From Deltaproteobacteria bacterium (GTDB lineage: Bacteria > Myxococcota > Kuafuiibacteriia > Kuafuiibacteriales > Kuafuiibacteriaceae), in the NCBI GenBank assembly GCA_040218735.1, contig JAVJQW010000070.1, forward strand, positions 224,001-288,000: a DNA stretch of 64,000 nucleotides, in the 5' to 3' direction. The position numbers were made by a program, and so were the translations under genes. This document shows, piece by piece, positions 1-64,000 of this stretch. Within the stretch, counting starts at the first letter, position 1; every line of letters starts with the position of its first letter. The notes beneath the pieces are model-generated. The model was not told the DNA's origin, did no database searches, and was given only the letters and a program-made list of their open reading frames with translations.

Positions 1-2
1 GC

Positions 3-806
3 GTGCTGTTCCCGCGCGACCTGCAGGGCAGCTATCTGATCTTCGATCGCGGACGCGATCAGATCGCCGCGGAGATCGCGAAGACCTCCGGCGCCGAGCG
101 GCGCCTCGCGCTGCCCGACGGGCAGTACGTGGTGAAGAAGCGCCTCACCGATCACCTGCGCATGGCGAACTTCTCGCTCGCGCGCGGCACCTACTACACG
201 GTGGACGAAGGTGTAATGGAGAAGGTCGCGTTCGAGGACGACTACGCGAAGGGCCCGGCGGTGCGCGCCGCGCTGATCCGCGATCGCGCGACGCGCGGGA
301 CGCTGAAGGGCATCGTGATGTACCAGAGCTTCTTCTCCTCCGACGCGCGCGCGGATCTCGTCCCGCCCACCGCGCTGTTCGGCGCGAGCCTGGAGCTGGC
401 GCCGCTGCTCTCGGCGCACATCGGCTTCGAGCTGCTCGTCGGGGGGGTGAAGGATCAGACGCTCACGCTGGACGGGGTGTCGCTGCCGTTCGACTTCTTC
501 GAGACGCAGGTCGCGGTGTCGATGCAGTGGCACTTCGGCCTCGGGATGTTCGATCTGTACGTGGGGCCGCGGTTGTCCGGCATCTACCTGCGGCGCTCGT
601 TCCCGAAGGACGACGATCTCAAGGACTACACGCAGGACTTCTTCGGGATGAGCCCGGCGCTGTCCGGCGGCGTGGCGTTCTTCCCGGGCGACGACCGTGA
701 CTTCTCGATCGAGCTCGCCACCCGCGCGGGTTACCTGGCGTTCTCCGTGGAGAACCGCTCGCTGTTCTACGGCGAGATGGGCGTGATGATGGGGTACCGA
801 CTATGA
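3..806 (+). CDS. C-terminal part (5'-truncated) of a probable myxobacterial caspase-family-associated protein ending in an outer-membrane beta-barrel-like domain
   Basis: Open from the window edge. 'AEIAK..G..RRLALPDGQYVVKKR' resembles the segment following the C14 domain in myxobacterial caspase proteins. Amphipathic beta strands end in 'MGYRL'. The catalytic domain is not in the window. Confidence 0.55.
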   Translation: MLFPRDLQGSYLIFDRGRDQIAAEIAKTSGAERRLALPDGQYVVKKRLTDHLRMANFSLARGTYYTVDEGVMEKVAFEDDYAKGPAVRAALIRDRATRGTLKGIVMYQSFFSSDARADLVPPTALFGASLELAPLLSAHIGFELLVGGVKDQTLTLDGVSLPFDFFETQVAVSMQWHFGLGMFDLYVGPRLSGIYLRRSFPKDDDLKDYTQDFFGMSPALSGGVAFFPGDDRDFSIELATRAGYLAFSVENRSLFYGEMGVMMGYRL

Positions 807-1798
807 AGCGACTCGCGCTGGTCTTGGTGGCGTTCGCGATGGGCTGCAACGCGGCCTACTCGAACGAGGACATCCTCTTCCTGAAGGCGCTCCCGCGCGG
901 GCTGTCGATCGAGTTGCCGGAGCAGGACACGACGGCGAGCGGGCTGCGCCCGGCGGAGGGGTTCGACGGGGACCACGCGAAGTTCCAGAGCGACGCGACG
1001 AACGCTGCGAAGGAGATCAACGCGGTGATCGCCGAGGTCTTCACGTACGTCGACTTCGTCGTGGAGAACGTCGACCCGGTCGTGGAGGACGAGGACACGC
1101 GAATCTGGGGCCCCTTCCCGATCGAGGACGGCAACGAGATCGCGCTGCTCATCAACCACGTGCGGACCTCCACCGAGGCCGGCCCCTTCGTGGACCAGGG
1201 GGCGGTGGTCCGGACCGACGATCATTTCACGTACTGGTTCGCGGTGCGCCCCCAGGGCGGCACCGACGACGAGTGGATCCCGATCATCGCGGGTCAGACG
1301 GTCCCGATCGAGGGCACGCGCCACGGCGCCGGACTGCTCATCCTGAACCTCGCGGCCGTGCAGCCCGGCGAGCCTGTCATCGCGATCGGCTACGACAGTC
1401 GGTTGGACGACGGCTTCCGCGAATCGATCGACGTCGCGGTCGACGTCGACCTCCAACAGGGCGCGAAGTTCGACCCGGAGGGGGCGTGGCTGTGGCGCCG
1501 CGACGACGTCGGCACGACGGACTTCGCGCTCATCGTGCTGCAGAACCTCCCGAACACGGGGCCGCGGCTCGAGAAGTTCATCATCGCGACGCGTTGGTTC
1601 GCGGCGGGCTTCGGGCGCGCCGACGTGGTGCTGGAGGACGGCGACCTCGGCAACCTCGTCTTCTACGCGAGTGAGTGCTGGAACCCGGGCTTCGATCGCA
1701 CGTACTTCGCGTCGAACGCGCCGCAGCTCCAAGACCAGATCACCGGTACGCCGGACGACTGCGCCGAGGGGCTCCGCCAGCCCTTCGGCGGCGACTGA
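803..1798 (+). CDS. Lipoprotein of unknown function
   Basis: MKR + hydrophobic stretch + lipobox 'AMGC'; ATGA overlap with the upstream gene. Confidence 0.75.
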   Translation: MKRLALVLVAFAMGCNAAYSNEDILFLKALPRGLSIELPEQDTTASGLRPAEGFDGDHAKFQSDATNAAKEINAVIAEVFTYVDFVVENVDPVVEDEDTRIWGPFPIEDGNEIALLINHVRTSTEAGPFVDQGAVVRTDDHFTYWFAVRPQGGTDDEWIPIIAGQTVPIEGTRHGAGLLILNLAAVQPGEPVIAIGYDSRLDDGFRESIDVAVDVDLQQGAKFDPEGAWLWRRDDVGTTDFALIVLQNLPNTGPRLEKFIIATRWFAAGFGRADVVLEDGDLGNLVFYASECWNPGFDRTYFASNAPQLQDQITGTPDDCAEGLRQPFGGD

Positions 1799-1799
1799 T

Positions 1800-3155
1800 T
1801 CACTTCGGGCAGCCGTACGAGCTCTTGCTCTTGTTGTTCCACCCGTTGTGCGCCTGGCGCAGCTTCCGGGCCTGATCCGGTCCGAGCTCCGAAGCGATCG
1901 CCTGCTCCAGCCGATCACCCGACGACGTCAGCGTGCGGAACATCCGTTCGACCGGCTGCAGCTCCGTCCCCTCGGGCGGCGGCGGTAGGCGCCCCGCCCG
2001 CTCGTGGGACAGGCGCAAGAAGAGCTGCTGCATCACCTCGCGCGGCGTCTTGTCCGTGATCTCCGCGAACATCGCCTCCGTCGCCATGCTCCCCGTGTTC
2101 GGGTCGCCGGTCACCGCGGTGTACGTCTGCTGGATGACCGCCTTCAGCTCGTCGTGGCTCGCCGCGAGGAGCTTGTCGGCGATCTCCCGCTCGCCCTCCG
2201 TGAGGCCGACCTTGTCCACGTCGGCGTCCGGCACGGTGGGCGGCTTCACGCCGGTCGACACCGCGTCCCACGCGACGAGGCAGTCGTCCGCGAAACGCTG
2301 CACCATCTTCTCGGAGGGCTCGAAGAACGGACGCTCGTCGGGCGCCTCCGCGAGCTCCTGCTTCACCTTCGCGAGCTCCCGCTTCAGGTGCAGGTTCTCG
2401 AGGTTGGCCTTCGTCAGCGCCTGGTGGAGCTCCTCGGGCGTCTCGTCCGTCGGGACGACGGGCTCGTCGACGACCACCGCGCGCGCCATCATCCCGTCCG
2501 CGGGCTTGTCGCGGGCCTTCGCCGACAGCTGCGGAGCGAACCGCTTCGGTTTGCCCTCGTCGGTCAGGCGCGCCGCCTCCCCCGCCTCGAGCGTGACCTC
2601 GCCACCCGGCGCGGCCGTCACCACCTTGCCCTCGTAGACCGTGACCACCACGGTGGTCGCGACGAGCGCCCCCGCCGCCGCGCCCACGAGCGCCGCCTTC
2701 TTCGACTCCATTTCGATGACCTCCACGCGGAAGCTCGTCCCGAGCACCCGCACCTTCTTGTCCTGCACGCGGACCTCGAAGGTCCCCCCGCGCTCTACTC
2801 GATAGAATACATTCCCGCGATTCTGCTGAACCACGGCCTCCCCGCGTCGGCCGATTCTCCAGGCCAACGCGCTCCCCGCCTCGGCGACCGCCGTCGCGCG
2901 ATCGCCGATCGCGATAGTCGTGCGCGTCGAGGGCGACGCCTCGCCCTGCGCCGACCGGTCGAACGCCCACACCACAGCGAACACCGCCGCCGCACCTGCG
3001 GCGAGCGCCATCCAGCGCCGGGACTTCGAACGGGGCTTCGGCGCCTCTTCCCGGGGCGCCTCGGGGACGACCCGCTCCGCGAGATCGTCGGGGAGCGCGG
3101 GCACGTCCCACGCGTCGAGCGCCTCACGCTCCTCGGGGGTGAACGCGTCGTTCAT
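1800..3155 (-). CDS. FecR-domain anti-sigma factor
   Basis: Start MNDAF at 3155 overlaps the sigma-factor stop. N-terminal ASD-like segment, TM 'WMALAAGAAAVFAVVWAF', FecR signatures 'G.VFYRV', 'VRVLGTSFRV', 'VTVYEGKV'. Confidence 0.8.
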   Translation of the reverse strand: MNDAFTPEEREALDAWDVPALPDDLAERVVPEAPREEAPKPRSKSRRWMALAAGAAAVFAVVWAFDRSAQGEASPSTRTTIAIGDRATAVAEAGSALAWRIGRRGEAVVQQNRGNVFYRVERGGTFEVRVQDKKVRVLGTSFRVEVIEMESKKAALVGAAAGALVATTVVVTVYEGKVVTAAPGGEVTLEAGEAARLTDEGKPKRFAPQLSAKARDKPADGMMARAVVVDEPVVPTDETPEELHQALTKANLENLHLKRELAKVKQELAEAPDERPFFEPSEKMVQRFADDCLVAWDAVSTGVKPPTVPDADVDKVGLTEGEREIADKLLAASHDELKAVIQQTYTAVTGDPNTGSMATEAMFAEITDKTPREVMQQLFLRLSHERAGRLPPPPEGTELQPVERMFRTLTSSGDRLEQAIASELGPDQARKLRQAHNGWNNKSKSSYGCPK

Positions 3156-3688
3156 CGTTCCTCCTCCCGCACCGACGCGAGCGCCGCCCGGGCGCGCGCG
3201 ATGCGTGACTTCACCGTGCCGATCTCGACCGCCTGGATGCGGGCGATCTCGGCGTAGTCGAGGTCGTGGTACGCGCGCAGCACGAGCGCGGCGCGGGTGT
3301 CGTCGGGGAGCTTCATCATCTCGGCCTCCACGCGATCCACGAGGCGCATCGAAGCGACCCGCGACTCCGGGGACGGGGCGCGGTCGACGAGCTCGATCAC
3401 CTCGGCGTCGACGGACGGCTTGCGGAGGCGATCGATCGCGATGCGCGTGGCTATCGTGAGGATCCAGGTCGACAGCTTCGCGGGCCCCTTCGGATCGAAC
3501 CGCTCGAGCGCACGGACCACGCGCTCGAACGTCTCCTGCGCGGCGTCGACGACGTCCGGCGAGCCGCGCCCCAGCATGCGAAACAAGAGCGCGCCGACGC
3601 GCGGCTGGTAGAACCGAATGAGCTGCCGCTGAGCGTCCGGATCCTTCCGGCGCGCCCGTCCGAGCGTGACGTCGTCGAGCTCGTCCAC
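3152..3688 (-). CDS. ECF-type RNA polymerase sigma-70 factor
   Basis: 'DAAQETF', 'LSTWILTIA', region 4 'LPDDTRAALVL..YAEIA....GTVKSRIARAR'. GTG start at 3688 inferred; the ORF extends to 3730. Confidence 0.92.
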   Translation of the reverse strand: MDELDDVTLGRARRKDPDAQRQLIRFYQPRVGALLFRMLGRGSPDVVDAAQETFERVVRALERFDPKGPAKLSTWILTIATRIAIDRLRKPSVDAEVIELVDRAPSPESRVASMRLVDRVEAEMMKLPDDTRAALVLRAYHDLDYAEIARIQAVEIGTVKSRIARARAALASVREEER

Positions 3689-4001
3689 GCGCGAATCCTC
3701 GCTCGGTTTCAGCCGCCGCGCCGCCCGCACACCCCTTCCACGGCGGCGACACCGAAGAGTTCCCGAGCTTTTGCACTTTTTTCGAGCAACCTTTGAAATG
3801 TCCGTCCGATAACTACAGATGGTTACATTTGATGGCGTGCGCGGGCAGCGCAGTTTTCACGTCATCGCGAACGATTTTCAAAGCTTGCGACCGGCGGACG
3901 GTCGACAAGACGGTGCATGGCAAGCGAGGCCGGGTGCATGGGGCACCCGGTCTCGCGCTTTTCGTAACGGCCCCGCACCCAACGCCGTACCCTGGGGCGT
4001 G

Positions 4002-5024
4002 ATGAGAGTCCTCGTCCTCGGACTGGCCACCTCCCTCCTCGGCTGCACGGCCTCGGCCCACGCCGCGACGCCCCCCGAGCTCGGCGACGTCGCCTGGCTC
4101 CGCGACTACGACCAGGCGAAGAAACGCGCGAAGTCCGAGGGCAAACCGATCCTGATCCTCTTCGACGAGGTCCCCGGCTGTCAGACCTGCGTGCGCTACG
4201 GGCAGAGCGTCCTCCGCCACCCGCTGATCGTCGAAGCCGCCGAGACGGAGTTCGTACCCGTCGCGATCTACAACAACGTCGGCGGCAAGGACCGCGCGGT
4301 CCTGAAGCAGTACAAGGAGCCGACCTGGAACAACCCCGTGGTGCGCATCGTCGACGCCGACGAACAGGGGCTCACCCCGCGCCTCGCCGGCGACTACTCC
4401 CGCGCGGGCCTCGTGCGCGCGATGATCACCAGCCTCGAAGAACTCGGCCGCCCCGTCCCGCAGTACCTGACGATCCTCGCGACCGAGCTCGGCGCGCAGA
4501 CCAAGACCACGGCGCGCGCGGTGTTCTCGATGTACTGCTTCTGGTCGGGCGAAGCCTGCCTCGGCAACGTCGACGGCGTCGTCGCTTCACGCACCGGGTT
4601 CCTGAACGGCTCGGAGGTCGTCGAGATCACCTACGACCCGTCGAAGCTCTCCTACGATCGACTCGTCGCGGCCGCTAAACAGGGCAACTGCGCCTCCCGC
4701 GTGCTCGCCCGCAACGGCGACGAAGCGACGGTCGCCGCGAAACACTTCGGCACCTCCGTCTCCGTCACCGGCAAGTCGGTGCGCGGCTCCGAGAAGGACG
4801 ACAAGTACCAGCTCCGCCACACGCCGTGGCGCTTCGTCCCCATGACGGACCTGCAGGCGAGCCGCGCGAACTCGATGGTCGGACGCGGGCAAGATCCGTC
4901 GCGCCTGTTCTCGCCGCACCAGCGCGCGCTGTTCGAGAAGGCGAAGAAGAAGTCCGGCGCCGTCGTGCTCTTCGAGGAAGACCTCGTCGCGGCGTTCGAG
5001 AAGGCCGAGCGCGCCCTGAACTGA
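4002..5024 (+). CDS. VPGUxxT-family thioredoxin-like protein (Cys form) with C-terminal MsrA-like domain
   Basis: Signal peptide, 'LFDEVPGCQTC' CxxC motif, 'WNNPVVR', later 'FSMYCFWSGEA..EVVEITYDP' resembling MsrA GCFWG. Confidence 0.8.
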   Translation: MRVLVLGLATSLLGCTASAHAATPPELGDVAWLRDYDQAKKRAKSEGKPILILFDEVPGCQTCVRYGQSVLRHPLIVEAAETEFVPVAIYNNVGGKDRAVLKQYKEPTWNNPVVRIVDADEQGLTPRLAGDYSRAGLVRAMITSLEELGRPVPQYLTILATELGAQTKTTARAVFSMYCFWSGEACLGNVDGVVASRTGFLNGSEVVEITYDPSKLSYDRLVAAAKQGNCASRVLARNGDEATVAAKHFGTSVSVTGKSVRGSEKDDKYQLRHTPWRFVPMTDLQASRANSMVGRGQDPSRLFSPHQRALFEKAKKKSGAVVLFEEDLVAAFEKAERALN

Positions 5025-5039
5025 CCCCCTCCGAATTCG

Positions 5040-6164
5040 ATGACCGGCCGAACGCCGCCGCACATCCTCCCCACGATCGTCGGCGCGCAGTTCGCCGGCG
5101 GTTCGCTGTGGTTCGCGGGAAACGCAGTGCTCCCTCAGCTACGCGCCGAGCTGGGCATCGACGGCGACGTCGCGTCCGTCACCGCCGCCGTCCAGATCGG
5201 CTTCATCCTCGGCACGGCGTTCCTCGCCGCGTCGGGGCTCGCGGATCGATTCACGGGGCGCGCGGTCTTCTTCGTCTCCGTCGTCGTGGGCGCGGTCGCG
5301 AACGTCGCGGTGCTGCTCGCCGAAGATCTTTGGACGCTCGTCGCGCTGCGCTTCGTCGTCGGCGTGGCGCTCGCCGGCATCTACCCCGTCGGCATGAAAA
5401 TCGCCGCGGGCTGGTACGAAGCCGGGCTGGGCCGCGCGCTCGGATTCCTCGTAGGCGCGCTCGTGCTCGGCACCGCGTTCCCGCACCTCGTCGGCAGCGC
5501 GTTGCCGTGGCGCTGGACCCTCGTCGCGGTCTCCGCGCTCGCGTTCGTGGGCGGCGCCCTGCTCTTTGCGTTCGTCCCCGACGGCCCCCACGTGCGCGCG
5601 TCGACGTTCGACCTCGGCGCCATCCCCAAGCTCCTCCGCATCCCGCGCTTCCGCGGCGCGGCGCTCGGCTACTTCGGACACATGTGGGAGCTCTACACGT
5701 TCTGGGCGTTCCTCCCGGCGTTGCTCATCCGCTACGGAGACCTCCCCGTCGCCGAGATCAGCTTCGCGGTGATCGCGTCGGGCGTCGTGGGTTGTGTCGG
5801 CGGCGGACTCCTCGTCGAACGCCTCTCGGGTCGCCGGGTCGCGCAGGTCCAGCTCGCGGCCTCCGGCGTCTGCTGTCTGCTCCTCGCCTTTGCCATCGAG
5901 CTGCCGCCCGCCGCGTTCGTCGCGTTCCTCTTCGTGTGGGGCGTGACGGTGGTCGGCGACAGCCCGCAGTACTCCGCGATCACCGCGCGAGCCGCGCCGC
6001 CACAGCTCATCGGTACCGGGCTCGCGTTCGTCACGAGCGTCGGCTTCGCCCTCACCGTGGCGAGCATCGCGATCGTGCAGCGCGCCGACGACCTCGTCTT
6101 CGCGCTCACCGCGCTCGCCATCGGACCGGTCCTCGGTCTCGTCGGCCTCGCCCGCGCGCGTTAA
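5040..6164 (+). CDS. MFS transporter
   Basis: About 12 hydrophobic segments; 'GLADRF' motif A; 'GHMWELY' and 'DSPQYSA' motifs. Confidence 0.88.
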   Translation: MTGRTPPHILPTIVGAQFAGGSLWFAGNAVLPQLRAELGIDGDVASVTAAVQIGFILGTAFLAASGLADRFTGRAVFFVSVVVGAVANVAVLLAEDLWTLVALRFVVGVALAGIYPVGMKIAAGWYEAGLGRALGFLVGALVLGTAFPHLVGSALPWRWTLVAVSALAFVGGALLFAFVPDGPHVRASTFDLGAIPKLLRIPRFRGAALGYFGHMWELYTFWAFLPALLIRYGDLPVAEISFAVIASGVVGCVGGGLLVERLSGRRVAQVQLAASGVCCLLLAFAIELPPAAFVAFLFVWGVTVVGDSPQYSAITARAAPPQLIGTGLAFVTSVGFALTVASIAIVQRADDLVFALTALAIGPVLGLVGLARAR

Positions 6165-6598
6165 CGCTCGACCCAGATCGTCACCGGGCCGTCGTTCAAG
6201 AGCTCCACCTTCATGTCCGCGGCGAAGCGCCCCGTCTGAACGTCCGGCACGTAGCCCTTCAGCAGCTCGACGAAGCGCGCGCACGCACCCTCCGCGAACT
6301 CGGGCGCGCCGGCCTCCACGAAGCTCGGCCGGTTCCCCTTCTTCGCGTTGCCGTACAGCGTGAACTGGCTGACGACCAAGACCCCGCCGCCGGTGTCGAC
6401 GACACTGTCGTTCATCTTGCCGTCGGCGTCCGTGAAGATGCGGAGCGACGCGCACTTCTTCGCCATCCAGGCGAGGTCCTCGTCCGTGTCGCCGTCCTTG
6501 ATGCCGACCAGCAGGAGGAGGCCCGGCCCGATCTCTCCGACCGTCTCCCCCTCCACCTTCACACGCGCGTACGCGACGCGCTGCACGAGCACCCGCAT
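6161..6598 (-). CDS. dtd: D-aminoacyl-tRNA deacylase
   Basis: 'MRVLVQRV', 'SQFTL', 'KGNRPSF', 'NDGPVT'. Start at 6598 is coupled to the upstream stop. Confidence 0.95.
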   Translation of the reverse strand: MRVLVQRVAYARVKVEGETVGEIGPGLLLLVGIKDGDTDEDLAWMAKKCASLRIFTDADGKMNDSVVDTGGGVLVVSQFTLYGNAKKGNRPSFVEAGAPEFAEGACARFVELLKGYVPDVQTGRFAADMKVELLNDGPVTIWVER

Positions 6599-9327
6599 CA
6601 GGTCCGCGGCGGCCAGAGCTGCTCGGCCGCCACGTCGGCGGCCGGCGGCTCCGCGAGCAGGCGCGGCGAGATCCGAAGGTTCTCCACCGCCGTCGACGCG
6701 AGCACCCGTCCGCACGCGTCGTAGACGGCGTCGCCGTCGATGCCCTGGTACTTGTACACGTCGACCGGGCGGCCGCACTTCGACGCCTTCCGCACGCCGA
6801 GCACCTCCGCCTTCACACCAACGACGCTGCCGAGGTTGTCGACGATGCCCGGCTCGCCGTCGACGAGCGCCACCAGCGGGACGCGCCGCCCCGCGACCGA
6901 GACGAGGTCCGCGCGGTCACGGATCTCGATGGCCCCGTTCGAAGCGCCGTTCGCGCGCGTGATGTGCAGGTCACCGGTGATGCCCAAGCCTTCGCGGAGG
7001 TGACGGTAGTCGTTGTCGTGCGCGAGGTTGCCGCAGAGCAGATCGCCGCACGTCACGACAATGACGTTGGCGTAGATGCCCTCCTCGAGGAGCCGGTCGG
7101 ACGCGGCGAGCGCCTCCGTCCCGAGCGCACCCATCGAGAAGATGTTCACGACGTTCTCACCCGGCTCGTACCCGGCCGCGCCGCGGTGGTCGACGAGGTA
7201 GTAGCCGCCCTCGAGCGCGTCCTTGCGCGTGGTCTCGAGGATGTCCTCCTCGCTCCACCCCTCGAACCGCGCCGCCTTCGACAGGCGCTTCATCATCTCC
7301 GGCTGCTGCACCGCGCGCGTCACCGCGCGGATGATCACACCCGTGCGGTTCTTGTTGTCGCGCAGGTAGTGGCGCCGCACGGCGTCGGAGAGGATCCAGT
7401 CGATCTCCAACGAGTAGAAGGGCTCCCAGATGATGACGTTCGGCATCCCGATGTCGCTCTTCCAGCTGTGCTGCGCCCCCTCCGGCGCGAGCGTCACCCC
7501 CGACGGCGTCCCGACGCAGATGAACGACGAGCCCCAGTACAGGTTGTAGTAGAGCTGGTCGAACGCACGCTTGATGAAGAAGTCGTAGACGGTCATCACC
7601 GGCAGGAACGGGATGCCGACGTGGTCGTGCATCTTCCCGAACGCACCGACCGCCGACATGCAGTTCGCCTCCGCGATTTCGAAGCGGATGTGCCGCGCCC
7701 ACGCGTCCTCGTGCGGCGCCAGCTTCGGCCGACGACGGTCCGCGACGCCGAGCGCCTCCTCGTAGTCCTCCGAGTGCTCCGGCCCGTAGATGCGATCGTC
7801 CATCGCGGGGTTGATGTTCGTCGACGTGCCCACGTCCGGCGCCATCGTCAGGAACATGTCCGCCGCGGGGCCCCACCGCTTCTCGTCCCCCTCGAGCGGC
7901 TCCTGGGGCGCGTTGCCGTTCCGGATCGGCTCGTACGCGTTGCCGATGCGGATGATCTTCGCGGCGAGCTGCCCCCACACGTACTGCGTGTGCACGAGCG
8001 GCAGGTACTTCAGGTTCACGCCGAGCGTCTCCGGCAAGCCGTCTTGCACCGCCGAGTCGAAGCGCGTGACGTTGTCGTCCTTCAGCGCCCAGATCGCCTC
8101 CTGACCTTCGCGCATGATCTTGCGTCGCTCGGCGAGGAACGCGCCCGGCTCGGTGTCCTCTGCGAACAGCTCGAACGGCGCGTCGTTGTCGAGCCCCTCG
8201 CTCTCGAGGAGCGCCTCCACCTCGTCGCCCTTCGGCACCGCGTTGTGGTTGCCGGGCGCCGCGTAGCTCTCGAGGCCCCAGCCCTTGATCGTGTGCGCGA
8301 CGATCAGCGTCGGGTTGATCGGGTCGAGCTTGCTGCGCCGGAGCGCGTCGAGCATGACCGCGACGTCGTGGCCGCCGAGGTCCGCGAAGATCGCGTAGAC
8401 CTCGTCGTCGCGGTACTCGGCGAGCGCCTTCTCGAGCTTCTTGTCGAGCGCGACGAGGCGCTCGCGCACGACGCTGCCGTCGCGGCGGAGCACCAACATC
8501 TGGAACTCGAAGTCCGAGAACGCCTCCTCGAGCACCTTGCGGAGGACGGCGCCGCCCTCCTTCTCGAACGCCGCGAGGCGCTTGCGACCGTGCTGCGCCT
8601 GGATGACGTCCCACCCGTTGGCGACGCAGACGCGCTCCATGCGCGAGGCGTCGGTGCCCCGGATGCCGCGCATGTTCGGGATGCGGGTGCCGTCGAGGTT
8701 CTGGCGGTTGTAGTCGACGATCCAGGTGACGTTGCCGAGCTCGCGCTCGGCGGCGTCCGGGAGCGCCTCCATCAGCGAGCCCTCGCGGAACTCGGAGTCC
8801 CCCATCAGCGACCAGAAGTGCGCGTCCTTCGGCACACGCAGCTTGTGATCGTCCGCGTAGCGGTAAGCGAGCGCGGTGTAGATCGAGACCACCGGCGGGA
8901 TGCCGACCGAGCCGGACGGGAAGTAGACGTTGCCGTCCGGGTCGCTCTCCGCGTGGTAGCTCTGGAACACGGGCTCGCCGTTCTGCGAGAACTTCCGCAG
9001 GCGGTACATGACCTCGGCGCCCTCGTCGTCCGAGAGCCACTTGCGACCGTAGGGCTCGTGGAACATGCCCATCAGGTAGTTGAGCGAGTGATCGACCGGC
9101 GAAGCGTGCGGCTTCACGGCGATCAGGTCCTGGGGCTGCCGCACGCCGAGGTGCAGCGCGGACATGATGTGAACGCAGGACGAGCAGGCGGCGGGGTGCC
9201 CGCCGACCTTCGGATCGCCCTCCATCACGTCGTCGCGGTGGTTGGCTTCGTAGATCATCTTCGTCGCGTAGACGAAGGCACGGCGCGCGATGCGCTCGAT
9301 GACGGCGACTTCCTTGGGGTCCCTCAT
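6598..9327 (-). CDS. aceE: Pyruvate dehydrogenase E1 (homodimeric AceE/transketolase-like ThDP enzyme)
   Basis: 'KVGGH', ThDP motif 'GDSE(X)nWIVDYNRQNLD', 'HTIKGWGL', 'FEIAEAN', 'YDFFIKR', 'TLAPEGAQH'. Confidence 0.8.
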   Translation of the reverse strand: MRDPKEVAVIERIARRAFVYATKMIYEANHRDDVMEGDPKVGGHPAACSSCVHIMSALHLGVRQPQDLIAVKPHASPVDHSLNYLMGMFHEPYGRKWLSDDEGAEVMYRLRKFSQNGEPVFQSYHAESDPDGNVYFPSGSVGIPPVVSIYTALAYRYADDHKLRVPKDAHFWSLMGDSEFREGSLMEALPDAAERELGNVTWIVDYNRQNLDGTRIPNMRGIRGTDASRMERVCVANGWDVIQAQHGRKRLAAFEKEGGAVLRKVLEEAFSDFEFQMLVLRRDGSVVRERLVALDKKLEKALAEYRDDEVYAIFADLGGHDVAVMLDALRRSKLDPINPTLIVAHTIKGWGLESYAAPGNHNAVPKGDEVEALLESEGLDNDAPFELFAEDTEPGAFLAERRKIMREGQEAIWALKDDNVTRFDSAVQDGLPETLGVNLKYLPLVHTQYVWGQLAAKIIRIGNAYEPIRNGNAPQEPLEGDEKRWGPAADMFLTMAPDVGTSTNINPAMDDRIYGPEHSEDYEEALGVADRRRPKLAPHEDAWARHIRFEIAEANCMSAVGAFGKMHDHVGIPFLPVMTVYDFFIKRAFDQLYYNLYWGSSFICVGTPSGVTLAPEGAQHSWKSDIGMPNVIIWEPFYSLEIDWILSDAVRRHYLRDNKNRTGVIIRAVTRAVQQPEMMKRLSKAARFEGWSEEDILETTRKDALEGGYYLVDHRGAAGYEPGENVVNIFSMGALGTEALAASDRLLEEGIYANVIVVTCGDLLCGNLAHDNDYRHLREGLGITGDLHITRANGASNGAIEIRDRADLVSVAGRRVPLVALVDGEPGIVDNLGSVVGVKAEVLGVRKASKCGRPVDVYKYQGIDGDAVYDACGRVLASTAVENLRISPRLLAEPPAADVAAEQLWPPRT

Positions 9328-9420
9328 GGCTGTGGTCGCCTGTTAGACCAGGACGCCCCGCCCCGCCACAACCACGTACTTTTGCCGGTTGACGGCCTCG
9401 CGCGACTCGGATAAATAATA

Positions 9421-9437
9421 TTGAGAATGGTTCTCAA
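9421..9437. promoter_or_regulatory. Fur-box-like palindrome 1, overlapping a likely + strand promoter (-35 TTGACG at 9389-9394, AT-rich -10 region at 9411-9421)
   Basis: TTGAGAA-TGG-TTCTCAA is an inverted repeat with perfect 7-bp arms matching the TGATAATnATTATCA 7-1-7 Fur core, in an AT-rich patch of a 70% GC genome. Confidence 0.7.
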
Positions 9438-9565
9438 AATCAGTTGAGTCCCCTTTGCCCGGCGCCGACACGAAACCGAATTCGATGCATCGACCCCTTA
9501 CCCGCGAAGCCTCGAAACACTCTTGGTCGGTTCGTCGTCGGCGCCGGGGTGTGCTTCACCCCGCG
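9424..9565 (+). ncRNA. Candidate Fur-regulated structured RNA (sRNA or leader)
   Basis: About 21-bp stem 9458-9479/9527-9548, an overlapping alternative hairpin 9545-9563, and C-rich single-stranded motifs. Boundaries are inferred. Confidence 0.4.
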
Positions 9566-9610
9566 CGACCGATGGGGTATCTGCGCAGTTGCCAGGATGT
9601 AGGCTGATTT

Positions 9611-9625
9611 CGATAATCATTCGCA
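9611..9625. promoter_or_regulatory. Fur-box-like site 2
   Basis: CGATAATCATTCGCA versus TGATAATnATTATCA, about 30 nt upstream of the 9654 ATG. Confidence 0.65.
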
Positions 9626-9653
9626 GAATCAGGCCGATTCGAACGACGACCGC

Positions 9654-10223
9654 ATGCGCACCCTCTTCCCGAGCGCCCTGACGCTGATCCTCACGTTCGC
9701 CGCGACGCCCGCGCACGCCGACGAGGACGTGTACTTCACGACGAAGAGCGTCCTGAAGTCGTTCTTCAAGACCTCGAAGAAGGTCACCTACGTGAAGATC
9801 GACGCGAAGGCGAACCGCGACGAGCTCCGTCGCACGCTCGGGTACGTCCCGAACAAGAAGACGTACGCGGTGTTCGTCGCGAAGACCGGTGAGCACATCG
9901 ACGGCTATGCACTGGTCGACGAGGAGATGGGCCAGCACCTCCCGATCACGTTCGCGGTGAAGTTTTCGCCGAACGGCACCGTCGAGCGCACCGAGGTCAT
10001 GGTCTACCGCGAAGGGTACGGCGACGAGATCCGCGAAGAACGTTTCCGTCGCCAGTTCGTCGGCAAGGCCACCCGCGATCGCTTCTCGCTCGGCGACGAC
10101 ATCATCGCGATCTCCGGCGCCACCATCTCCGCCAAGTCCATGGCCATCGGCGTGAAACGCGCCGTCGCGCTCGTGGCGCTGGCACGTCGCGAGCTCGGGA
10201 CCGTCGCCAGCACGACGCCCTGA
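9654..10223 (+). CDS. Exported FMN-binding domain protein (predicted covalent flavinylation)
   Basis: Signal peptide ending 'AHA', 'YREGYGDEI', flavinylation motif 'DIIAISGATIS'. Confidence 0.85.
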   Translation: MRTLFPSALTLILTFAATPAHADEDVYFTTKSVLKSFFKTSKKVTYVKIDAKANRDELRRTLGYVPNKKTYAVFVAKTGEHIDGYALVDEEMGQHLPITFAVKFSPNGTVERTEVMVYREGYGDEIREERFRRQFVGKATRDRFSLGDDIIAISGATISAKSMAIGVKRAVALVALARRELGTVASTTP

Positions 10224-10783
10224 TGCGTGCGTTCGCGAAGCCGACCCCGATCGGTCGGCTCTCGGTCGAAGCGCGCGTCGTCTACACCGCGTTCTGCGTG
10301 TTCATGCTGCTCGGTTACTTCACGAGCGCGTGGCTCTACCTCGACGACGACCTCGGCGTGCGCCCCGCCGACACCGAGCGCTACTACCTCGGTGAGGAGA
10401 CGACGGATGCCTCGACGAGCGACGACGGTCCGGCGCTCGACCTCCCCGAAGAGGACGCCCTCCCCGACCAGGCGCTCCGCCTCGAAAAGCCCGCGCGCCA
10501 GGTGATGGAGACGTTCCACTTCCACCTGTTCTCGATGCCGGTGTGCCTGCTGATCATCGCGCACATCTTCATGATGTGCGGCGTGTCCACGCGCCACAAA
10601 GTGGTGTGGATCGGCGCGGCCACGGTGACCACGTTCGTGCACCTCGTGACGCCCGTGTTGGTGCGCTTCGTCTCCCCCGGCTTCGCGTTCCTCATGTTCC
10701 CGAGCGCGGTGTTGATGGGGGTTTCGTGGCTGTACCTAACCGGCCGCCCAGTGCTCGAGATGTGGTCCCCGAAGGCGTCCTGA
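10223..10783 (+). CDS. 4-TM His-containing membrane protein of unknown function
   Basis: Four hydrophobic helices; 'ETFHFHLFSM...AHIF', 'FVHL'; TGATG coupling to the FMN-binding gene. Confidence 0.75.
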   Translation: MRAFAKPTPIGRLSVEARVVYTAFCVFMLLGYFTSAWLYLDDDLGVRPADTERYYLGEETTDASTSDDGPALDLPEEDALPDQALRLEKPARQVMETFHFHLFSMPVCLLIIAHIFMMCGVSTRHKVVWIGAATVTTFVHLVTPVLVRFVSPGFAFLMFPSAVLMGVSWLYLTGRPVLEMWSPKAS

Positions 10784-11041
10784 GCGTTCGATCGCCGTCC
10801 ACCCGAGCGCCGCCGCGACGGCGGTGATTCGTTCGTCCGCGTCGTCCGCCCAGACGTCGATCGTCGCCACGCCGAGCTCGGGCCAGGTGTGCACGACGAT
10901 CGTCGACGCCGCCGCGAAGTACGTCGCCGAGAGGCCGTGCGGCGCCCAGCGCCACGTCACCCCTTCACCGAAGCGCGCGCGCAGCGCATCGAGGGTCGGC
11001 TCGTGGGCGCCGATCGCCCAGGTCCCGAACGCGTGATTCAC
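10736..11041 (-). CDS. Degenerate S-adenosylmethionine decarboxylase-like protein
   Basis: 'PHGLSATYFAAASTIVVHTWPELGVATIDVW' aligns with SpeD 'P.GVT...LAESHISIHTWPE.GYAA.D' but lacks ESH and the downstream Cys. GTG start overlaps the upstream TGA (GTGA). Confidence 0.6.
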   Translation of the reverse strand: MNHAFGTWAIGAHEPTLDALRARFGEGVTWRWAPHGLSATYFAAASTIVVHTWPELGVATIDVWADDADERITAVAAALGWTAIERSGRLRGPHLEHWAAG

Positions 11042-11367
11042 GACGCCCCTCGCTCCACGCGCTGCACCGCGCACCGTTCGAACCTGAACACCTCACGCAG
11101 TGTTCGCACCGCGAGGTCTTCGTCGAACGCTCGGCACGAGAAGACGTCGGCGTGCACGGCGCGGCCTCGCGTGTGGATGCTGATGTGGCTCTCGGAGATC
11201 AGGACGATGCCCACCACGCCGTCCGCCTGGGCGCGGATCTGCGGGGGTGCGACGGCGGTCAGCGCGAGGCGCTCCACCAAACACACGAGCGCCCGCTCGA
11301 CGCCGGCTTCGTCCAACGCGGCGGTGCAGTCGTCCGCGTCGATCAACAGGTGTACGCCGAGCGACAC
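11038..11367 (-). CDS. speD: S-adenosylmethionine decarboxylase-family pyruvoyl proenzyme
   Basis: 'GVHLLID', 'GVVGIVLISESHISIHT', 'DVFSC'; the E-S self-cleavage site is intact. Substrate is uncertain because the family includes Arg/Orn decarboxylases. Confidence 0.75.
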   Translation of the reverse strand: MSLGVHLLIDADDCTAALDEAGVERALVCLVERLALTAVAPPQIRAQADGVVGIVLISESHISIHTRGRAVHADVFSCRAFDEDLAVRTLREVFRFERCAVQRVERGAS

Positions 11368-11398
11368 GCGGCGTCTGTACCGCGCTGCGCTGCGTCTG

Positions 11399-13510
11399 TC
11401 ATTCGGCGACCTTCACGTACGCGTCGTAGAGCGACTGGATGTGTGAGACGTACGCGACCGGCTCGCGCCCGCGGCAGAACCCGTGGCGCGCGCGGTCCGC
11501 GTACTTCTTCTCGGAGAGCATCAGGAGCGCCTTCTCGACGTTGCCGAACCACACGTCCTTGTCGAGGCCCTCGCGCGCTGCGAGCCGCCGCGCGTCGTAC
11601 ACGTGCCCGAGCCCGACGTTGTACGAAGCGAGCGCAAACCGCATCCGCTCCGCGAAGGGGATCGACGGATCGAAGCGCGAGAGCATCCGCCCCATGTACT
11701 TGATCCCCGCGTGGGTCCCGATCGCCGGGTTCTCGAGGTTCTTGAACCCCATCGACGCCCCCGTCTTCGGCATCACCTGGAACAGTCCCTTCGCGCCGAC
11801 CCAGCTCTTCGCTTTCGGGTCGAAGCGGCTCTCGACGTAGGCCTGCGCCGCCATGAGCCGCCAGTCGAACCCGTACTTCGCCGCGAACTTCTTGATGAGC
11901 GCGTCGAACGGAGAGATCTGCCCGGTCTTCGTCACGCGGTTGTCCTGGTACTTCGCGATCGAGTGCTCGTTCACGAAGTACCGCTTCTTCAGCACGTTGT
12001 AGGTGAGGCCGCGGTAGTTCTTCTTCACGAACGCCGAGAGGAACGCTTCTAGCTTCTTCGCGTCGGGCCGCACCGCGTACGCGATCTCGCGCTCGTCGGA
12101 CAGGTCGAACGCGGCCTCGACCTCCACGCCGTAGGTCTGCTCGATCTTCAGTAGGTGCTCATCGGCGATCGTGTACTCGATCTCCCCCGCCGCGATCTGC
12201 CCGAGCAACACGGGTGTCTCGACGTCGCCCGGGACGTCGACGACCTTCGGGTTCACGCCCGACGCCTTCAGCTCCTCCAGCGTCGCGCGATAACTCGACG
12301 ACGGCCGCACGTGGATCGTCACGCCGTCGAGCGCCTCCTTCGACGCCGGCCCCTCGGCGCCCTTCTTCTTCACGAGCACCTCCTTGGTGAACAGGTACGG
12401 CGTGCTGAACGCGACCTTCGCCTTGCGTTTGTCCGTCACCGTCATCTGCGCCGCGATCACGTCGCCCTTGCCTTCGAGCAGCCACGGGATGAGGTCGGAG
12501 CGGCTCGGCGGGACGACGGTCTCCAGGCGCACGTCGAGCTCCTTCGCGATGAGCTTCGCCATCTCGTAGTCGAAGCCGCGCTCGTCGCCCTTGTAGAGGA
12601 AGTAACTCGCTGCGTTGTTCCGGGTGAGGACACGCAACACGCCGCGCTCCTTGATGCCGTCGAGGTCCCCGGTGAAGTCGGGGTCGCGCTTCTCGGACAT
12701 CGCACGCTCGATGTGGAAGCGGTCGAGCGCCTCCTTCAGCTTCGGGTTGCTCTTGCGCACCGCCCACGCGATCTCCCGCTTCTCGTCGAGCGCGAACGCA
12801 CGCGCGATATCCGGGTTGTACTGTTCGAACGCCGCCAGCAAGTGGCTGTCGACGACCGTGAGGAGCTTGTCCTTCGACGTCGTCACCTTGTCGACGATCG
12901 CGTCGGTGTCGAGGTGCTCGTCGGCGTAGTCGATCTTCAGCGTGTGCTCCTTCGCGAGCGCTTCCAGTGAAGACGCGTACGACGAGCTCTTCCGAACGAG
13001 GAACGTCCAGCCCTCGGCGTCCTCGATCTTCTCCGGGACGCCCTCCGCCCCCTTCTTTGCGACGACGATCTCCTCGACTCCGAGCGTCGAGCGCGCGAAC
13101 GCGACCTGGTCCTCGCGCGCGTCGGTCACCGTGAGCTGCGCCGCGATCAGATCCCCGCGTCCTTCGATCAGCGCGGGGATGAGCGCCTCGTAGCGATCGA
13201 CCAGGACGAACACCGGCTCCACCCCCAGCGAGTCCGCGAACGTCTCGGCGTTCTCGATGTCCTCGAGCCACGGCATCCCGGCGCGCGGGAGGAACTGCGC
13301 TCCGGACCGACGGACGAGGACGCGCAACGTCCCACGCGCCTCGATCGCTTCGAGGTCGCCGACGTCCTGGTCCGCGTCCGCCGCCGCCTGCGTGGCCTTC
13401 ACGGGGCGCGACTTCTTGGCCTTCTTCGCCCCCGTCGTCGTCTCCCCCTCCTTGGACTTACACGCGCCGGCGGCGAGGAGGACGGACAGTGCGACGATTC
13501 GGGCATACAT
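11399..13510 (-). CDS. mltF: MltF-like lytic transglycosylase lipoprotein with two tandem substrate-binding domains
   Basis: Lipobox 'AGAC'; two SBP_bac_3-like repeats ('I.ARGTLRVL'/'IKERGVLRVL'); SLT motifs 'ESRFDP', 'GLFQVM', 'ASYNVG'. Confidence 0.85.
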   Translation of the reverse strand: MYARIVALSVLLAAGACKSKEGETTTGAKKAKKSRPVKATQAAADADQDVGDLEAIEARGTLRVLVRRSGAQFLPRAGMPWLEDIENAETFADSLGVEPVFVLVDRYEALIPALIEGRGDLIAAQLTVTDAREDQVAFARSTLGVEEIVVAKKGAEGVPEKIEDAEGWTFLVRKSSSYASSLEALAKEHTLKIDYADEHLDTDAIVDKVTTSKDKLLTVVDSHLLAAFEQYNPDIARAFALDEKREIAWAVRKSNPKLKEALDRFHIERAMSEKRDPDFTGDLDGIKERGVLRVLTRNNAASYFLYKGDERGFDYEMAKLIAKELDVRLETVVPPSRSDLIPWLLEGKGDVIAAQMTVTDKRKAKVAFSTPYLFTKEVLVKKKGAEGPASKEALDGVTIHVRPSSSYRATLEELKASGVNPKVVDVPGDVETPVLLGQIAAGEIEYTIADEHLLKIEQTYGVEVEAAFDLSDEREIAYAVRPDAKKLEAFLSAFVKKNYRGLTYNVLKKRYFVNEHSIAKYQDNRVTKTGQISPFDALIKKFAAKYGFDWRLMAAQAYVESRFDPKAKSWVGAKGLFQVMPKTGASMGFKNLENPAIGTHAGIKYMGRMLSRFDPSIPFAERMRFALASYNVGLGHVYDARRLAAREGLDKDVWFGNVEKALLMLSEKKYADRARHGFCRGREPVAYVSHIQSLYDAYVKVAE

Positions 13511-13588
13511 CGAAGACCACCCTAACATCGCGTCGCGCTCGGGCCCGTTTGACACGGGTCCGGCCCCGCGACATGACTAGTCGGACCG

Positions 13589-15241
13589 ATGGGCGATGAA
13601 GTCGGACGTCGGGGACGCATCGAAGTCGTGAGCGGGCCCCTCGCGGGCCTGACGCGCGAGTTCGACGACGCGCTGTCGATCGGCCGGCGCGTCGAAAACG
13701 ACCTCGCGCTCGTCGACGATCAGGTCTCGCGTCGCCACGCACAGATTCAGCGCGACGGCGACGCATTCACCGTCGAGGACGTCGGCAGTCGCCTCGGTAC
13801 ACGCGTCGACGGCCGGCCGATTCGCGGCCCTACGCTCCTCACCGAGGGCACGACCGTCACCGTCGGCGCGACGCTGCTCCGCTTCACGAGTCATCCGCGT
13901 GAGCCCGACACGATGCCGGAGACGAAGGCGTTCCGTTCGCCGGTCGTCGCCGCCAAGACGCTCACCGCGCTCCCGCGAATGCAGGGCTCGCAGCCTCAAA
14001 CCCTCGACCTCAAGGTCGTCGGCATCGAGCGTTCGGTCGAATCGGACGATCTCGACGCCAAGAACGAAAAAGAGCTGCGCAGCGCCGGCAAACATCTTCA
14101 GACGCTGCTGCTCGCCAACCGCATCATCTCCACGGAGGTCGACACCGACGCCCTCCTCGAACGCATCCTCGATGCACTCTTCGAGACCTTCTCCGTGCAC
14201 CGCGCGGTCATCTGCACGCTCGGCGCCGACAACACCCTCGACGTCCGCGCCACACGCACGAAACGGCGCGGCGGCGAGCAGCCGCAGATCAGCAGCACCA
14301 TCGCGTACCGCGCGCTCGAAGAGCGCGTCGGCGTCCTCACGCACGACGCGAGCTCCGACCAGCGCTTCGACGCGAAGAAGAGCATCGTCGACCAGAACAT
14401 CCGCTCCGCGATCGCCGCGCCGATGATCCACCGCGACCGGACACTCGGCGTCATCTACCTCGACACCGTCGGCATCGCGCGCATCTTCAGCGAGCAGGAT
14501 CTCGAGCTGCTCAACGGCATCGCGTCGGCCGCGGCGGGTGCGCTCGACCGCGCCTCACTCGTCGCGCGCCTGAAGAACACCGCGGCGGAGACGATCCGCC
14601 GCCTCGCCGTCGCGGCGGAGTACCGCGACGACGACACCGGCTTCCACATCCACCGCATGAGCGAGTACGCGGCCCAGATCGCGCGCGCGCTCGCGTACGA
14701 CGAAGCGTTCTGCGAGAACGTCCAGCTCGCTAGCCCGATGCACGACGTCGGCAAGATCGGGATCCCCGATCACATCCTGAAGAAACCTGGCCGGCTCACG
14801 TCGGAGGAGTTCGAGATCATGAAGTCGCACACCACCAAGGGGGGTGCGATCCTCGTGGGCTCGGAGTCGGAGCTCCTCCAGATGGCCTACCGTGTCGCAA
14901 TGGGACACCACGAGAAGTTCGACGGTTCAGGATACCCCGTGGGTCTCGTCGGGGAGGCGATCCCCATCGAGGGGCGCATCGTCGCGGTCGCCGACGTATT
15001 CGACGCCCTCGCCTCCAAGCGCTGCTACAAACCCGCGTTCGAGCTCGACGCGTGCTTCGAGATGATCGTGGAGGGACGGGGAGCGCACTTCGATCCGGCC
15101 GTCGTCGACGCCTTCATGGACACCAAGGCGGACATCCTCGAGATCCGCGAACACTACCTCGAGCTGGAACGCCAGGCCGAACAGATGGACGAAGCCCCCA
15201 GCTTCGAGAACCTCTGGAAGCGCTCCGGCGCGCTGTCGTAG
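13589..15241 (+). CDS. FHA-GAF-HD-GYP c-di-GMP phosphodiesterase
   Basis: FHA 'IGR..VSRRHA..GT.VDG'; GAF 'SAIAAPM..GVIYLD'; 'MHDVGKIG'; 'HHEKFDGSGYP'. Confidence 0.9.
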   Translation: MGDEVGRRGRIEVVSGPLAGLTREFDDALSIGRRVENDLALVDDQVSRRHAQIQRDGDAFTVEDVGSRLGTRVDGRPIRGPTLLTEGTTVTVGATLLRFTSHPREPDTMPETKAFRSPVVAAKTLTALPRMQGSQPQTLDLKVVGIERSVESDDLDAKNEKELRSAGKHLQTLLLANRIISTEVDTDALLERILDALFETFSVHRAVICTLGADNTLDVRATRTKRRGGEQPQISSTIAYRALEERVGVLTHDASSDQRFDAKKSIVDQNIRSAIAAPMIHRDRTLGVIYLDTVGIARIFSEQDLELLNGIASAAAGALDRASLVARLKNTAAETIRRLAVAAEYRDDDTGFHIHRMSEYAAQIARALAYDEAFCENVQLASPMHDVGKIGIPDHILKKPGRLTSEEFEIMKSHTTKGGAILVGSESELLQMAYRVAMGHHEKFDGSGYPVGLVGEAIPIEGRIVAVADVFDALASKRCYKPAFELDACFEMIVEGRGAHFDPAVVDAFMDTKADILEIREHYLELERQAEQMDEAPSFENLWKRSGALS

Positions 15242-15251
15242 ACTTCGCGCC

Positions 15252-17153
15252 GTGCTCGCCTCCGGGACCGCCGTCGGGCGTTACGTCGTGCTCGACCAAC
15301 TCGGCGAAGGTGCCATGGGCGAAGTCTATCGCGCGTGGGACAACGCCCTCGATCGTGTCGTCGCGCTGAAGCTGTTGCTACCGATGCGCGCCGAGAGCCC
15401 GGCGGCGCGCAAACGTTTCAACCGCGAGGCGCGGCTGTCGGCGCGCATCAACCACCCGGCCGTCGCGCACATCTACGACGTCGGTCTGTTCGACGACGTC
15501 CCGTTCATCGCGATCGAGTTCGTCCCCGGCAGGCAGCTGCGCTCGGAGATGAACGCGCCGCTGCCGAGTGAGCGCATCCTCGCCCTCACCCGCCAGATCC
15601 TCGACGGCCTCGCGGAGGCGCATCGGCAAGGCGTCGTCCACCGCGACCTCAAGCCGGAGAACATCATGATCTCCGGGCGCGACCAGGTGAAGCTCCTCGA
15701 CTTCGGCCTCGCCAAACCGATCTACGAAGACGCCGGCGAGTCGACGGACCTCTCCCACACCGGGCTCACCGGTACGCCGCGCTACATGGCGCCCGAGCAG
15801 ATCCAGGGCAACCCGATCGACGCGCGCACCGACATCTACGCGCTCGGCTCGGTGCTCTACGAGATGATCTCCGGCAGCCCCGCGCACACCGGCAAGACGC
15901 TCGGCGAGATGCTGATGGCCGTCGTCCACAAACCGGCGCCGGCGCTCACCGACGACATGTGCTCACCGGAGCTCGCGAAGATCGTGAAGCGCGCGCTCGA
16001 GAAGTCGCCGGACGCCCGCTGGCCGGACGCCGAGTCGATGCTCACCGCCATCCAGGGCCTCGGCGCGAAGGTCGAGGCGCCGCCGCCGCTGCGCGCGCCG
16101 ACTCGGGTCCCGGTGCAACGCGCCGAGACGTATACGCTGCGCGGTCGCGAAGCGTTGATCGGCGGCTCGTCGTCCTCGTCGCTCGCGATCGACATGCTCC
16201 AGCAGGCGATCGAGATCGACCCCGACTACCCGATGGCGCACGCCGTCTACGCGGAGGCCTGCGCCGCGTTGTTCAACACCGGCGCGGTCGACGCGAGCTG
16301 GCTGGACCGCGCGCAAGAGGCGCTCGAGCGCGCCGAGTCGCTCGACCCGTCGCTGCCGGATCTCCGTGTCGCGCGCGCGCGCATCGTGTGGACGAAGACG
16401 TTCAACTTCCCGGCCGAGACCGCGCTGCGCGAGCTGCGCTGGGCGCTACGCGCGGACCCGGACCACATCGGCGCGCTGCGCCTGTGGGCGACGATCACCG
16501 GGCACGTCGGGCTGATCGATCAGGCAGCCGCCGCCGTCGCGCGACGCCTCGGCAAGGATCCGAACGACGAGCTGATGCGCCTCCTCAGCGCGTCGATGTT
16601 CATCGTCGACGGCCGCACCGAGCGCGCCCTCGAGATCCTCGGCCGCATCGTGCGTCTGGATCCCAAACACGAGGACGCCCTGTTCTGGTGGACCTACGGC
16701 CACACGCTCGCGGTCGACGGCCAGATCGAAAGCGCCGCCGACGTCGCCGCCAAGACCCTCGCACGCCACCCCGAAGACCCGATGATCCACGCGCTCGCCG
16801 CGCTCGTCGCGGCGCTGCAGGGCAACTTTGCGAACCTCGACCGCCACACTGAGACCGCGCAACGCAGCATGCGCGCCGAGCTGCACCCGCACCACGCGTA
16901 TCACCTCCTCGCCCTCGCCCACTCCGCCGCCGGCAACGTCGCCGCCTCCGCGGACTGGCTGCGGCGCACCGCCGAGGAAGGCATGCCGTGTTACCCGTGG
17001 TTCGCGCGCGACCCGCTCCTCGCCAACGTCCGCGCCAGCGAACAAGGCCGTGATCTCTTCGCCGAGCTGGAGCGCCGCTACGACTTCTTCAAGCGCGAGT
17101 TCCCGCTGGACGACCCGGCGACGATGAGCTTCGTCGCGACCGAGGTCAGTTAG
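15252..17153 (+). CDS. Ser/Thr protein kinase with C-terminal TPR repeats
   Basis: GEGAMG, VALK, HRDLKPEN, DFG, YMAPE; TPR-like helices; no TM segment. Confidence 0.93.
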   Translation: MLASGTAVGRYVVLDQLGEGAMGEVYRAWDNALDRVVALKLLLPMRAESPAARKRFNREARLSARINHPAVAHIYDVGLFDDVPFIAIEFVPGRQLRSEMNAPLPSERILALTRQILDGLAEAHRQGVVHRDLKPENIMISGRDQVKLLDFGLAKPIYEDAGESTDLSHTGLTGTPRYMAPEQIQGNPIDARTDIYALGSVLYEMISGSPAHTGKTLGEMLMAVVHKPAPALTDDMCSPELAKIVKRALEKSPDARWPDAESMLTAIQGLGAKVEAPPPLRAPTRVPVQRAETYTLRGREALIGGSSSSSLAIDMLQQAIEIDPDYPMAHAVYAEACAALFNTGAVDASWLDRAQEALERAESLDPSLPDLRVARARIVWTKTFNFPAETALRELRWALRADPDHIGALRLWATITGHVGLIDQAAAAVARRLGKDPNDELMRLLSASMFIVDGRTERALEILGRIVRLDPKHEDALFWWTYGHTLAVDGQIESAADVAAKTLARHPEDPMIHALAALVAALQGNFANLDRHTETAQRSMRAELHPHHAYHLLALAHSAAGNVAASADWLRRTAEEGMPCYPWFARDPLLANVRASEQGRDLFAELERRYDFFKREFPLDDPATMSFVATEVS

Positions 17154-17155
17154 AC

Positions 17156-18337
17156 CTATCCTCGACCTGCAAGGTCGCGGGCGGCTCCTCGTTCGTCTGC
17201 GAGCACCTCGTCGACCGACGTCGCGTCGAGCGCGCGATCCAGCCAACGTTCGAGGCACTCGACGTCGTCGCACGCCCTGATGTGGACTCGCTGGTCGTCT
17301 GTGAGGGTCAGACCGCGACGCTCGAGGACGCGCAAGAGCATCGCCGCTCGCCCCTTGAGTGCGCCTCGGGTCTCGCCTTGTAGAGAGTACCTTTGGACGG
17401 CGGACGACTGGAGCTCGTACTTCGGTGAGCCAATGTCCTTGTTGCCTGCGCGCGTCCCGCGCAGTCGAACCGGCTGTCGCAGTTGGTAGTAGTGGACCAT
17501 CGCATACGTCAGCAGCTTCTCGGGTACGACGACCGGTCGAATGCTGCGTCCCGTGGCGGCTTCGACTTCGGCGACCCCCTCGATGTCGAGCGGGTCCTCC
17601 ATCCCCAACTGGAGACCACCGAACTCCTCGAGTTCGAGCGGGAAGACCCGTCGCCGCTGCACGAGCTCGCGCGGAACCGACGCAATGACTTCGGCGTCCA
17701 CGTTGCCAATCCAGGCTACGCAAGGTGTTCCCAACTGTTCTCCCAGGCAGTGCGCTAGCGCCCCGAGGTTGAGATAACCCATCTCGATCAGGTTTGTGCC
17801 CAACCGCCTGCCGTAGCGGGTCTGCGCTTCGAGCGCCTCATCGAGCTGACCGTGCGTGATGTACTGGCGATCGACCAACATCTGGCCAACCTGTTTCGGT
17901 GCGACGCGCGTGACTGCGGCGCGAAGCCTCCGGAGCTCATAGGCGGCACGTGAGCTGTGAGTCGCCGCCTCCGCAACCTGAAGGATGTTGCTGCGTTCGT
18001 CAGGGTCCAACGCCATCGCCGGGACCTTCGATGCGATCCCCATCGACGCCAGGACGCCGATGATGTTGACGATTCCGACGTAGATGGCCTTCTCGGTTAC
18101 GCCGTCGATACGAAGCAGCTCCCGAAGCAGCGGAGTAAAGTCGAATTCGCCGTCCCGCAGCGATCGGCCGACGATCCGTTGGACACGTTCTCTGAGAGCC
18201 CACATGCCCAGTCTCCTGATCGCGGGCGTCTCGACGAGTGCGTGGACAATCACGCGTTCGACCGCGGCAGCTCCAGGCGTCGCGGACTCCGCACCAGGGG
18301 ACAGAGATCTCCGTCGGCCGTTCGAACTCGACGTCAC
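17156..18337 (-). CDS. MshEN/T2SSE_N domain protein with Rpn/DUF4351-like C-terminal tail
   Basis: 'VGQMLV...ITHGQLDEALEAQ..GRRLGTNLIEMG', 'LGMEDPLD'; tail 'MLLRVLERRGL...IRACDDVECLERWLDRALDATSVDEVL'. GTG start at 18337 inferred from an upstream GAGG. Confidence 0.7.
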   Translation of the reverse strand: MTSSSNGRRRSLSPGAESATPGAAAVERVIVHALVETPAIRRLGMWALRERVQRIVGRSLRDGEFDFTPLLRELLRIDGVTEKAIYVGIVNIIGVLASMGIASKVPAMALDPDERSNILQVAEAATHSSRAAYELRRLRAAVTRVAPKQVGQMLVDRQYITHGQLDEALEAQTRYGRRLGTNLIEMGYLNLGALAHCLGEQLGTPCVAWIGNVDAEVIASVPRELVQRRRVFPLELEEFGGLQLGMEDPLDIEGVAEVEAATGRSIRPVVVPEKLLTYAMVHYYQLRQPVRLRGTRAGNKDIGSPKYELQSSAVQRYSLQGETRGALKGRAAMLLRVLERRGLTLTDDQRVHIRACDDVECLERWLDRALDATSVDEVLADERGAARDLAGRG

Positions 18338-18431
18338 CAAGACCTCAGATCGGCAAAAATGGCGACGGTATGAGTGCCTGCGGCAGAGGTCTGGCGAGCG
18401 CTTCGATCTGACGCAGCCCCTTGAAGCACCG

Positions 18432-19589
18432 TCACGGCCCAAACTCCCGGTCATAGAGCTTCTTCCACTCTTCGACGCGGTGGGAAAGCGAGCAGCGTTC
18501 GATGAACTCGTCGTCGAGGTCCTCGGAATCAACGAGCGCGGATGCAACGTGAACGACTCCGGCGACCCCGAGCTCATCGGTCATGAGGCGGGACGGCTGG
18601 TGATGGTGTGCGATAGCCTCGACGACCGGGTACGGCAGCCCCCACAGCCCCATGAGATACGCGCCGACCTCCGCATGGGTGACGCCGAGGAGCTCGAACT
18701 CTGCGTCTCGTCGACGGACTCCGTCGGTCTCGACGCGGCGCTGACATGCTTCAAAGGTCTCGGGGAGCTGCGACGCGAGGACGAGCTCTCCCGTGTCGTG
18801 GAGCATCCCAGCGAGGAATGCGGCTCGTCCCGCCGAGGCGTCATCGGCGATGCGCTGCGCCAGGCGCGCTGTCGCGACGGCCCGTGCTTCGAACTTCGCG
18901 AGAGAGAACGACACCGCAAGTGGACGGCGCACGCTCTTGAGTAGCTCGAACGTGAGTACGAGGCTCTTGATCGTCGATGTGCCCAATCGGACGACGGCAT
19001 CACCGATGGAGGCAACGACGCGTCCGGAGGAGAAGAAGCTCGAGTTCACCATCTGAAGCACTCGAGCCGAGAGGGCGACATCCTGCTCGATGAGCTCGGC
19101 AACCTGTTCGGCTCCTGCCTGGGGGTCCGCCAGGATGCGGTTGAGCTCGAGACAGATCGTTGGCAAGGATGGGAGCTGCTCGGTGGCGCCGATGGCCCTC
19201 GAAACGCGCTCATCGGTGATGAGCTTTCGCAGTCCGCACGCTCGCTCGATGACATCGAGGAGGTCCTCGGGTCGACACGGTTTAGCGAGCATCTGGTGCG
19301 CCAGCGGGGCGGCGCGCAGCGCGCTTTCCAACTCCGTATAGCCAGACAAGACAATCCGCACGACGTCCGGCTGTTCGCTACGGAGGTGCTCGAGCACAGC
19401 CTCACCGCCGACGACAGGCATCTTCATGTCGGTGACAACGACGTCGTAACGGTTGCGCTCGATCTGCTCGATCCCGGCCTTACCGCCCACTGCAAACGTC
19501 ATCTCCCATCGACACCGGTTCCGGCGAAGTGTGTTTCGAATGCCGTTGAGGACACCCGGTTCGTCGTCTATGAAGAGAATCCGCTTCAT
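18432..19589 (-). CDS. Response regulator REC-HDOD protein
   Basis: 'ILFIDDE', 'TDMKMP', 'KP'; HDOD 'LPSLP..IEQDVALSARVLQMVNSSFF', 'LHDTG', 'HAEVGAYL..WGLP'. Confidence 0.9.
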   Translation of the reverse strand: MKRILFIDDEPGVLNGIRNTLRRNRCRWEMTFAVGGKAGIEQIERNRYDVVVTDMKMPVVGGEAVLEHLRSEQPDVVRIVLSGYTELESALRAAPLAHQMLAKPCRPEDLLDVIERACGLRKLITDERVSRAIGATEQLPSLPTICLELNRILADPQAGAEQVAELIEQDVALSARVLQMVNSSFFSSGRVVASIGDAVVRLGTSTIKSLVLTFELLKSVRRPLAVSFSLAKFEARAVATARLAQRIADDASAGRAAFLAGMLHDTGELVLASQLPETFEACQRRVETDGVRRRDAEFELLGVTHAEVGAYLMGLWGLPYPVVEAIAHHHQPSRLMTDELGVAGVVHVASALVDSEDLDDEFIERCSLSHRVEEWKKLYDREFGP

Positions 19590-21040
19590 GCCGCCCTGCC
19601 TTCTGTTCTGGGTCGCGCCGGAAGCCTGACACAGAAGACTGTTCCGCGTTCTTCCGCCGGTCGAGCAACGATCGAGCCACCATGTTTGTCGATGACCGCT
19701 CGTGAGATGGCGAGGCCCTGCCCCGTCCCGACGCCGACCTCCTTCGTAGTGAAAAAGGGATCGAAGATCCGGTGGCGAATATCCTCCGGAATTCCGCCAC
19801 CATTGTCCTGAAATTCAACGACGACATCTTCGCCATGCGCTCGAGACCGAACGACGATCTCTCCGCGTCGCGCGGATGCGTCGGCGACACTGGCGATCGC
19901 GTGGGCAGCATTGACGAGTATATTGAGGAACACCTGACCGACCTCTCCGCCATGACAGATGACCTCGGGAACCGTCTCGAGCTCGAGAGTGACGTCTGCG
20001 ACGTACTTGTACTCATTGCGCGCAACCACGAGCACGTTCTTCAGGGCCTGGTTGACGTCGAAGGGCGCCTGCTCCTTCTGGTCCGGATGGGAGAATTCCT
20101 TCATCGACCGGACGATCTCTGTCACTCGAGCGATGCCGCTTTGAGTCATCTCGAGGGCCTGCGGGACATTCTCCAGCAGGTACTCCAGGTCGGCCTCCCT
20201 ATCCGCCTTCCGTAGGCGCTCCTCGAGGGGCCCATGGGGCGCTTCTCCGAGGGACAGCATAATCTCCCGACGATAGGCGCCGATGAGGCTCAGGAGGTCC
20301 TCGAACGCACCGCTGAGGAAATGAACGTTGTCGCCAACGTACTGCATCGGCGTATTGATCTCGTGGGCGACCCCAGCTGCGAGTTGTCCGACCGCCTCGA
20401 GCTTGTGGGCGATTCGGCGCTCCATCTCGATCTTCTCTCTTGCCTCGACCTCGGCCAGCACTCGCTGGTTCGCCTCTTCGAGCTCGCGCGTCCTGAGTCG
20501 GACGCGCTCCTCGAGCTGGTTCATCCGCATCGACGCCTGTCTCGAGAGCACCCAGCGCTGACGCAAGGCGAACGCGAGCTGCCGAACCTCGACCGAGTCG
20601 AACGGCTTTCTGAGGATCAGCACGCGGTCCGATTCACCAACCTCATCGATGATCTCGTCCCAGCTGTGGTCCGAGTAGGCTGAGCAGATAACCACGGAGA
20701 TGTCCGGATCAGCCCGGATGATATTCGCCGTCGTCTCGATTCCGTCCATTCCGGGGGGCATTCGCACGTCGACGAACGCAAGTGCGTACGGAGCACCAGC
20801 CGCGACCGCGGCGCATACCCTCTGGTAACCCACGTCACCTTGAAAGGCGGAGTCGATGTCGAACGACTGACGGGAGTGGGTATCGCCGAAGAGGTCGGAT
20901 TCGAACTCGTCGAGAGCATCTGTCGTGCCGGTGGGCCCGATGATCTTCTTGAAGTCCTCGTGAATCGCCTCGTTGTCGTCGACGATGAGCACTCGGCGGT
21001 TGTCGAGGGCCGGGTCGGAATGAAGCTCCGAGGGATGCAT
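19586..21040 (-). CDS. Hybrid REC-histidine kinase
   Basis: 'VLIVDDN', 'DVRMPPG', H-box 'AHEINTP', 'NAAHAI', 'DNGGGI', 'FFTTK..GTGQGL'. Start inferred. Confidence 0.9.
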   Translation of the reverse strand: MHPSELHSDPALDNRRVLIVDDNEAIHEDFKKIIGPTGTTDALDEFESDLFGDTHSRQSFDIDSAFQGDVGYQRVCAAVAAGAPYALAFVDVRMPPGMDGIETTANIIRADPDISVVICSAYSDHSWDEIIDEVGESDRVLILRKPFDSVEVRQLAFALRQRWVLSRQASMRMNQLEERVRLRTRELEEANQRVLAEVEAREKIEMERRIAHKLEAVGQLAAGVAHEINTPMQYVGDNVHFLSGAFEDLLSLIGAYRREIMLSLGEAPHGPLEERLRKADREADLEYLLENVPQALEMTQSGIARVTEIVRSMKEFSHPDQKEQAPFDVNQALKNVLVVARNEYKYVADVTLELETVPEVICHGGEVGQVFLNILVNAAHAIASVADASARRGEIVVRSRAHGEDVVVEFQDNGGGIPEDIRHRIFDPFFTTKEVGVGTGQGLAISRAVIDKHGGSIVARPAEERGTVFCVRLPARPRTEGRAA

Positions 21041-21149
21041 TCTCCCAACGCAGTCGACGTCAATTCGCTCGGCTTGACGGCCTGCCTCGATCCGAGACGA
21101 CACTGCTGTGTTCTCAAATGCCTGCGCGACGTGCCGAACGCCAGTAGAG

Positions 21150-22490
21150 GTGGAGCTCATCGGATCCGAGACCTTGGACGGTAGATATCTGGTCGATCAT
21201 CTGCCTGCGATCGTCCTCGTTGTGTCGGCCAAGGGCCGCATCGTTCACGCAAATCGCGAAGCCACATGTCGCCTCGCGACGTCAGAGGAGCCGTCCCTGG
21301 AAGGGAAGATGCTCGAGTCACTTCTTGGGGAGCCCAACGTATTCGACGTACTCACATTCGATTCGGTCTTCTTGCAGGGGCCGACTCATGAGACGTTGAT
21401 CGTCTTCACCGGGGCCAGCGGGGACAATCTCATATGCTCCGCCAACTCGATAATCGTCACCTACGAGAACGCTCCACACGTAGTCCTCGTTGCCCACAGC
21501 TCGGGTGACCTTCACGACGCGCTGGCCTCGACCTCGCGCTGGGCTGCGTCAGAGCAGAACGAGGCCGTCAAGCTGCGGAAAGCGCAGCAAGCGTTGGCGT
21601 TCAAGAACAAGGAACTGCAGGACGCGCAGCGGCGAATCAGCGAAACGAGTCGCGTGGCGGGTATGGCGGAGATAGCCACGGGAATCCTTCACAACGTAGG
21701 AAACGTGCTGAACAGCGTGAACGTATCTGCGGATGTCGTTGCCGACCGCATCCGACACTCGCGCGTCAAGGGCTTGTTCAAGGCCGTCGACCTGATGAAG
21801 TCTCAGGAGGATCTGGCGGTGTTTCTGACCGGAGATCCCCGCGGCCGGAAGCTCCTGCCGTATCTCATCGAACTATGCAGGCAGCTGGAGGCGGAACGCG
21901 TCGAGGTCGACGCCGAACTAGCCGTTCTCCAGGAGAGGGTCGAGCGAATCAAGTCGATCGTCGCGAAGCAGCAGCGCTTCGCCCGAGTCGTCTCCGTGGT
22001 CGAGAGCTGTCGACCGTCCGACCTCGTGTCCGAGGGACTCGACCTCGTGAGCGACTCGATGTTGCATCACCATGTCGAGATAGTCAGGGACGAGGAAGAG
22101 ATCCCCGAACTGATGGTCGATCGTCACCGGTTCGTTCAAATCCTGGTCAACCTACTTACGAACGCGACGAACGCGCTGAGTGACGCTGAAGGTTCGCCCG
22201 AGCGCCAGATAACCATTCGACTTCGCGAGAAAGGCGAGACTCGGTTCGTCTTGGATGTGATCGACAACGGCGTCGGGATTGCGCCAGAGCTCGTGGGAGA
22301 AGTCTTCAAGCACGGCTTCACAACGCGGAAGAACGGCCACGGTTTCGGACTACACGACTCCGCGAACGCGGCAACAGAGCTTGGCGGTTCGCTGACCTGC
22401 GCGAGCGACGGCCTTGGACGCGGCGCGACGTTCAGGCTCGAGCTTCCGATGGTTCTTCCGACCCCCTGCCTTCATGACTCCGTTTCCTAG
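21150..22490 (+). CDS. PAS-domain histidine kinase
   Basis: PAS-like N-terminus; 'GILHNVGNVLNS'; 'DNGVGI'; 'GFTTRKNGHGFGLH'. Start inferred. Confidence 0.88.
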   Translation: MELIGSETLDGRYLVDHLPAIVLVVSAKGRIVHANREATCRLATSEEPSLEGKMLESLLGEPNVFDVLTFDSVFLQGPTHETLIVFTGASGDNLICSANSIIVTYENAPHVVLVAHSSGDLHDALASTSRWAASEQNEAVKLRKAQQALAFKNKELQDAQRRISETSRVAGMAEIATGILHNVGNVLNSVNVSADVVADRIRHSRVKGLFKAVDLMKSQEDLAVFLTGDPRGRKLLPYLIELCRQLEAERVEVDAELAVLQERVERIKSIVAKQQRFARVVSVVESCRPSDLVSEGLDLVSDSMLHHHVEIVRDEEEIPELMVDRHRFVQILVNLLTNATNALSDAEGSPERQITIRLREKGETRFVLDVIDNGVGIAPELVGEVFKHGFTTRKNGHGFGLHDSANAATELGGSLTCASDGLGRGATFRLELPMVLPTPCLHDSVS

Positions 22491-22510
22491 AACCATGGAT
22501 TCACGCGGCC

Positions 22511-23680
<1,170 letters not shown>

Positions 23681-23735
23681 GAGCCTTTTTCGAACGTCGA
23701 ATACGGAAGGCGAAAACCTCAGAGGGATTCACTGG

Positions 23736-25736
23736 CTAGCGGCGGCGGATCTTCAGGGCGCGGCGCAGCTCTCCCACCAGCTCCGACACGTCCTTGAAGC
23801 GCGCCTTCGGCTCGACCGCCGTCGCACGCGCCAGGACGCCGGCGGCGAGGACCGCGCCCTCCTGGTCCAGGGCCTTCAGGCACTCCGACAGGACCGCGGC
23901 GAGCGCGTACTGATCCACCGCCGGGCCCTGCGGCACGTCCGGTTTGTGCTCCGGCGGGATGAACGCGGCGTTCGACAGCTGCTGCACCGTCGCGACGCCC
24001 GACTGAAACCCGAGGATGCGCGGGCGGTGGTCCTTGCGCGTGACCCAGATGGTCGTCGGATCCAACGCGCCGTGCACGACCCCCACGGCGTGGGCCTTTG
24101 CGATGCCCTCCGCGATGTCGACGACCAGGCTCCGCGCGCTGTCCGTCGAGATCGCCTCCTTGGTCACCACGGTCTCCAAGGTGCGCCCCTCCTCGACGGG
24201 ATAGGTCGAGTAGATGCGATCCCCCGCCACCCCGATCATCTTGGCGGGCGGGAGCAAGTCGACCTTCAGCTTCTCGAGCTCGGCGTTGGCGCGATGGATC
24301 GAGCCGAGCACCACGCTCCGCCGCGTGACGATCGGCGGCGTCGCGCGCAGCAGGAGCGCCTCGTTCGTCGTCGTGTCCCGCGTCGTCGCGACGATGATCG
24401 ACGGCGACGACTCCACGACCGACTCGACCAGGTAACGCTCGGCGTACGTCGCGCCCTCGCGGGGGGTGTCGCGGACGTCGGCGATCGACTTCTCGACGAG
24501 CTTCGTCCCGCCGTAGCCGACCATCGCCAGCAGCACGATCAGCAGCGCCCACCGCGACCAACGCGACCGGCGGATCCAGCGGTCGTCGTCGAGGAACACC
24601 CCCGGCTGCTCGACCTCGATGTTCTGCGAGTCCCACGCCGCGGCCTCGCGCTCTTCGCTCGACAGCTCGCGCACCACGGTGTCCGCGATGTCGGCGCCGC
24701 CGAGGCGGCGGACCTCCTTGAGCTGCGCCGGGTCGATGCGCCCGGTCGCTTCCAGCTGGTGTTGGATTCGGGCCTGCGCTTCGTGGGCGTCCTTGAAGGC
24801 CTCGCGCAACCAGTCGCCGACGACCTTGTTCGTGACGTCGCGCCCCGCGAGCCACCCCTCGAGCCGCGCCGCGACGCCCTCGGAGGTCCCCAGGCGGCGC
24901 TTCGGATCCCGCTCGAGCATGCCGTGCACGATCGAAGCGAGCTCGTCGTCGACGTCGCCCCGGAGCTTCTGCACGCGGGGGATCGGCCCCGACAGCACCC
25001 GGTGCAGCGCGGTCGCCGGCACCGCGGCGTGGAAGAGTCGACGGTTGGTGAGCATCTCGAACAGGACGATGCCCAGGGAGAACATGTCGCAGCGCGGGTC
25101 GGCGGGTTGGCCGCGGATGATCTCCGGCGCCATGTACCCGACCTTCCCCTTGAACTCGCCGTGCTGCGTCTTCGCCAAGTTGCCCTTCACCTTGGCGACG
25201 CCGAAGTCGAGGATCTTCACGGGCCCCGCGTAGGTCGCGAAGAGGTTCTCGGGGCTGATGTCCCGGTGCACGAGATCGAGCGACTCCCCGACGGTGTCCG
25301 TGGCCGCGTGTGCATAGGCGAGCCCGTGGGCGGCGTCCGCGATCATCCGCACGGCGATCTCGATCGGGATCCATACGCCGCGCTGCGCCATGACCTTGAT
25401 GCACTCCGCGACGGAGTGCCCGGAGAGGTGCTCCATCGCGAGGAACAGCGCGCCGGACTCCGACTCGCCGAGGTCGAACACCTGGACGATGTTGGGGTGA
25501 GACAGCTGAGAACAGATGCGCGCCTCGTCGATGAACATGCGGGAGAACCGCTCGTCGTGCGCGAGGTGCGCGAGCATGATCTTCAGCACGACCATGCGCT
25601 CGAAACCCGCGATGCCGCGCTTGCGCGCGATGTAGACCTCGCCCATCCCTCCGGTCGCGAGGTGGCCGCGGATCTCGTAGGGGCCGACGCGCGCGTCCGG
25701 CCCGAGGGGCGCGCTCGACACCTCGGACCAGCTCAT
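23736..25736 (-). CDS. Ser/Thr kinase - TM - pseudokinase protein
   Basis: Active N-terminal kinase (GGMG, HRDISPEN, DFG, YMAPE); TM 'WALLIVLLAMVGYGG'; degenerate second kinase fold. Confidence 0.85.
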   Translation of the reverse strand: MSWSEVSSAPLGPDARVGPYEIRGHLATGGMGEVYIARKRGIAGFERMVVLKIMLAHLAHDERFSRMFIDEARICSQLSHPNIVQVFDLGESESGALFLAMEHLSGHSVAECIKVMAQRGVWIPIEIAVRMIADAAHGLAYAHAATDTVGESLDLVHRDISPENLFATYAGPVKILDFGVAKVKGNLAKTQHGEFKGKVGYMAPEIIRGQPADPRCDMFSLGIVLFEMLTNRRLFHAAVPATALHRVLSGPIPRVQKLRGDVDDELASIVHGMLERDPKRRLGTSEGVAARLEGWLAGRDVTNKVVGDWLREAFKDAHEAQARIQHQLEATGRIDPAQLKEVRRLGGADIADTVVRELSSEEREAAAWDSQNIEVEQPGVFLDDDRWIRRSRWSRWALLIVLLAMVGYGGTKLVEKSIADVRDTPREGATYAERYLVESVVESSPSIIVATTRDTTTNEALLLRATPPIVTRRSVVLGSIHRANAELEKLKVDLLPPAKMIGVAGDRIYSTYPVEEGRTLETVVTKEAISTDSARSLVVDIAEGIAKAHAVGVVHGALDPTTIWVTRKDHRPRILGFQSGVATVQQLSNAAFIPPEHKPDVPQGPAVDQYALAAVLSECLKALDQEGAVLAAGVLARATAVEPKARFKDVSELVGELRRALKIRRR

Positions 25737-25928
25737 GCGGCCATCGTCACGTCGGGCGCCCCGAGGGTCAAACCGAACCGCGCGGCTCGATTCACCCGCT
25801 CGGCGCGTGGTCGGTACCACCACGCCACGTCACCCCTGGCATTGTGCCGAGGAATTTCGGATGGTTGCATGCCGATACCGCACCGGTCGTGGTCTTGCTT
25901 GGTACGACCGCGGATGTTGAGTCGATTG

Positions 25929-28421
25929 ATGGATCCGCGAACCGAAGTCACCGAGCCCGAGATCGAGGTCGTCGCCAAGTCGGGCCGCCTCGCGCGCTTC
26001 GTCCGACGTGCCGCGCTGACGTTCGTCGCGCTATCGCTGGTCGGCGGGATCGCCTCCGTCATCACGATCGTCGCGCTCGCGCGTGACCTCCCCGACATCA
26101 AGACCCTCGCCGACTACCGGCCCCACCAGGCCACGCGCGTCTACGGCAAGGACGGCCGCGTCACGGCGCGCTTCGCGCTCGAGCGCCGCACCGTGGTGCC
26201 CTTCGATCGCATCCCCAAGGTCATGGTCGACGCTGTCCTCGCCGCCGAGGACGATCAGTTCTTCGAGCACGAGGGCCTCGACTACGTCGGCGTCGCGCGC
26301 TGCGCGGTGAAGAACCTGCTGTCCGGTCGCAAGAAGTGCGGCGGCTCCACGATCACGCAGCAGACCGTGAAGACGTTCCTGCTCGACTCGCGCAAGACGT
26401 ACACCCGCAAGCTCCGCGAGATGATCCTGGCGAAGCGCATCGAAGAGGCGCTCACCAAGCAGGACATCCTCTTCCTCTACCTGAATCAGATCTACTTCGG
26501 GCACGGCGCCTACGGCGTGCTCGAAGCGTCGAAGACCTACTTCGACAAGGACGTCGCCGAGCTGACCGTCGAAGAGGCCGCCCTCCTCGCCGGCCTCCCG
26601 CAGTCGCCGTCGCGGCTCGATCCGTTCCGGCACCCCGAGCGCGCGCTGGAGCGTCGGGCGTACGTGCTGCGTCGGATGAAGGAGCTCGACAAACTCGACG
26701 CGCCCACCTACGAGCGCGCGGCGAAGTCGAAGCTCACGCTCGTGGAGTCCAAGGACGACGCGCTCGACAGCAACACCTACTACGCCGCGCACGTGCGGCA
26801 GATCCTCGAAGCGCGCGTCGGCGAGAAGCGCACGATGAGCGGCGGGCTCGAGGTGCACGCGGGGATCGATCCGGACCTGCAGGCGACCGCCGAAGCGGCG
26901 CTCGACGAAGGCCTCCGCGAGCTCGACAAACGCCAGGGCTGGCGCGGGCCGATCGCTCACCTCGAGCGCAACGAGGTGCGCGAGCTGGAGCGCCTCCTCG
27001 GCGAGCGCCACGCGCAGCGGGCGAAGGAGGGGTCGACGACCGTCTGGGATCTCTCCCGCATCGAGGGTGAAGCGAAGCCCGTCGCCGTCACGCGCATCGC
27101 GGAGCGCGCGCGCTTCGTTCCGCTGAAGGTCGGCGGGACGTACGGCGGCATCGTCGTCGAGGTCGACGACCCGGGCCGCGTCGCGAAGGTCCGCGTCGCG
27201 CCGAAGCTCGTCGTCGAGCTCCCGCTGCGCACCGGCCTCTCGTGGGCGCGCAAGTTCGACATCCACCGCTACACGCGACGCCCGACGGTCCCGAGCGACG
27301 TGCTGTCGGTCGGCGACATCGTCTTCGCGCGCGTCACGTCGCACGTAGAAAAGGACGACCGCCACCTCGGCATCCTCGAGCAGACGCCCAAGGTGCAGGG
27401 CGCGATCGTCAGTATCGACCCGGCGACGCGCGAGGTCCGCGCGATGGTCGGCGGCCTCGGCGTCGGCGCGGGGACGTTCAACCGCGCCACGCAGGCGCGC
27501 CGCCAGGCCGGTTCGACGTTCAAGCCGTTCGTCTACGCGTCCGCGTTCGAGACCGAGCGCTACACTACGGTGTCCGTCTGCCAGGACGAGCCGCGGGTGT
27601 ACCGCGACCCGTGGACCGGCCGCTCGTGGAAGCCGCAGAACTACGGCAAGAAGTTCGACGGCGACATCACGCTGCGCACCGCGCTGACGAAGTCGAAGAA
27701 CCTCTGCTCGGTCGAGCTCATCGACAAACTCGGCGTGGAGCCCGTGCTCGACATGGCGCGCCGCGCCGGAATCCAGAGCCCCCTCCCGAAGAACCTCACG
27801 CTGGCGCTCGGCTCCGGCGACGTCACGCCGCTGGAGGTCGCCAACGCGTACGCGACGCTCGCGACCGGCGGCAAGTACGCCGAGCCGGTGTTCGTCCGGC
27901 GCATCAAGACGCCGGAGGACGAATCGCTGCCGATCGAGCACGCCGAACCCAAGCAGACGATCCGCCCGGAGATCGCGTATCTGATCACGAGCCTCATGCA
28001 GTCGGTCGTCGAGGACGGCACCGCGCGTCGGGTGAAGGCGCTCGAGCGCCCCGTCGCCGGCAAGACCGGCACGACCAACGAGTCGCGCAACGCGTGGTTC
28101 GCGGGCTTCACGCCCGACCTCGTGACCGTGGTGTGGGTCGGCTTCGACGACAACGAGCCGCTCGGCCCCGCAGAGACCGGCGGGCGCGCGGCGATCCCGA
28201 TCTGGCTGAAGGTCATGGAGAAGGCGATCGAGAGCACCGAGCCGCGCGACTTCGCGGCGCCGCCCGGGGTCGTCTTTGCGGTCGTCGACCCGGCGACGCA
28301 GAAGCTCGTCGCCCCCGACGACGACAAGGGCCAGATCGAGCCGTTCCTCCAGGGCACCGAGCCGAAGGAGTTCGCCGAGGACGGCGCCCCGCCGGACCGG
28401 ATGCTCTGGGAGGACTACTAA
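25929..28421 (+). CDS. mrcA: Penicillin-binding protein 1A (bifunctional transglycosylase/transpeptidase)
   Basis: 'AAEDDQFFEH', 'GGSTITQQ', 'RKLRE', SxxK 'STFK', 'SKN', 'KTGTT'; OB-like insert. True start about 25929. Confidence 0.95.
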   Translation: MDPRTEVTEPEIEVVAKSGRLARFVRRAALTFVALSLVGGIASVITIVALARDLPDIKTLADYRPHQATRVYGKDGRVTARFALERRTVVPFDRIPKVMVDAVLAAEDDQFFEHEGLDYVGVARCAVKNLLSGRKKCGGSTITQQTVKTFLLDSRKTYTRKLREMILAKRIEEALTKQDILFLYLNQIYFGHGAYGVLEASKTYFDKDVAELTVEEAALLAGLPQSPSRLDPFRHPERALERRAYVLRRMKELDKLDAPTYERAAKSKLTLVESKDDALDSNTYYAAHVRQILEARVGEKRTMSGGLEVHAGIDPDLQATAEAALDEGLRELDKRQGWRGPIAHLERNEVRELERLLGERHAQRAKEGSTTVWDLSRIEGEAKPVAVTRIAERARFVPLKVGGTYGGIVVEVDDPGRVAKVRVAPKLVVELPLRTGLSWARKFDIHRYTRRPTVPSDVLSVGDIVFARVTSHVEKDDRHLGILEQTPKVQGAIVSIDPATREVRAMVGGLGVGAGTFNRATQARRQAGSTFKPFVYASAFETERYTTVSVCQDEPRVYRDPWTGRSWKPQNYGKKFDGDITLRTALTKSKNLCSVELIDKLGVEPVLDMARRAGIQSPLPKNLTLALGSGDVTPLEVANAYATLATGGKYAEPVFVRRIKTPEDESLPIEHAEPKQTIRPEIAYLITSLMQSVVEDGTARRVKALERPVAGKTGTTNESRNAWFAGFTPDLVTVVWVGFDDNEPLGPAETGGRAAIPIWLKVMEKAIESTEPRDFAAPPGVVFAVVDPATQKLVAPDDDKGQIEPFLQGTEPKEFAEDGAPPDRMLWEDY

Positions 28422-28442
28422 GGCCTTGGCGACGAGGCCCCG

Positions 28443-29720
28443 GTGCTGACGCTCGCGTTCGCCCTGCTCGCGGCGACCCCGTCGGCGGATCTCGACGGCG
28501 CGGTGACCCGCGTCGTGTCGGATCTGCGGCTCGCGGACGTCAGCGGCTTTTCGCTCGACGAAGATCTCGCGGTGGTCGTCTCGGGTGACTCCGCCTGGAC
28601 GACGACCGTCGCGGGGCTCATCCGCGGCCGACTCCTCCAGCTCGGCGTCGAGCACACCCTCCCCCTCCCGCCCGGCTCGACGGAGGCCGCGGCGCGCCAG
28701 GCGGGGGCCGAGTGGCTCCTGCGGGTGCAGGTCGAGGTGGTCGACGAGCTCGAGATGGTCTCGGCGCAGCTGGTCCGGATCGATCGTGGGTTGTGGGCGG
28801 CCGACCCGCACAGCCCCGGCCCCATCCTCGCGATCGCGGACCGGACGTTCTCACGGCGCACCACGGCGCCGCCGCCCCCTCCGCCTCCGCCCACCGGTAC
28901 GCCGTCGCTGGCGGGCCCGGCGGTGGTGCTCAGCGCGGTGCCGGGCCGCGTGCTGGCGATGGGCGCGTGCGCGCCGAAGGCCGGCGAGCCCGATGAGCTC
29001 GTCGTCGTGACGCAGTCCTTCGTGCGGACCTACCGGTTCGACAAACGTGGCCTCGACGTCGTCGCGGAGCTCGACCTGTCGAAGCTCCCGCGCGCGCCCG
29101 CGCCCGCACGTGAACCGTTCGGCGCCGTGGTGTGCGACGGCGACGCGATCGGGTTCGGCACCACCGACCTGGACCGCGGCTACCGCGTCGTTCGAAAGGG
29201 CGCACGACTAGAGATCGACGCGGACCTCACCGGCATGCCCGTCGGCCGCAACGCCGACGGGTGGGTGCTCGCGCAGGCGATCGCCGGGCGCAACCTCTTC
29301 GCGTCGACGCTCACACTCCCCCGCGGGCGCGGCGTCGAGATCACGCCGAGCTACGCGATGCTCGCCACCGCCGACCGCGCGTTCGTCGTCACGACCGCCT
29401 ACACGCTGGTGTCGAGCACGGGGAAGTTCGACGATCCCCAGCGCGTCGGCCGCGCGGGGAGCGCGCTCGCGCACCTCGTGGGCAGCCCCATCTTCCTGCA
29501 CACCGCCCCCGAGCTCACCGACGGGGGCGACGTCGTTTCGATGTATTCCACTGAGTATCCGGCGTCGAGCGTCCGAATCCCGAGCGCGGTGCAGGCCCTG
29601 ACGATCGGCCGCTTCCGCGAAGGCCGCGTGGACGTCCTCACCGCGTCCTGGCGCGGTCGTCGGGACACGGAGATCCGCACGTTCTCCGTGGCGGACCCGC
29701 CGGAGGGGAACGCGCGATGA
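28443..29720 (+). CDS. Exported hypothetical protein (Pro linker, beta-rich C-terminal domain)
   Basis: Signal peptide, PPPPPPPP linker, operonic position. Confidence 0.65.
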   Translation: MLTLAFALLAATPSADLDGAVTRVVSDLRLADVSGFSLDEDLAVVVSGDSAWTTTVAGLIRGRLLQLGVEHTLPLPPGSTEAAARQAGAEWLLRVQVEVVDELEMVSAQLVRIDRGLWAADPHSPGPILAIADRTFSRRTTAPPPPPPPPTGTPSLAGPAVVLSAVPGRVLAMGACAPKAGEPDELVVVTQSFVRTYRFDKRGLDVVAELDLSKLPRAPAPAREPFGAVVCDGDAIGFGTTDLDRGYRVVRKGARLEIDADLTGMPVGRNADGWVLAQAIAGRNLFASTLTLPRGRGVEITPSYAMLATADRAFVVTTAYTLVSSTGKFDDPQRVGRAGSALAHLVGSPIFLHTAPELTDGGDVVSMYSTEYPASSVRIPSAVQALTIGRFREGRVDVLTASWRGRRDTEIRTFSVADPPEGNAR

Positions 29721-31135
29721 AGCGGCTCCTCGTGTCCCTGTCGCTCTGCGTCGCGTCCGTCGCGACCGCGGCGCCGCGCACGCCCTACGGAGGCGACGCG
29801 CGGGTCTACGTGTTCGGGCGCCCGATCGAAGTGCTCCCCGAGAACGCCGCGGGCTTCGCCGACGCCACCGTGCAGGGGCTGGTCTACGAACGCCTCTACG
29901 GGCTCGACGGCAGCGGCGACCTGGTCCCGATCCTCGCCGCCGGGCCCCCGGAGATCGCGGGCCTCGTCGTGAGCGTCCCGCTACGACCGCGGGTTCAGCT
30001 GCACGACGGGCGGGTCCTCACCGCGGCGATGGTCGCTGAGGCGTTTGTGCGCCACGCGACGACCGACGCACGGGCCTCCTACGTCACGGCGCTCACCCTG
30101 GACGGTGCTGGGCGCCCCCGCGTTCGGAGCGAGGCCGGCCAGGTCCGCTTCCAGCTCACCACCCCGCACGCCGACTTCGCGCGGCTCCTCGCGTCGCCGC
30201 ACGCCGCGGTGGACGTGCCGGCGGTCGGGCGCGCGCAGACGATCGGCACCGGCCCGTACCGGTTCCACTCCCGCGACGCGCGCGGGGTGTACCTCTTCGC
30301 GCCGTTCGACGCGTACCGCGGCGGGCGCCCGTTCCTCGACGGTGTCGAGGTCCGGCCGTACGCCTCGCGCTTCGGGGCCGCGGCGTTGACCAAGAACGCG
30401 GCGACGACGTTGGTCTTCGGGATCCCGGACGGCTCGGACCGCGCTTCGCCTCGAATCGAAGTCGCCGGTTCGGTCCGGCCCCGCGCGGAGACGCTGGTGT
30501 TGGCGATCGGCCCGTCGGTCGCGGACCGCGACGCGCTCGCGCAGGTTATCGACGGCGCGCTGAACCGTCAGCGCCTCGTGCGCCGCTTCCTCGGCGACGA
30601 CGCCCAGGCGACGCAGGCGCTCCTCGACGGCGTGAAGGTGGAGGCGACCGAGCCCAAGGCCCCCACGGCGAGCCGCTCGCTGGCCCTGTTGGTGTCGCGG
30701 GACGGGCGCGCCGGACATCGCTTCGCGGAGCGGGTGCAGCTCGATCTGCTCCGCGCGGGCATCACCGTTCGGATCGAACGTGTGAGCCCCGAGCGCCTGG
30801 AGGCGCGCCGTCGCGGGCAGGACTTCGAGCTACTGATCGACACCCTGGCCCCCGTCGTCCCGGCGTCGCCCCGCCCCGTCGACGACCTCCACGCGCTGTG
30901 GTCGATCGCCTCAATGTTCGCGCAGCCGCAGCTCGTCCGCGCGGCCGACGTGGAGCGGTTCGAGCGCTCCGGACGCCCGGCCGAGGTCGTCGCCGCGCTC
31001 GAAGCGAGCTTCAGGCGCTCGCTCGGTTTGGTCCCGATCGCCCGCCGGGCACCGTCAGTCGCCAGCACGGATACGCTTCATGGCGTGACCTCGCGCCCGT
31101 CGGGTGCGATGGATCTCTCCGACGCGCACCGATGA
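29717..31135 (+). CDS. Family-5 ABC substrate-binding-like protein
   Basis: Signal peptide; 'PYGG', 'LVYERL', 'HDG..LTA', 'GTGPY', 'GRPFLD'. Confidence 0.8.
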   Translation: MKRLLVSLSLCVASVATAAPRTPYGGDARVYVFGRPIEVLPENAAGFADATVQGLVYERLYGLDGSGDLVPILAAGPPEIAGLVVSVPLRPRVQLHDGRVLTAAMVAEAFVRHATTDARASYVTALTLDGAGRPRVRSEAGQVRFQLTTPHADFARLLASPHAAVDVPAVGRAQTIGTGPYRFHSRDARGVYLFAPFDAYRGGRPFLDGVEVRPYASRFGAAALTKNAATTLVFGIPDGSDRASPRIEVAGSVRPRAETLVLAIGPSVADRDALAQVIDGALNRQRLVRRFLGDDAQATQALLDGVKVEATEPKAPTASRSLALLVSRDGRAGHRFAERVQLDLLRAGITVRIERVSPERLEARRRGQDFELLIDTLAPVVPASPRPVDDLHALWSIASMFAQPQLVRAADVERFERSGRPAEVVAALEASFRRSLGLVPIARRAPSVASTDTLHGVTSRPSGAMDLSDAHR

Positions 31136-32886
31136 AGAGCATCGAGGCCAGCTTCGAACCCAAGGCGCGCCTGAGAACGCGCGTGACGCTGTTCTTCATC
31201 CTCGCCGCCACGCCCGCCGCGCTCACGAGCGTCGGTGCCGTGGTCGTCCTCGACCAGCTCATCCAGGAGGAGATCAAACGTCGGAGTGAGAGCGGTCTCG
31301 AAGCGGTCGAGGCGCTCCTCGCGGCGACGTCGAAGCGCGCGCAGAAGGAGGTCGCGGACGTCGTCGAGTCACCGGCCGTGCTCGAGCTCGTCGGTGCGAT
31401 CGACGGCGACGTCCTACGCTTCGAGGGCCTCGCCGCGAACCGCGCCGCCACGAGCGGGCTCGACGTCCTCGCATTCGTCGCGGCGCGCGGCCCCTCGGAG
31501 GGGACGGTCGTGTCGAGCGCGCACCTGTCGAGCCTCGTGGGGGACGACGCCGACGCGTTCGTCGCGGCGACCAACGAAGGGCGCACGGGGCTCGTGCACG
31601 TCTACGTGGAAGGCAACCCGCCGAGCGTGGTCCCGGCGATCGTGACGCTGCGGCTCGTTCGGAGCGTCGACGGCGATCCGGCGCTGTGGGTCTACGGTGG
31701 GCTCCGCCTGGACGGCCGACGGGTCGAAGACCTCGCCGAACACCTCGACGCCACCTTGGTGCTGAGCTCACCCGGTCTCGCGGACCTCGCGTTCGGCGCG
31801 GAGGGCACCATGAGCGGCGGCGACGCCGTCGAGCTCGCGCTGCTCGACGGAGGCCGCAAGCTCGGGCAGCCGGGGGCGTCGCCCGACCCTTCGCGGCCTT
31901 CGCGTCTGGAGGTCCGGGTGCACACTTCGCGGCTCACCTCCGCGCGCTCGTTGTTCCTGGGGCTGTCGGTCGCGTTGGTCGCCGCGTCGCTGTTCGTCGC
32001 GTTGATCGCGAGCGCCTGGCTGTCGAAGAAGATCGCGGAGCCGATCGTCGACCTCTCCTCCGCGGCGCTCGACGTCGGCGCCGGTAACCTCGACGTCCGC
32101 ATCGAGCCCAAGTCCGAAGACGAGGTCGGCTCGTTGGTGCGGGTGTTCAATCACATGACGGCCGAGCTGTCCGAGTCCCGCATTCGTCTTCAGCGCGCCG
32201 AGCGCGTGGCGGCGTGGCAGCAGATCGCCCGGCGCGTCGCGCACGAGATCAAGAACCCGCTCTTCCCCATCCAGATGTCGATGGAGACGATCCAGAAGAG
32301 CTACAAGAAACAGCACCCGAAGCTCGACGAGATCATCGAAGAGTCCACGCGGACCGTGCTCGAGGAGGTCCGCGCGCTCAACCGCATCGTGACGGAGTTC
32401 TCGGACTTCGCGCGCCTCCCCGCGGTGAAGCTCGAACCCACCGCGGTGACCCAGCTGCTCGACCACGTCGCGGGCCTCTACAAACGCGATGGCGAAGTGC
32501 AGCTCGTGTACGACCGCGAGACGATCCGCGGGCGCGACCTCCCGAAGATCGCCGCGGACCGTGAGCAGCTCGGGCGCGCGCTGATCAACCTCGTGAAGAA
32601 CGCGTTCGAAGCGATCGAAGGCCCGGGCACCGTAACGCTGGACGCGATCGCGACGCCGGACGGCGTCGCACTGTCGATCGCCGACACGGGGCCCGGGATG
32701 CCCGACGACGTCCGCGCGAAGGTCTTCACGCCCTACTTCACGACGAAGGACTCGGGCACCGGCCTCGGCCTCGCGATCGTGGAGCGCATCGTGTCGGAGC
32801 ACGGCGGCACCGTCGACGTGAAGTCGACGGTCGGCGCCGGCACGACGTTTGTCCTGGAGCTGAGGCCCGCGGACGAGCCCCCTTGA
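31132..32886 (+). CDS. Membrane HAMP histidine kinase (NtrY-like)
   Basis: Two TMs, HAMP 'DEVGSLV..FN.M', 'AHEIKNPL', 'PYFTTK..GTGLGL'. Confidence 0.92.
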   Translation: MKSIEASFEPKARLRTRVTLFFILAATPAALTSVGAVVVLDQLIQEEIKRRSESGLEAVEALLAATSKRAQKEVADVVESPAVLELVGAIDGDVLRFEGLAANRAATSGLDVLAFVAARGPSEGTVVSSAHLSSLVGDDADAFVAATNEGRTGLVHVYVEGNPPSVVPAIVTLRLVRSVDGDPALWVYGGLRLDGRRVEDLAEHLDATLVLSSPGLADLAFGAEGTMSGGDAVELALLDGGRKLGQPGASPDPSRPSRLEVRVHTSRLTSARSLFLGLSVALVAASLFVALIASAWLSKKIAEPIVDLSSAALDVGAGNLDVRIEPKSEDEVGSLVRVFNHMTAELSESRIRLQRAERVAAWQQIARRVAHEIKNPLFPIQMSMETIQKSYKKQHPKLDEIIEESTRTVLEEVRALNRIVTEFSDFARLPAVKLEPTAVTQLLDHVAGLYKRDGEVQLVYDRETIRGRDLPKIAADREQLGRALINLVKNAFEAIEGPGTVTLDAIATPDGVALSIADTGPGMPDDVRAKVFTPYFTTKDSGTGLGLAIVERIVSEHGGTVDVKSTVGAGTTFVLELRPADEPP

Positions 32887-34068
32887 TCAGGGGCAGGTGA
32901 GGAGCGGGGTCGTCACCGAGGACACCACCGGAGGGGTGTCTTCGGTGTAGGTCACGCCGACCGACTGCGCCGAGGGGTGGTCGTAGCAGAAGAAGTTCGC
33001 GTTCGAGGAGGCCGTCGCGTTGCCGTAACCCTGGTTGCCCAGGAACGTCTCGAAGTCGGAGCGGTCGGTGCCGATGCCGGCCCCGCCCGCGCCGAGCCCG
33101 TAGTACGGCGTGTGGATCGTGAGGAACGCGACGCGGTCGTCACCGATGACCGCGTTGTCGACCTGGAAGATCTCGATACCGATGAACGCGTAGCTCAGCG
33201 TGTGCAGCTGCTGCCCGCTCACGGTGACGTCGCCCTCGGCGTCGGGCTCGCCGAGCCGGGTCCGCACGGTGTTGATGTTGGTGCCGCGCTGACCGAGCCC
33301 CATGAAACCTTCGAGGTCGCCGTTGGAGAGGCGCAGCCGCGAGTCATTCGGATCGATCTCGCCGTCGGGCTCGACGCGGTAGGCGCGGCAGATGGTGATC
33401 GTGCGCGTCATCCCGTTGTCGTCGAGCGCCACGAGGAGGCCGCCCGTGAAGTACTGCAGCAGCGTGCCGGTCGGGTTCGCCGTGATAGCGACCTCGTGCG
33501 GCGCGGCGCCGAACGCCGTCTCGACGTCGGTGCGCGACGCGCCGAGGCCCACGCCGTCCGGCGTCTGCCCGGTGTAGCCGCCCTGGACGGAGATCCACAG
33601 CACCGTGGCGCCCATGTCGACGGTGCCGACCGGACCGAGGCCGGTGTTCGCGAACCACACGGTGAGCACGACGCCGTCGGAGAGCATCCACTCGAAGCTG
33701 CGCGCGTTCATCGCCATGGAGCGCACGCCCGGACCGAGCTTGGTCTGCACGGTCGCAAACGTGTCGACGCCGATCTCGATCCGCCCCTCCGCGACCTGTA
33801 CGTACTGGCCGGGCATCAGCTCGGGGGTCAGCGGCTGGCCACCGTCGCGGTCGCCGCCGTCGCGGACCTCTTCACCCGCGTCACGCGGGCCGCCGTCGCG
33901 ATCGCCGTCGCCCGCGTCGCGGGTGTCGTCGCCCGCGTCGCGGACGTCGCTGGCGCCGCCGTCGCGCTCGAACGGAACGTCGTCGGTGCTGTCGTCACCG
34001 CTCGAGCAGGCGAAGACCGATCCACAGAAGAAGAGCGCCCAGGCGGCGCGTACGCGAGCAGTTCGCAT
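32887..34068 (-). CDS. Lipoprotein with RDAG/RDGG linker and internally duplicated domains
   Basis: Lipobox 'FAC'; repeated RD(A/G)G; duplicated 'GVGLGASRTDV..FG'/'GIGTDRSDF..LG' units. Confidence 0.75.
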   Translation of the reverse strand: MRTARVRAAWALFFCGSVFACSSGDDSTDDVPFERDGGASDVRDAGDDTRDAGDGDRDGGPRDAGEEVRDGGDRDGGQPLTPELMPGQYVQVAEGRIEIGVDTFATVQTKLGPGVRSMAMNARSFEWMLSDGVVLTVWFANTGLGPVGTVDMGATVLWISVQGGYTGQTPDGVGLGASRTDVETAFGAAPHEVAITANPTGTLLQYFTGGLLVALDDNGMTRTITICRAYRVEPDGEIDPNDSRLRLSNGDLEGFMGLGQRGTNINTVRTRLGEPDAEGDVTVSGQQLHTLSYAFIGIEIFQVDNAVIGDDRVAFLTIHTPYYGLGAGGAGIGTDRSDFETFLGNQGYGNATASSNANFFCYDHPSAQSVGVTYTEDTPPVVSSVTTPLLTCP

Positions 34069-34104
34069 CGCCCCCCCTATAACAACGCGACGCCCGCTCC
34101 GCCA

Positions 34105-34308
34105 TCAGCCCAAGACGAGCCGGAACCGATCCTCGCCGAGGTCGTCCTTGACGCGGCGCACCTCCAGGCGACACCCGCACCAGCTACAGAACACCTCGCT
34201 CCCGAACGTGAACCCCTCGTCCCAGGGGTTGTGGGCCGAGCACTCCGAGCAATCGAACTCGTCCCAGACGAACTTCTTGCCTGTCGTCGACTTGCCGCGC
34301 TCCGCCAC
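34105..34308 (-). CDS. Small zinc-ribbon protein
   Basis: CSEC...CSWC pairs in 67 aa; co-directional with its neighbours. Confidence 0.7.
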   Translation of the reverse strand: MAERGKSTTGKKFVWDEFDCSECSAHNPWDEGFTFGSEVFCSWCGCRLEVRRVKDDLGEDRFRLVLG

Positions 34309-34312
34309 GGAC

Positions 34313-37300
34313 TCAGCGTAGCAGCTTTGCGAACTTCGTGACGCGGCCCTTCTCGATGCGCACGTCGAAGTCGTAGCGACGGCTGTCGCTCATCACGAAC
34401 GTGATGACGTGCGTGCCGACCGGCAGCGCGTACGGCTTGCGGATCGGGGTCCGCTGCCCGGTGTCCTTGCCGTCGATCAGCACCTTCACCCCGGGCGGGC
34501 GCGTGGAGATCATCAGGCTCCCGGTGGACGGGGGCCGACGCACCTTGGGGCGCGGCGGCGGCGGAGGAGGCGGCGCGCGGACCGGGGGCGGTGGAGGTGG
34601 CTCGATGCGCGCGGTCGCGGGCGGCGCAGAGGCGCCGGTGTCCGATCCCGTGTCCGTGTCCGTGTCCGAGTCCGAGTCCGATCCCGTGTCCGAATCCGAG
34701 TCCGATCCCGTGTCCGAATCCGGGTCCGATCCCGTGTCCGAATCCGGGTCCGATCCCGTGTCCGAATCGGAGTCCGATCCCGGGTCCGAATCCGGGTCCG
34801 ATCCCGTGTCCGGGTCCGAGTCCGCCCCCGCGCCCACCTCGGGGTCCGGCGCCGGATCCGCCTCCAGCTCCGGCCCCCGGGCCACGGCGTCCGAGTCGCC
34901 CTCCGGCAGCGCCTCGCTCGGCGGCGGCGCGGCCTTCGAGGAGCGATCCCGATCCAGCGGAACCACCATGGTGTGCGGCTTCGCCTCGCCGATCTCGATC
35001 GTCTGCCGGTAGGTCCTGAAGCCGTCGGCGCGCAGCTCGACGTGGTGGGTCCCGATCGTCAGCTCGTCGATGTCGATCGGGGTCTCCTCCGCGATCACCT
35101 TCCCGTCGAGCACGACGGTCACGTGTCGGGTCGGCTCGGTGACGATCTGCAGCGACGCACCGGACGGCCCGAACGTCAGCACCAGCACCGCGAGCAGTAC
35201 CGCCGCCAGCACGCCGACGCCGCCAGCGAGGAACATCAGCATCCGCGATCGTTCGAGCGACGGCGCGGCGCGCGCGACCACCGCCGCGGAGGGCGTCGCG
35301 CGCGACGGCGACGCGACGTCCGGCGAAGCGAAACGAGGACCGACGTCCGGCGCGAACGGACGCGCGCCGTCCGACGAAGGGAACGGCCCCGCCCCGTTCG
35401 GCGGGTTCGGCGGGAACGGCGTGTCCGGGCCGAGCATCCCCGGCGGCGACGAAGGCATGCGGGGCGCGGGGCCGACGCGGATCTCGTGCGGGTCCCCGGC
35501 GGCCGTCGTCGGATCGTCCATCTCGAGGTCCGACGTCTCGTCGTTGGAGCCCGCGTACGTCGGCACGAACGCCTCGGCGTCCTCGAGCGTGCCGTCGTCC
35601 GACTCGAAGTACTCACCCGAGCGCGAGTCCGGTAGCAGCGCGACCGCGTCCTCCGGCGCCATGCCGACCACGAGCGGCGCGACGTTGGTCGCCGAGTCGT
35701 CCGGACCGTCGAGGTCGTCCGTGTCGTACCGCTCGTCGGGATCGTGGGCCGCCGGCCCGTGCATCGTCGGCGCTTCCTCCTCGGAGTTGGCCGGGTCGTA
35801 GACCTGCGGGTGGACGACCTCGACCTCCTCGGAGATGTCCGCCGAGTCGATCGTCTCCCCTTCGAGCGCACCCACCGCGCCCAAGCGGGAGATGAGCTCC
35901 GCCTGCGCCGCGCTAATCTCGTCGGCGCCGGTGTCGCCCATGACGGTGTCGTTCGCGTCGTCGTAGAGCGTGTCGTTGTCCGGGATGCCGGGGACAGCGT
36001 CGAACTGCGTCCGTTCGGCGGACTCGAAGTCGACCAACGGCGACTCCGTCGTGTCCATCGACGCTTCGATCTGCGGCTTGGGCTCGCTCCCCGCCGCGAC
36101 GACGACCATGTCGCCGTCCGTCAGCGCGGCGTCCTCCTCCGGCGTCTCGTCGAGCTCCGGCGCGCCGAACAGGTGCGCAACCGGGCTTGCGCCGGCGAGG
36201 GTCGGCTGCGCGGCGTCGGAGATCGAGCTCTCGGTCTCGTCGTCTCCGGAGAACGGAGCGGACGGGATCGCGATGCTGTCGGTCGGGCCGCCGAGGTCGT
36301 CGTCGTCGTGCGCGACCGACGCCGGATCCCACGCCGCGTTCTCCCCCTCGCGCGCGAGCGCCGCCACCACGGCCGACGGCGGCGGCGCCGGCGGCTCGGG
36401 CTCCGTCGGCGGGTCCATCTTGAGCCGCATGAACGCCTCGAGCTTCTCGTTCTCGATCTCGATGTCGCGCCCGTACGTCTCCTGCATCCCCGTGCGCAGG
36501 TGACGACCGTGGTACAGCCGGTTGTTCTGCACGAGGAAGTCGAGCAGATCCTCGTGCACCTCGGACGCCCACTGGTAGCGCTGCTTGGGATCCGCCGCGA
36601 GCAGCTTCAGCATCAGCGCCTCGAGCCCCTCCGGGATCTGCGGATTCACCTCGCGCGGCGGCGGGATGATGGCGTTGCGGACGTTCTCCAGCGTCGTGTA
36701 GTCGCTGTCCGCGAGGAAGAGCCGCTGCTGCGTGAGCATCTCGTAGAAGATGACGCCCAACGCAAACAGGTCGCTGCGCCGGTCCGTCGGCTGCCCGCGC
36801 ACCTGCTCCGGCGACATGTACGCGAACTTGCCCTTCAGCACGCCGACCTGCGTGCGCGACACGCGCGAGGCCGCCTTCGCGATGCCGAAGTCACACAGCT
36901 TCACCTCCCCTTCGAAGGAGATGATGACGTTCTGCGGCGTCACGTCGCGGTGGATGATCTTGAGGTCCCGCCCCGCCGGGTCCTTCTTCTTGTGCGCGTA
37001 CTCGAGCGCCTCACACACCCGCGAGACGATGAAACACGCCTTCGGGATCGACATCGGGACCTTCAGCTTCTTCTGGTAGTCCAGGATCTGCCGGAGGTCC
37101 TTGCCGGCGACGTACTCCATCGAGATGAAGAACGTCTCCTCGTGTTTCCCGAGCTCGTAGATCTGGACGATGTTCTGGTGCGTGAGGTGCGCCGCGATGC
37201 GCGCCTCGTCGATGAACATCGTGATGAACTCGTCGTCTTCGAGGAGCGTCGGCAGGATGCGCTTCACCGCGACGATGCGCTCGAACCCCTCGACCCCGAA

Positions 37301-37390
37301 GGCCTTGGCTTTGAAGACCTCCGCCATCCCTCCGACGTTGATGCGCTCGAGGAGGAGGTGGCGGCCGAAGGGGATGGGGTACTTCGACAC
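34313..37390 (-). CDS. Membrane Ser/Thr kinase with PEGA domains
   Basis: GGMA, HRDVTPQN, DFG, YMSPE; acidic linker; TM; two PEGA-like domains. Confidence 0.93.
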   Translation of the reverse strand: MSKYPIPFGRHLLLERINVGGMAEVFKAKAFGVEGFERIVAVKRILPTLLEDDEFITMFIDEARIAAHLTHQNIVQIYELGKHEETFFISMEYVAGKDLRQILDYQKKLKVPMSIPKACFIVSRVCEALEYAHKKKDPAGRDLKIIHRDVTPQNVIISFEGEVKLCDFGIAKAASRVSRTQVGVLKGKFAYMSPEQVRGQPTDRRSDLFALGVIFYEMLTQQRLFLADSDYTTLENVRNAIIPPPREVNPQIPEGLEALMLKLLAADPKQRYQWASEVHEDLLDFLVQNNRLYHGRHLRTGMQETYGRDIEIENEKLEAFMRLKMDPPTEPEPPAPPPSAVVAALAREGENAAWDPASVAHDDDDLGGPTDSIAIPSAPFSGDDETESSISDAAQPTLAGASPVAHLFGAPELDETPEEDAALTDGDMVVVAAGSEPKPQIEASMDTTESPLVDFESAERTQFDAVPGIPDNDTLYDDANDTVMGDTGADEISAAQAELISRLGAVGALEGETIDSADISEEVEVVHPQVYDPANSEEEAPTMHGPAAHDPDERYDTDDLDGPDDSATNVAPLVVGMAPEDAVALLPDSRSGEYFESDDGTLEDAEAFVPTYAGSNDETSDLEMDDPTTAAGDPHEIRVGPAPRMPSSPPGMLGPDTPFPPNPPNGAGPFPSSDGARPFAPDVGPRFASPDVASPSRATPSAAVVARAAPSLERSRMLMFLAGGVGVLAAVLLAVLVLTFGPSGASLQIVTEPTRHVTVVLDGKVIAEETPIDIDELTIGTHHVELRADGFRTYRQTIEIGEAKPHTMVVPLDRDRSSKAAPPPSEALPEGDSDAVARGPELEADPAPDPEVGAGADSDPDTGSDPDSDPGSDSDSDTGSDPDSDTGSDPDSDTGSDSDSDTGSDSDSDTDTDTGSDTGASAPPATARIEPPPPPPVRAPPPPPPPRPKVRRPPSTGSLMISTRPPGVKVLIDGKDTGQRTPIRKPYALPVGTHVITFVMSDSRRYDFDVRIEKGRVTKFAKLLR
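34640..34825. repeat. Coding tandem repeat (about 24-bp unit built on a 6-bp TCCGNN period) encoding GSD(P/S)DSDT
   Basis: About 6 copies of GTCCGATCCCGTGTCCGAATCCG(A/G) with variants. Confidence 0.9.
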
Positions 37391-37476
37391 GACACAATCA
37401 CCGAAAAACGGTGCCAGTGCGCGAGTTTAGGAGGGGGCTTGGAGGGTGTAAAGTCTTTGGGTACCGCCGAGACGCC

Positions 37477-40395
37477 CTAGATCCCGCCGCGGCACACCGG
37501 CGGGTCGACGCTCGTGTCGCACCACTCGCCGACGTCGCACATGCAGGGGTCCTCTTCGACGCAGATGCCGTCGATGCACTCCTCGCCCTCGACGCACTGC
37601 CCTTCACACGGGTCGTCTTCCTCGCACAGGCCCGTCATCGGGTTACACGGCATGTCCTCGGGGCACCCGCCGCCGCACGTCGGGTCGATGACACACTCGT
37701 TGGTGTCCATGTCGCAGATCTGACCGTCCGGACAAATGCAGACCGGCGCGCCCGGATCCGGCGAGCCCTCCTCCCAGGTGCGGTAGCTGATCATCATGTC
37801 GCGGTCCGCGGGCGGCCGCGCCGTGCCGTAGAAGACCAGCTTGTGCTTCACGACGTTGTTCTGGACGTCGAGCTCGAACGCGTAGTCGAAGCCGTTCGCG
37901 CGCGAGCGCGGCACGTCGGCCTGCCCCACGAAGTCGCCGTTCTCGTCCGCGATCACCACGCGGATCGTCGAGCTGATCGGGGGCTTCGTCAGCTCGATCT
38001 GGGAGGCGATGCCCGCGCCGGCTCGGATGATGTCCTGCACGATCTGGCTCATGTCGCCGCAGATCGATCCGGTGCCGCCGCCCGTGGCGCCCGCGATGTC
38101 CACGTAGCCGCGCCCGTGCTGCGAGTTCCCCGTGCAGTCGCCCGAGCCCTGCTCGAAGCTGCAGAAGTCCGCGCCCGTGTTGTTCGGCTGGATGCCGTGG
38201 ATCGCAAACGTGGTCAGGCCCGCGATAGAGGTCTGCTGCGCGAACGCGAGGTACTGGCTCGTGAGCGTGTCGATGCGCGTCTGCTTGCCCGCGTTCTCGG
38301 CGCAGTTCTGATCGTTGCCGCCCGCGGCCTCCTTGATCGAGTAGTCCTCCTCGTCGGACATGTGCACGACGATCGCTGCCGCGCCCTCGCGGAACTTCGT
38401 CGGATCCTCCTGCGCCGTCGCCGGTAGCGCCGCGTTCGCCGCCGCGACGCCCACCACGAGCCCGCGCTCCTGACCGCTGCCGCCGGTGCCCAGCGCGTCG
38501 ACCGCCTGCGCCCACGCCGAAGATGCGGCCTCCGCCGCGGCCCGCGGCGACGACGGCGTGAAGCCGTTCACGCCCCGCGCGGTGATCGAGCCGTCGGCCT
38601 GGTCCGTCGTCGTCAGCGCGAGGCGCCACGACAGCTGCGTCGTCGACAGCAGCGCGACCATCTCGGCGCCCGCGTCGGCGACGGCCTGCTGCTCCTCGGA
38701 CATCGAACACGAGTTGTCGACGACCCACAGCAGGTCGATCACGTCGTTGCCCGGCGGCGTCCGGAACGCGTCGCAGCCGGTGCCGGTGAAGTCGCCGAAC
38801 TGCGAGATGCCGGTGCCGTTGGCGACGTCGGACAGCGCGATGATCTCGGCGTCGTTCGCCACGCCCGGCACCAACGCGCCGACCACGATCGCGCGCAGCG
38901 GCGTGCCCTGCGCGTCGACGCGCAGGATGGTCTCGAAGTAGACCGTGAAGTCACCCGGGTTGTTGCCGGAGCTCGGCAGCGCGCCGCTGAGCGTGCCCGC
39001 GCCCGCGACCTGCTCCGCCATCTCGGCCACCACCTCGATCGCGGTGCGGTTGTTCCGCTGCGCGCGCGCGGTCGTGAACACCGCCGGGAAGCCGTCCCAG
39101 CTGATCAGCGCGCGGTCCTGCTCGTTCGACAGGTTCGCCGCCTGGTCGAGGAGGTCCCGGTTCGCCTGCTTCTCCTGCCCGACGTTGTTGCCGCTCGGCG
39201 TCTTCGAGATCGCGAAGCCCACCACGCCGGACATCGGATCGCTGAACATGATCCCTACGCCGACGCTCGCCGCGTCGCGCAGGATCGCGATCTCCGAGTA
39301 CGACTCGGGGAGCGCCAGGTTGATGTCCGCGCTCGCGAGGCGGTGCTGCGCGATGCGCTTCAGCTGCGACTCCGCGCAGACCACCGCGATGCCTTCGTTG
39401 GCGTCGCCCACGCCGTCGCCGTCGGAGTCCGGGCTGTTCGGGTCGAGCTCCTGCGGCGGCTCGTACAGGCCGTTGTGGTTCCAGTCCTCGTCGCCGTCGA
39501 TCACGCCGTCACCGTCCGTGTCGGGGTTCAGCGGGTCGGTCGTCGTGGACGGATCCATGTCCGGGCGCCAGCGGTTGATGTCCGTCCCCTTCAGCGGGCC
39601 CTGCCCGTCGGGATCCAGAATGGGCATCGACACGCCGAGCTCGACGCCGTCCCAGATGCCGTCGTCGTCCGAGTCGAAGTCGATCGGGCTCGTCTCCCCC
39701 GCATCGACGGTGCCGTTGTGGTTGGCGTCCTCGTCACCGTCCGAGATGCCGTCGTCGTCGGTGTCGAGGTCGAGCGGGTCGGTCTCCGTCGGCTGCACGG
39801 CGCCGTCGAAGTTCGCGTCCTCGACGCCGTCGGACAGGCCGTCGCCGTCCGTGTCGGCGTTGAGCGGGTCGGTGGTCGTGGCGTTGTTCGCGTCGGGGAT
39901 GAAGACGTTGGCGTCCGTGCCCGCGATGCCGGGACGCGAGGAGGTGATCGGCGTGATCGCGCCGCGCTCCTGGCCATCCGAGAGGCCGTCGCCGTCGGTG
40001 TCGAACAGACGCGGGTCCGTTTCGTCGGGTTCGATGACGCCGTTGTGGTTGCGGTCCTCGTCGCCGTCCGAGAGGCCGTCGTCGTCGGTGTCGAGGTCGT
40101 TCGGGAAGGTCTGCAGCGTGTATTCCGCCAGGTTCGTCAGGCCGTCGCCGTCGAGGTCCTCGTTTGCGTCGTTCCGAGTCGGATCGAGCCCGAACATCCG
40201 TTCCCACTCATCATCGATGCCGTCCTGGTCGATATCGGTGGTGATGGTGCCGCCATCGCGTTCGGTGTCCGCGCCCGCGTCGCGGTCGTCGGGTCCGTCG
40301 CCGTCCCCCGCGGGGGCGTCGCCGGAGCAGCCGAACGCGAAGCCGAGCGCCAGGACGCCGAGGAGGGTCGTAAGGGAGTGAGGAGCAGCACGCAT
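37477..40395 (-). CDS. CglD-like lipoprotein: Ca-binding TSP3-type repeats + vWA + Cys-rich tail
   Basis: Lipobox 'FGC'; many 'DTDxDGLSDGxED.N.NG' repeats; MIDAS 'VVDNSCSM'; 'SDEED'; Cys-rich C-terminus. Confidence 0.8.
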
Positions 40396-40463
40396 GGTGG
40401 TTGACCGTCCGTCATCCTGTCGACTTCCTTCAGGAGTGGCAAGGCACCGAATGTCGGATGCGC

Positions 40464-40492
40464 TTGACCTCGCCTGGGGCGATCGCTATAGC
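40464..40492 (+). promoter_or_regulatory. Sigma70-type promoter
   Basis: TTGACC - 17 nt - TATAGC. Confidence 0.7.
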
Positions 40493-40514
40493 CCGCCGAC
40501 GAGGAATCTGAGCC

Positions 40515-40655
40515 ATGGCATCGAACTCCCAGCAGACCGAGAAGAAGCGACTCAACCGCGACCGCAAGATGGGCAAGGCACGCAAGCGCAAGCTCGAGAA
40601 GGAAGGCTCGACGAAGTCCGAGAAGGACCTCTTCGGCAACACGCTCTCGAAGTAG
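40515..40655 (+). CDS. Small basic protein (46 aa), absent from the ORF track
   Basis: GAGGA SD at 40501; MASNSQQTEKKRLNRDRKMGKARKRKLEKEGSTKSEKDLFGNTLSK*; mostly G/C-ending codons. Confidence 0.75.
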   Translation: MASNSQQTEKKRLNRDRKMGKARKRKLEKEGSTKSEKDLFGNTLSK

Positions 40656-40756
40656 CCGCCCCGCATCCCACCCCCTTCCCCCCCGCCCGAATCGGTGCAA
40701 CGCTTGGCGGAATCGCCGGGCGAACGCACCGGTTTGCCCCAAGGAGTAGATGAGAC

Positions 40757-43156
40757 GTGGCCGAGAACAAGTTCGGACAAGCTGAAGGCCAAGGTATCGA
40801 CATCCCGATCCTTCCCCTGAGGAACAGTGTGTTCTTCCCGGGGAGCATCATGCCGATCTCCGTCGGGCGCCCCAAGACGCTCGCGATGGTGAAGGCGGTC
40901 GAGGAGTCTGGCGAGCCCATCGGGATCGTGGCGCAAAAGGACGGGTCGGTGGACGACCCGGGCGCCGAGGACCTCTACGCGATGGGGACCACCGGTCGCA
41001 TCGTGAAGGCGCTGAAGGCCGGCGAGGAAGGGTTCCACCTGGTCCTCCAGGGCATCAAGCGCTTCCGCGTGCTGGGGCTGACCCAGACCACCCCCTATCT
41101 GAGGGCGCGCGTGGTCGAGGTCCAGGACATCAACGCAGATCCTCTCAAGATAGAGGCCCTGGTGATGAACGTGAAGAAGACCGCGCGCGAGGTCGTCGGG
41201 TTGATGCCCGAGATCCCGTCGGGCGCGGCGCAGTTCGTCGAGGGCATCGACGACCCCGGTCATCTCGCGGACCTGATCGCCGCGAACATGGACGTCTCGG
41301 TCGAGGAGAAGATGGAGGTCTTGAACCTCGTCGAGGTCTCCCAGCGGCTGGAGAACGTGCTCGAGCTGCTGCACCGCAAGCTCGAGGTCCTGAAGCTCTC
41401 GAACAAGATCGACTCGCAGGTGAAGGGCGAGATGAACAAGACGCAGCGGGAGTACTACCTGCGTCAGCAGCTCAAGGCGATCAAGGAGGAGCTGGGCGAA
41501 GCGGACGGCACCGAGGGTGACCTCGACGAGCTGGAGCAGAAGCTCAAGAACGCGAACCTCCCCGCCGAGGCCGAGAAGGTCTCGCGGAAGGAGCTCCGCC
41601 GTCTCCGTCAGATGCCTTCGAGCTCGTCCGAGTACACGGTCGGCCGCACGTACCTCGAGTGGTTCGCGGACCTGCCGTGGGACAAGTCGACGATCGACAC
41701 GCTCGACATCCAGAAGGCGCGCGAGCTCCTCGAAGAGAAGCACTACGGCCTCGAGAAGGTGAAGAAGCGCATCATCGAGTACCTCGCGGTGCGCAAGCTG
41801 AAGTCGGACATGAAGGGTCCGATCCTCTGCATGGTGGGCCCGCCCGGCGTCGGTAAGACGTCGCTCGGCGCGTCGATCGCGGAGACGCTCGGCCGCAAGT
41901 TCCACCGCATCTCGCTCGGTGGTGTGCGCGACGAGGCGGAGATCCGCGGGCACCGCCGCACGTACGTCGGCGCCCTGCCCGGTCGCATCATCCAGGGGCT
42001 GAAGAAGGCCGGGTCGAACAACCCGGTCGTCATCCTCGACGAGATCGACAAGCTCTCCTACGACTTCCGCGGGGACCCGGCGAGCGCGCTGCTCGAGGTG
42101 TTGGATCCGGAGCAGAACCACACGTTCTCGGACCACTACCTGGAGGTGCCGTTCGACCTGTCGAAGATCCTCTTCATCGCCACGGCGAACCAGATGGATC
42201 CCATCCCGCCGGCGCTGAAGGATCGCATGGAGGTCCTGGAGCTGCCCGGCTACACGCACGAGGAGAAGGGGCACATCGCGACGCGCCACCTCATCCCGCG
42301 TGTGTTGGATGCGCACGGTCTGACGGACGAGCTGTTCAAGATCGAAAAGGGCGCGCTCGACTCGTTGATCGTGGACTACACCCGGGAGGCTGGCGTTCGT
42401 AACCTCGAGCGCACCCTCACGTCGGTGGTGCGCGGGGTCGCGGTCGAGGTCGCCGAGGGCAAGACGGATCTGACGACCGTCCAGAAGGAAGACCTGACCA
42501 AGTACCTCGGGCCGGAGAAGTTCTACAACGAGATGGCGCAGCGAACGGAGCTGGCGGGTGTGGCCACGGGTCTCGCCTGGACGGCGTCGGGCGGCGACAT
42601 CCTCTTCATCGAAGCGACGAAGATGCAGGGCAAGGGCGGCCTCACGCTGACCGGCCAGCTCGGCGCGGTGATGAAGGAGTCGGCGCAGGCGGCGCAATCC
42701 TACTTGCGCGCGCGTTCGCCGGAGTTCGGTCTGCCGGAGGGCTTCTGGGAGAAGAACGACATCCACGTGCACGTCCCGGCCGGTGGCATCCCGAAGGACG
42801 GCCCCTCGGCGGGCGTGACGATGGTGTCCGCGCTGACCTCGTTGGTCACGGGCATCAAGGTGCGGAGCGACGTCGCGATGACCGGCGAGATCACGCTGCG
42901 CGGGAGTGTCCTCCCGGTCGGCGGCGTGAAGGAGAAGGTCCTCGCGGCGCTGCGCGCCGGCGTGAAGGAGATCTTGCTGCCGGAGCGCAACAAGAAGGAC
43001 CTGCACGAGGTCCCGCAGGACCTCCAGGACCAGCTCACGTTCCACTTCGTGCGCCGCATCGACGAGGTCCTCGACATCGCGCTCGAGCGCCCGCCGGAGC
43101 GCTTCCCGCCGAAGCTCGCGCCGGTCGGCCAGGAGCCCGAAGCCCCGCCGAGTTGA
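40757..43156 (+). CDS. lon: ATP-dependent protease La
   Basis: LON N-domain, Walker A GPPGVGKT, 'RGHRRTYVGA', 'PKDGPSAG'; AAGGAG SD. Confidence 0.98.
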   Translation: MAENKFGQAEGQGIDIPILPLRNSVFFPGSIMPISVGRPKTLAMVKAVEESGEPIGIVAQKDGSVDDPGAEDLYAMGTTGRIVKALKAGEEGFHLVLQGIKRFRVLGLTQTTPYLRARVVEVQDINADPLKIEALVMNVKKTAREVVGLMPEIPSGAAQFVEGIDDPGHLADLIAANMDVSVEEKMEVLNLVEVSQRLENVLELLHRKLEVLKLSNKIDSQVKGEMNKTQREYYLRQQLKAIKEELGEADGTEGDLDELEQKLKNANLPAEAEKVSRKELRRLRQMPSSSSEYTVGRTYLEWFADLPWDKSTIDTLDIQKARELLEEKHYGLEKVKKRIIEYLAVRKLKSDMKGPILCMVGPPGVGKTSLGASIAETLGRKFHRISLGGVRDEAEIRGHRRTYVGALPGRIIQGLKKAGSNNPVVILDEIDKLSYDFRGDPASALLEVLDPEQNHTFSDHYLEVPFDLSKILFIATANQMDPIPPALKDRMEVLELPGYTHEEKGHIATRHLIPRVLDAHGLTDELFKIEKGALDSLIVDYTREAGVRNLERTLTSVVRGVAVEVAEGKTDLTTVQKEDLTKYLGPEKFYNEMAQRTELAGVATGLAWTASGGDILFIEATKMQGKGGLTLTGQLGAVMKESAQAAQSYLRARSPEFGLPEGFWEKNDIHVHVPAGGIPKDGPSAGVTMVSALTSLVTGIKVRSDVAMTGEITLRGSVLPVGGVKEKVLAALRAGVKEILLPERNKKDLHEVPQDLQDQLTFHFVRRIDEVLDIALERPPERFPPKLAPVGQEPEAPPS

Positions 43157-43167
43157 TCGGCGTCGAC

Positions 43168-43193
43168 GCGTCCGCCGAATAAAAGGCGGACGC
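43168..43193. terminator. Hairpin downstream of lon (possible terminator)
   Basis: GCGTCCGCC-gaataaaa-GGCGGACGC; no U-tract. Confidence 0.4.
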
Positions 43194-43211
43194 TCCCCGC
43201 ACCGACGGAGC

Positions 43212-44162
43212 ATGAGAACGCTCCGAACCCTCGCCCTCCTCACCCCGTTCCTCGCCGGCGCGCTCTACGCGACCGACGCCGCTGCGGCGTGCGCGCCGTA
43301 CGATCCGAGCGACGGCTTCGGCATGCCGGGTGCCGCGCCGGTGTCGAACCCACGCCACTACACCCTCCGCGAGATCGGCGGTTGCGACAACCTCGTGTGC
43401 TGGCTCGACAACGTGTCCGGCACCGACTACGCGAACGCGACCCTCGTCATCGACCAGGTCTGCCACCTGAAGGAGACCGTGCGACTCCCGCCGCGGTTCG
43501 TGCTGGCGGGCGTCGGCATGGACGGCGAAGGCATCCTCGGCTTCACGAACCTCACGACGGACCAGCCCGCGATCCGCGTCGCGAGCGTCGGCGGCGCGGG
43601 GAACAGCACCATCCGTGACCTGCGCATCGCGGGGCCCGGACAGCCGGCGATCTACGGGCGCGGGATCGAGCTGGTCGACGCGAGCCAAGTGATCCTGGAG
43701 CGCGTCCGCATCTCCGACTTCCGGATGGGGATCTACGGCCACAGCTCGTACTCGATCGTCGTCAGCCAGTGCAGCCTGCACGACAACCGCGTGAACATCT
43801 TCATGGACGAGCTGTCGAACTCCTGGCGCGTGCGCGACAGCATCATCAGCCGTGCCGCGACGTACGGCGTCTTCCAGACGGTCAGCGGAGGCGGCGCGAA
43901 CCAGAACGGATCCGTCTTCGCGGGGAACCGCATGGAGGCGAACCTCGGCGGCGCCATGTACATCACGTCGCTCGGCACGGTGATTCGTGACACCTACTTC
44001 GAGCTGAACGGGACGGCGGCGCCGTACGTCGCGGTGCGTACGACGCCGAGCGCGTCCGAAACGAAGATCATCGGGAACATCTTCTCGAGCGACGTGGTGA
44101 ACAACACCGGCGCGCTCACGGAGTGCGCGTTCAACATCAACCTCTTCGGCGCGTGCCCTTGA
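43212..44162 (+). CDS. Secreted right-handed parallel beta-helix protein
   Basis: Signal peptide; 'STIRDLRI.G', 'GIEL', repeated I.GN/N.F rungs. Confidence 0.75.
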   Translation: MRTLRTLALLTPFLAGALYATDAAAACAPYDPSDGFGMPGAAPVSNPRHYTLREIGGCDNLVCWLDNVSGTDYANATLVIDQVCHLKETVRLPPRFVLAGVGMDGEGILGFTNLTTDQPAIRVASVGGAGNSTIRDLRIAGPGQPAIYGRGIELVDASQVILERVRISDFRMGIYGHSSYSIVVSQCSLHDNRVNIFMDELSNSWRVRDSIISRAATYGVFQTVSGGGANQNGSVFAGNRMEANLGGAMYITSLGTVIRDTYFELNGTAAPYVAVRTTPSASETKIIGNIFSSDVVNNTGALTECAFNINLFGACP

Positions 44163-44214
44163 AGGCGACCACCGATCTGGCGATCGCGGGAGCGTTTCGC
44201 GAAGGTTGCGGCCG

Positions 44215-45501
44215 ATGAACGCGAGCCGAGACCACGCCGTCGTGATCGGCGGGAGCGTCGCCGGGTTGCTCGCGGCGGCCGCGCTGTCGCGGCACTACCG
44301 ACGTGTCACCGTCCTCGAGCGCGACGAGGATTGTTCAGCGACCGCACCCCGCCGCGGCGTGCCGCAGAGCGCGCACGTGCACGTCATCCTCGGCGCCGGT
44401 CGCAAGGCGATCGACGGCCTGCTACCCGGGCTCTTCGACGCGTTGGCCGAGGACGGCTCGGTGGTCGCCGACATCGGTCGTGACGTCCGGTGGCATCACT
44501 GGGGCGGCTTCAAGGTCGCGTTCTTCGCCGACTACCCGATGTACCTGCAGAGTCGGCCCTTCCTCGAAGGCCACATCCGTCGGCGCGTCGAGGCGATCGA
44601 CGGCGTTCAGGTTCGCTACGGCGAGAAGGGCGCCCCGGTCCACGAGGGCCGGCGCGTCGTGGGTGTCACCACCGACGACGAGACCATCGACGCCTCCTTG
44701 GTCATCGACGCCACGGGCCGCGGCTCGAAGAGCCACGCGTGGCTCGAAGACTGGGGTTACGCGGCGCCGCGCGAGGACACGGTGACGGTGAACCTCGCCT
44801 ACGCCTCGTGTTTCGTGACGCTCCCCGCGCCGGACGTGGGCGCCCTCCTCGTCTACCACCGGCCCCCGTCGACGCCGCGAGGCGGTGTCCTCTTCCCGAT
44901 CGAAGGCGACCGCTACGTCGTGTCGCTGCTCGGCTACCACGGCGACCACCCGCCCACCGACGAGGCGGAGTTTCGCGCGTACGCACGTTCGCTGCTCCAC
45001 CCGCAGCTCGCGGATCAGCTCGACCGCGCCACGCTCCTCACGCCGATCAAGCGGTTCAACTTCCCGAAGCAGCGACGCCTCCGCTACGAGCGCGTCGAGC
45101 TCCCGCGCGGCTTCGCGGTGATCGGCGACGCCGTGTGCAGCTTCGACCCGGTGTTCGGCCAAGGCATGACCGTCGCGGGGCTGACCGCCGCTGCGCTCGA
45201 CCGCCACCTCGCCGCGCGTGACTTCGACGGGCGACGATTCCAGAGCGAGGTCGCGAAGTGCGCCGACCTCCCGTGGATGCTCGCGACGAACGAAGCGTTC
45301 CGCTACCCGCAGACCGAGGGCACGGCACCGGTCGGCGGCGCGGTGTTGCGATGGTTCACGGGGCGCGTCTTCGCGCACAGCCTCCACGACGAGGTCGTCT
45401 ACCGCCGCTTCATCGACGTCCTGAACCTCGACCGAGGCCCGTCGGCGCTCATGAGCCCCGGCGTCGTCGCGCGGGTGCTTCGACCGATCCCGCGCGCGTG
45501 A
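44215..45501 (+). CDS. FAD-dependent monooxygenase/oxidoreductase
   Basis: 'VIGGSVAG', 'DATGRGS', 'GDAVCSFDPVFGQGMT'. Confidence 0.88.
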   Translation: MNASRDHAVVIGGSVAGLLAAAALSRHYRRVTVLERDEDCSATAPRRGVPQSAHVHVILGAGRKAIDGLLPGLFDALAEDGSVVADIGRDVRWHHWGGFKVAFFADYPMYLQSRPFLEGHIRRRVEAIDGVQVRYGEKGAPVHEGRRVVGVTTDDETIDASLVIDATGRGSKSHAWLEDWGYAAPREDTVTVNLAYASCFVTLPAPDVGALLVYHRPPSTPRGGVLFPIEGDRYVVSLLGYHGDHPPTDEAEFRAYARSLLHPQLADQLDRATLLTPIKRFNFPKQRRLRYERVELPRGFAVIGDAVCSFDPVFGQGMTVAGLTAAALDRHLAARDFDGRRFQSEVAKCADLPWMLATNEAFRYPQTEGTAPVGGAVLRWFTGRVFAHSLHDEVVYRRFIDVLNLDRGPSALMSPGVVARVLRPIPRA

Positions 45502-45549
45502 AATCGGTCGGTAACTGATCCTCGGGCTCCGGGCTCCTACCTTGGCTTC

Positions 45550-46533
45550 ATGAGCCTCCACGTCGACGTCCTCCAGGATCCCCGTCAGCTTCAGATGCTC
45601 GCCATGCTCTGGGACGGCGGCTTCGTGGCGCCCCTCCCCGGGCAGCCCTCGTCGTTCGCGCCGACGGACCTCGGTGACGACTTCGACCTGGACGCGTTCG
45701 CCCGCGAGGCCGGCATCACGCCGGACGTGCTGCAGCAGTTCCTCGGCGGCATCAACGCCGAGCTCACCAACGACCCGCAGCTCCTCGACGAGCTGAACCA
45801 GGCCCGCCAGCTCCTCGGCTTGCCGCCGCTCGACGGCGCACAGGACGCTGGGCTGCAGGATCCGAGCAGCCTCATGGGCGAGGATCTCGTCGCGCTCCTC
45901 GTGATGTGGGCGCTCCGCCAGAACAAACCGCAGCAGGGCCGGATGCACACCGGCGGGATGCCGCAGCAGAGCTTCAGCCGTGGTCAGCCGGCGAGCTGGG
46001 GCGGCGGCGGGAGCGGCGGCGGGGGCGGCGGTGGCGGTGGTCCCGCGGCGACCGGCGGCGGCGGCGGCACCGGTGCCCCGACCGGCGAGCACCCCGACCT
46101 CTCGAACCTGCCGACCGGCCAGGGGACCGTCGGTGACTTCCTCTCGGCCGCGCTCCGTCAGGACGGCGACCGCTACGTCTTCGGCGCCGAGACGAACCTC
46201 GACGACCCCGACCCCGACACGTTCGACTGCTCCGAGCTCGTCCAGTGGGCCGCGCACCAGGCCGGCATCGAGATGCCCGACGGCACGATGAACCAAGAGC
46301 CGTGGCTGCGGCAGCACGGCGCGCAGATCTCGCTCGAAGAGGCGATCAACACCCCCGGCGCGCTCCTCTACAAGGACGGCCACGTCGCCATCAGCCTCGG
46401 CGACGGACGCACCATCGAGGCGATGGGATCGAAGTACGGCGTCAAGATCGGGAACGCCCACGGGCGCTTCACGCGCGGCTACGTCGTCCCCGGCATGGAC
46501 TACTCGAACGCCGCCGAAGCCCTCGCCGCGTAA
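45550..46533 (+). CDS. NlpC/P60 peptidoglycan hydrolase with novel N-terminal domain and Gly-rich linker
   Basis: 'FDCSELVQW', 'GHVAISLGDG..IEA'; no signal peptide. Confidence 0.85.
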   Translation: MSLHVDVLQDPRQLQMLAMLWDGGFVAPLPGQPSSFAPTDLGDDFDLDAFAREAGITPDVLQQFLGGINAELTNDPQLLDELNQARQLLGLPPLDGAQDAGLQDPSSLMGEDLVALLVMWALRQNKPQQGRMHTGGMPQQSFSRGQPASWGGGGSGGGGGGGGGPAATGGGGGTGAPTGEHPDLSNLPTGQGTVGDFLSAALRQDGDRYVFGAETNLDDPDPDTFDCSELVQWAAHQAGIEMPDGTMNQEPWLRQHGAQISLEEAINTPGALLYKDGHVAISLGDGRTIEAMGSKYGVKIGNAHGRFTRGYVVPGMDYSNAAEALAA

Positions 46534-46594
46534 CCGCTGAGCGCCCGGCAACGTTTCGTTCCCTCCGAGCGGAGGTCTCGCTACCTTCCGCGCC

Positions 46595-47911
46595 GTGGCG
46601 GCTTTCTCGGACGACTTCCTCTTCGGATGCGCGACGTCCGCGTACCAGATCGAAGGCGGCATCGAGAACGACTGGGAGCAATGGGCGCGCGACGGTCGCC
46701 TCGGCCCGCGGGCACCGTGCGGGCGCGCGACCGATCACTGGAACCGCTACGAGGAGGACTTCGATCGGCTCGTCGAGCTCGGCGCCGGAGCCTACCGCTT
46801 CAGCGTGGAGTGGGCGCGCGTCGAGCCGGAGCCCGGGCGCTACGACGAAGACGCGATCCAACGCTACGCCGCGATGGTCGACGCGCTGCGTGCGCGCGGC
46901 GTCGAACCGTTCGTCACCCTCCTCCACTTCACCCACCCGACCTGGTTTCACGACCGCTGCCCCTGGCACGACCTCGGCGGTGAAGGCCCGGAGCGCTTCG
47001 GCGCGTTCGCGCGACGCATGGCGGAGGCCTTCGGCGAGCGCGTGAAGTTCTACACGGTGCTCAACGAACCCAACGTCTGGATCGAAGGCGCCTACGTCGC
47101 GGGGCTGATCCCCCCGCGCACGAAGAGCCTCCAGGCCGCGGGCGCCGCCATGGCCGGCCTCCTCGCGGGCCACGCGAAGGCGGCCGCCGCGCTGCGCTCG
47201 GTCGTACCCGGCGTGCAGATCGGCGTCGCCCACAACCACGTCCGCTTCGAGCCGTCCCGCGGCGCGCACCCCTTCGACCGCGTCGCGCGGCACTACGTCG
47301 AGCACTTCCACAACCGCGTCTTCCTCGAAGGCCTGACGACCGGCCGGCTCCGGTTCGGTCACATCCCCGGCCTGCGCATGGCGCACGACGTCCCCGAGGC
47401 CGCCGGCACCCTCGACTTCGTCGGCGTGAACTACTACGCGCGGGTGTTCGTCGAAGCGCGTCTGTCGGGATTCGAAGTCTTCTACGAGGACCGCGAAGGA
47501 CGCGGCGTGACGGACCTCGGCTGGGAGGTCCACCCCGAAGGCCTCACGCTCGCGCTCACCGAGGCGGGGCGATTCGGACTCCCGGTGTATGTCACCGAGA
47601 ACGGCCTCGACGATCGCGACGACTCACGCCGCAGCGCCTACCTGTACGATCACCTCCAGGCGGTGCTCGCCGCGCGCCGCGCCGGAACCGACGTGCGCGG
47701 CTACTTCTTCTGGTCGCTCGTCGACAACTTCGAGTGGCTGGAGGGCTTCGTCCCGTCCTTCGGGCTGTACGCAGTCGACCGCGACACCCTCGAGCGCACC
47801 CCGACGAACGCCGCCGAGCTGTTCCGCACGATCGCGAAGTCGCGCAGGCTCCCCGACGAACGTCCCGCCCAACGAACCCGGCCCGGCGACGGGCGAACGC
47901 CCGTCGGCTGA
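46595..47911 (+). CDS. Glycoside hydrolase family 1 (beta-glucosidase)
   Basis: 'FLFGCATSAYQIEG', 'TVLNEP', 'VTENG', 'WSLVDNFEW'. Confidence 0.93.
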   Translation: MAAFSDDFLFGCATSAYQIEGGIENDWEQWARDGRLGPRAPCGRATDHWNRYEEDFDRLVELGAGAYRFSVEWARVEPEPGRYDEDAIQRYAAMVDALRARGVEPFVTLLHFTHPTWFHDRCPWHDLGGEGPERFGAFARRMAEAFGERVKFYTVLNEPNVWIEGAYVAGLIPPRTKSLQAAGAAMAGLLAGHAKAAAALRSVVPGVQIGVAHNHVRFEPSRGAHPFDRVARHYVEHFHNRVFLEGLTTGRLRFGHIPGLRMAHDVPEAAGTLDFVGVNYYARVFVEARLSGFEVFYEDREGRGVTDLGWEVHPEGLTLALTEAGRFGLPVYVTENGLDDRDDSRRSAYLYDHLQAVLAARRAGTDVRGYFFWSLVDNFEWLEGFVPSFGLYAVDRDTLERTPTNAAELFRTIAKSRRLPDERPAQRTRPGDGRTPVG

Positions 47912-47974
47912 CGCCGCCGACTGACGTATGTGGACGCGCGCAACCCGTCCGCGCGCCGCGCCGAAACCTGAAGA

Positions 47975-48643
47975 ATGCGGGTCGTGCACGAGGCGAGGTT
48001 CGCGGCGGGAGGCGCCCGCCACCTCCGCGACGTACCGTACGTCTCGCAGCGCACGCCGGACGGCGCGCCGCCGGGTTACGACGGCGAAGCGAACTGCGGC
48101 CCGTCGTCGATGACGATGATCGCGAACCACCTCGGCCTGCGGACCGGTCGGGACGCCGCGACGGTCCTCGACCTCGCGCGCGTCGGCGGGACGACCTCCG
48201 AGCACGGCACCTCGCTGGCCGGGATGAAGAAGATCGCGAAGCACCTCGGACTCAGCTGCGAGGTCACGCCGGGCGCGGACCTGCAACGCGTCCGCCGCAC
48301 GCTCGCCGAGGGCGGGTACGTGATCGCCAATGGCGACTACTATGCGATGCCGCCGCACGAAGATCCGTCGCAGTACGAAGGCCACTACGTCCTGGTCCAC
48401 GGCGTGGACCCACGCGGTCGTTTCCTGGTCCACGACCCCTACGACCCCGCGGTCGAGACGGTCACGGCGCCGCAGCTCGGCCGGTTCCTGGCCGCGCACG
48501 ACGAAGGCGGCTACGTCCTCGCGCTCGGCGTCGCGGAGCGAGCCTCGGAGCGCGATCTGTTCGTCCGGCACGCGGTCCCGAGCCTCGTCGAGCGGCCCGG
48601 TCGCCCCGTCGCGCTCCCGACGCTGGGACGGGGCTACCGCTGA
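47975..48643 (+). CDS. C39-like cysteine peptidase
   Basis: 'VPYVSQ', 'NCGPSS', 'GHYVLV', 'VHDP'. Confidence 0.82.
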   Translation: MRVVHEARFAAGGARHLRDVPYVSQRTPDGAPPGYDGEANCGPSSMTMIANHLGLRTGRDAATVLDLARVGGTTSEHGTSLAGMKKIAKHLGLSCEVTPGADLQRVRRTLAEGGYVIANGDYYAMPPHEDPSQYEGHYVLVHGVDPRGRFLVHDPYDPAVETVTAPQLGRFLAAHDEGGYVLALGVAERASERDLFVRHAVPSLVERPGRPVALPTLGRGYR

Positions 48644-48721
48644 CCGACTTCCGTACGTGGCCCGCTGGGTGTTAACGTCCCTGACGAACCTTTTTGTCTC
48701 GCACGCAAAGAGGATTCCTCC

Positions 48722-51652
48722 TTGGAACACATCCCGACGCTTCGTCACTTCACCTTCACAACCTATCTCGTCACCGCGGCCGCCGTCGGCTGCACGTCGG
48801 ACGGGCTCGAGCTCGACCGCGCCTTCGACTTCACACCGAGCGCGATCGACTTCGGAGAGATCGCCGTGGGCGACTCCGCCGATCGCACCGTCCGCATCGT
48901 CAGCCGCACCGACCGCGAGCTAACGGTCGAGGTCGCGCTCGCCGACCCCGGCTTCACCGCCCTCGCCGAAGAGGTCTTACTCCCGGCGGGCGGCACGGCC
49001 TCCGTCGAGGTCCGCTTCGGACCCGAGGACGCCGGCACCTTCGAGGGCGGCCTCGTCATCAGCGGTGGCGGCGCCACGGGTAGCGTCGCGCTCACGGGCC
49101 GCACACCACCGCCGTGCATCCTCGACGCACTTCAGCCGCGGGAGATCGCGCTCGGCGCGACGTTGCCGTCGACCACCCGAGAGCACCGCATCCCGATCGA
49201 CAACCCGAGCACGTTCCCGCTGACCGTCGACGTCAGCGCGCAGCGCAACTTCCAACCGTGCGGCGGCGCCGGCGGCGAGGCGTTCTGCTACGCGCTCGAG
49301 CCTGGGCCCGAGCTCGCGCCCGACGGCAGCGTGGAGTTGGTGGTTCGGTTATTGCCCCTCATCCCCGGCGTCCGTGAGCGCGGCGAGCTGAGGCTTTCCA
49401 CCAGCGAGACGTGCGCGGCTGATCTCACGTTCGACAGCGTGACCGTCTCGCGCGGCATCGACTGTTCGCCGGGCGCCGTCGACTTCGACGACGTGCAGCC
49501 CGGCGACTGCGGCACCCGAACCGTCACGTGTGAAAACATCGCCAACGTCCCGTTCTCGGTGACGCGGTGGGGCCTCGCCGAAGCACCGTCCCCGAACGAC
49601 CCGGCGTTCACCGTCTCGCCGAGCCGCACCGTCGCGATGCCGGCGGGGGCCTCCGTCGACATCGACGTGACCTTCTGCCCAACGACATTCGCCCGCGCCG
49701 AGGCGGTGCTGGAGGTCGAGAGCGACCCGGCCGAATCGTGGCTGCCGAAGATCCACGTCCCGGTCGAGGGCGGCGGCTGTTCCCCGAGCGTCGAGACGGT
49801 CCCCGAGTCCCTCGACTTCGGCGAGGTCTCCGTCGTGGTCCCCGTCCGCCGTCACCTCGTGATCACCAACGTGGGCTTCGAACCGTTCGCCATCACCCAC
49901 GTCCTCGGGGACACCGCGGGCACCGGCGCGCTCACGGTCATCGGCGACGCCAATGGGATTCTGGAGCCCGGCGAGGCGAGGTTCGTCACGGTCGAGGTCG
50001 CGCCGCAGACGCCGGGTCCTGTGTCCACCGCCGTCCTCGTCGGGACGAGCGATGTGTGCGCCGCGGAGATCACGGTGCCGGTGAACATGGTCGGCGTGAA
50101 CCTCCCTTTGTGTTCGTTCAACATACCGCCGACGCTCGACTTCGGCGTCGTCCCCGTCGGCCGGCGAGTCGAGCGCAACCTCTACGTCCGCACCGGCGCG
50201 TCGGAGTGCCTCCTGTCCGCGACGCAGATCGCGGCGGGCTCGGACGTCGCGTACTCCATTTTGGATCCGGTCGTCACGAGTGAGCGCATCCCACCGAACA
50301 CCACGCGCGCGGTGCGCGTCGCGTGTCGACCCGACGACACCGGGCCGAGCACGGGCGACGTTGAGCTGAGCATCTCGAGCCCGCCCGACCCCTACCCCAC
50401 GGTCGCGCTCGCCGCGCGCGCGGAGCTGGACGCGCTCGTCGTGACCCCGCGGACGATCGACTTCGGCACCGCGGGTGTCGACTGCCGAACGCCGGCGCGA
50501 CGGATCACGATCGCGAACCCCACGGCGCAGGCCGTGACCATCGGTACCGTCGACTTCGTCCCTGCTGTCCCCGAGATTGGCCTCGTGAACCCGCCGACCC
50601 TCCCGATATCGATCGCACCGGGTCAGACCGCCTCGATCGAGGTCGACTTCTCGCTCGACCGCGCGGGGGAGATCACGACGCTGCTGGAGATCGGCGCGGC
50701 GGTGGGGGGGAGCGCGCACGTATACCGCGTGGAGCTCATCGGGCGCGCGGACGCGGCGACAACGGTCACCGAGACCTTCGAGCAGGCGCCCCCGGCACGT
50801 TCGGAGATCCTGTTCGTCCTCGAGCGCAGCATCGGCACCCGCGACGCCTTCACGGATCTCGGGAACGCGCTCCCGACGTTCCTCACGGCGGCGAACATGG
50901 CGGGGCTCGCCTGGCGCATCGGTGTCACCACCACCTCCGGCGACGAAGGCGGCCGCCTCGTCCATCCTCGGAACCCGACCAACCTCTTCGGCGGCAGCAC
51001 CTCGAACCGAATCCTCCGACCCACGAGCGCGGGCCTGTCGACCCTGTTTCAACGTAACGTCGCGGTGGGGATCGGCGGCGAGGTCCCCGCGCCCGGAATC
51101 GAGATGGCGTGGCGCGCGCTGTCCGCGCCGAACCTCGTCGGCGCCAACGTCGGCTTCGGCGACCCCGACGCGAGCCTCAGCGTGGTCTTCGCGACCAACG
51201 GGGACGACGGCTCCCCGGGTTCGGACGCCTACTACCGCGCGCTGTTCGCGAGCCTGGAGGAGGAGCGCGGCCGCGGAAGCCTCGGCGTCCACGTGGTCGG
51301 CGGCGACGCCCTCATCGGCTGCCCCGACGCCGGCGCGTCCACGCGCTATGTGAACCTGGCGGCGGACCTCGGCGGGACGTTTCACTCCATCTGCATGCCG
51401 GACTGGCCGGAGCAAATCCTCGGGGAGCTGCCGAACGCGATCGTCTTCCGCAGCCTGCTCCGTCTGAACGCCACGCCGATCCCGTCGACGCTCCGGGTGT
51501 TCGTGGACGGGGTCGAGCTCCCCAACCAGACAGCCGGGGGGACGACGAACTGGACCTACGACGCCGCGTTCGACGCGGTGCGCCTGTCGGCGTTTGCCGC
51601 GCCGCAGCTCTGGTCGACCATCCGCGTGGAGTACACGCAGATGTGTCTGTAG
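48722..51652 (+). CDS. Large surface protein with multiple ASH/choice-of-anchor D Ig-like domains and a degenerate vWA domain
   Basis: Repeated 'P..(I/L)DFG.V' units; C-terminal vWA-like region with 'WRIGVTTT' and 'NWTYD'. Start uncertain. Confidence 0.78.
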   Translation: MEHIPTLRHFTFTTYLVTAAAVGCTSDGLELDRAFDFTPSAIDFGEIAVGDSADRTVRIVSRTDRELTVEVALADPGFTALAEEVLLPAGGTASVEVRFGPEDAGTFEGGLVISGGGATGSVALTGRTPPPCILDALQPREIALGATLPSTTREHRIPIDNPSTFPLTVDVSAQRNFQPCGGAGGEAFCYALEPGPELAPDGSVELVVRLLPLIPGVRERGELRLSTSETCAADLTFDSVTVSRGIDCSPGAVDFDDVQPGDCGTRTVTCENIANVPFSVTRWGLAEAPSPNDPAFTVSPSRTVAMPAGASVDIDVTFCPTTFARAEAVLEVESDPAESWLPKIHVPVEGGGCSPSVETVPESLDFGEVSVVVPVRRHLVITNVGFEPFAITHVLGDTAGTGALTVIGDANGILEPGEARFVTVEVAPQTPGPVSTAVLVGTSDVCAAEITVPVNMVGVNLPLCSFNIPPTLDFGVVPVGRRVERNLYVRTGASECLLSATQIAAGSDVAYSILDPVVTSERIPPNTTRAVRVACRPDDTGPSTGDVELSISSPPDPYPTVALAARAELDALVVTPRTIDFGTAGVDCRTPARRITIANPTAQAVTIGTVDFVPAVPEIGLVNPPTLPISIAPGQTASIEVDFSLDRAGEITTLLEIGAAVGGSAHVYRVELIGRADAATTVTETFEQAPPARSEILFVLERSIGTRDAFTDLGNALPTFLTAANMAGLAWRIGVTTTSGDEGGRLVHPRNPTNLFGGSTSNRILRPTSAGLSTLFQRNVAVGIGGEVPAPGIEMAWRALSAPNLVGANVGFGDPDASLSVVFATNGDDGSPGSDAYYRALFASLEEERGRGSLGVHVVGGDALIGCPDAGASTRYVNLAADLGGTFHSICMPDWPEQILGELPNAIVFRSLLRLNATPIPSTLRVFVDGVELPNQTAGGTTNWTYDAAFDAVRLSAFAAPQLWSTIRVEYTQMCL

Positions 51653-51653
51653 C

Positions 51654-52760
51654 TCAGGAGACGCCGCGCAAGACGCGGGTGCGGTCGCTCGGCGGGGTGA
51701 AGAAGCTCTTCACCTTGCCGATCTCCGCGATGCGCCGCAGCGCGAGGTTGTCCGCCGCCTTGTGCGTGGGGATGTCCTCGCGGCGGGCGATCTCGAAGAC
51801 GCGCATCATGATGTCGTAGATGCCGTCGGCCTGCTTGAGCGCGCGCTCCTGGTTGTAACCTTCGAGCTCGTTCGCGACGTTGATGAGGCCGCCCGCGTTG
51901 ATGACGTAGTCGGGGGCGTACAGCATCCCGCGCTCGAGGAGGCCGCGACCGTGGCGGCGCTCGTCGTGAAGCACGTTGTTCGCGGAGCCGGCGACGATCT
52001 CCACCTTCAGGCGCGGGAGTGTGTCGTCGTTGACGACCGCGCCGAGCGCGCACGGTGCGAAGATGTCGGCCTGCACGTCGAAGATCTTGTCGGTGTCGAC
52101 GACCTCGGCGTTGAACTCCGCGACGGCGCGCCGCAGGTTCTCGTCGTACAGGTCGCAGACGGTCAGCCGCGCGCCCGCGCGGTGCAGCAGCTTCGCGAGG
52201 TGGTAGCCGACCGCGCCGACGCCCTGGATGGTGACGTGTTTGCCGTCCAGGCTGTCCGTGCCCCAGCGCTCCTTCGCGCAGGCCTGCATCCCCGCGAAGG
52301 TGCCCTGCGCCGTGACGGGGGAGGGATCGCCCGACCCCCCGAGCGCCCGGGAGATCCCGGTGACCCAGTTGGTCTCCATCCGCACCCACTCCATGCACCG
52401 CACGTCCGTGCCGGAGTCCTCCGCGGTGATGTACCGGCCGCCCAGGCCCTCGACGAACCGCCCAAACGCCCTAAAGAGCGTCTCCGAGCGCGTCCCCTTG
52501 GGGTCGCCGATGATGACGGCCTTGCCGCCGCCCAGGTTCAGGCCGGCCGCGGCGCTCTTGAACGTCATGCCCCGCGCGAGGCGCAGAACGTCCGTCAGGG
52601 CGTCTTCCGTGCTCTTGTACGGCCACATCCGGGTGCCGCCGAGCGCCGGCCCCAGCGTCGTGTCGTGGATGGCGATGATCGCCTTGAGGCCCGAGACCTC
52701 GTCGTAGCAGAAGGTGACCTGCTCATGATTCTTGCTGGCGACTGCTTCGAAGACGTCCAT
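51654..52760 (-). CDS. Leu/Phe/Val dehydrogenase
   Basis: '[15 protein letters not shown]', 'GGGKAV', 'AED', 'GVGAVG', 'PCALG', 'NAGG'. Confidence 0.95.
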
Positions 52761-52944
52761 CGGCGAGCGGGACGCTATGGGTGCGAAGAAGGCGCGTCAA
52801 CGACATTCAACCCCCCGAAAACAATCCGTTTTCATGCCGCAGTGCGGCGTCGCCCCACCGTCGCGCGTTTGCAACAGGCGTGGCGAAGGGGATACGTGTC
52901 ACCGTCGCTTCGCACCAAGCGACCCGAGCGTCGAATTCAAGTAA

Positions 52945-53001
52945 TTTCAAGCACTTGGACATCAATGCGGCGGTCCGCCCCACCTTGGCACGCCGCCTGC
53001 T
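52945..53001 (+). promoter_or_regulatory. Sigma54 promoter with upstream IHF-like site
   Basis: TGGCACG-CCGC-CTGCT at 52986-53001 (-24/-12); TTTCAA-GCAC-TTG at 52945-52957 versus WATCAAN4TTR. Confidence 0.7.
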
Positions 53002-53013
53002 TTATCCCCAGGC

Positions 53014-53211
53014 ATGACGATGACGGCGACCAACAGCAACACCCTCGACAGCTGGCTCAAGGCGGTGAACTCGCACCTCGCGGTCCGACGCCTCGAGACC
53101 CAGGCCACCCCGCGCCCCAAGCGCAACCGCGAGCGCGAGCGCGCCCGCCGCGAGGCACGTCAGCTGTTCGCCCAGTACTACCAGGAGCGCGCGATCGCGC
53201 TGGCCTCCTGA
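53014..53211 (+). CDS. Small basic helical protein (65 aa)
   Basis: GC3-rich codons; lies between a sigma54 promoter and an intrinsic terminator. Confidence 0.6.
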   Translation: MTMTATNSNTLDSWLKAVNSHLAVRRLETQATPRPKRNRERERARREARQLFAQYYQERAIALAS

Positions 53212-53316
53212 AGAATCTTCGAATGCGGGGGCCGCACACTCCGTCAGACGTATCGAGGACGCGCCGTGGCGACGGCTGCGGCGCGCCCCAGCGAAACCGA
53301 CAAACGAAGACTCCGA

Positions 53317-53346
53317 GCCCGTGGCGCGTGCGCCGCGGGCTTTTTT
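53317..53346 (+). terminator. Rho-independent terminator
   Basis: GCCCGTGGCG-cgtg-CGCCGCGGGC followed by TTTTTT. Confidence 0.85.
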
Positions 53347-53361
53347 ACGTCCGCGCCGGCC

Positions 53362-56300
53362 TCAGTACCGCGCGGTGACGCGCAGGAAGGGCCCACGCGC
53401 GTCCTGCGACAGCAGCGTCAGCACATCGTCCGAAAAGCGCGTGAAGTTGTACCCCGCCCCGATGCGGATGTGCTCGCTGGGCAGGTAGCCGACCTCCAGC
53501 AAGAAGCCGCGCTCGCTCGTGTTCGTGTCGAGGTCCACGAGCATCCGGTACTCCACGCCGCCCTCGACCTGCTGAATCGGCCGCGCGTTCACGCGGTTGA
53601 TCCACAGGACGTTCACGCCGTTCGCCGTCCCGAGGTCGCTCGACGACTCGCTCGACACCAGCGCGAAGCGCTCCACCAGCTGCACGTTCCAGGGTGTGTC
53701 GACGATCGGCTCCACCGACAGCGCGTCCCGCGTCTCACTCACGCGCCGGTCGTCCTCGAGGCTGCGCGGGCGCTGCTGGTCGAGGCGCGTGTACCGCACG
53801 ATCAGCGTGAACCAGTCCTCGGCGCGCGGCCGGAACATCGCCCCCACCGACCCCTCCAGCGCCTTCGCGTAGGTCACGTTCGCGTTGGTGTCCGTGACGT
53901 GCTGCCCCGTCAGGCGTGCGAGCGCCGAGACGTCGCGCGTGATCGACCACAGCGCCACCAGGTGCCCGCCGACGACGCGGAAGTCGCGCCCCCCGACCGC
54001 CTGGTCACCGTTGTCGATCCGCAGCTCACCCCGCGCCGACAGCTTCAGGTTCGGCACGCGCGTCAACACGATCCCCGTCGCGAGCGCGTCGCGCGACACC
54101 GCGCCCGGGAGGATCTGCGCCGGCCGCCCGAACCCGCCGAGCGCCGCCGACAGCCCACCGAACGGCGCCGTGAAGGCCGACGCCTGCGCGTTCGCGTTCG
54201 GCTGCACGTTGCTCGCGAGCAGGTGCGCGCGCTCGTACGCCAACAGGAGGTCCACGCCCTCCCCGACCCGCCAGCGGTTGTCCATGCCGATCACCGCCCG
54301 GCTCGCGGTCGGATCGAAGGCGCCGCCCATCTGCAGCTCGCCGTATGTGCGGCTCCCCTCCGCCACGATGTCCTCGGCGCCGATCACCGTCGTCAGCGCC
54401 GGGACGCCGCCGGTGCTCGTGAACCGCTCCGCGACGTAGCTCGACAGCCCGCCCTCGTTCCGCACGCGCACGCCGAGCTGCGTGGCGTTGTCGCCGTTCC
54501 ACCGCACCGTCTCGAACAGCGCGATCTCCATCGACTCCGTGAGGCGGTACGTCGCCCCGGCCGTCGTCGCGAGCACGCCGATGTTCGAGCTCGTGTACAG
54601 GTCGGTGTCGACGAGCGCGGACTGCCCGATCGTCAGCGTCAGGTCGTCCGAGTACTTGTGGTCGTACCGCCCCGACATCCCCGTCGTGGAGTCGTTCCCG
54701 CCGTCGTCCAGCATCAGGTGCTGCAGCTCGAACCCGAGCCCGTGGCGTCCGGAGCGGTACGTCACGCCGGCGGTCGCGAGCCCCCGGAACAGCCCCTCGG
54801 GCGCGTTGGTCGTCGCGAGCTGCTCGGGCCGTACGTAGGACGCCGCGTCGAACGAAGCCCGCGCCGTCACCTCGGGCGTGAAGTCGTAGCTCGCGGCGAC
54901 GCCGCCCTCCAACCGCCCCGACTGACGCGCCGAACCGAGCGACGAGAACCGAAGCCCCGCCTTCCGGCCGTACGCCCGCACGTAGCCGGTGGGCCGCGCC
55001 TCGAGCGGCTCGTCCGCGAACAGGTCACCGATCGACAGCTGCCCCGACAGCCGGAACGCGTTCGAGTCGAGCGCGCCGAAGAACGGCCCGGTGCGCTCGG
55101 CGAAGTCGGCCTCGTCGAGGCGCGAGGACAGGTCGAGATCGATGAACGAGAGCCCGCCGTCCGTCGACAAGCGCCCCGCCGTCGTCTCTCCCGAAGACCC
55201 CGCGTACTCGAACTCGAGGAACGACGCCTGCGTCGGCCGGTACGCCAGCCCGAAGCCGTAGATGCGGTGCCGCGTCCCGTCGAGGTTCTCGCCCGCGACC
55301 GCACCGAACACCTCGAACTGCTCGGCGATCGTCTCACGCGCCTCGACGCCGAACGTCAGATCCCCCGCGCCGGACGCGAGGTACGTGTAGTCGACCACGA
55401 TGTAGATCGGGTGCCCCGACAGCGCGACGCTGCGGTTGATCCCCGTCTGCGCCATCGACACCGCGTGCGCGACCGGCTCGCGGAACACGATGCGCCCCTC
55501 GTGCGGTCGAATCTCGTAGTCGACGCCGCGCTGCTTCTCGACGCGCTCCAAAACGAACCCCGTGTCGCGGTCGCGCACGACCAGCGCGATGCGCTCCGAG
55601 CCCTCCACGAGGTCGCGGTTCGACAGCCAATACATCGTGCCGCCGGTCCCGCCGATCTCGTCGTGGCCGCGCCGCGTCCCGTCGTTCTCGAGGCCGACCA
55701 TGCCCCGGATCTCGGTCTCGTCGAGCTCGCCGAAGCGCTCGTCGAAGTCGACGTGAACCCCGAAGCCCGCCCGGCGGAACGCGAAGTAGCCGTCCTCCGA
55801 GAGCCCCTCGAGCGTCGTCGTCCGGTTGCCCACGGCGAGCGTGGACTCGTCCGCCTTCACGGTGACGTCGACCTTGTAACGCGACGAGGTCTCCTGAACC
55901 TCCAACCCCGCGTCGCCGAACGCCGGCAACATCCGCAGCGGGTCGTCCTCGAGCCGACGCACCGTCGCATCCTCGAGCGCGCCGGTGTCGATGCGCCCCA
56001 CGACCTCGACCTGCTCGAAGGGCCCCTCGTCCAGCGTCGTCCGCGCGCGACCGTAGGCCACCGCGCGACCGTCGAGCGACAGCGGCCCGGCGTCCACGTG
56101 GGTGTGGCGATTCGAGCCCGCGAGGCGCGCGTTCCCGAGCGAGACCTGCGCGTCCCCCATCGCGAGCAGGAACCACGACGTCGAAGCCGCGACGACGGTA
56201 CGCTCGAACACCGCGCGGTTGCCGTCGACGTCCTCGGTCTCGACACGCACGACGTTCTCACCCGGTTTCAGCGGAACGACCGCCGAGAACGAACCGGACG

Positions 56301-59223
56301 GCGCCACCGCCACGCGCTCGCCCGCGACCCGCACCACGTTCGTCGGCACCGTCGTCCCGACGATCGGGTAGAACAGCCGCGCCTGCGTCTGACCGGCCTG
56401 CGCGACGCGCATCGTGACGTCCGACGCGGGTGTACGCTCCGGCGCCTCCATCGCGGTCGGCGACTTCGCGCGGTCGAGGTTCTCGAGCCCCACGATGGGC
56501 ACCGCGTACACGCTCGACCCGGCGACGAGGATCGTGCGGTCCACCGGATCGATCGGGTCGCTCAGGAGGCGTCGCGCCCCCGGCACCACCAGCACCGGCG
56601 CACGCTCCGCTTCAGCCGCGAGCACCCGGTCGCCCTCGCCCAACGCCTCGATCGTACGCACCCGCGTGACGCGAAGCCCGCCCGGGAACGTCGCGGACCA
56701 CGCGAGGGTGGTCGGCCGCGCGAACACCACCGTCGACGTGACGGTGAGCGCCGTGCCCGGGAGCGGATCGGCGAGCCCGGAGCGCTCCGCGAGGATCGAA
56801 CGCTCACCTCGGGTGTCGAACAGCGCGAGGCTCCACTGCTCGGGGCGCGTCGCCACGCCAAGCTCGGGGGTGATCGTCACCCCGCCGTCCTCCGCCTTGA
56901 CCCGCACCGCGCCCAACGTCAGCGCGTACGGCGCGAGGTTGATCGCGACGTCGCCGATGGTCAGCGCGCTTCCGTCCGTCGATAGCGGCTGTGCGACGCG
57001 CTCGCCCGTGCGGGTCACCCAGTCGACCGTCACCACGCGCCGGAGGATCGCCACGTCACCGTTCGGTCCGCGCAAGGTAGCTTGCAGCGTCGCCGGCGCC
57101 TCGACGTCGATCGTCACGTCGACGTCCGACCATCGCTCCAGCGGCACCTCCCCCGACTTGTTGTCGACGTCCAGGCGCAGGCTCGCGGACCGAACCTCGC
57201 GCGCAGGCACCTTCGGTCGCGGCGCCGCGGCCGGCGGCGCCGCCCCGACGCGCACGTCGACGCGCCGATTCTTCACCCTGAGACGCGCCGAGATGTTCGG
57301 CACGATCGGGACCTCCGCGCCGCGCGAGCCCACGAAGATCCGCCCGGGCGCCACCCCGCGCTCCACGAGCATGGCCTGCACCGACTCCGCCAGCGCGAGC
57401 GCACGCGCGGCCGGGTCTTCGTCCGCCGCGTCCCAGTGCCCGACGATCCCGACGGCCACCCCGTCGGCCAGGCGCCCCTCGAGCGCGGACCACGCGGCGT
57501 CGACGTTCACGACGTCCTCCGAGGCGTCGATGGTGGCGACGGTCTCGAACGCCTCGAGGTCCGGCGCGGACGGGGGCGCAGGGGGCGGGACACCGAAGTC
57601 GACGTCCGCCGACGTGGCCTCGTCGGACTCGTCCGCGAGCAACACCAGCCGCGCCCGGTACACCGCGCTCGGCGGCCGGTCCCAGAACCAGTCCACGAAC
57701 AGCGGCGGTGGCCCGCGACCGGTGAGGGATTCGGCGCGTACCGTGCGGGCGACCTGCCCCGCCGAATCGACGTCGTCGATCTCGATCCGCCACCGCGTCG
57801 GCGTGAACGGCGCGACGTCGAGCGGGAAGAAGCGCACGCCGTTCGGCTTGTCGACCGCGCGCAGCTCTGCGCGCATGAACTGATAGGCGCGCCCCGCGAT
57901 CGACAGCCGACGCTCCGCCGCCGTCAGCGACACCTCCACCGTCCGCGCGCCGCCCGCCAGCGGCGTGCTCACCGTCGTCGTGTGCACCCGCTCGGCGGTG
58001 TTCCAGTCCTCGAGCCGACACGCCACGCCGAACCGCACCTTCCCGGGGGTGCCCGGCGACAGATACAGCTGCGCGCGAATCGGCGTGGTCGGCTCACTCG
58101 GCGGCGGCAGGCTCGCGTCGTCCAGCTTCACGAGGTGCGTCCCCGGCGGGACCCCCGAGAAGTGGAACAGCCCGTTCTCGTCCGTCTGTGCGTAGAAGCC
58201 TGTGTCGAGGTAGACACGTACGCCGAACAGCCCCGGCTCCCCCTCGTCCTGCCAGCCGACCCGGCCGTCCTCGCCGTCGCAGAACACCCGGCCGAAGATC
58301 GTGCTGGTGTCGAGCGTCGGGTCGCCTTCGATCGCGAGCGTCAACGCAGCTTGCTGCGTGACGAGGATGCCGCCCGGCCGCTCGAGCCACGCACGCACGC
58401 GCGGGCGGTTACGATCCGGGACCTGCACGGCGCGCGCGATCGCCCGCACCGCGACGGTTTCGTTGGGCGCGATGGAGATCGGCAGCCGCCAGAGCAAGTC
58501 CGCTTGCGTCGCGTTCACCGTCGCGACGTTGGTCGTGCTCGAAGTCCGCGACGTGCGAACGACCCGCACCGAGTCCTCGAGCAAGCGCAGCTCGGGCGGC
58601 AACGACAGCACCGCTTCGAAGTCGTCGATCGGCGTCGTCTGCCGCGAAGTGAACCGTGCCTCGAACAACACGTGCTGCCCGCGCCGCACCCGTCGCCGGT
58701 CGGCGTCGAGCGTCGCGGTGATCAGCCGGTCGAGCTTGTCGACGGGGACGTGGTTGTTCCGCGCCGAGCCCGGCGTGTTCGTCGAAAACCGCAGCGCGTA
58801 GGTGCCGCTCTCGGTCGGGGCCGTGGACGGATCCACCTCCCCGTTCGGACAGGAGATCGTCGAGCACGCCACGCCCCCCAGCGGCCCGTCGCCCGCCGGC
58901 GGCCGCTCCGCGCTCGGGAAGACAAAACGCAGGTCCTGGCGGTCCAGGCTCAACCGAACCCGGCGGACCGTCTGCACCTCGAACAGGTAGCGCCCGTCCT
59001 CACCGGTGACGCGGCCCTGCTGGGACGGATCCGTCAGCTCGCCGGGCGAGACGACGTCGCCCGTATCGTCGTCCACGAGGAACACCGCGACGCCGCTCAC
59101 CGGCGCGAGGGTGTCGCTCTCGTGAACGACGCCCTCGATGACGAACTGCGCGAAGCTGATCCGCGGGAGGATCAACGCGACGGCGACGAGGACGAACAGC
59201 CTGAGAGCGCGCATCGCGAACAC
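53362..59223 (-). CDS. Very large outer-membrane protein: Ig/DUF11/SdrD-like domains + OmpA-like domain + large C-terminal beta-barrel
   Basis: Signal peptide; 'GRVFCD...GEPGL.GVRVYL..G....TDENGLFHF'; OmpA 'GH..RA..V...L..RG...P..N....KNRRVD'; amphipathic strands ending 'FLRVTARY'. Confidence 0.8.
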   Translation of the reverse strand: MFAMRALRLFVLVAVALILPRISFAQFVIEGVVHESDTLAPVSGVAVFLVDDDTGDVVSPGELTDPSQQGRVTGEDGRYLFEVQTVRRVRLSLDRQDLRFVFPSAERPPAGDGPLGGVACSTISCPNGEVDPSTAPTESGTYALRFSTNTPGSARNNHVPVDKLDRLITATLDADRRRVRRGQHVLFEARFTSRQTTPIDDFEAVLSLPPELRLLEDSVRVVRTSRTSSTTNVATVNATQADLLWRLPISIAPNETVAVRAIARAVQVPDRNRPRVRAWLERPGGILVTQQAALTLAIEGDPTLDTSTIFGRVFCDGEDGRVGWQDEGEPGLFGVRVYLDTGFYAQTDENGLFHFSGVPPGTHLVKLDDASLPPPSEPTTPIRAQLYLSPGTPGKVRFGVACRLEDWNTAERVHTTTVSTPLAGGARTVEVSLTAAERRLSIAGRAYQFMRAELRAVDKPNGVRFFPLDVAPFTPTRWRIEIDDVDSAGQVARTVRAESLTGRGPPPLFVDWFWDRPPSAVYRARLVLLADESDEATSADVDFGVPPPAPPSAPDLEAFETVATIDASEDVVNVDAAWSALEGRLADGVAVGIVGHWDAADEDPAARALALAESVQAMLVERGVAPGRIFVGSRGAEVPIVPNISARLRVKNRRVDVRVGAAPPAAAPRPKVPAREVRSASLRLDVDNKSGEVPLERWSDVDVTIDVEAPATLQATLRGPNGDVAILRRVVTVDWVTRTGERVAQPLSTDGSALTIGDVAINLAPYALTLGAVRVKAEDGGVTITPELGVATRPEQWSLALFDTRGERSILAERSGLADPLPGTALTVTSTVVFARPTTLAWSATFPGGLRVTRVRTIEALGEGDRVLAAEAERAPVLVVPGARRLLSDPIDPVDRTILVAGSSVYAVPIVGLENLDRAKSPTAMEAPERTPASDVTMRVAQAGQTQARLFYPIVGTTVPTNVVRVAGERVAVAPSGSFSAVVPLKPGENVVRVETEDVDGNRAVFERTVVAASTSWFLLAMGDAQVSLGNARLAGSNRHTHVDAGPLSLDGRAVAYGRARTTLDEGPFEQVEVVGRIDTGALEDATVRRLEDDPLRMLPAFGDAGLEVQETSSRYKVDVTVKADESTLAVGNRTTTLEGLSEDGYFAFRRAGFGVHVDFDERFGELDETEIRGMVGLENDGTRRGHDEIGGTGGTMYWLSNRDLVEGSERIALVVRDRDTGFVLERVEKQRGVDYEIRPHEGRIVFREPVAHAVSMAQTGINRSVALSGHPIYIVVDYTYLASGAGDLTFGVEARETIAEQFEVFGAVAGENLDGTRHRIYGFGLAYRPTQASFLEFEYAGSSGETTAGRLSTDGGLSFIDLDLSSRLDEADFAERTGPFFGALDSNAFRLSGQLSIGDLFADEPLEARPTGYVRAYGRKAGLRFSSLGSARQSGRLEGGVAASYDFTPEVTARASFDAASYVRPEQLATTNAPEGLFRGLATAGVTYRSGRHGLGFELQHLMLDDGGNDSTTGMSGRYDHKYSDDLTLTIGQSALVDTDLYTSSNIGVLATTAGATYRLTESMEIALFETVRWNGDNATQLGVRVRNEGGLSSYVAERFTSTGGVPALTTVIGAEDIVAEGSRTYGELQMGGAFDPTASRAVIGMDNRWRVGEGVDLLLAYERAHLLASNVQPNANAQASAFTAPFGGLSAALGGFGRPAQILPGAVSRDALATGIVLTRVPNLKLSARGELRIDNGDQAVGGRDFRVVGGHLVALWSITRDVSALARLTGQHVTDTNANVTYAKALEGSVGAMFRPRAEDWFTLIVRYTRLDQQRPRSLEDDRRVSETRDALSVEPIVDTPWNVQLVERFALVSSESSSDLGTANGVNVLWINRVNARPIQQVEGGVEYRMLVDLDTNTSERGFLLEVGYLPSEHIRIGAGYNFTRFSDDVLTLLSQDARGPFLRVTARY

Positions 59224-59302
59224 GCCGCCGTCGGCGGCGCGAGAACGTTTAACAGATGTGATGCAGGGTGCGGAAGATGCGCCAGGTCACGCCGCCGCCG
59301 CT

Positions 59303-60922
59303 CTAGAAGCTACGGCGCGGCGAGTAGACCTCGGCCGACTTGAGCGAGCGGCCGAAGACGTCGCCCATGTTCTGCTGCAGGCCACCGACGACCAGGATCT
59401 CGCCGGACGTCTCGATCTTGGTGATCGCATGCCCGAAGCGCGGCGAATCCATCTCGACCTCCGTCGGCGCACGCGCGAAGCACGAGCCGCCGGTGGTGAG
59501 CGTCGCGACCTCGCCGACGCCGAGCGGAACCCCCGTCTGATCGCGGCCGCCCACGAAGACGGCGTCCTTGCCGGACATCGTCACCGCGTGGTGGCCGCGC
59601 GGCCGGTTGAGCGCCGCGGAGCACGTGCGCGCGACGCGGCCGTTCACGAACGCCCACATCTCGACCGAGCCCGTCGGGTTCTGCGGCGCCATCCCGCTCG
59701 GCTCGGCGTCCTCGATGCGGTTGTAGCCGCCCGAGAGGAGCACTTCGCCGTTCTGCGCGAGCGCCGCCGAGTGAAAGATCGGACCCACGCCGGTGATCGC
59801 GCTGGGCTGCGCCGTCACGGTCGACGTCTCGCCGAGGGTGATCACCTCGACCTCGCCGACCACGCCCTGATCGTTCATGCCGCCGGCCACGAGGATGTCC
59901 TGCCCGCTCTCCAGCAGCGTCGCGCTGTGGCCGAAGCGCCGCTTGCTCATGCGCAGCGCGTTCGAAGCCGGATCGTTCGGGAGCGTGAACAGCTGGTTCG
60001 TCGGCTCGTAGACCTCGACCGAGTCGAGGTACGCGTGGTCGCGCGGATCGATCGCGCTCGCGACGAGCTCCCGCCCGCCGATCAACGCCACCCGGCCATC
60101 CTTCAGGCGCACCGCCCGGTGACCCGTGCGCGCCTCGCGCATCGCCAGACCGCTCTCCGCGATCCGCACCGATAGCGGGTCCGTCGCGTCGATGATGAAC
60201 GCGGTCCTCAGCGCCGTCGTCGTCCCGTTGATGATCGTGTCGCCGCCCGCGATGAGGACCCGCCCGCCGTCGAGCAGCGTCGCCGTGTGGCCCTTGCGCG
60301 CGCCACCGACCCGCAGCTCCGCGACGACCTGGAACGTCCCCGTCGCCGGGTCGTACAGCTCGACGCCGCGCGGGTAACGCACCTCGGGCGGCGTGCCGGG
60401 GATGATCTGGGCGCCGCCCACGATCAACACGCGGCCGCTGTTCGGCAGGAAGGTCGCCGTCGCACCGAAGCGATCCACCGCGAGCTCCGTGCACGTCGGC
60501 TCGCCGTCGAGGCTCGTCGTCCGGTAGAAGCTGTCGACCAGCGCAAACGGCACCTTGATCGAGACGGCGCCGGGCGCGCTCGTCAGGTCGTACTCGGCGC
60601 TCACGCCGATCGCCCGCGTCTCGCGGAAGTCGGGCAGCCCGTCGGCGCCGGTGTTGTGGCCCGTCGCGACGATCGAGAAGTCCGACGCGAGCGGCACCGT
60701 GATGGGCTCGATGCCCGAGTCGTTGATCCCGTACGTCGTCGAGAACCCTTCGTCGATCCCGTCGCCGCGCGGCGTGAACTTCAGGAACTCGACGGACGCC
60801 ACGGCCGCCTGGTTGCACGGGTCGACGATCTCCACGTCGAGCTCGACCGGGCCGCCGCACGCCGCGACCGAGCACGCCCCGATGACGGGCACCGTGAGCA
60901 GCATCTTCTTCATCGTCGTCAT
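59303..60922 (-). CDS. Kelch-repeat lipoprotein
   Basis: Lipobox 'AAC'; repeated 'R.GH.ATLL..GRVLI.GG'. Confidence 0.85.
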   Translation of the reverse strand: MTTMKKMLLTVPVIGACSVAACGGPVELDVEIVDPCNQAAVASVEFLKFTPRGDGIDEGFSTTYGINDSGIEPITVPLASDFSIVATGHNTGADGLPDFRETRAIGVSAEYDLTSAPGAVSIKVPFALVDSFYRTTSLDGEPTCTELAVDRFGATATFLPNSGRVLIVGGAQIIPGTPPEVRYPRGVELYDPATGTFQVVAELRVGGARKGHTATLLDGGRVLIAGGDTIINGTTTALRTAFIIDATDPLSVRIAESGLAMREARTGHRAVRLKDGRVALIGGRELVASAIDPRDHAYLDSVEVYEPTNQLFTLPNDPASNALRMSKRRFGHSATLLESGQDILVAGGMNDQGVVGEVEVITLGETSTVTAQPSAITGVGPIFHSAALAQNGEVLLSGGYNRIEDAEPSGMAPQNPTGSVEMWAFVNGRVARTCSAALNRPRGHHAVTMSGKDAVFVGGRDQTGVPLGVGEVATLTTGGSCFARAPTEVEMDSPRFGHAITKIETSGEILVVGGLQQNMGDVFGRSLKSAEVYSPRRSF

Positions 60923-62499
60923 CACCAGGTGATCCTCAGGCTCGCCTCGTCGCTCCCGCCGCCGCTGACCAGCAGGTAACCACCCGCCCCCGCGGCGCCC
61001 GCCGCCGCGACGCCGACCAGCACCCAGACCCACCAGGCACCGCCGTCGTCATCGTCGTCGAGCTCGTCCTTGGGCACGAGCGTGGTCGTGGTCGCCGCCG
61101 CCGGCGCAGTCTTCGCCTTCGAGGACTTCATCTCGTCCTTCGGCACCACGCCAGGCTTGCTGACCGGTGCGGGCGTGGCCTTCGCGATCGGCCCCGGCGG
61201 CGGATCGGGCGGCGCGTCCGCGTACAGCGACTTGGGCGCCTTCAACGGCGGCGGCGCGGCGCGCACGCTCGGCATGCGCGTCTCCTTCGCCCCGGCGGCC
61301 ACCGTCCTGCGACGCGCGCGGCCCGGCTTCTTCGGGGCGATCTTGAACTTCGACTCGGTGACGGGGTTCGTGAAGGCCGACGCCTTCGCCTCATTTCGCG
61401 CGGCCTCGGCGAGTTTGTACACCTCGATCTCCGCGGTGAGCATGTCGAGGTCGAACGCGATGTCGACCAGCCGGCCGACGTCGCCCGACGCCACCTTCAC
61501 CGCGATCGTGCGGATCCGGAACGCCGTATCCGTGCTGTAGATGCCGCCGACCATGACCATGTCGGCGCCCGCGCGCTTGCCGGCCTTCACCAGCTGCTTG
61601 ACGTGGTCCGCGTTCAGCTCGTTCGCCGCGACCGCGCCCAGGACCCCGCCCGCCGCGGGCTCGGGGGCCGCGCCGCCCTCGTCGAAGTCGACGACGGTGG
61701 TCTTCTTGGAGCTGATCCGCAGCTTCTTCACCTTCGGCGCCTCACCCGGGCGTTCGACGCGAATCCAGTGCGTCCCGGGGAGCGCATCGGTCAGCACCAG
61801 CGGCGCCTTGCCCATGTTGCGGCCGTCGAACAGCACCTGCGATCCCGACGCGGCCCGCACCTCGACCCGTGCGCGCGGACGACGCAGCACGTTGAACCGT
61901 GCGCGGTCGAAGACGCGGATGAAGATCGGCGGGTAGTCCGCCGCGTTCAGCGTACGGTCGGGATCGTAGTGGACGGCGCGGTTGAGCATGTCGTCGCCCT
62001 CGTCCTCCATGCCGTCGCGGAAGTACGCGACGCCCATCTGCAGATAGGTCTCCGGCAGCATCCGGAGATCGGGGACGGCGTCGCCGTTGTCCTCGAGGAG
62101 CTTCGCAGCCTTGTCGAGCAGCTTCACCGCGCGCTCGAACTCCGACTCCTCCATGGCCTCCTTCGCCTCGCTGATCAGCTGTTCGGCCCGCTTGCCCGCC
62201 TTGGGATCGCCCTGCGGCGCGTCGGAGCTCTTCGCGCTCGACGCGGATCCGCCGCCGCTGCTCAGGCCTGAAAGATCCTCGGCGCGGATGATCGCAACCT
62301 CGTCGCCGTGCGCCATCTCGCGGGTGACGACCACGGTCGTCTGCTCGCCGATGTCGTCCTGCATCTTCGGATCGAGGTTTTGGTACGGGAGCACCAGGAC
62401 CTTCGGCTTGGCGTAGCCGTCCGACGGTACGGCGAGTACGGCCGCGGCGAGGAACCCTCCAAGAACAGTGAGGAATGCGCGACGTGCAGACGTCATCAC
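60922..62499 (-). CDS. TPR/PEGA-domain membrane-anchored protein
   Basis: Signal peptide, TPR helices, PEGA 'VLFDG...GKAP....LPGTH', C-terminal 'WWVWVLVGVAAAG'. Confidence 0.8.
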   Translation of the reverse strand: MMTSARRAFLTVLGGFLAAAVLAVPSDGYAKPKVLVLPYQNLDPKMQDDIGEQTTVVVTREMAHGDEVAIIRAEDLSGLSSGGGSASSAKSSDAPQGDPKAGKRAEQLISEAKEAMEESEFERAVKLLDKAAKLLEDNGDAVPDLRMLPETYLQMGVAYFRDGMEDEGDDMLNRAVHYDPDRTLNAADYPPIFIRVFDRARFNVLRRPRARVEVRAASGSQVLFDGRNMGKAPLVLTDALPGTHWIRVERPGEAPKVKKLRISSKKTTVVDFDEGGAAPEPAAGGVLGAVAANELNADHVKQLVKAGKRAGADMVMVGGIYSTDTAFRIRTIAVKVASGDVGRLVDIAFDLDMLTAEIEVYKLAEAARNEAKASAFTNPVTESKFKIAPKKPGRARRRTVAAGAKETRMPSVRAAPPPLKAPKSLYADAPPDPPPGPIAKATPAPVSKPGVVPKDEMKSSKAKTAPAAATTTTLVPKDELDDDDDGGAWWVWVLVGVAAAGAAGAGGYLLVSGGGSDEASLRITW

Positions 62500-62530
62500 G
62501 CCAGGGTCTACAGAGGCCCCACCAAGGCGG

Positions 62531-63118
62531 TCAATCGGTCTTCGATACGTCGAGGATCCGATCCCACAGCGCATCCACGCCGTCACGGCTGCTCGCGCTG
62601 GTTCCGACCACCGACCGCGGCGGCAGCCCGAAGGCGGCGCCGATCGCGTTGTAGGCCGGTTTTCGCTTCGCCTTGGGCAGTTTGTCCGCCTTCGTGGCGA
62701 CCACCCACACCTCCCCCTTCGCGACCTCGGACAGGAACGTGAACAGCGCGACGTCGTCCGGCTGCACCTCGCGGCGCACGTCGATCAGCAGCAGCGTGGC
62801 CCGGATCGTCTCGCGGGCCTCCAGGTAGGTCTCGATGAGCGGGGCCCAAGTGCGCACGACGTGCTTGGGCACCTTCGCGTAGCCATACCCGGGCAGGTCC
62901 GCGAGCGCGACGGTCTGGTCCGCCGTCGCGACCTCGAAGAAGTTCACGAGCTGCGTCCGCCCCGGGGTTCTGGACGTGCGGGCAATTTTCGCGTTGGCCA
63001 GGACGTTCAGGAGGCTGCTCTTCCCCACGTTGGAGCGCCCGACGAACGCAATCTCGGGCGAACCCAGGTCGGGGAACTGTGCGCGTTGGGCGGCGGAAGT
63101 GATGAATCGGGTCCTCAT
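62531..63118 (-). CDS. engB: Ribosome biogenesis GTPase YihA/YsxC
   Basis: 'GRSNVGKSS', 'SRTPGRT', 'DLPGYG', 'TKADK'. Confidence 0.97.
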   Translation of the reverse strand: MRTRFITSAAQRAQFPDLGSPEIAFVGRSNVGKSSLLNVLANAKIARTSRTPGRTQLVNFFEVATADQTVALADLPGYGYAKVPKHVVRTWAPLIETYLEARETIRATLLLIDVRREVQPDDVALFTFLSEVAKGEVWVVATKADKLPKAKRKPAYNAIGAAFGLPPRSVVGTSASSRDGVDALWDRILDVSKTD

Positions 63119-63293
63119 GGTGGCGACTTCAGTCCTGAGCGATTTCGACCGGATCGGAAGGGCGTTCGGGCTCGACGCGCCGCTCGGCGTGGGTTATCCG
63201 TCCAATGGTTCGACGTTGGCAATCCATTCGGAGCCAGGCAACATGTCAACCATCGCCGCTGGCGTGAACCTTGCGGCTCTATAGGATCGAACC

Positions 63294-63740
63294 ATGGCTA
63301 GTCTTCCTCTCAAGATCGCTGCCTCCCTCATCGTCGTCGGAGGCCCGTTGTACATGGCGGCCGACATGCTCCAGGCCGACCCCGAGTCGCTGACCTACTT
63401 CCACGGCGCGGACGTGGTGATGGCGAAGCAAGGTGAGTTCGTCGGCAAGCGGATCAAGATGGGCGGGCACGTCGCCAAGGGCACCATCTTCCAGAAGGGC
63501 GGCACGCTCGAATACCAGTTCGACGTGCAGCCCGTGCCGCAGATGCTCAAACACCCCGAGCAGATGGGGAAGACGATCACCGTCCGCTACACGGGCGTCG
63601 TGCCCGACACGTTCAAGGACGACGCCGAGGTCATCGTCACCGGATCGCTCGCCCGCGACGGCGTCTTCGAAGCCCAAGAGCTGCTCGCCAAGTGCCCGTC
63701 GAAGTACGAGGCGGCCGAGAAGAACAAGGGCACCTACTGA
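63294..63740 (+). CDS. ccmE: Cytochrome c maturation heme chaperone (CxxxY type)
   Basis: 'Y.G.VPDTFK', 'AQELLAKCPSKY'. Confidence 0.92.
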   Translation: MASLPLKIAASLIVVGGPLYMAADMLQADPESLTYFHGADVVMAKQGEFVGKRIKMGGHVAKGTIFQKGGTLEYQFDVQPVPQMLKHPEQMGKTITVRYTGVVPDTFKDDAEVIVTGSLARDGVFEAQELLAKCPSKYEAAEKNKGTY

Positions 63741-63783
63741 CCACGACCCACCGCATCGGTCTGCCCCGACGCGAAGGTAATCC

Positions 63784-64000
63784 ATGGCGCAATTTGGCTA
63801 CTACGTCCTCCTCGCGACCCTGATCGTCGCCACCTATACGGCGGCGGCCTCCGTGGTCGGGCACCACAACAAGTCGCGCCGGCTCGCGGTGAGCGCGCAG
63901 TACGGCGGCTTCGCGACGTTCGGGCTGCTGACGCTCGCGTCGATGGCGCTGATCTACCTGTTCGTCACGAACGACTACTCGGTGAAGTACGTCCAGCACT
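63784..64000 (+). CDS. ccmF: Cytochrome c heme lyase CcmF, N-terminal fragment (runs off the window)
   Basis: 'MAQFGYY...LIYLFVTNDYSVKYV' directly after ccmE. Confidence 0.85.
   Translation, partial: MAQFGYYVLLATLIVATYTAAASVVGHHNKSRRLAVSAQYGGFATFGLLTLASMALIYLFVTNDYSVKYVQH

Follow-up and report, generated by a model that had tools for sequence, protein, structure and literature searches.

Two Fur-type boxed promoters and a strong predicted hairpin upstream of an FMN-binding protein gene in a Myxococcota genome

The region considered here is a 326-nt intergenic region (9328-9653) within a 64,000-nucleotide stretch of DNA, hereafter the window, to which all positions given without a genome or contig label refer, from the 11.6 Mb, 68.8% GC genome (G000) of an uncultured Myxococcota lineage. 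It is bounded on one side by a divergent transketolase-family gene encoding 909 aa (6598-9327, minus strand), whose sole domain match is Transketolase_N and which, from the look of its sequence, we take to be pyruvate dehydrogenase E1-like. On the other side lies the gene for an exported 189-aa protein with an FMN-binding domain (PF04205; 9654-10223, plus strand), to which a gene for a 186-aa membrane protein without a Pfam match is coupled (10223-10783, plus strand). Five relatives of the FMN-binding protein (P0002-P0006) are 66-81% identical to it, the closest 70-81%, and the source names of its relatives are mostly Myxococcota or Deltaproteobacteria; in two related genomes, G004 and G006, the membrane-protein gene likewise stands directly 3' of the FMN-binding gene. 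At 10736-11367 on the minus strand, two adjoining short ORFs both match S-adenosylmethionine decarboxylase (PF02675), being either paired in tandem or split.

Two putative promoters, each associated with a palindromic Fur-type box, can be recognized in the intergenic region. The upstream promoter, P1, has a -35 hexamer, TTGACG, which on reading the sequence lies at 9389-9394 (plus strand) as the earlier note had placed it, followed by an AT-rich candidate -10 region (9411-9420) and by box 1 (TTGAGAATGGTTCTCAA, 9421-9437), which was recovered by a palindrome scan; transcription would probably start near 9424-9427. The -10 assignment stood in part: the AT-rich region that had been proposed is present, but AATAAT lies 19 nt from TTGACG and is not canonically spaced, which is why a consensus scan missed P1 and returned only TTGCCA-17-GATAAT at 9589-9617, and two positions of the P1 -10 region vary between near-identical strains. 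The match returned by the scan, P2 (plus strand), is a sigma70-type promoter with 10 of 12 consensus matches, against a shuffle mean of 0.1, and a second box, box 2, overlies its -10 at 9611-9625, where a further Fur box had been predicted before the next gene.

The Fur consensus of our first scan was an assumed one; a degenerate palindrome scan located 19 sites genome-wide at no more than two mismatches, box 1 and box 2 among them. Of these, several fall within coding sequence and have the look of chance matches, and others lie upstream of two TonB-dependent receptor genes (C42:447332 and C8:203867) and of a ferritin-family gene (C59:28768). Two Fur-family genes are present in the host genome (C8:248945 and C4:63728), and G004 and G006 each have one fur gene in their orthologous cluster. 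Because the box also stands before the TonB-dependent receptor genes and the ferritin-family gene, and because fur belongs to the orthologous clusters, we infer with good reason that the locus is under Fur-type control, and the Fur repression advanced in the earlier note is well supported by this recurrence.

In related loci (L078-L157) a Fur-type box is often found on the first codons of the FMN-binding gene itself, with an AT-rich hexamer just 5' of it and with N-termini that start on the box (e.g. MKIVF and LRTVIKI). The nearest box cluster opens the FMN-binding gene in frame in 54 of 63 box-bearing loci (80 were examined, which are related and not independent), and box and gene frames are distributed as 52, 1 and 8 of 61. 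Such a placement suggests leaderless mRNAs in which the operator may double as coding sequence, an arrangement for which our literature search returned no paper.

Among 19 other genomes of the family, the FMN-binding gene was found in three and the divergent transketolase-family gene in seven, with neither found in the same-genus genome G001 (75% complete); the two genes lie 5 kb apart in G004 and 10 kb apart in G006. Boxes orthologous to box 1 occur at G004:C1:1683782 and G006:C9:1681589, and in an ungapped alignment the host, G004 and G006 all have TTGAC(G/A) at a distance of 26 nt from the box that follows. The palindrome first noted at 9421-9437 recurs both before iron genes and in two relatives. 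In G004 an ATG 10 nt 3' of the box opens a PMT_2-family gene. Two lipoprotein-like genes and then one porin-like gene come next, and beyond another box-like site lie, in order, the FMN-binding gene, the membrane-protein gene and fur; the lipoprotein-like and porin-like labels were given by eye without a passing Pfam match. In G006 a 140-nt leader and then a single lipoprotein-like gene lie between two boxes, in a cluster that contains ApbE and fur; box-like sites are present upstream of the orthologous FMN-binding gene in both relatives. Given the ATG after the G004 box and the lipoprotein-like gene after the G006 leader, P1 fronts a protein gene in both. The genes that separate box 1 from the FMN-binding gene in G004 and G006 had no tblastn match in the host genome at E 1e-8, the exception being the porin-like gene with weak matches of 26-27%. 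Since the first cluster genes went undetected in the host, P1 there faces a 170-nt non-coding stretch and then P2, and the layout of the window is, to judge from the sequences, that of G006 minus its gene. Control of the divergent 909-aa gene by box 1 was also considered, and is unlikely as an ancestral role given that the box is not next to that gene in G004 or G006. The leader hairpin of G006 is traversed by a 39-codon ORF (L034, 9629-9748) whose stop overlaps the GTG with which the following gene begins; in the window we saw nothing corresponding to it in that frame.

Downstream of box 1, RNA read from P1 is predicted to form a main stem-loop (9458-9548, plus strand) of 21 bp with two single-base bulges. 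Its arms at 9458-9479 and 9527-9548 are those that had been paired by eye, and the pairing was borne out by folding, with 9430-9625 giving z = -3.11 and none of 200 shuffles equalling it. Relative to an intergenic background drawn from our own gene calls, 14 of 709 regions 200-500 nt long contain an inverted repeat of equal strength, and 23 of 347 random intergenic windows of the host genome reach z <= -3; in its own genome the hairpin is uncommon, not unique. Two C-rich motifs, CCCCTT, one before the stem (9450-9455) and one in its loop (9494-9499; both plus strand), are predicted to be unpaired (P 0.65-0.99), in agreement with the single-stranded state first assigned to them, and two CCCCTT no more than 150 nt apart are found in only 2 of the 709 intergenic regions with the present locus counted. 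A second hairpin of 7 bp without a U tract, hairpin 2 (9545-9563, plus strand), overlaps the 3' end of the main stem as had been described; its predicted probability is 0.02 in a long transcript and 0.77 if the RNA stops at 9565, and in this modelled fold it could form the 3' end of the transcript. A terminator scan of the region found no hairpin with a U tract, but hairpin-plus-U sites are not enriched after genes of the host genome (6/600 versus 5/600 shuffled), and the missing U tract is therefore uninformative.

No Rfam family matches the stretch with the boxes and hairpins, with two chance-level matches elsewhere in 8500-10500, and the comparison with RyhB, PrrF and FsrA from which the earlier note started accordingly found no counterpart there. 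Searches by blastn, nhmmer and a covariance model of the RNA located no second copy of the stem or RNA in the genome, and the hairpin, being single copy, is not the dispersed REP-like repeat that it might have been. The host genome does carry dispersed elements of 100-160 nt with long terminal inverted repeats of GAACTTGCCC-type units, REP- or MITE-like and unrelated to the Fur-boxed hairpin (C60:198498, C41:261164, C41:288915, C52:240989, C18:182717, C18:172968, C6:62238, C20:23664 and C70:97818), as well as, at C29:950-1570, palindromic direct repeats of ~36 nt with unique spacers that are CRISPR-like by eye.

A contig from a near-identical strain, X4, spans the region and differs from the host in its intergenic part by six substitutions and two single-base deletions, i.e. 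8 differences in 326 nt versus 5 in 875 nt of coding flanks. Box 1 and the -35 hexamer are unchanged. One deletion takes out a bulge in the main stem, and the other leaves the first C run (the CCCCTT at 9450) one base shorter. By inspection, the three strain differences that fall in predicted stems are compatible with pairing (one bulge lost and two G-U pairs, one of the latter resting on a single contig at depth 4.5).

Homologues of the RNA were sought with DNA searches, sequence patterns and two covariance models, R1 from the present RNA and R2 from the G006 leader, each built from one sequence and insensitive. DNA searches of 60 other genomes gave just short chance matches and Fur boxes. 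R1 returned one match in 19 family genomes (E 0.17, within a coding region), missed the G006 leader among nine syntenic loci and reached at best E 1.4 in 80 related loci, and R2 matched nothing outside G006, the host locus included; the G006 leader itself has no Rfam match. A pattern of a box followed by CCCTT occurs in 8 of 401 genomes, and by inspection a non-coding hairpin follows solely in G000 and G006. A box plus AGCCTCGAA pattern identified 19 metagenomic loci, none of them homologous by inspection, while a stem-arm pattern identified eight loci in viral contigs, the best at 15 bits and accounted for by the pattern itself; a plasmid search gave five short matches (E 0.5), and no FMN-protein locus was confirmed in metagenome contigs. 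Given that models of one sequence are insensitive, this failed search bounds the claim of a homologous RNA without closing it.

The leader of G006 has a similar layout at the corresponding position. It contains two CCCTT and one CCTCC, and its hairpin has a z of -1.0 to -1.7. It has one 8-mer and one 9-mer in common with the host RNA, but the likeness is not significant, with 295, 799 and 521 of 1000 shuffles scoring as high and, for shared 8-mers, 124 of 2000 doing so. When 17 long or tandem-box leaders were folded, z lay above -1 in 15, the exceptions being G006 (-1.4) and L152 (-3.6), which looks coding.

Judged by the motifs and predicted fold, the two Fur-type promoters form a real pair, and the hairpin that lies between them is unusually strong and apparently unique. 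The best reading, to which we assign a probability of roughly 45%, is that the hairpin belongs to the structured leader of a Fur-repressed operon. P1 would be a Fur-repressed promoter retained from the start of an iron-gene cluster of the Myxococcota; in relatives it would drive the first genes of that cluster, and in the host it would transcribe ~230 nt of non-coding sequence before reaching the genes for the FMN-binding and membrane proteins, which are served as well by their own Fur-boxed promoter, P2. The structured 5' leader after P1 would be lineage-specific. At low iron, Fur would come off both boxes and P1 and P2 would both fire, with the hairpin acting in cis, where it would either protect the 5' end or reduce read-through, and having no targets in trans. 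This scenario is favored by the fixed spacing of P1 and box 1 in G004 and G006, by the position of P1 before a protein gene in both of these relatives, by the failure to find their intervening genes in the host, by the presence of two box clusters within 450 nt before the FMN-binding gene in 9 of 80 related loci, and by the lack of both an iron-protein target signal and an RNA homologue. The same count bears on the suggestion that the second box marks the product of P1 as a separate RNA: the box pair is there, but, as 9 of 80 related loci have two box clusters, two boxes alone need no separate RNA. What fits a leader less well is that a near-perfect box and -35 look redundant before a boxed P2 unless the RNA matters, that 15 of the 17 other long or tandem-box leaders are unstructured, and that the double unpaired CCCCTT is rare and a C-rich hairpin is found in the G006 leader too. 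Moreover, with U-tract terminators not enriched in this genome, hairpin 2 could end the transcript.

It is less probable, and on balance somewhat unlikely, that P1 produces a discrete Fur-repressed sRNA acting in trans, extending over ~9425-9565 and ending at hairpin 2, with its C-rich motifs blocking ribosome-binding sites; iron sparing would be the most likely role of such an RNA if it is real. A conserved boxed promoter of its own at a site where the next gene has P2, the strong fold, the rare and unpaired double CCCCTT, the similar layout in the same position of G006, the pairing-compatible strain differences and the uninformative nature of the missing U tract are all consistent with this reading, but the leaders of G000 and G006 show no significant likeness, models of either miss the other, and the first CCCCTT is one base short in X4. 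Predicted targets also argue against it. When three single-stranded segments were scored for duplex energy with each of 8740 predicted start regions, 30 iron-protein genes showed no shift (p = 0.18, 0.91 and 0.54), in a test that is crude in relying on our own gene calls and on duplex energies only, with some genes operon-internal. AAGGGG occurs in none of the 30 iron-protein start regions versus 102 of 8740 genes, and AAGGG in one of 30 versus 270 of 8740; a seed search found no iron target in common by inspection. The most promising target, an hpf-family gene (PF02482; C9:168075-168623, minus strand) whose start region would pair over ~13 nt with 9443-9456 at -25.1 kcal/mol, covering the ribosome-binding site, was rejected as chance, the G006 pair reaching only -9.5 kcal/mol.

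The discrete iron-sparing sRNA put forward as a candidate in the earlier note has gained no support from these sequence analyses, with no homologue in the searches above, no enrichment at iron-protein starts, and the corresponding promoter in G004 leading straight to a protein gene. The evidence does not yet extend to an iron-sparing sRNA, and we regard as unlikely the specific proposal of a discrete Fur-repressed, C-rich sRNA for iron sparing in the present Myxococcota lineage, of which the G006 hairpin would be a diverged counterpart.

Improbable too is a non-functional relic, composed of P1 and the decayed 5' ends of lost cluster genes, in which the inverted repeat would be a rearrangement scar. 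Box 1 can be read as eight codons followed by a stop (9421-9447, plus strand), resembling the N-termini that start on the box in related genes, and the intergenic region is more variable in X4 than its coding flanks; box 1 and the -35 hexamer are nevertheless intact and unchanged in that strain. Under the best of three scorings, 9562-9576 matches a G004 cluster gene start at 14/15 nt (67 of 3000 null windows did as well) and 9479-9502 another such start at 20/24 nt (13 of 3000 did), yet these two matches occur in reversed order, are weaker under the other two scorings and come from five targets tried, and are marginal.

The remaining readings have very little probability. A switchable leader, which the earlier note had offered in place of an sRNA and which would be a riboswitch or attenuator, would regulate the genes that follow by alternating between hairpin 2 and the main stem, and the overlap of hairpin 2 with the 3' arm, together with several C4/G4 runs that could pair alternatively, would allow some competition; the core pairs stay formed at P > 0.999, however, and the exchange predicted between the two folds is limited to the outer 3-4 pairs, so that this is not a switch, while the start codon lies 90 nt farther on, P2 bypasses the leader and the region lacks an Rfam family match. 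Equally hard to credit is a small protein expressed from P1, since of the two open frames, 40 aa from 9485 and a four-cysteine 52 aa from 9444, both have GC3 values (0.60 and 0.67; the median gene has 0.90) no higher than those of the bottom 0.1% of called genes, neither has a visible ribosome-binding motif 5' of it and the longer is frame-shifted in X4 by the two deletions, so that the ~170 nt originally described as devoid of a credible ORF remain so.

In IsrR of Staphylococcus and FsrA of Bacillus subtilis, too, a Fur box covers the promoter and C-rich motifs stay unpaired on a stem-loop scaffold (PMC9410917), and the present RNA could by analogy work in a similar mode. IsrR, however, is conserved genus-wide, ends in a canonical Rho-independent terminator and has Fe-S enzyme mRNAs as predicted targets (PMC9410917), whereas for the present RNA we found neither a homologue nor a U tract, and neither enrichment at iron targets nor any relation in sequence. 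C-rich seeds are described there as discriminating well in AT-rich genomes (PMC9410917), in contrast to the 69% GC of the host. In view of the missing Rfam match and the failed target test, the RNA is not filed as an IsrR/FsrA-type member. RyhB of enterobacteria and PrrF1/2 of Pseudomonas are likewise Fur-repressed and intergenic, but have no Rfam match in the present region; both are stated to need Hfq (PMC9410917), and Myxococcus xanthus is described as being without Hfq (bioRxiv 10.1101/2025.09.11.675593). Pxr and MXnc1 of M. xanthus are also stem-loop RNAs of myxobacterial intergenic regions and are reported to bind near Shine-Dalgarno sequences, but Pxr controls development and, in the accessible part of that preprint, neither is tied to iron or Fur (bioRxiv 10.1101/2025.09.11.675593); the present stretch has no Rfam match to either. 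Clusters associated with flavinylation (ApbE / FMN-binding) have been connected with the reduction and uptake of iron (PMC8238504), and the locus resembles them in its exported FMN_bind protein downstream and in the ApbE and fur of the G006 cluster. That account, as far as its available text goes, concerns proteins and no RNA element (PMC8238504), and in the host the upstream cluster genes were not found.

Iron-sparing sRNAs are described as unrelated across enterobacteria, Pseudomonas, Bacillus, Staphylococcus and Mycobacterium (PMC9410917), and none was described for the Myxococcota in the literature searched, from which subscription papers largely fell outside. If the hairpin is a leader only, the locus would be an ordinary Fur-controlled promoter pair, whose chief use would be to help chart the iron regulon of this uncultured lineage. 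Were the sRNA claim true, it would represent a further independent origin of an iron-sparing sRNA, arising in a genome whose high GC content should make C-rich seeds poor discriminators, and one in which the sRNA would have been born from an mRNA leader that gene loss left behind.
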